DNA from: Protoeuglena noctilucae
Lineage: Eukaryota
Direction of reading: 5' to 3'
Assembly: GCA_958009085.1 (NCBI GenBank)
Contig: OY253687.1
Span: 867,259 to 887,258 of the forward strand
Length of the DNA stretch: 20,000 nt
Part shown: in pieces, positions 1 through 20,000 of the stretch
How positions within the stretch are numbered: position 1 is the first letter of the stretch
How the letters are laid out: each line of letters starts with the position of its first letter
Notes under the pieces: model-generated
Told to the model about the DNA's origin: nothing
The model's input: only the letters and a program-made list of their open reading frames with translations
Database searches by the model: none
Made by a program: the position numbers and the translations under genes

Positions 1-36
1 TCTGCCCCAGCGCGTCCCCGCCTGCGCGCTGCTCAC

Positions 37-119
37 GTCTGCATCTGCCGTAGCTGGTCCAGCACGTCGCGCTCGACATGACCGAATCCCGCGGGAAGAA
101 CCGCGCCCCTCGAGCCCAT
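37..119 (-). CDS. Possible first exon of a gene running off the left edge (MGSRGAVLPAGFGHVERDVLDQLRQMQ...)
   Basis: ATG at 119-117 in GCG-ATG-G context, 27 open codons, then a GTGAGC donor at 36-31. No homology recognised. Confidence 0.3.
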
Positions 120-824
120 CGCGCGGGGCGAGGGCCGCGAACAGCGCGCCTGCGCGTGCCGAGTCTAGCCCCGCTGCGTCGCCGCAGGGGACCCCGGGAC
201 GGGCTTCTGCCCCTCTACGCTATCAAGAGCTACAGGCGACCCCCAAAACAAACCCAGAGGCGCCCCCGCGCTGCTAGCCCATTGTCAACGACGCATGCAG
301 GTGCGATGCGAGCTCCGCCGAGCCTGCCTGCGAGAGAGAGCCCGGGCGGCTGCACTTGCGGTCGCGTCACATAAGGCTGGCGAACGAGGGCCCCGGTGCC
401 CATGGGACCGCACCCGGGTGCAAGAACCCCGGTGGTCGGGCCGCAAGAGCTCGTGGGCGCCCCGCGGGCCGGCAGCCATGAGGATCGCAGGCGCCCTCGT
501 CGCAAACAACGTCCATCTGCGACTGTCGCCGACCCTCCTGACCAGGTGCGGAGCAGATGCCGGGGTGCCGACCGCCGACGATGGATCGCCGCCCCTTTCG
601 CGGGGATTCCGCGGCCCCGAAGATCTTCGATGCTGCAGCGCTCATTAGACGCGACGCTGGGTGGGGGAGGGGCCCGCAAGGGATCGCGGGGACCGATTGC
701 TGTCCGGCGGTGGTTCTCGACCAGCCCGGGGCGCGATCCGGCCCGGGCCCCGCACGGCGCGGTTTCGATGAAGGAATTCGTCGATTCTCGGCGCAGGAAG
801 CATAGCCCGCGGGCGCGCGCAGCC

Positions 825-2726
<1,902 letters not shown>

Positions 2727-3053
2727 TGCGGAGGGGTGGCGGTTGCTGGGGCGGCGCGGTTTCCGAGCGATCCGCCTCCGCTCAGCCGCGGCCTGAGTGC
2801 GCTGGGCGCGTTGCCGCCCTCTTGCTAGAAGGGTGGCGTTGAAACCGCTCAGCTGACACTGGGTCACACCCTCACTGGCGCGCCTGCCAGCACCTGCGCT
2901 AGACACCTGGCGCTAGGGACGAATCTTCTACAACACTCACCCCGCCTCGCCTGCGCCGGCCGTGCCCCCCGCTCTTGGCCGCCCAGCCTTGAACGGGCGT
3001 GGGGGCACCGGCGAGGGGCGGGCCTCGCAGCGTCGACGAGGCCAGCCACTGAC

Positions 3054-4111
3054 ATGCCCCGCCACATGTATGGCATGACGCGCCTTATCCGCCTGCCCGC
3101 GCCGCGCGCCGTGCCCTGCCCCCGGTCGTCTTCGCCACCTGCCCGTCCATCGGATGTGCCCCTGGAGGGTCGTCGGCTGCAACTGGGCGCAAGCACCGTG
3201 GCCCTGACGCTGGCTTTGCTGACATGTGATGCTGTCGCGGAGCCGTTGGGCGCTCGGCTGGGCGGTGCGGACGCGGAGACCGTGCTGAACAGCGTGCTCG
3301 GCGCGTACGGTCTTCCGGGGCTCAAGCTCGGTCCCGAGAGATTCGTGGTGTACGACGATTTCGACAATGCATTCGTTTTCGAGTATCCGAGGTGCGATGG
3401 CGCTTCCCGGCCCCTGGGTGCTGGTCCCGTCTGGATTCGCCACATCGCCCCCGTCCCCTCGACACGCGATGCGCCGGCGTTTCGCTGCAGGGGATGGGTC
3501 GGACGCCCTAACCGCGAGCGACCTGGCGTCGTCTTCAGCAACTTCCAGACGGCGGACCAGCTCTCCGTCGAGGTCTTCCCGAGCGCAAAGGGGGACCTGG
3601 TGGCCCAGGCCGTCCAGGCGCTGGTGCGGGCGGGGTGGCGTGCTGCCGACAGCAATTCGCGGGCGGGTGGGGCCTGCACCGCCCTGCCATCCCCCGCGCA
3701 CCGTGCGTCCCTCGCAGGTCGTCCCGCCGGGGCTGGCGAGCGGAGACTCGAAGCTCTCGGCCCCGAGCATCCGCAGCGTCAAGTCAGAGGTGCGGGAGGT
3801 GGACGGATTCCAGTACACCTTCATCGCCTTCACGAGCGAGACGACGACGCGGTCGGGGTACGACGTGCGTAGGAAGCACGTGGCGGTGGCGGCAGAGGTG
3901 CGCGGGCACAGCTGGCTGCGGGAAACCAGCGGTCATCGGTGCCACGCATGTGATGGGCGTGTGGTGTGGATGACCACTGGCTGAGGTCCTTTCTCGTCTG
4001 CAGAAGAGGGGCCAGGTGTACGTGCTTGGCTGCAGCGTGCGAAGCGACAAGTGGGACGCGGACAAGGCGGCCCTCGTGCAGCACGTTTTGGACTCGTTCC
4101 GCGTGCGATAG
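3054..4111 (+). CDS. PsbP-domain thylakoid lumen protein; join(3054..3391,3491..3623,3718..3897,4004..4111), ~252 aa; start ATG uncertain
   Basis: Ser/Pro/Arg-rich transit-like N-terminus, RR followed by a hydrophobic stretch and AVA (Tat-like signal), F-x-F-E-Y-P-x-x-W motif, and C-terminal HVAVAAEKRGQVYVL...W...VLDSFRV typical of the PsbP/Mog1 fold. Three phase-consistent GT-AG introns. Confidence 0.8.
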
Positions 4112-4307
4112 TGAGTCGCGACAGAGCTGAGCTTTCAAAGCAGAGCGATCCGACTGCACGTCACAGGGCGCACGGTGCAAGGGTTGACCAGCTGCATGGC
4201 AGGTCGCCTGAAGCGGGCAGCGTGCGTGGCGACCCACTGCCGACCGCTCTCGTGGCGGTATCTCAAGAGCAGGCAGCGTCAGGCGGTGTGCGCAGCCAGT
4301 CGTAGCC

Positions 4308-5249
4308 CTAGGCATCCGCGTCCCCTCGCGTATCCTTGTACAGCGCCGCAGGGCTGAACTCGTAGTAAGCGCGCACGAACTGCAGCTTGGCGTCCTCCCT
4401 GCCCATGCCCTTGAGCGCGTCCCAGGCATCCCACCGGGCCCTGCACGGGGAGGGCCACCACGCATGTCGTGATGCAAGCCGGATGCTGCGGGCACGCAAG
4501 GCCCCCATTCGCCGCACCTGGCGCCGCACTCACCTGCCGTCGAAGTCGATGCCGCCCTTCTCCGCCCACATGGGCCTCTCAGCCGTGTTGTCTCCGCTCT
4601 CTGCCTGGGAGTGCAGGGCCGCCAGCGTGTAGTACTCGTCGGGCTTCATCGTCGCACCGCCGGGCTTGGAGATGATGCGCCACTTCAGGGTGGGGTACTT
4701 GGCCACGAGGGCAGGGTACTCGGCTGCGGGCGTGGGCACGGGCACGCAAGGGCATGCGTCGGCACATCGCACGGTCTTCCAAAGGCTGACGTGAAGATGT
4801 GCTTGATCGACGCCGCGTTCAGAGCATGCTCATGCAGGCCCCGTCCACGTCGAGTCCTCCCCCCCTCTCCCCACCTTTGTCGTAGCTCTCCTTGATGTGA
4901 GCGCTCTTGGGCTTGTCGTCCTGGGCGACGGCCGCGCCCTGCTTGGGGCCTGACTCGGCACGCAGCTGCTGTCGCTTGAGGAGCTTGAGCTCGTGCCGCG
5001 CGAACCGAAGCCGCTGCCGCGACGGGCCTGCAGTGGGAGCCGTGGCCTGGGCGAGACACTGAGTCACCGAGTCCCCAGCCCTGGCCGTCTCTACGCACGC
5101 GACGGACGCCCCAGCGAGCCCTCACCGGGTGTTTCGGCCAGATGCGCCGCCTTCTCAATGGCCTGCTGGATTTTCGCCACGTCTTTGGACGCCACAGCCG
5201 CGTCCAGGAGACGCACGGCCTCCGGGGCCGGGAGGGGGCTCTGGACCAT
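4308..5249 (-). CDS. Acyl-CoA-binding (ACBP) domain protein with N-terminal extension; complement(join(4308..4440,4534..4723,4875..5027,5126..5249)), 199 aa
   Basis: C-terminal YYTLAALHSQAESGDN...RP....[27 protein letters not shown] matches the ACBP consensus (LY.L.KQA..GD....P...D..G.AKW.AW..LKG.....A...Y). Four exons with consistent phases, 600 nt. Confidence 0.85.
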
Positions 5250-5957
5250 CTCCACGCCTGGACTCAAATGTACTGCATATAGGAGAATTCAGTCGTTTCA
5301 CATTTGCTGCAATCCGGGTCCCTGCGCGCCGCGCACAAGGCGTGTCCCTCTGTATTCCCCTGCAACCCGCGTGGTCGCTGCGACCGACAATCCAGCCCGT
5401 GGCGTGCACCGGCAGCTACAGCTAGCGATTGGTAAGCTCCAGCAGTGCGTCCGGCGATGCTTCGTCCGCCGAATTCGCGAGACCATGGACATACCTGCGC
5501 TGCTGCAGCCGATGTGCGCCCGGCCGAGCGCGCCAGCTCTGATTAGGCTGCCGAGATCACGAGAAATAGTACAGTTGCAATGAGGCAGCACAAAGCTATC
5601 GCAGCCCGGCCGTCGCGTTTCCCGATGGTGCCCCTGACGCACCAAACCTGACACGGCGTTGCGGGCGGGGATGCACGGGGCGATCTGACCGTTTGGTTCG
5701 GATGTCTGCCCATGACTGCATCTAGGAGGGTCGGCGCTGCGGTCCGCGAATCGAGGATTTCTGAGCAGAGAGCGTAATTTTGTGTGTGACTTGCCTCTCG
5801 CCTGTGACGGGGCTGCCCCGCTGCGATCGGGAACAATAGCTAGCTCCCGGGTCGCCCGTGAGAAGAGGGGGTCGTTCATCAGGGCAGCACGACCCTAGGT
5901 TCCCGGAGGCGCTGGACTCGCAGCCTGGCGACGCGATCCGCCGAAAGCCCGGCCGCC

Positions 5958-6826
5958 ATGGATGCCCTTCGCTCTCTCGCGCGTCAGAACTGGCGCTCGC
6001 ACTTTGCGCAGGCGCTCTCGCTCGGCATGGTTGTCTCAGGCGAGTGCTCACTGTGCGGGATCGCAGATGGGCGCGACGCTCGTGCGCCCCGCGCGCGATG
6101 GCGGCCCGTTCCGGCGTTGACTGTTGCCTCCTGTCACGAGGCGCGGCCGGATCGGCAGCGGGCGGGCCGAGTCGCGCGCTGCGGTACCTCGCAGGGGCGC
6201 TGATCGTGTGGAAGGTGCTCATGCTCGCGACGGGCAGCGAGTCCCCCGTCGTGGTGGTGCTGTCGGGGTCCATGGAGCCGGGTTTCTACAAGGGCGACAT
6301 GCTGGTCCTCAACATGCCCTCCCCCGCGCACCCGGTCGGGGTGGGCGACATCGTGGTCTTCAATGTGGAGGACAAGGCCATCCCCATCGTGCACAGGTGA
6401 GGGCGAGCAAGCACTCGAGAGTCGCGTCGACTGCGCCATCGTGTGCGCGTGATTGCACCCTCCCTGCCTGCCTTTTGCAGGGTCATTGAGTTCCACGAGC
6501 GCCGTGACGTGCCGGCTGTGGCCTTCGACGCGGTGACCAAGGGAGACAACAACGCCATGGATGACCGACTGGGGGGCATTTACACGGGCAAGATGGTGAG
6601 TGCAGTTAGTGGGATGGGAGGATGGGAGCTGTCCCTGCCATGCGTGGCACACACCCGCGGGTTGCCTCTCCCGCAGAGCTGGCTCAGCGCCAGGCACATC
6701 CTGGGCCGCGTAATCGCGTACGTGCCCTACATGGGCATGATGACCATATGGATGAACGAGTCCCTGGCATTCAAGGTCGGCCTCATCGGCTTCCTGGGGT
6801 TCATGGTGCTCACGACCAAGGACTAG
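5958..6826 (+). CDS. SEC11: Signal peptidase complex catalytic subunit (S26B); join(5958..6039,6195..6396,6481..6595,6677..6826), 182 aa
   Basis: [15 protein letters not shown] (catalytic Ser), GDIVVF, PIVHRV (catalytic His), TKGDNN..DDR, PY.G..TI.MN. First intron needs a GC donor (CAG|GCGAGT at 6040). Confidence 0.96.
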
Positions 6827-7707
6827 GACTAGCCAGCGATGGGGAGCGAAGCAGGGCTGAGCAGCGGGGGAGGCGTGGGCGGGCGACCTGCGCCGACTGT
6901 GTTCGGTGCGCGTGCCTTTGCAGCGCTTGCTTGCAGCCCCAGCCTCTCAGCTCCCATGAAGTATGAGTGTGTGTTCACGGGCAGCAGTGGCAGTGTGCTT
7001 GGATAGGTCACAGCGCACCCCTCAGCGTGGAGACTGCACGTGCCGGCCCACGGGTGAGGTCGGGGATTGCATGGACGGCTTGCTTGCTGCGCCGCGGCTA
7101 CCGAGCCGCAGAGGTGACGGGAGAAGGAGCTGCGCTTTAGCGACGGTGGGTGGTGAGGCGTGGTGGGCCATGGAGGGGGCGCACGAGCACCCGATGTGCC
7201 ACGACGCCCTCGCTGACGTGCAAGCCTGCCCTGCTGCACCTCACCCCATCAGGCGAGCGCGGCAGTCACACCGGCACCCTCTGCGCACAGGCCAGCATCT
7301 GCATTCCGCACAGATCCCGAGAGTCGCACACATTAACATGCCCCACTTCTACCCCGCCAAGTGCCGCTGCCGCTGCCTCTGCTCCGTGGGCGTGGCCGAG
7401 GGGCAGGCCGCGTCGCTGCCGGGCGTCCCATCGCACACACAGCCTCTCTGTCTCGCCCGTCATTGAGGGCTCAGGGTGGCTGATAAGGCAGTGCCCCTGG
7501 AGATGCCGTGCCCCGCAGCGTCGGTGCGTTGCTGGTCATGGCTGGTGTTGTGTGCCGCAGCCGGGGCCGAGGCGCTCGTCGCGCCGGCAGCGCACCGTCG
7601 CAGGCGGGCCATGGCGCTGCACGTGCCCTGATGACAACCTTCTATACCCGAGGGACCCGGCGAGGTCCGTTTACCTTCACCTGCACTGCGCCCGCCTGTC
7701 GTCATGG

Positions 7708-7839
7708 GTGAGGCGAGCGACGCGCCGGCTGGCGCGCGTATTGCCTGCGATGCCGTCCATGGCTGGCGGAGAAGGTGCTTTTGTCAAGGGGGGCTGAAGA
7801 GGGTGTTGCGGCTGAGTTCTCTTGTGCGCTGAGGTGCAA
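7708..7839 (+). repeat. Diverged direct repeat, copy A (~130 bp)
   Basis: Begins GTGAGGCGAGCGACGCGCCGGCT, identical to 8721-8743, and stays alignable through CCTGCGATGCC, ATGGCTGG and CTTGTGCGCT. Confidence 0.8.
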
Positions 7840-8720
7840 GGGCTGGGGACGCCAGGAACTTCCTGGATGCCCCGGCGCGCTGGAAAACGCAAGTGACGCA
7901 GCGCAGGAAACGAGCTGCGAGGGCGGAGAGCGCCTGTGACACAGCACGGCCTGCAGAGTTGCACAGACCTGAGTGACGGGAGTCGTTGCCTGGGGCAGAG
8001 GCGGCGACGATTGCGGTTTTGGGCATGGGCAGGGAGGATAGCGTGCGTGAGCGAGGCCACGGGGGCTGCGAGGACTTCGCTGCACGGGCGTAGGCAAACT
8101 TCTACATTGCTGAGAGCGTGCGTGAGGTGGGCGGGCCAGCAGACGAGCTCTTGGCGGCACAGGCGGGCTCAGCGGCAAGGCGGGCGGGACGTTGGACGTG
8201 TGACCTGTCCGCGGCCGCACGGAGCCCAGACGAGCAGCTTACGCGCTCCTTGATTCGGAAGACGCTCATGATGGCTTTGCACGCGCTGTTCGCTGGCTCG
8301 GTGCGCTGTGGTGCGTCTCGCGGCCCGTGCTGGAGGGAAAGGGATTTACGGCCTCTTTTTTGAAGCTATGGCACGCAGCGATGGAGGTCTGAGCGGAAGG
8401 TGTCACGGAGTAGCTGGAAGCGGGGTTGTCTGGGTTCTGGTGTCGGTGAGGTGCTCACGCTTGCCACCCCTGCCAGCGACCGGCGACGCGTGGTCGCGTG
8501 GGGCCAACGCACTCACTTCCAGAGGCCAGTATCCGGGCGCTTATGGTCCTCTGTGCGTCGCGGCATGTGCACATGCACGGGAGCTGCGGGCTGGGCCGCA
8601 GGCCTGGCGCTGTGCAGTGGGTGCCGGCAGCATGTTTGGGTGGTGGTCGAGGTGTGTCAAAGGACCGTTGAGAGGAGTAATTCCCAATGTCTGCGCCCGC
8701 GGGGGACACCGGGGTTGCAG

Positions 8721-8851
8721 GTGAGGCGAGCGACGCGCCGGCTCATGCGTGCATTTCCTGCGATGCCTGCTATGGCTGGAGGGATGGGCGCCCTTTGTCT
8801 GAGGGGGTTGGCGAGAGTTGGTGCGGCAAAGCCTTGTGCGCTTTGGGGCAA
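8721..8851 (+). repeat. Diverged direct repeat, copy B (~130 bp)
   Basis: Alignable by eye to 7708-7839. Confidence 0.8.
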
Positions 8852-9468
8852 TGAAGGTGCAGCTGGTCGAGGTCCGGGGGTGCTGGTGTGCCGCTTGGCT
8901 CCGGGGGGCTTGTGGCGTCGGGGCGGGGGGGCGGGTCCGTCTTGGGCTGGGCGAGCTTGCTCCGGGCTCCGGCGTCCGCGTGCACGTCGGTCTGCGGTTA
9001 AAAATGCGTAGGGAAGAGCGCGCCGAATCGGCCGCCCGGACCGCTCTCTGGCGCCCCGGTCATACCCTGCTCCACCCGTCCGGCCTTCTCTTCCGTTCGA
9101 CCGAGCATTACGGCGGGAAACGCGTATAACGACCCTGTGCTAGCGTCTGATCCCATAGAGGCGACCTGGCGTCGCCAGGCGTTCCGTACCGTCGCGCCGA
9201 ATTTTAGGCCTCGGCCTGGTTCGCGCCCGCTCGAGACCGCTTGCGAGCGTCCTAGTCTAGATTTTCTGGCAGCTGACGGCTCCGTTGTCCACCCGGGCGC
9301 TCCCAGGCAGCCGCATTCCGGTGTAGAGCTGGGTGAGCAATTGGGGACCGCTGCACCCGTGTAACCGTCCAATTCGCTCGCCGTCGCCCCCAGGCACTAT
9401 ATCAATGATCTCCGACACGCGCACGCAGGAGAGGGACGCCCGGGCGTCTTCCCGCCCGCGCCCGCGCG

Positions 9469-12400
9469 ATGGCCTTAAGTTTAGACGGAGGGCCCGGTGA
9501 CAGGCGAGCGGCGCGGTGCCTGCATCGGTCCTCTGTCATCCTCTCGTGCTGCCGTGCTCCCCGGCGAATCCTCCGCGGCGCGCGGAGAGCGGGAGCGGGC
9601 CCACCAACATTCCCCCGCCTACCCACAGCATGCTGAACCCGGGCCAGCGCACTCGTTTGATTTACCGCAATCGGAACGACGACGACCTCAAGAACCAGGC
9701 GGAGCTGGGCAGAGGGATCCTCTTGACCCCCAACGTGCAGATGTCGTTCGCGGCCGACTCGATCAAGAACATGTGGCTGAACGAACGCGGGGAGACGCCG
9801 GCCCTGGTGTACGTCGCCATGGCGGATCTCCAGAACCTCCCTATCGAAGTCCCGACGCACTCAACTGACGGAGAGAAGCTTCGTCTCGTCAAGATCGGCT
9901 TGGGGTCGTTCTACCGGGACGGTGCGCTTCCGTCGCGCGTGGCGGACATGAAGGCCGCTTACCTGCAGATCCTCGGGTGTAGTCGGTGAGTGGCGCGGTG
10001 GTGGCGTTCGCGCGGCTAGCGCGGATGAATGTTTTACGATGAGTGTGACGGTGCCATGCCGCATGCCGACGGTAGCTATCGGTTTGTTTTTTTTGTTGGG
10101 CTTTGGCTTGGGTTGACGTCCGGGTAACGTGAGCACATTAGCGTGCCTGTTGGGGTTTCGACTCCATCATGAGTCGATGCGTTAGGCCTGTGTGTGCCAG
10201 ACGTATGGGTTGGGCCCACGCCTGCGAGAAACAGCAACCCACGCCCGTCCATCCATGCGCATGCTCCCATCCCCCCTTCCCACAGGACGGAGGTCCCCAT
10301 GAACCGGAGGAAGGGCGTGACCATGGAGAAGGTCTTGCAGTGCGCGACGGTGCACCTGTGGCACCCCGACCTCTCCAACCTGCTCATCTCGGGCTACTCG
10401 GAGTGCCGAATCATGACTGAGGCCCAGGCAAGTGGGGAAGCGCTCTATCCGCGCGGGGGGCTGTGGGATGAACCTTGACCGGGACCGCTGCTCGATGTAC
10501 ATGACGCAGTTCAAGGCTACGGCGGAGGCGTTGGACAGCCTGGCGAAGGAGTGGCGCCATGCCACGGACGCCGAGCTGGTGCGTCGGGCGTGGGCAGCTG
10601 GAGGGAGCATCAGCCCTTTGTACGCTAACAACGACGCGTTCAAGGGCCTCCCGCCCGAGGCCTGGTTCGAGGGGCGATCCCAGGATCAAGACCGCGCAAG
10701 AGGAGGCTTTTAAGGTGACGTTGAGGGCGGCGGCGACGAGGGGGAGCGGGTCGGGCGACCCGCTTTGGCGGCATCGGCCGCGCCGCACAACATCATTGCT
10801 TACTGCTCGCACGTGGTCCGCAGCGGTGTGTCATGGAGTCCCCCACCCTGCGCACGTTTGTTGAGAAAGTGGAGGGCTCCCTACCCCTCGTGGCAGAGTG
10901 GACGCCCATCAGGTGCGACGCGCCCGTGGGCTACGCCACCATCCCTTCCAAGGGCGGGGCGCGGGCGCAGGCGCTGGCGGGGGGGCGGTGGACCGTGCAG
11001 CAGCGCGGCGACGGCACGGTTGCCGTCTGCCCCGTGCACTCTGCTTCTCAGGACGGGGCCGAGGGGCAGGCACAGCCGTCGGAGGCCGCTGGGGCCGAGG
11101 GGCAGGCGCCGCCGTCGGGGGCCGCTGGGGCCGCCGGGCGCCGCGTGCGACAGCTGGGTGAGGCAGCGTGCCGTGCTTGTCCGCGGCCCGTTTCCGGCTG
11201 CACACGCTTGTCGAGGGCCGGACCCGTCCCCTCCGCAGATGGGTGGTGGGACGAGGAGGGGTTCAGGCGGCTGGCCAGGATTCACATCTTTGGCGGTTAT
11301 CAGCCGGAGCGCGCATCCCCTTACGGCAAGAACATCACTTTCCAGGACACGTTGGTGAGTGCGCTGGCCGCGGTCGGGCCTGTCCTCAAATTCGCCGGCC
11401 GGCATGACAACGGGCTCCCTTACGGCTCGCAGGAGACGACGGAGGGACAGCGGTTCCTAGCGGCCTTTCTCAACGGTCGGGGGCGCGCCGCCGCAGCGAC
11501 GGCGAGCCGCAAGCCGGGCTTTCGCGTGGCCTGGGCGCAGTGCCTGGCTGAGCATGGCAGGGAGGGGCCGGCCACGGACGCCGAGCGGGCCCGCATCGAG
11601 GCCGCCGTCAAGAAGGTGGAGGCGCGTGGCGACTACACGTCGGGGCCGGCGGCGGAGGAGGACAGCCTGGAGCTGGTGGAGCTTTTCCGGGAGGTGAAGC
11701 GGGCGCTGGACGCGGACGGCCAGCTCACGGGGTGGACGGCCGACCAGATGCAGCTTTGCTGGGAGGCGGGCCAGGTCGCCAGGCGCCGCGTGGCGGCGGG
11801 CATGACCCGCCTGTCACAGGGCGAACTCAAGGCCGTGGAGGACGTGCTGGAGGCAGAGCCCGACATCCACCTGGACCTCCCGGCGGTCAAGGCGAGCGCG
11901 CGGTGGGGACGGACGACCGGGGCACCTCTTGATGCATGACGCCATGACGTGACGTGATGGCTGGCCCGCAGGAGGCTGCGGTGGCGAGGCTGCGTGAAAA
12001 ACGGAGCCACGTGGGCCGCCTGGGCGAAGCAAGCCACATGTCCATGTGGGCGCTCGTGCAAGGCATCCGCGGGGGGCGCCGTGGGACGTCCGGACAGAAG
12101 CTGATGTGGACGGAGGAGGACAAGGACCTGCTCGCGTGCTTGCGGTGGGAGCTGGAGGAGCAGGTGCGGCGCGCATGCCCCGCCAGTCTTGGGCTATTAG
12201 GCTCGCTTCACGTTTGCTCCCCTTGCCCCAAGGGGCTAGGGCCACCCACAATATGGGCATAGCACGCTGACATTCGCAGCGCATCGGGGGGGACGGCGAC
12301 GCCACGGGCGACGATCATAGCATGACGGCGCTTTTTGGCTACTTCCCCGGTCGGTCGGAGGACGCGATCCGGTCGAAGGCGCTCGAGATGACGCTGCATG

Positions 12401-13828
12401 ACGCGTGGGAGCGCCTGCGTGGCGATGGCGGCGATTGGGCCGACGAGAAGACCAAGGTCCTCATGGAGGCCATCCGGGGCATCCTGGACACCATCCCCCT
12501 CGTGCGGGGGACGATGCGGGACAAGGAGGTGCTCCGACAACTGGCTTTTCGGCGGGACCTGCAGGACCACTGGCGTAGCAAGCGCGTCTTGATGGTGAGG
12601 GACACTACCTTTCGATAGTTGCCGTGTGTGTCGCGCCGGGCGCATGTGACATGTGGGTTCTCCATGACGCCCTCGCTCTGCCTGCAGTTCGCGTTGTGGG
12701 GGTGCGACGTGTGCCTGGACTTGCCCCCAGCTGCCGGCATCTCGGCCATTACGTACTATGAGCGGCAGGACCGGCGCGGGACGCCGGCGCGATACCAGTG
12801 GCCCCCGGAGCTTGATGCCATGTTGGGCGAGGAGATCAAGGCCCGCATTCGAGGGGCCCTGAACTTGGGTGACAACGCCCCCTTCCCTTGCCCCGAGGAC
12901 GTCAAGGCCGAGCTGACCAAGAAGATGGGGAAGCAGGCACGGGAATGGCGGGCCGCGTCCCGCGAGCCAATTGCGGTGCGTGTGCGAGTCTGTGCGGCAA
13001 TGCGTTTTGCATGACGTCACCCAAATCTGTTGTGGAAAAGGGGGTTTCCATTACATGTCTGGATGCCACTCGTCCTTGATTTGTGCATGTAGGTGGCCAT
13101 GCAAGGCCGAATCCAGCAGCTCGGGCCGGTGCAAGACTGGCCACTCGATGACCTCAAGAGGCTCGTCATGGACAACTTCAGCAAGTACGCTGGCGCCGGG
13201 CAGCAGGGCGGGGGGGGGCAGAGGTGGTCGGCGGAAGCGAAGAAGATCGTCCGCGAGGTCGTCGAGCGCCACAAAGGAGCTTCGACGTCCGTTCCAAAGT
13301 TGGTGGTGAGTGGCGATAACGGGGGTTCGAGCGCGCAGATGCGCACGCGCCCGTATCCACTGGCATCCACCCATACACCCTGTGAGCCCTTCCTGCTCCC
13401 AGGCCAAGGTGCAAGAGGAGCTGCAGAAGAAGGGGTGTGAGGGGCGCAAGGATGGTGGCGTCGACTACATGGTGCGCGAAATCCTGAAAACGGCGGAGGG
13501 CGGCTCGGAGGGCGCGCGGCAGGCCAAGAGGCCGACTCAGGGCCGTTTGGCGGACGGGCGGCCGGCCAAGAAGGCGGGCCGGGGCGGCCGTGGGCGCGGC
13601 CGGCCGGCGAAGAAGGCGGCCCTAGGCGGCGCCAGGACGGGGGGCGTCGCGGAGGTGGGGGGTTCCGGTGGCGGGGGCGTGGGCGGGTGCGGGGGCGGGG
13701 ATAGCGATAGCGACGTGCAGCTTGTGGGGCTGTCAGCTCTCGGCGGCTCGGGGGGCGGCGCGGGAGTGGGGGGTCCCGGCGGTAGGGGCGCGGGTAGCGA
13801 CAACGACAGCGACGTCCAGCTGGTGTAA
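9469..13828 (+). CDS. Multi-exon orphan protein, ~990 aa: T5orf172/GIY-YIG-like motif + Myb/SANT-like repeats + AT-hook + SIM-like tail. Exons approx 9469..9503(?),9629..9985,10286..10427,10510..10589,10684..10714,10824..11157,11239..11354,11433..11891,11972..12163,12280..12594,12688..12975,13093..13305,13403..13828
   Basis: GC3-rich exon blocks linked by phase-consistent donors/acceptors. WTEEDKDLL...FGYFPGRSEDAIRSKA is Myb-like; RGRGRPAKK is an AT-hook. The 5' end (9405, 9469 or 9630) and the 10590-10683 junction are uncertain. Confidence 0.65.
11055..11133 (+). repeat. 36-bp in-frame tandem duplication (GAEGQAQPSEAA / GAEGQAPPSGAA)
   Basis: Units start GGGGCCGAGGGGCAGGC at 11055 and 11091; partial third unit at 11127. 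Confidence 0.85.
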
Positions 13829-13882
13829 GGGGGAGGCGCGAGGGTAGGTGGGGGGAGGGTGAAGGAGGGTGGGGGTGCTTTG

Positions 13883-16800
13883 AAAAGAAAAAAAAGCCCG
13901 CGGCGGGATCGGAGCCCGACACGTCAGCACCTAGTGCCGGGCACAGGGGGGCGAACCCCCACACTGGCCCCTTGGGAACCACACTCCCAGAGTGCGTGGG
14001 GGCTTTGCAGCGCGTCCCGGGGGCGGCAGCGTCGTTAGGCCACCTGAACGCGTGCGGTGAAGGCAGCGGCAACCCGGGACTTGGGGGACCGGATCTCGGG
14101 GACCTGGGTCCCCCGCTCTGTCCCACGAGGGGGGCGCCGCAGCCTTTGCAACACTCCGAACATGACGTGAAACCCTCGGCTACTGCTCCCGACTCTACTA
14201 GGCTCCCGCCCGCCGGCGCCCGCCTGAGGTTTCCTTGCGGGCACCCCGGAACAAGCACTGACGGGCAATAACCACTGTCCCTAGAGACCGAACCCGGACT
14301 TTGGGCCCTGGAGGACCGGCGACCTTGAACTCCTGCACGTCCAAGAAGCACCGAAAGAACATGTGCAGACTCACCACGTCCCGCGCACGCGCGAGCAGGC
14401 TACCCACACCATCACAGGAGTGCCATCTAGCAGACCCGGTGGGGCGCACCTTGCCGTGGCAGCCAAGCACGTCCCCCGCCAGCAGAAGGTGTACAGCTGC
14501 GCCAGGACAGAGCAAAGCATGCATATGGCGCCATGGAATACGCTGGCGAGCCCCCACCTGTTGCGGCCTCACCTAGGTCTTACCTGCAGCTGCTGGCACT
14601 GCCCCTGGGACACCCTCCCACGCGGACCTGCAATGCGGACCTTCCCGGCCGCTCACGCGGCAGCCGGGAAGCCCCGCCACGAGAACCTGCGGCCATTGGC
14701 GTGGGCGAGGACGAGCCTGTCACCCCGCTTCCCCAGCAGAGCAGCGAGGCGCCCTGCCCCAGTGACAGCAAGAGTGTCTTGGACCTCGGCTGCCACGATG
14801 GCGCCAAGCTGGGCATAGAGGCCTGCGGGCGTCGACGGGGAGCGCCAGGTCTCCCGAAGCTCTTGGCGGCACCTCCAGATGAGCTTGAAAGCCGCGCCCA
14901 CGATGACCGCCCACGAGTACTGCGTGAAACGGCTGGGGGAAGGGGGGACCAGGTGGAACACCGCCCGCGCCGAGAGGGCCGGGGCCCGCGCGGCCGCCTT
15001 GACCGTCTCCCACACCTCCTGGGCCCTGTCACAGGCCCAGAAGGCGTGGGCGACCGTGTCGTCGTGGGAGCACTGCTCGCCATCCCTGCGGAGGAGGGGG
15101 CACGTGGTGAGGTCGAGCCAGTAGCAGTGCGATGCGGTGGCACGCGCGTCGGCCAGCGTCAGCCACAGCGCCTCGTGCATCTGCGGAGACAGGGGGAGAG
15201 CGTTGATGGTCTTGAGAGCGGCATGCATGCCCGCCGCCGTGACCCCGCCCGGCCCGTCCTGGGCCTCCCCGAGCGCCCCGGCCCGGGACCACTCCTCCAC
15301 CTTGCGGGCGAGCCGCGAGGTGATGGAGGCCCGGTCGAAGGCCGCCCCCACCGCATGTCGAACCGTGTACTGCTGGAGCGGAAGGGGGACGGGCACTTCG
15401 TTGGGGCGCCGATGAGGCTCGAGGACCCACTGCGTGGAGGGGGTGACACGGGGCAGGTTGAGCTCCGCCCACCACGCGGGCTCGGGGGCCAGGCGGGGGG
15501 CGGAGTGCACAGCGACCGGCGCAGCCTGGGGGCGGGAAGGACGGGGGAGGAGTTGAGAGTCCTGCTGCGCGCAGTAAGCCGCCAGCGTGTGCTCCGCCCT
15601 CGCCAGGTCTGCGGGGGAGGGGACCTGGCCTGCGGCAAGGGAGCGGAGGTGAGCAGGGAGGGAGCCGCAGGCCGCAGGGGACAGAACCAGGCCCTGCCAA
15701 GGGTCCCATGCAACCAGGATGGCCACGAGCTGCTCAGCCACGCCCTCAAGCACCACACGGCTGGCATTGGCACGGGGAGGCACAGGCGCGCCCACAACGC
15801 CCAGCCCCTCAAGCGCCTTGCAAACCTGGATTATTACCCTTTTGACGGGGTCCTTGGCCGACGTCGTGTCGCCCAAGCGAAAGTGCAGCAGCCGCTCCCA
15901 GCGCGTGCCCCACAGCCGCCCGCACCACGACGCCTCCAGCACCTCCGAGGCCACGGCGCCCGGGGAGTCCCAGGCTATCTTGAGCCCTGCGGCCGCGGCT
16001 CGCACACGAAGGAGGTGACCCACACACCCCAGGCGAACTTTGGCCATCTTCCGAGCCTGCGGCGGGAACGAGCCATCAGCGAGAGGCAGCCCAGTGGCAG
16101 CGTCGACCAGCAAGTCCGAGGAGCCTGCGTCGGTAAGGAGGGAGAATGGGATCTCCAGGGAAGGCAACTGGGCAGCAGGCTGGGGCTCAGGGACAGGGGA
16201 GCGAGCCGGGGCGAGGGCCACAAGGGAGCCGAGCGCGGCAGGGGCCGCCAAAAGCGCCCCAAGGTAGGAGGGACCAGGGACACGAGCAGCCAAGGCAGCA
16301 CCCGCAGAGCTGGGCAACCTGGAGTCCCGAGAGAGCCATGCCACGCCGGGGCCGCCCAGGACCGTCAGGGCCCGGTCCAGCATATGGCGAGCCGGGCCAA
16401 AGCCCGGCGCGCCCGTGAGAATCTTTGCCAAAGTGCGCATGCGGCGCGCTGGGACATGCACGGTGGGCCGGGTCGCCCCCAGCCCACCCTCAGCGCGCGG
16501 GCCAAAGACCATGCAGTCAGCCGTGCGACGCCACAGGGAGCCAGCCGCGCGGTTGCCCTGCACCAGGGTGTTGACAAGCTTCTCCGCCTCTTGGTCCATA
16601 GAGGCGGGGGCGGGGGACGTCTCGAGTAGATAACTCGCCGTGCTTGCCACATAGGCACTGGCCGCCCCCGCCCTCCCCTGGATGGACAGATGCAACCCTG
16701 CGATGGCGGAACCACGCTGGATCATCACGCCCTGCGTGCGTGTCCAGACCTGGTGCAGGGCATCGCGGGTGTGGACACCCAGGTAGCGCACGCCCACGCC

Positions 16801-17682
16801 CAACCCCGTGGGCATGGACCAGCGGCAGCCCCGTGCCACCGCTGCTGCCTCCAATGAGGCGTGATCGCCCCTGCCAAGCCGGTAGACTGCCGTCTTGGCT
16901 GCATTGACCTCGAGGCCAGAGGCCGCGGCAAAGTCCTCCAGGGTCGCCGACAGCGCTTCCCATGCTGCGGGCAGGTCTGCGGTCAGGGCAGCTGCGTCAT
17001 CCGCGAAGAAGCGCGATGCCAGATCCTGCGGGGGAAGGCTGCCGAACGGCCCCGGGGGAAGAGAAACACCGAGCGCCCGCGGCTCGGATGCGGCGAGGGA
17101 CCGAAGGCGACAAGCCAGCGGCTCAATGGCAACGACGAACAGGAGGGGACTTAAGGGGCATCCTTGTTTCACCCCACGCTCTATAGAAAAGGGCCGGGAG
17201 CAGCCGCTCTCGAAGGCAAGTACAGCCTTCGACTCCACCTGGAGGGCCATCGCCGCCCCCACGAAGGGGGCGGGCAGGCCCGCATGGGTGAGGACGGCTT
17301 GGAGGTACTCATGGTCCAATGAATCGAAGGCCTTCTTGATGTCGAGGAACACTGCGTGGGCGGGACGGTTCTCGAGGGTCAGGGTCTCGTCAAGGAGCTG
17401 CAGCGTGGCGATATTAGCAATGATATCGCGGCCCGGGACGGAGGCCGCCTGGTCCCCGTGGACCAGGCGCTCCATGACGCTGGCATCGTCCCCCTCCTTG
17501 CGGAGGAGGCGATTGCCAAAGACCTTGGCCTCCGCCCTGCGGAGGGAGGTGAGGAGGGCGATGGGTCGGTAGTTGGTCCAGTCAGCTCTGGACCCCCCCT
17601 TATGCAGCAGCCGGATGGCTGCGTCCGAGAACCCAGCGGGAACAGGGTGGCCCTCGAGAAGACGGTTGGAAACATCAGCCAC
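13883..17682 (-). mobile_element. 5'-truncated L1/Tx1-clade non-LTR retrotransposon (RT ORF + ~760 bp 3' region + oligo-T/C tail)
   Basis: Contains the RT ORF below. The left boundary is inferred from an A-tract plus 43-nt motif repeated at 18830-18913. No ORF1, APE domain or TSD is visible. Confidence 0.8.
14653..17682 (-). CDS. Non-LTR retrotransposon ORF2, reverse transcriptase plus C-terminal zf-RVT; N-terminally truncated, 1009 open codons
   Basis: NYRPIALL, LDIKKAFDSLDH, GVKQGCPLSPLLF, FFADD, SGLEVNAAKT, YLGV, EGGLG and C-terminal C..C...DTVAHAFWAC...W...LIWRCR, all L1/Tx1-type motifs. Confidence 0.95.
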   Translation of the reverse strand: MADVSNRLLEGHPVPAGFSDAAIRLLHKGGSRADWTNYRPIALLTSLRRAEAKVFGNRLLRKEGDDASVMERLVHGDQAASVPGRDIIANIATLQLLDETLTLENRPAHAVFLDIKKAFDSLDHEYLQAVLTHAGLPAPFVGAAMALQVESKAVLAFESGCSRPFSIERGVKQGCPLSPLLFVVAIEPLACRLRSLAASEPRALGVSLPPGPFGSLPPQDLASRFFADDAAALTADLPAAWEALSATLEDFAAASGLEVNAAKTAVYRLGRGDHASLEAAAVARGCRWSMPTGLGVGVRYLGVHTRDALHQVWTRTQGVMIQRGSAIAGLHLSIQGRAGAASAYVASTASYLLETSPAPASMDQEAEKLVNTLVQGNRAAGSLWRRTADCMVFGPRAEGGLGATRPTVHVPARRMRTLAKILTGAPGFGPARHMLDRALTVLGGPGVAWLSRDSRLPSSAGAALAARVPGPSYLGALLAAPAALGSLVALAPARSPVPEPQPAAQLPSLEIPFSLLTDAGSSDLLVDAATGLPLADGSFPPQARKMAKVRLGCVGHLLRVRAAAAGLKIAWDSPGAVASEVLEASWCGRLWGTRWERLLHFRLGDTTSAKDPVKRVIIQVCKALEGLGVVGAPVPPRANASRVVLEGVAEQLVAILVAWDPWQGLVLSPAACGSLPAHLRSLAAGQVPSPADLARAEHTLAAYCAQQDSQLLPRPSRPQAAPVAVHSAPRLAPEPAWWAELNLPRVTPSTQWVLEPHRRPNEVPVPLPLQQYTVRHAVGAAFDRASITSRLARKVEEWSRAGALGEAQDGPGGVTAAGMHAALKTINALPLSPQMHEALWLTLADARATASHCYWLDLTTCPLLRRDGEQCSHDDTVAHAFWACDRAQEVWETVKAAARAPALSARAVFHLVPPSPSRFTQYSWAVIVGAAFKLIWRCRQELRETWRSPSTPAGLYAQLGAIVAAEVQDTLAVTGAGRLAALLGKRGDRLVLAHANGRRFSWRGFPAAA

Positions 17683-18458
17683 GACAAGCGCCGCCTCATC
17701 CGCGACATCACCCCACCGCCTGCCCCGCGCCCGACCAGGTGCAGACTCCGCCCACCGGGCCCCCAGATGCGCGATTGGCTGGCCGATACGACGAAAAAAG
17801 AGCCGTGCCCTTTTTGCGGCGATGCGAGCTATCGAATCAACTCAGAAAACGTGTGACGCGATGGAAGGACGCCAGACCGGATGTAGGGGCGATGTCAGCG
17901 TTCCACCCCACGGGCGCCACGTCTCTCGCCACTGTCTGAGCCCATCAACCCGTTGCTGCCAGCTCTGCCCCGACGTTTGTCCCCCGTCGCACCCTTTGCC
18001 AGCCCCCCCAAACGGGGCTGGTCTCTCACGTTGGCTGGAGCGTGATGATGAGCGATTCAACAGTCGAGGGGTGCTATGACTCTCAGAGCCACGCCTTGCG
18101 GCAGAAGTGCCGTCCCCCGGGGCAGCTGACACCCCGGGGTTTCCATCGTTGCAGTGCATATGGCACGTGGCCCGCCCCCGCTAGGTCGCCCCACCCTAAG
18201 GCAAAGGGGTCGCCCACCCCGGGTTCTTGCACCCCTAGCCCCCTCGCTGCGCCCGAAGGCAGAATTGCCGTCCCAGAGTGGGACGATGCAGCCGCGGGGG
18301 CTGGAGCACAGGCGACGCGCTGGCGACCCCCACGCGGACCCACCCGACCAGCGCCAGAGCCCCTGAAGGACCACGGGCGGGGAGGCCACGCGGCACGCGC
18401 AGCACCGTGGGTGTTGCCGCAGTATTAATTACGTCGGACCTTCGCAATGTGTATGTGA

Positions 18459-18532
18459 GGACTTGTGGCGCAGTTGGTGAGCGCATCGTGCTGATAACAC
18501 GGAGGTCGGAGGTTCAAGTCCTCCCAAGTCCA
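18459..18532 (+). tRNA. trnI-GAU: tRNA-Ile(GAT)
   Basis: Cloverleaf: acceptor GGACTTG/CAAGTCC, D-stem GCGC/GCGC, anticodon stem TCGTG/CACGG with loop CT-GAT-AA (18493-18495), T-arm GGAGG-TTCAAGT-CCTCC, discriminator A. TTTT just downstream; AT-rich TATTAATTA about 35 nt upstream. Confidence 0.93.
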
Positions 18533-18583
18533 CGTTTTGCTAGGTTCGATGGCAAAAAGGGCATGGAGGAAAAGGAGGAGAAG

Positions 18584-18664
18584 TGCGCTTGCCGGGACTC
18601 GAACCCGGACCTGCCGCGAACTCAGTCCTGGGAGGCGGCAATGATACCCTTTCACCACAAGCGC
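18584..18664 (-). tRNA. trnG-CCC: tRNA-Gly(CCC) with 10-nt intron (18619-18628)
   Basis: Acceptor GCGCTTG/CAAGCGC, anticodon stem GCCGC/GCGGC, loop CT-CCC-A[GGACTGAGTT]C, T-arm CCGGG-TTCGAGT-CCCGG. T4 and T5 runs downstream on the minus strand; TTAATATTA upstream. Confidence 0.92.
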
Positions 18665-18744
18665 GGAGGGGCTCATTCTGTCCTACAATGGGGAACAAAT
18701 GTAATATTAACGCGAACACCGCAACTCTGGCAGGAGCGCAGGGC

Positions 18745-18819
18745 GGCGCCATCGTGGCAGCCGAGGTCCAGGATACTCTGGCTGTCACTGAGGCAGGGCG
18801 CCTTGCTGCTCTGCTGGGG
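18745..18819 (+). mobile_element. 75-bp inverted fragment of the retrotransposon ORF2 3' coding end
   Basis: 70/75 identical to the reverse complement of 14731-14805 (GAIVAAEVQDTLAVT.AGRLAALLG). Confidence 0.92.
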
Positions 18820-18829
18820 CCGCTACCTG

Positions 18830-19691
18830 AAAAAAAAAAAAAGAAAAAAAAAGAAAAAAAAAAAAGAAAAGCCCGCGGCGGGATCGGAGCTCGACACGTC
18901 AGCACCTGGTGCCAGACGCGGGTGCCTCTCACTTCTCTGGACTGACTGACTTTCCTTCAACAAGGCTCACAGCTAAGGTCGCTGACCTATCTCTTGCCAC
19001 TCTTGCCCGGGGCCCTCGAGCAGTGGCTTCAGCTGCTTTGGCAGCGCCAGGGCCAGCAGCTACCAACACCAGGGAAGGTCGCATCAGCGGTGTAGCATAC
19101 ATCACCACCGCCTAGCCAAAAACAGGGCGAGGCCCTGGACCCGGCGAGCCGGTCAAGGGAGGGGTCCCTTGGAGAGTTACTTAGCAGGGCGAGGGGCCCT
19201 GGAGAGGGAAAGCCCCCTGAGGGACTGTAAGCACACCCCCCCAGGGGAGGGGAGGAGTGGAGGGGTCATGCAACGTCAGATACAGACGGGAGGGGGAGCA
19301 GGCGCCGCGTGGGATGCGGGACGAGGTGGATGTAGCGCCATAGCTACTGCTGCAGCACGGTAAGGACCACAGCAACCGGGGGGGTGCTGGGTGGACCCCC
19401 CACTCTGAGGGGGCCGACAAGTGGGGGCGGCCTACAAGTGCGGACAAGACGCAGCGGCGATTGGCCGGCGGCGGTGGGGGGGGAGAGGTGGGCAGCCGTG
19501 GCAGCCTACCCACCACAGGGGCACCGAGAACGCGCCAGGAGGCAGAGAAGACCACCTCTCTCTGCGCCTCGGGGCTGGCAGCCCCCTCAAGGTGGGGCGC
19601 GAGAGTGCAAGCCGATGGGGAAGGGGAGGGCGCACCCCACCCCCGGTGCTGGCTCGCGATCCATGCCGAACCACTTCCTCGCCTTCGTGAC
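18830..19691 (-). mobile_element. Probable 3' portion of a second related non-LTR element, capped by the telomere
   Basis: 41-nt G-interrupted A-tract (18830-18870) plus 43-nt motif 41/43 identical to 13896-13938. The remainder is not alignable by eye to copy 1, so its assignment is inferred. Confidence 0.5.
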
Positions 19692-20000
19692 GGGTTAGGG
19701 TTAGGTAGGGTTAGGGTAGGTTATGGGGGAGAGGTCAGTCAGGGGTAGGGTTAGGGTTAGGTTTTTTTGGCTTAGTTTTTTTTTGGCTTAGGGTTAGGGT
19801 TAGGTTAGGGTTAGGGTTAGGGTAGGGTTGGGTTAGGGTTAGGGTAGGGTTAGGGTTAGGGTTAGGGTTAGGGTTAGGGTTAGGGTTAGGGTTAGGGTTA
19901 GGGTTAGGGTTAGGGTTAGGGTTAGGGTTAGGGTTAGGGTTAGGGTTAGGGTTAGGGTTAGGGTTAGGGTTAGGGTTAGGGTTAGGGTTAGGGTTAGGGT
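19692..20000 (+). repeat. Telomere (TTAGGG)n, degenerate proximally and perfect from ~19850
   Basis: Direct reading; G-rich strand runs 5'->3' to the end of the window. Confidence 0.99.

Follow-up and report, generated by a model that had tools for sequence, protein, structure and literature searches.

An intron-split host gene near a contig end of Protoeuglena noctilucae, with predicted Myb-like domains and a nuclease-like N-terminal motif

The window, that is, the whole stretch of DNA that was analysed, comprises 20,000 nucleotides of Protoeuglena noctilucae (GenBank assembly GCA_958009085.1, contig OY253687.1, positions 867,259 to 887,258 of the forward strand) and its last base is the end of the contig (C20). 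It holds a real, intron-split gene at 9469..13828, an L1-like retroelement and a terminal telomeric array (Table 1). Joining 12 exons over 11 introns yields an open frame of 981 aa with no internal stop, or of 989 aa with 12 introns once the micro-exon 10691-10714 is added, which bears out the original prediction, made from the letters alone, of a protein of about 990 aa over about 12 introns that is invisible as a single open reading frame. The ten motifs quoted in that prediction all lie within one spliceable frame at the places given for them: LVYVAM (aa 71), LVKIG (98), PSRVADMK (113), WTEEDKDLL (550), FPGRSEDAIRSK (590), YQWPPELDAML (709), RWSAEAKK (813), EGRKDGG (853), RGRGRPAKK (903) and DSDVQLV (942 and 975). 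Under host codon usage the frame of the model is the best frame in 11/11 exons (exon 1 to exon 11), with coding log-odds of +55 bits for the 118 codons of exon 1. A gene start at 9469 was not confirmed, exon 0 (9469-9503) showing no coding signal in any frame, and the true start codon may be the ATG at 9630 instead. GC-AG introns are present in further genes of the same genome, and a TGTAA at 13824 overlaps the stop of the gene.

Table 1. Coordinates of the features in and around the gene (positions in the window)
Feature	Position	Strand	Remarks
Possible exon 0	9469..9503	+	11 codons; GC donor, 6.3 bits; coding signal in no frame
Exon 1	9629..9985	+	Orphan N-terminal region; from 9804, nuclease-like motif with its Y, KIG and R elements
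Exon 2	10286..10427	+	GC donor; GC3 0.96; +25.8 bits coding; E and H candidates
Exon 3	10510..10578	+	+15.7 bits coding; donor 7.8 bits; KEW, candidate last motif block
Exon 3/4 junction	10579..10823	+	245-nt intron, or two introns flanking micro-exon 10691-10714, or frameshifted exon 3
Exon 4	10824..11157	+	Linker; 36-nt tandem duplication; in-frame ATG 10833
Exons 5 and 6	11239-11354, 11433-11891	+	Helical domain, no known family; common to paralogue
Exon 7	11972-12163	+	Myb-like domain 1, 5' part
Myb-like domain 1 (aa 550-603)	12107..12384	+	Split by intron 12164-12279
Exon 8	12280-12594	+	Myb-like domain 1, 3' part
GT-AG intron	12595..12687	+	Spliced in RNA
Exon 9	12688..12975	+	Common to paralogue (33%); not Myb-like
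Exon 10	13093-13305	+	Myb-like domain 2, 5' part
Myb-like domain 2 (aa 814-870)	13225..13492	+	Split by intron 13306-13402
Exon 11	13403-13828	+	Rest of Myb-like domain 2, AT-hook-like and SIM-like motifs, stop
AT-hook-like RGRGRPAKK	13586..13618	+	In basic patch; PF02178 13.6 bits, E 0.063
SIM-like motif 1 (DSDVQLV)	13706..13726	+	Acidic/serine flank
SIM-like motif 2	13805..13828	+	Extreme C-terminus, then stop
L1-like non-LTR retroelement, 5'-truncated	13883..17706	-	RVT_1 E 5e-22; without endonuclease in this copy
Telomeric (TTAGGG)n	19788..20000	+	At contig end

A contig from one of the three RNA runs (X1) has the intron at 12595-12687 spliced out (joint 12593/12687, cut +1), a joint that is absent from the DNA run X8. 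Where the RNA-run contigs listed cross other introns, they are unspliced, so that expression rests on this single joint. One unspliced RNA-run contig covers 9714-9905 in exon 1; the absence of RNA cover over 9905-10810 by itself proves nothing. The predicted exon structure was confirmed by RNA at intron 12595-12687, but not at the exon 3-4 junction (10579-10823), which has no cover in the RNA runs compared.

The genome holds one paralogue (G000:C9), with 38% identity over aa 312-880 (210 of the 546 aligned residues). It keeps all six downstream introns, five at identical columns and the sixth across an indel; the intron that is spliced in RNA falls in the same alignment column and both genes have a phase-1 acceptor in common. 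Identity amounts to 39-50% in exons 5-6, while exon 4 has no significant counterpart (its score was reached by 675 of 2000 shuffles). Genome searches gave these two paralogues alone; a DNA match on C14 is just a G-rich stretch. A search for paralogues at other chromosome ends had been suggested; the only one found lies in the interior of its own contig, at 786 kb out of 1046 kb and about 260 kb from the contig end. Judged from sequence, the core common to both copies (aa 312-880) bears two divergent Myb-like repeats. Unique to the window copy are the orphan N-terminal region and the tail with the AT-hook-like and the two SIM-like motifs.

A profile of 24 Myb repeats from the same genome was compared with 30 tiles of the protein, and it matches only aa 550-603 (42 columns; 88.8% probability and a score of 30.1 in hhalign) and aa 814-870 (45 columns; 82.2%, score 27.6), in each case across the full three-helix repeat and with 0/100 column shuffles. 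Taken alone, the window protein reaches 0.4 bits against the Myb profile in hmmsearch, which 7 of 300 shuffles equal, so that the match requires the paralogue as a second row. The first Myb-like domain of the paralogue scores 8.2 bits, compared to 3.0 for the best of 300 shuffles, and its sole PDB match is c-Myb (E 0.36). Pfam Myb profiles (PF00249, PF13921) found no match in the window exons, which were scanned singly, both domains being split by introns. AlphaFold2 models of exon 8 alone (pLDDT 56.5, best Z 4.6) and of the helical region of exons 5-6 (single exon; pLDDT 51.8, a low-confidence helical bundle) were uninformative, with just generic matches to helical bundles. The predicted Myb repeats hold at the two domains, which survive shuffling, but the other W-initiated repeats do not. 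YQWPPELDAML (aa 709) was rejected as a Myb repeat, the profile being silent there and the paralogue lacking the W.

In the tail, RGRGRPAKK is present in frame as predicted, but its 13.6 bits stay below the PF02178 cut-off of 17.4 and the paralogue does not have it. As for the predicted tandem SIMs, DSDVQLV does occur twice with D/S flanks, but V-Q-L-V has L at the third place and so departs from the strict consensus [V/I]x[V/I][V/I], and motifs of this sort are very common (PMC4476178). The two SIM-like motifs form a duplicated unit in which 3/3 nucleotide differences are synonymous, and the DSDVQLV pattern matches three places, two of them within this gene. A SUMO-like gene, itself intron-split, exists in the genome.

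The DNA-binding chromatin protein that was predicted is supported by the pair of Myb-like domains, by an AT-hook that stays below threshold and by SIM-like motifs that are conserved. Our preferred reading, to which we give a probability of about 0.55, is that the gene belongs to the host, is specific to the lineage, has one paralogue and encodes a nuclear regulator that binds double-stranded DNA. Through the major groove, the Myb-like helices would recognise a specific sequence; the minor groove would be gripped in addition by the AT-hook and the basic patch, and the acidic tandem SIMs with their CK2-type serine flanks at the free C-terminus might dock on SUMOylated chromatin proteins; together these contacts would make the protein an adaptor of silencing, transcription or repair complexes at specific sites, its place near the telomere being presumably incidental.

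A relation to telomeres had been suggested because TRF/TRB proteins use Myb domains, but a TRF/TRB-type protein that binds telomeres, or another factor specific to them, is very unlikely. The protein has Myb-like domains, and no other protein-coding host gene was seen between its gene and the TTAGGG array, which lies 5,960 bases beyond the stop. However, an LKDKW-type telobox (as defined in PMC4924339) is absent from both paralogues, the genome has telobox-type Myb domains in two other genes (C10:140085, C6:262071) and the paralogue is internal; on these three grounds a telomere role is unsupported. Moreover, enolase and other housekeeping genes lie 7-8 kb upstream, and the position of a gene is uninformative on the target of its protein. 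A mobile-element or endogenous-virus remnant or cargo, or an endonuclease partner for the retroelement copy that lacks one, is the least probable of the readings and largely refuted. Its appeal lies in the orphan status of the gene, the nuclease-like hint and the tail-to-tail contact with the retroelement, where near contact was rightly noted and the distance from the poly(T) end to the gene stop is 54 bases and not the 55 claimed. The element is an unrelated neighbour and not part of the gene: its matches start at 13883 and never take in the gene, and among the 95 matches listed in the genome none is on C9, the contig of the paralogue. It is merely 5'-truncated here; longer copies, 97.7% identical, bear an N-terminal extension, which we take to be the APE endonuclease. 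For the gene as a whole, many spliceosomal introns, host codon usage and a family of only two members found in the genome speak against the predicted mobile or viral derivation, and true relatives among viruses, phages or prokaryotes did not turn up in the searches run. There were no true relatives of exon 8 among 122 candidates from longer proteins, the exon 6 alignment retrieved the window's own ORF alone among 8000 scored candidates from longer proteins, and exon 1 against 1.84 billion representatives returned itself and three repeat-inflated artefacts. ESM Atlas, searched twice, gave no usable relative, PHROGs nothing better than E 0.2 for the 11 exons, and PDB sequences and phage records no true relative; scans of viral, metagenome and prokaryote sequences brought up five loci, all of them short chance matches on inspection. 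In these searches, which take in few eukaryotic genomes and so do not establish absence, the protein had no relatives beyond its own genome.

The remaining alternatives concern the N-terminal region. In the first, the protein would be an active, host-domesticated site-specific nuclease: the Myb repeats and AT-hook would direct its T5orf172/GIY-YIG domain, and the SIMs would recruit or restrain it. Its layout, with the nuclease ahead of the DNA-binding modules, would be that of a homing endonuclease made of eukaryotic parts. We consider this unlikely. Y, KIG, R, E/H and KEW motif blocks do occur in order over exons 1-3 (aa 71-193), the candidate residues being Y73, KIG 100-102, R115, E141 (or an acidic residue further on) and KEW 191-193. 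In an ordered-motif test these five family-derived blocks score 19.7 bits, a value that 3 of 3000 shuffles attain (with the micro-exon included, 17.0 bits and 6/3000); the 207 natural tiles from the genome score 14.6 at best, and GIY-YIG proteins of another clade 19.5-28. Codon statistics favour one gene for N-terminus and core, and T5orf172 is described as a GIY-YIG subfamily found in eukaryotic viruses and modular homing nucleases (PMC10448857, PMC11296320). Yet true T5orf172 members, when left out, score 35.6-98.7, the R and H blocks contribute just 0.2 and 0.8 bits, and the E/H block and KEW lie as far apart as is allowed. The family was picked by eye after the motif had been noticed, and for that reason a p of about 0.001 fails correction over about 25,000 families. 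Hmmsearch with the T5orf172 profile found no domain in the N-terminal region, an hhalign score against T5orf172 was equalled by 31 of 150 shuffles, PF10544 and PF01541 are silent at the locus, and the ESM Atlas model of exon 1 has a pLDDT of 0.35. The predicted nucleolytic character is only suggestive, with a hint from the ordered-motif test and a failure in standard profile searches; most likely, the region is an accessory domain, either degenerate GIY-YIG/T5orf172-like or unrelated, and not a nuclease of proven activity. Any nuclease-Myb fusion further depends on the exon 3-4 junction, and this link to the rest is the weak point of the model, given the lack of RNA cover, a paralogue without the N-terminal part and a frameshift-like junction. 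A further reading, that this strain does not produce the full-length fusion, is quite improbable and comes in two versions. In one, exon 3 extends to a donor at 10714 with a one-base frameshift near 10675 that leads to an in-frame stop (TAA, 10711-10713), the allele being either in decay or rescued through alternative splicing; in the other, exons 1-3 form one ORF and exons 4-11, from ATG 10833, a second one at a distance of 119 bases, the pair being possibly bicistronic. Bicistronic genes occur in green algae (PMC7896298). Between 10579 and 10823 coding-like sequence is present in two frames, offset by one base, that end on a strong donor of the right phase; 10621-10677 scores +14.5 bits coding and exceeds 482/482 intronic control windows. 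This two-frame reading scores highest, at 37.8 bits, but carries no frameshift penalty; the intact 12-intron solution with the micro-exon, the best among 7722 in-frame splice solutions, reaches 31.0, a single intron 25.7 and separate genes just 16.7. The DNA run and the assembly agree here, so that the apparent frameshift is not an assembly slip, and the paralogue starts at the equivalent of exon 5. In two runs the RNA-run contigs listed start at 10828 and 10839, from a single study and a weak hint at most, and library 3' bias could explain the gap in 5' cover. Against the loss of the fusion, the donor at 10578 equals supported donors in strength, and 10579-10620, when read in frame, looks non-coding.

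On the reading we prefer, that of a lineage-specific Myb/AT-hook/SIM regulator, the gene is a modest addition. It is a clean case of a gene that escapes profile searches made exon by exon, and of a duplicated gene whose two ends have gained or lost domains. A more far-reaching version of the nuclease reading, a sequence-specific, Myb-guided and SUMO-gated DNA cutter, encoded by an intron-rich host gene, that combines a T5orf172/GIY-YIG domain with Myb repeats, AT-hook and phospho-SIMs, and in which both ends were added to a duplicated Myb gene and the catalytic domain is of virus or phage type, is unlikely, slightly more so than an active nuclease as such. Its nuclease module could be switchable at the exon 3-4 junction, via alternative splicing or frameshift. 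If an active GIY-YIG nuclease were present, this would be a Myb-guided eukaryotic endonuclease, with bearing on programmed DNA breaks or mobile-DNA defence in the lineage; its combination of GIY-YIG, Myb, AT-hook and SIM was not found in the literature searched.

Compared to known systems, the protein shares with Myb/SANT-like proteins (PF00249, PF13921) two W-x-x-E-(helix)...GR[ST]-(helix) repeats, as judged by profile-profile comparison, but these score below all Pfam cut-offs, lie about 210 aa apart instead of in tandem, contain inserts in the window copy and miss the second and third tryptophans, and the remainder of the protein belongs to no known family. It recalls the Reb1/TTF-I/DMTF1 proteins as a large protein with helical domains before a Myb repeat that is directly followed by a W-x-x-E helix. 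It may also resemble them in sequence. In that family, Myb-associated domains precede two Myb repeats (bioRxiv 10.1101/2021.11.11.468186). Here, in contrast, the putative adjacent second repeat aligns through its first helix only, PF21559 (Reb1_MybAD) gave no match (the control being likewise silent) and single exons are without Pfam match. With TRF/TRB/TRFL proteins it has a Myb-like domain in common, but neither the LKDKW telobox nor, in Pfam scans, a match to an H1-like domain. With T5orf172/MUG113 and GIY-YIG nucleases (PF10544, PF13455, PF01541) it shares the order of the Y, KIG, R, E/H and EW elements and differs by the lack of a standard profile match, by L instead of xT after KIG, by long inserts and by its junction to Myb, AT-hook and SIM modules. 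Its nuclease-first modular layout, finally, is akin to that of I-TevI-type homing endonucleases (PMC10448857).

The 12 exons of the gene under study join into 981 stop-free codons, with AG at every acceptor and GT (8) or GC (3) at the donors. From exon 1 onward the modelled frame was the best of three in 11/11 exons under a codon model trained on enolase, which gave no coding signal for exon 0, so that the gene may start at ATG 9630. The window was compared with three of four RNA runs, all marine metatranscriptomes, and with one DNA run. The intron at 12595-12687 (GT..AG ends) was spliced out in one contig of RNA run X1, and the DNA run was identical to the assembly over 9012-13912, with no joint at this intron. 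Since RNA-run contigs crossing the other introns carried them unspliced, among the matches listed (32/142 pieces), expression rests on this single joint. GC-AG introns appear unusually frequent in the host genome; they account for 3 of 11 introns in this gene (at 9503, 10427 and 11891) and 1 of 7 in its paralogue, and the SUMO-like and ubiquitin genes of the host also have GC donors (loci L088, L089 and L090 among the GC-AG loci).

A search for paralogues at other chromosome ends had been proposed, and the one relative that DNA and protein searches found in the host genome is internal on the 1046-kb contig C9. It is open for 567 aa across eight exons and is 38% identical (210/546) to aa 312-880, the core. 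Five introns stand at identical alignment columns and a sixth across a 15-residue indel, the phase-1 acceptor before exon 5 is likewise common to both, and the paralogue has one intron more; through these common introns it fixes exons 5-11 independently of RNA. At C9, exon 4 has no significant counterpart, aa 13-200 have none in the 6.2 kb upstream, and the paralogue stops short of the AT-hook and SIM tail. The open spliced frame, host codon usage, the one intron seen spliced in one of the three RNA runs and the paralogue introns together bear out the original prediction of a real gene hidden here, most of whose proposed anatomy was correct.

Pfam was silent for Myb on single exons because introns cut both Myb-like domains. 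Against a profile built from 24 Myb repeats of the host genome, hmmsearch gave 0.4 bits for the window protein alone, a score that 7/300 shuffles reach, and 8.2 bits for the C9 paralogue (best shuffle 3.0). When both paralogues were combined in a two-row profile, hhalign matched aa 550-603 (88.8%, 42 columns) and aa 814-870 (82.2%, 45 columns), each with 0/100 column shuffles, and none of the 30 tiles matched unless it overlapped one of the two segments. The W-initiated Myb repeats originally proposed thus hold for these two segments and not for YQWPPELDAML and the other W-motifs, which had no profile match; WADEK aligns with one helix only. The Reb1_MybAD model PF21559 was silent both on this gene and on its control.

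The tail contains RGRGRPAKK, whose match to the AT-hook model scores under the cut-off. DSDVQLV is present twice, the second copy forming the very C-terminus; flanked by acidic and serine residues, it is consistent with a relaxed SIM core, although a review warns that SIM cores are ubiquitous (PMC4476178). The two copies have three base differences, all synonymous, which suggests selection on the peptide. A SUMO-like gene was found in the host genome.

A single protein with the nuclease-like head depends on the junction at 10579-10823, where the three RNA runs gave no contig cover. Among 7722 in-frame splice solutions scored, the best (31.0 bits) has a micro-exon at 10691-10714, yielding 989 aa and 12 introns, and seems to be what the original prediction had built; a single 245-nt intron scored 25.7 bits and two separate ORFs 16.7 bits. 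Positions 10621-10677 are strongly coding-like in the exon 3 frame, scoring +14.5 bits and thereby exceeding each of the 482 stop-free intron windows; 10673-10714 are coding-like in the next frame and end at a strong donor in the correct phase. Joining the two frames by a one-base shift near 10675 gives 37.8 bits before any frameshift penalty; in the DNA as it stands the frame runs into a stop at 10711-10713. A common origin of head and core in a single gene is thus probable. The full-length protein is a putative product of the sequenced strain, and we consider the reading that it is not produced there improbable. The head had no relative in the homologue searches run, which included few eukaryotic genomes. 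T5orf172 has been described as one of the GIY-YIG subfamilies, comprising modular homing nucleases of phages and of viruses that infect eukaryotes (PMC10448857, PMC11296320). Members were gathered from 16/301 bacterial genomes and from 120 proteins among the matches listed; hmmsearch found no such domain in the head, and the hhalign score was matched by 31/150 shuffles. Five blocks (Y, KIG, R, H, EW) from a 43-row family alignment occur in order across exons 1-3 with 19.7 bits (3/3000 shuffles; 0/207 natural tiles, best 14.6), or 17.0 bits with the micro-exon (6/3000 shuffles), where left-out true members scored 35.6-98.7 and GIY-YIGs of other clades 19.5-28. Because the family was picked by eye and gaps were generous, this counts as a lead to GIY-YIG/T5orf172, not as membership. 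Full-text searches, which covered few subscription journals, found no report of a T5orf172/GIY-YIG nuclease fused to Myb repeats. Nuclease activity of the head would be a testable possibility, and an active Myb-guided GIY-YIG nuclease seems to us unlikely.

The host genome is eukaryotic (26.3 Mb, 27 contigs), putatively that of a green alga, and the window, at the right end of contig C20, is GC-rich and densely packed with genes, has enolase at its left end and terminates in (TTAGGG)n. A telomere link through TRF/TRB proteins, suggested earlier, fails on several counts: the LKDKW telobox that marks those proteins (PMC4924339) is carried by neither paralogue, the paralogue is internal, and telobox-type repeats are present in two other host genes. 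A telomere-binding protein is accordingly very improbable. The neighbouring RT-bearing non-LTR element has 95 matches in the host genome, and longer copies with 97.7-97.8% identity are present on C7 and C19. The C7 frame reaches 1533 aa and presumably starts with an APE endonuclease, which makes the copy in the window simply a 5'-truncated one. The poly(T) end of this copy is reached 54 bases past the stop of the gene, and no copy was found on C9 among the matches listed; the most plausible reading is that the element inserted into the 3' flank. The supposed mobile-element link of the gene does not stand, and a mobile-element remnant is hardly credible. On several contigs, copies of this L1-like element are concentrated in a single cluster, an arrangement that may resemble centromeric Zepp-like clusters; further copies lie at contig ends (C7, C2).

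Features of the window and related loci in the host genome (G000)
Feature	Location	Strand	Observation
Gene under study	9469-13828	+
C9 paralogue	C9, ~785-788 kb
Dispersed 145-base repeat	8897-9041		just upstream of gene; also adjoins three L1-like copies
Non-LTR element	13883-17706	-	~85 bases just inside poly(T) end missing here and in several other copies vs C7 copy
End of element	13883-13938	-	GC-rich, possibly tRNA-like stretch, then poly(T), not poly(A)
Dispersed 259-base repeat	18043-18301		numerous copies at 95-100% identity, frequently close to element clusters
tRNA-Ile(GAT)	18459-18533	+	unusual anticodon for a eukaryotic Ile tRNA
Convergent tRNA	18583-18664	-	type not assigned by ARAGORN; reads as tRNA-Gly(CCC), short intron
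L1-like derivative	18745-18942		short, internally deleted; RT-frame-end piece, 3' terminal piece, long T-tail
Stretch inside terminal array	19692-19795		degenerate telomere repeats either side of short unique stretch, T-rich variants; possibly a healed or rearranged chromosome end
L1-like clusters (examples)	C5 1.125-1.136 Mb; C10 598-605 kb; C12 370-381 kb; C8 140-175 kb; C6 45-73 kb
Multi-repeat Myb gene pair	C3:3015-3633; C12:52297-53083		closely similar; C3 gene only 3 kb from contig start
GIY-YIG genes L085, L083	C8:1141385; C8:1156382		near-identical, 15 kb apart, a local duplication; presumably SLX1

The analysis establishes that the gene is spliced, that its core is conserved, and that it encodes two Myb-like repeats and a tail in which a SIM-like motif is duplicated. 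We infer, with a probability of about 0.55, that its product is a site-specific DNA-binding adaptor, in which the Myb helices and the AT-hook would seat the protein on DNA and the tandem phospho-SIMs of the tail would engage SUMOylated partners. Among known systems, the gene may resemble Reb1, TTF-I and DMTF1.

Follow-up and report, generated by a model that had tools for sequence, protein, structure and literature searches.

The two retroelement features found in the window (the whole 20,000-nt stretch of DNA analysed here) are 5'-truncated copies of one multi-copy, L1-like APE non-LTR retrotransposon family. What sets this LINE family apart is the end of its copies: a run of T, or of G in a sister branch, takes the place of the usual poly(A). 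The telomere aspect, which gave the finding its striking look, is not supported by the window. Where does such a tract come from? Is it copied from the element RNA, supplied by the target or added on the way? And does the proximity of a chromosome end have anything to do with it?

Table 1. Positions of the LINE pieces, their terminal tracts and neighbouring features in the window
Feature	Position	Strand	Remark
LINE copy 1, 5'-truncated, 3.8 kb	13896..17706	-	3' UTR 13896-14652; ORF part 14653-17706
3'-terminal motif of copy 1	13896..13938	-	From repeat comparison; contig loose end before 13934
T-rich tract, 13 nt	13883..13895	- (sense)	A4-G-A8 on the + strand; directly after the 3' end of copy 1
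Candidate 12-nt TSD, left copy, GAAAAAAAAGCC	13887..13898	+	
Candidate TSD, right copy, GAAAAAAGAGCC	17793..17804	+	1 mismatch to left copy
86 nt; would count as extra 5' nucleotides with a genuine TSD	17707..17792	-	Between 5' truncation point and candidate TSD
tRNA genes, single-copy	18459-18664		Between LINE copy 1 and copy 2
RT ORF C-terminus fragment, 84 nt	18736..18819	+	Inverted repeat, 89% complementary to 14731-14814
T-rich tract, 41 nt	18830..18870	- (sense)	Three G in the + strand A tract; after copy 2
LINE copy 2	18871..18942	-	Last 72 nt of canonical 3' end; extreme 5' truncation
(TTAGGG)n telomere repeats	19691..20000	+	First ~130 nt degenerate; window end

The larger feature, copy 1 (Table 1), includes most of a minus-strand open frame of 1062 codons (14653-17841) that contains an RVT_1 domain (residues 88-355, E 5.2e-22), which confirms the RT ORF of the original prediction. 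In tblastn, residues 298-1314 of the family protein P0018 align to 17706-14656 with 96.9% identity and residues 506-1279 of P0024 to 17706-15385 with 95%; copy 1 begins at about ORF residue 506, without the ~505 codons ahead of it, which include the APE domain. Does the family have this domain at all? The original prediction left this to a full-length consensus, and P0024, which belongs to the same 90%-identity cluster, carries an APE endonuclease N-terminal of the RT (Exo_endo_phos, residues 1-238, E 2.9e-8, with 34.2 bits where the cut-off is 24.5). In the PDB, the best solved relative is human L1 ORF2p (E 3.9e-18), followed by R2 (1.7e-11), and 27,253 representative proteins match the RT at E<=1e-3. 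The Pfam domain zf-RVT was not detected in the window ORF but is present in the relatives P0035 and P0036, and a comparison with Rfam at the gathering score gave neither a hammerhead nor any other ribozyme. In the DNA-type runs X5, X2 and X7, summed contig depth (which is not a copy number) is ~9-20x that of the single-copy flanks over the 3' part of the element and ~3x over the 5' part. Four family proteins are located on one 397,918-nt contig, and P0190 contains a head-to-tail junction, in which a 3' end abuts a 5'-truncated copy.

Copy 1 is flanked by a candidate 12-nt TSD, where the original prediction saw none. The homology of its two copies is confined to the 12 nt, with none beyond, and the right copy is separated from the LINE 5' end by non-LINE sequence that matches neither the LINE nor the rest of the window. 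Runs of at least six A on the + strand occur five times in the window (one at 13888, three within 18830-18865 and one at 17794), and the one in the right TSD copy is the only run away from the LINE 3' junctions. On the other side, the single-copy contigs of the left flank end at 13912 in X2 as well as in X5; taking k as 31, the repeated sequence then starts at ~13883. Relative to the canonical 3' end, copy 1 also has an internal deletion of ~89 nt that adjoins 13934 and lies between two repeats of GGCAC, visible as a 30-residue gap in the alignment with P0185.

The 3' end of copy 1 recurs in copy 2 in the same orientation. The direct repeat 13883-13947/18858-18922 is 88% identical and its 43-nt core differs from 18871-18913 at two positions; a common 20-mer occurs twice in the window, against a chance expectation of 0.03, and none of 200 shuffles gave two matches. 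The motif, joined to the 3' UTR in independent copies, is where the RT element truly ends on its 3' side. In P0185 the 3' UTR runs into an end of the site-2 type, then into a T-rich stretch (FYFF) and an unrelated flank. The limits of copy 2 are supported by the contigs, with a loose end behind 18942 and joints 18930->14227 and 18942->13934, and residues 278-297 of P0185 align to 18941-18882. The consensus sequences of the two loose ends, before 13934 and behind 18942, overlap, and their translation by eye gives the same peptide as P0185.

What follows the motif is T-rich in all four junctions of this type: site 1 (copy 1), site 2 (copy 2), a contig joint in run X5 and P0185. The tracts at sites 1 and 2 have the lengths that the original prediction gave them, with one and three interruptions; contigs end at 18823, 18824-18875 is skipped as repeat and no contig shown spans the longer tract. 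The X5 joint connects 18067, through five additional A, to 13883, and shares with site 1 an identical A4-G-A8-G pattern behind a different left flank; it rests on a single contig with a depth of 40, compared with ~180 for single-copy sequence. P0185 retains its T-rich stretch although the final 11 nt of the motif are missing from it, and the four tracts differ in length: about 12 nt, 13 nt, at least 18 nt and 41 nt. A sister subfamily, which differs from that of the window in the last ~30 nt, has oligo(G) in three of three junctions, followed by three different flanks (P0186, P0190 and P0189, the last sharing its flank with P0188 and counted once). P0185 and the three G-type junctions were read from protein sequences alone, so their nucleotides are degenerate. 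Four further proteins (P0181, P0183, P0184 and P0191) leave the G-type sequence ~15 nt earlier for a common continuation with no visible homopolymer; no junction can be placed in them, and they stand outside the count of seven. Poly(A) is found at none of the seven junctions of the family (four T-rich, three G-rich). The last 72-113 nt fold no better than shuffled sequences (z -0.85 to +1.36), with no sign of a recognition stem-loop.

How would a LINE with such an end be copied? The explanation we prefer, to which we give an even chance, is an L1-like APE LINE with an encoded homopolymer tail other than poly(A) in its retrotransposed unit, and with reverse transcription starting in this tail. 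Since full-length members encode both the APE endonuclease and the RT, the family would spread in the ordinary way, by target-primed reverse transcription that the endonuclease initiates. The homopolymer would be part of the retrotransposed unit, an encoded and slippage-prone 3' tail copied from RNA; the A-rich (or C-rich) 3' end of a nicked or broken target would anneal to it, and reverse transcription would begin inside the tail. The priming strand would probably be the A-rich nicked strand, the mirror image of poly(A) and T-rich priming in L1. From the sequences we infer that the tract is probably templated by the element RNA and that priming may occur by annealing. The tract type follows the subfamily, which is more in line with inheritance than with a choice of target by enzymes that are nearly identical, and one interruption pattern with different flanks at site 1 and the X5 joint is what would be expected if the tract is inherited. 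The candidate TSD includes the A8 run; if it is real, that part of the tract derives from the target, which would favour a target origin of the tract or else require that a complementary target anneals.

A target origin is the main competitor, unlikely in our judgement and still to be taken seriously. A tailless RNA would end at about ...GCGGGC, the endonuclease would nick an A-rich strand at the 3' edge of an A tract, and the T's would lie within the TSD. Besides the A8 run in the candidate TSD, the scarcity of long A runs speaks for it, as four of the five in the window are at LINE junctions and the fifth is at 17794, and the GGC that ends the motif is a possible pairing partner for the GCC at the end of the primer strand. 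However, the three oligo(G) junctions of the sister would require nick specificity to have changed between closely related elements, natural targets with a 41-nt A tract are not to be expected in DNA of 61-72% G+C, the shared interruption pattern comes with different flanks, and no TSD is visible at site 2, where nothing longer than 3-4 nt was found. Alternatively, the tract could be untemplated, either because the RNA is 3'-uridylated or G-tailed and then copied, or because the RT extends the primer with A's or C's before it takes up the RNA. The variation in tract length and in the end point (P0185) recalls trimming plus tailing, and human L1 mRNA, another LINE RNA with 3' U's, is uridylated by TUT4/7 according to the passages of PMC6191937 drawn on here; a U-rich end in the present family is predicted from DNA. 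We find this improbable: the strict tie of T and G tracts to their subfamilies would not be expected, A4-G-A8-G in two copies argues for a template, and in human cells, by the same passages (PMC6191937), uridylation restricts rather than supports retrotransposition, whereas the present family would normally use a U-rich end as substrate.

For site 2 alone, could the long A tract be, wholly or partly, the poly(A) of the + strand fragment, inserted into a short T tract that followed an older 3' end on the minus strand? The fragment (residues 1262-1289 of P0018, 92.9% identity) ends 10 nt ahead of the tract, which is 2-3x longer than the other three T tracts, and nicking of the L1 type at T tracts would yield exactly this order. 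But the fragment breaks off within the ORF, 26 codons short of the stop and ~850 nt short of the family 3' end, poly(A) is absent from the seven family junctions, and the same tract type is found at three junctions without any + strand fragment, so we give this reading little credence.

Is the family dedicated to telomeres, being added to chromosome ends or breaks with no need for an endonuclease, like HeT-A/TART, GilM/GilT and Athena? Both T-tailed 3' ends noted in the original prediction do point away from the telomere, but the polarity is not uniform, as the third LINE piece is inverted: two of the three have their 3' end toward the centromere and one the opposite. The second copy was thought to run straight into TTAGGG; its 72 nt of LINE are in fact followed by 748 nt with no similarity to the LINE (18943-19690). 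Nor is there a terminal array in the window, where single-copy tRNA genes and another repeat family, together with these 748 nt, part the pieces from one another and from TTAGGG. A ~35-60x repeat lies 1.3-1.8 kb from this telomere, and the same repeat adjoins three LINE copies. Addition to ends could draw on these three copies, on the head-to-tail junction of P0190 and on site 2, which lacks a TSD and sits beside an older, broken copy, in the manner of endonuclease-independent insertions. We nevertheless regard it as highly improbable, and the telomere reading is mostly unsupported. The proposed likeness to endonuclease-less, end-adding elements is not supported, P0024 having an APE domain, and the candidate TSD of copy 1, the single-copy tRNA genes and unrelated repeats distal to it, the distance of copy 2 from TTAGGG and the inverted fragment all speak against it. 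Telomere repeats flank neither the site 1 nor the site 2 junction in the window, and a TTAGGG overhang is no pairing partner for a U tail. That the copies lie near the telomere is best explained by accumulation in a subtelomere rich in repeats, not by end-addition.

Among known systems, the L1 clade (human L1 ORF2p) is alike in its N-terminal APE and RT in one long ORF, its Cys/His-rich C-terminal part, frequent 5' truncation, a TSD of ~12 nt (a candidate here) and as the top match among solved structures, the likeness to L1 being given by the ranking of PDB matches. It differs in that the seven junctions here have a T-rich or G-rich tract and no poly(A), and in zf-RVT, undetected in the window ORF. 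Zepp carries poly(A), which the seven junctions of this family do not. Described from Chlorella/Coccomyxa as nested clusters, some at chromosome termini (passages of PMC3446292), Zepp is alike, by description only, as a LINE of a microalga-like genome and in its clustering. Stringent-type LINEs such as UnaL2 and ZfL2-1/-2 share a conserved, element-specific 3' end and a non-poly(A) tail, and the difference between the present subfamilies in their last nucleotides looks as if the enzyme recognises the 3' end; in the excerpts of PMC4176376, however, these tails carry a stem-loop and short tandem repeat units, in contrast to the mononucleotide run found here and to a folding of the end that is no better than in shuffled sequences. 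The telomere retrotransposons listed in the part of PMC10088271 used here (HeT-A/TART, GilM/GilT, SART/TRAS and endonuclease-less Athena) are alike in the orientation of most window pieces toward the centromere; in the present family there is an APE domain and a candidate TSD, and neither an end-reaching array nor an insertion into telomere repeats. An Athena-type Penelope-like element was rejected, as the family has an APE domain, its RT is LINE-type with LINE proteins as best solved relatives, and its 3' end is followed by T's.

A central question in retrotransposition is how a LINE RT chooses the end of its template and its primer. There are two well-described solutions: poly(A) on a T-rich nick, as in L1, and a specific 3' stem-loop with short repeats, as in the stringent LINEs. 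A bolder version of the preferred explanation, possible but doubtful, is that an encoded oligo(U) tail (oligo(G) in the sister) replaced L1 priming by its mirror image, that the identity of the tail can switch between subfamilies and that capture can also take place at A-rich subtelomeric breaks. Repeat annotation that relies on poly(A) would mis-call both the ends and the strand of this LINE family. An oligo(T) family with an oligo(G) sister branch would be a natural experiment on whether complementarity between tail and primer alone is enough, and on how fast it can change.

The minus-strand reverse-transcriptase (RT) element is a real multi-copy LINE with an APE endonuclease, and its 3' junctions carry a homopolymer that, unusually, is not A. 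The element lies in a window of 61-72% G+C in which plus-strand (TTAGGG)n, running from 19691 to the window end, places the chromosome end on the right. A minus-strand open frame of 1062 codons (14653-17841) matches RVT_1 (E 5.2e-22), and a repeat search of the window pairs 13883-13947 with 18858-18922 as a direct repeat of 88% identity; a 20-mer common to 13896 and 18871 occurs twice against 0.03 expected by chance, and none of 200 shuffles had two. This bears out the original observation that the 3' end of the RT element recurs in the same orientation, and the plus-strand A tracts at the two sites, T on the sense strand, have the lengths it gave (13 and 41 nt). Overlooked at that stage was an inverted repeat, 18736-18819 being 89% complementary to 14731-14814. 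Rfam, run on 13000-20000, gave nothing at the 3'-terminal sequence shared by the two copies (the motif, 13896-13938 and 18871-18913), and only two tRNAs scored above gathering. A weak plus-strand match to the Twister-sister ribozyme at 13094-13176 (24.6 bits vs a gathering score of 34, E 0.066) falls in coding sequence upstream and is probably chance. The gene-bearing part of the window also holds a 36-nt tandem duplication (11055-11126, 92%) and a 63-nt direct repeat (7707-7769 and 8720-8782, 1013 nt apart, 84%).

What kind of LINE is this? At 90% identity the window ORF falls into a cluster with 20 member proteins. In the family protein P0024 (1353 aa), RVT_1 is preceded by an Exo_endo_phos domain spanning residues 1-238 (34.2 bits against a cut-off of 24.5, E 2.9e-8). 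By tblastn, residues 506-1279 of P0024 align to 17706-15385 (95%) and residues 298-1314 of a second protein, P0018, to 17706-14656 (96.9%); since both alignments start at 17706, copy 1 lacks the first ~505 codons, endonuclease included. Among solved structures the best match is human L1 ORF2p (E 3.9e-18 to 1.7e-15), with R2 proteins ranking behind (1.7e-11 and weaker). Outside the family the best relative, leaving aside short fragments at 84-96%, is 44% identical, and distant relatives, where precomputed or scanned, carry APE, RT, RNase H or zf-RVT domains. Taken together, the predicted endonuclease of P0024, the L1 ORF2p match and the relatives' domains identify an APE-type, L1-like LINE; with P0024 in the family, the earlier analogy to endonuclease-less elements is not supported. 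A metagenome scan with the 20-mer returned 21 loci, none with similarity past the 20-mer, and these are chance matches in unrelated GC-rich DNA. A 28-nt pattern had no match in the genome contig and viral contig collections, where a pattern search with P0018 yielded 109 and 5 candidates, of which tblastn confirmed none.

Is the motif part of this LINE? Loose-end consensus strings before 13934 and behind 18942, both present in three public sequencing runs (X5, X2 and X7), overlap by five bases, and their sense strand, when translated by eye, reads PAAGNDELEI and IVVPHGSRLV. Other copies were reached through the 3' UTR translated in its open sense frame (P0179), followed by a protein-collection search; members of six clusters were read (12 proteins, P0180-P0191). 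One of them, P0185 (365 aa), reads ...GFAPLCPA-PAAGNDELEIVVPHGARLVSREVSGTRVWHQVLTCRAPI-FYFF-SGGSPQ... and joins the 3' UTR of copy 1 and the site-2 sequence (18941-18882) within one copy, in which the motif, ahead of FYFF, stops 11 nt short of its end. This continuity proves the motif to be part of the LINE, as originally claimed, and excludes an independent plus-strand repeat. It also implies a canonical end made of 18871-18942, ~55 nt and the sequence from 13934 onward, so that copy 1 has a loss of ~89 nt bounded by two GGCAC repeats, and copy 2 consists of nothing but the extreme 72 nt. The idea that the A tracts are the poly(A) of plus-strand elements, with the motif as target, was dropped as a general explanation, because P0185 and the loose ends show the motif contiguous with the LINE 3' UTR and because T-rich tracts also occur at junctions with no plus-strand fragment.

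On the sense strand this type of end is followed by T-rich sequence at four of four junctions, and A4-G-A8-G, the pattern of site 1, recurs at the X5 joint (18067/13883). A sister 3'-UTR variant, homologous to ...GACGTGT.CGGGCT and divergent after it, terminates in ...HYALSLGG(G)(G), whose Gly codons, found in two reading frames, require 6 or more G; oligo-G and then a different flank follow at each of its three junctions. Poly(A) is thus found at none of the seven junctions of the family, of which P0185 and the three G-type ones are known from protein sequence alone and the X5 joint, more weakly supported, from a single low-depth contig (depth 40). Three further proteins (P0180, P0182, P0187) stop short of the end, and in P0181, P0183, P0184 and P0191 the sequence continues in a common alternative way, with no visible homopolymer and no placeable junction. 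The head-to-tail joint of P0190 is in frame, with RT ORF from ...INALPLSPQMH. One ENA contig of 397,918 nt bears four family proteins (P0015, P0021, P0190 and P0191), which suggests a LINE cluster. Among the papers listed in literature searches none describes a T-tailed LINE by title or abstract, which is thin evidence of absence.

Features of the LINE family and of the region distal to copy 1 (window positions)
Feature	Position or source	Strand	Details
T-type junction, site 1 (copy 1, 5'-truncated LINE, 13896-17706)	13883-13895	-	13 nt
T-type junction, site 2 (copy 2, LINE piece, 18871-18942)	18830-18870	-	41 nt
T-type junction	X5 contig, 18067 (inside another repeat) to 13883		five more A's, at least 18 nt
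T-type junction	P0185		FYFF requires 8 or more T among 12 nt
G-type junction	P0189		same flank in P0188, counted once
G-type junction	P0186		own flank
G-type junction	P0190		flank is internal RT ORF of another copy, same orientation (head-to-tail)
Low-copy sequence	first distal to copy 1		86 + 105 nt
Distal repeat	17898-18414		in three runs, depth ~35-60x that of single-copy DNA; matches neither Pfam nor Rfam
tRNA gene	18459-18533	+	single-copy depth
tRNA gene	18583-18664	-	single-copy depth
RT ORF C-terminus piece	18736-18819	+	inverted repeat; stops 10 nt short of the 41-nt tract

Contigs of four public runs were placed on 13400-19750. The summed contig depth of X5, which is not a copy number, is 183-196 over 13400-13823, 170 over 18488-18699, 1600-3700 over the 3' part of the LINE and ~500-560 over 17004-17427; X2 and X7 show a like pattern, and this is evidence for several to many copies, declining 3'-to-5'. 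In X2 and X5 the left-flank single-copy contig (4.9 kb) runs to 13912 and no further. With 31-mers, which we take to underlie these contigs, the first shared word lies at 13883, so the repeated sequence starts at about the point where the tract does. The RNA run X1 has contigs over the LINE, one spanning 13400-13991, which cannot show transcript ends and may include DNA carry-over. None of the contigs shown bridges the 41-nt tract.

Where does the homopolymer come from? Tract type is tied to subfamily (T in 4/4, G in 3/3) and the interruption pattern is common to site 1 and the X5 joint, both of which argue that the tract is copied from RNA. The tract would then be an encoded tail prone to slippage, and reverse transcription would start inside it. 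At copy 1 a candidate target-site duplication (TSD), GAAAAAAAAGCC (13887-13898), appears again as GAAAAAAGAGCC at 17793-17804, 86 nt past the truncation point. With up to two mismatches the pattern has three matches vs 0.39 expected, a number reached by 3 of 200 shuffles; plus-strand A runs of at least 6 number five in the whole window, at 13888, at 17794 and three within 18830-18865. Around the two TSD copies no similarity extends past the 12 nt, and the 86 nt beyond the truncation point have no match within the window. A reading of 17793-17900 as a third, decayed tract plus motif was rejected, its homology covering only the 12 nt and its scores lying within the null range. Judged by this pattern the TSD is probably real, and it would speak for endonuclease insertion at an A-rich site, here downstream of the last plus-strand ORF (end 13828). 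At site 2 no TSD beyond 3-4 nt was found; the earlier statement that none is visible holds there and is not confirmed at copy 1.

To judge by the TSD, an A run was present in the target of copy 1 too, which would favour a purely target-derived tract; this main rival is less likely in view of how tract type follows subfamily. Copying from RNA accommodates both: the A-rich nicked strand would anneal to the U-rich tail and prime reverse transcription, and in copy 1 the GGC-U8 with which the element ends would be complementary to the primer ...A8GCC. That the RNA or the primer was tailed without a template is distinctly improbable, L1 uridylation being known but restrictive (PMC6191937). For site 2 only, the 41-nt tract could be the poly(A) tail of the neighbouring plus-strand fragment, a minor rival to which we give little credence. 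Twin priming does not fit, as the tract lies between two LINE pieces instead of at the end, and a Pol III terminator (hairpin plus T run) is unsupported: internal TTTT occurs twice on the sense strand vs 3.6 expected. Folding gives no support for a recognition stem-loop at the 3' end (z -0.85 to +1.36), in contrast to the stringent-type LINEs (PMC4176376).

Is the LINE then added at chromosome ends, as a telomere-specific, endonuclease-less element? The 'telomere-facing' polarity originally proposed holds for copies 1 and 2 and not for the plus-strand fragment, and this two-of-three polarity, the head-to-tail junction of P0190 and the three LINE copies adjoining one high-copy repeat each lean slightly that way. 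Against it, the family encodes an APE endonuclease, and low-copy DNA, the repeat and single-copy tRNA genes lie distal to copy 1. Beyond the tRNA genes come the plus-strand fragment, copy 2 and 748 nt unlike the LINE before TTAGGG starts, so copy 2 does not run straight into it as had been stated. Telomere repeats touch neither junction, and a U-rich end could not pair with a TTAGGG overhang. The interpretation is not supported, and we hold end addition to be very improbable. The tRNA genes are divergently placed and lie ~1 kb short of the telomere repeats; tRNA-Ile(GAU) is one of them, and the other, 82 nt long, has an anticodon not callable by ARAGORN, possibly due to an intron. LINE fragments begin 69 nt upstream of the latter. 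Directly distal to copy 2, 18943-19123 is multi-copy (~10x single-copy depth), without LINE similarity, and has the highest RNA-library contig depth on the stretch (125). The innermost telomere repeats (19704-19830) are degenerate, with a 25-nt non-telomeric insert and with T7 at 19762 and T9 at 19776, each followed by GGCTTAG. The commonest form of the repeat at 17898-18414 lacks 18033-18298 (joint 18032 to 18299). Three LINE copies adjoin or lie inside this repeat (copy 1, the X5 joint at 18067 and the P0185 flank at 18139-18086), for which reason it may be subtelomeric. Their shared location could reflect subtelomeric accumulation of the LINE, resembling that known for Zepp in Coccomyxa (PMC3446292).
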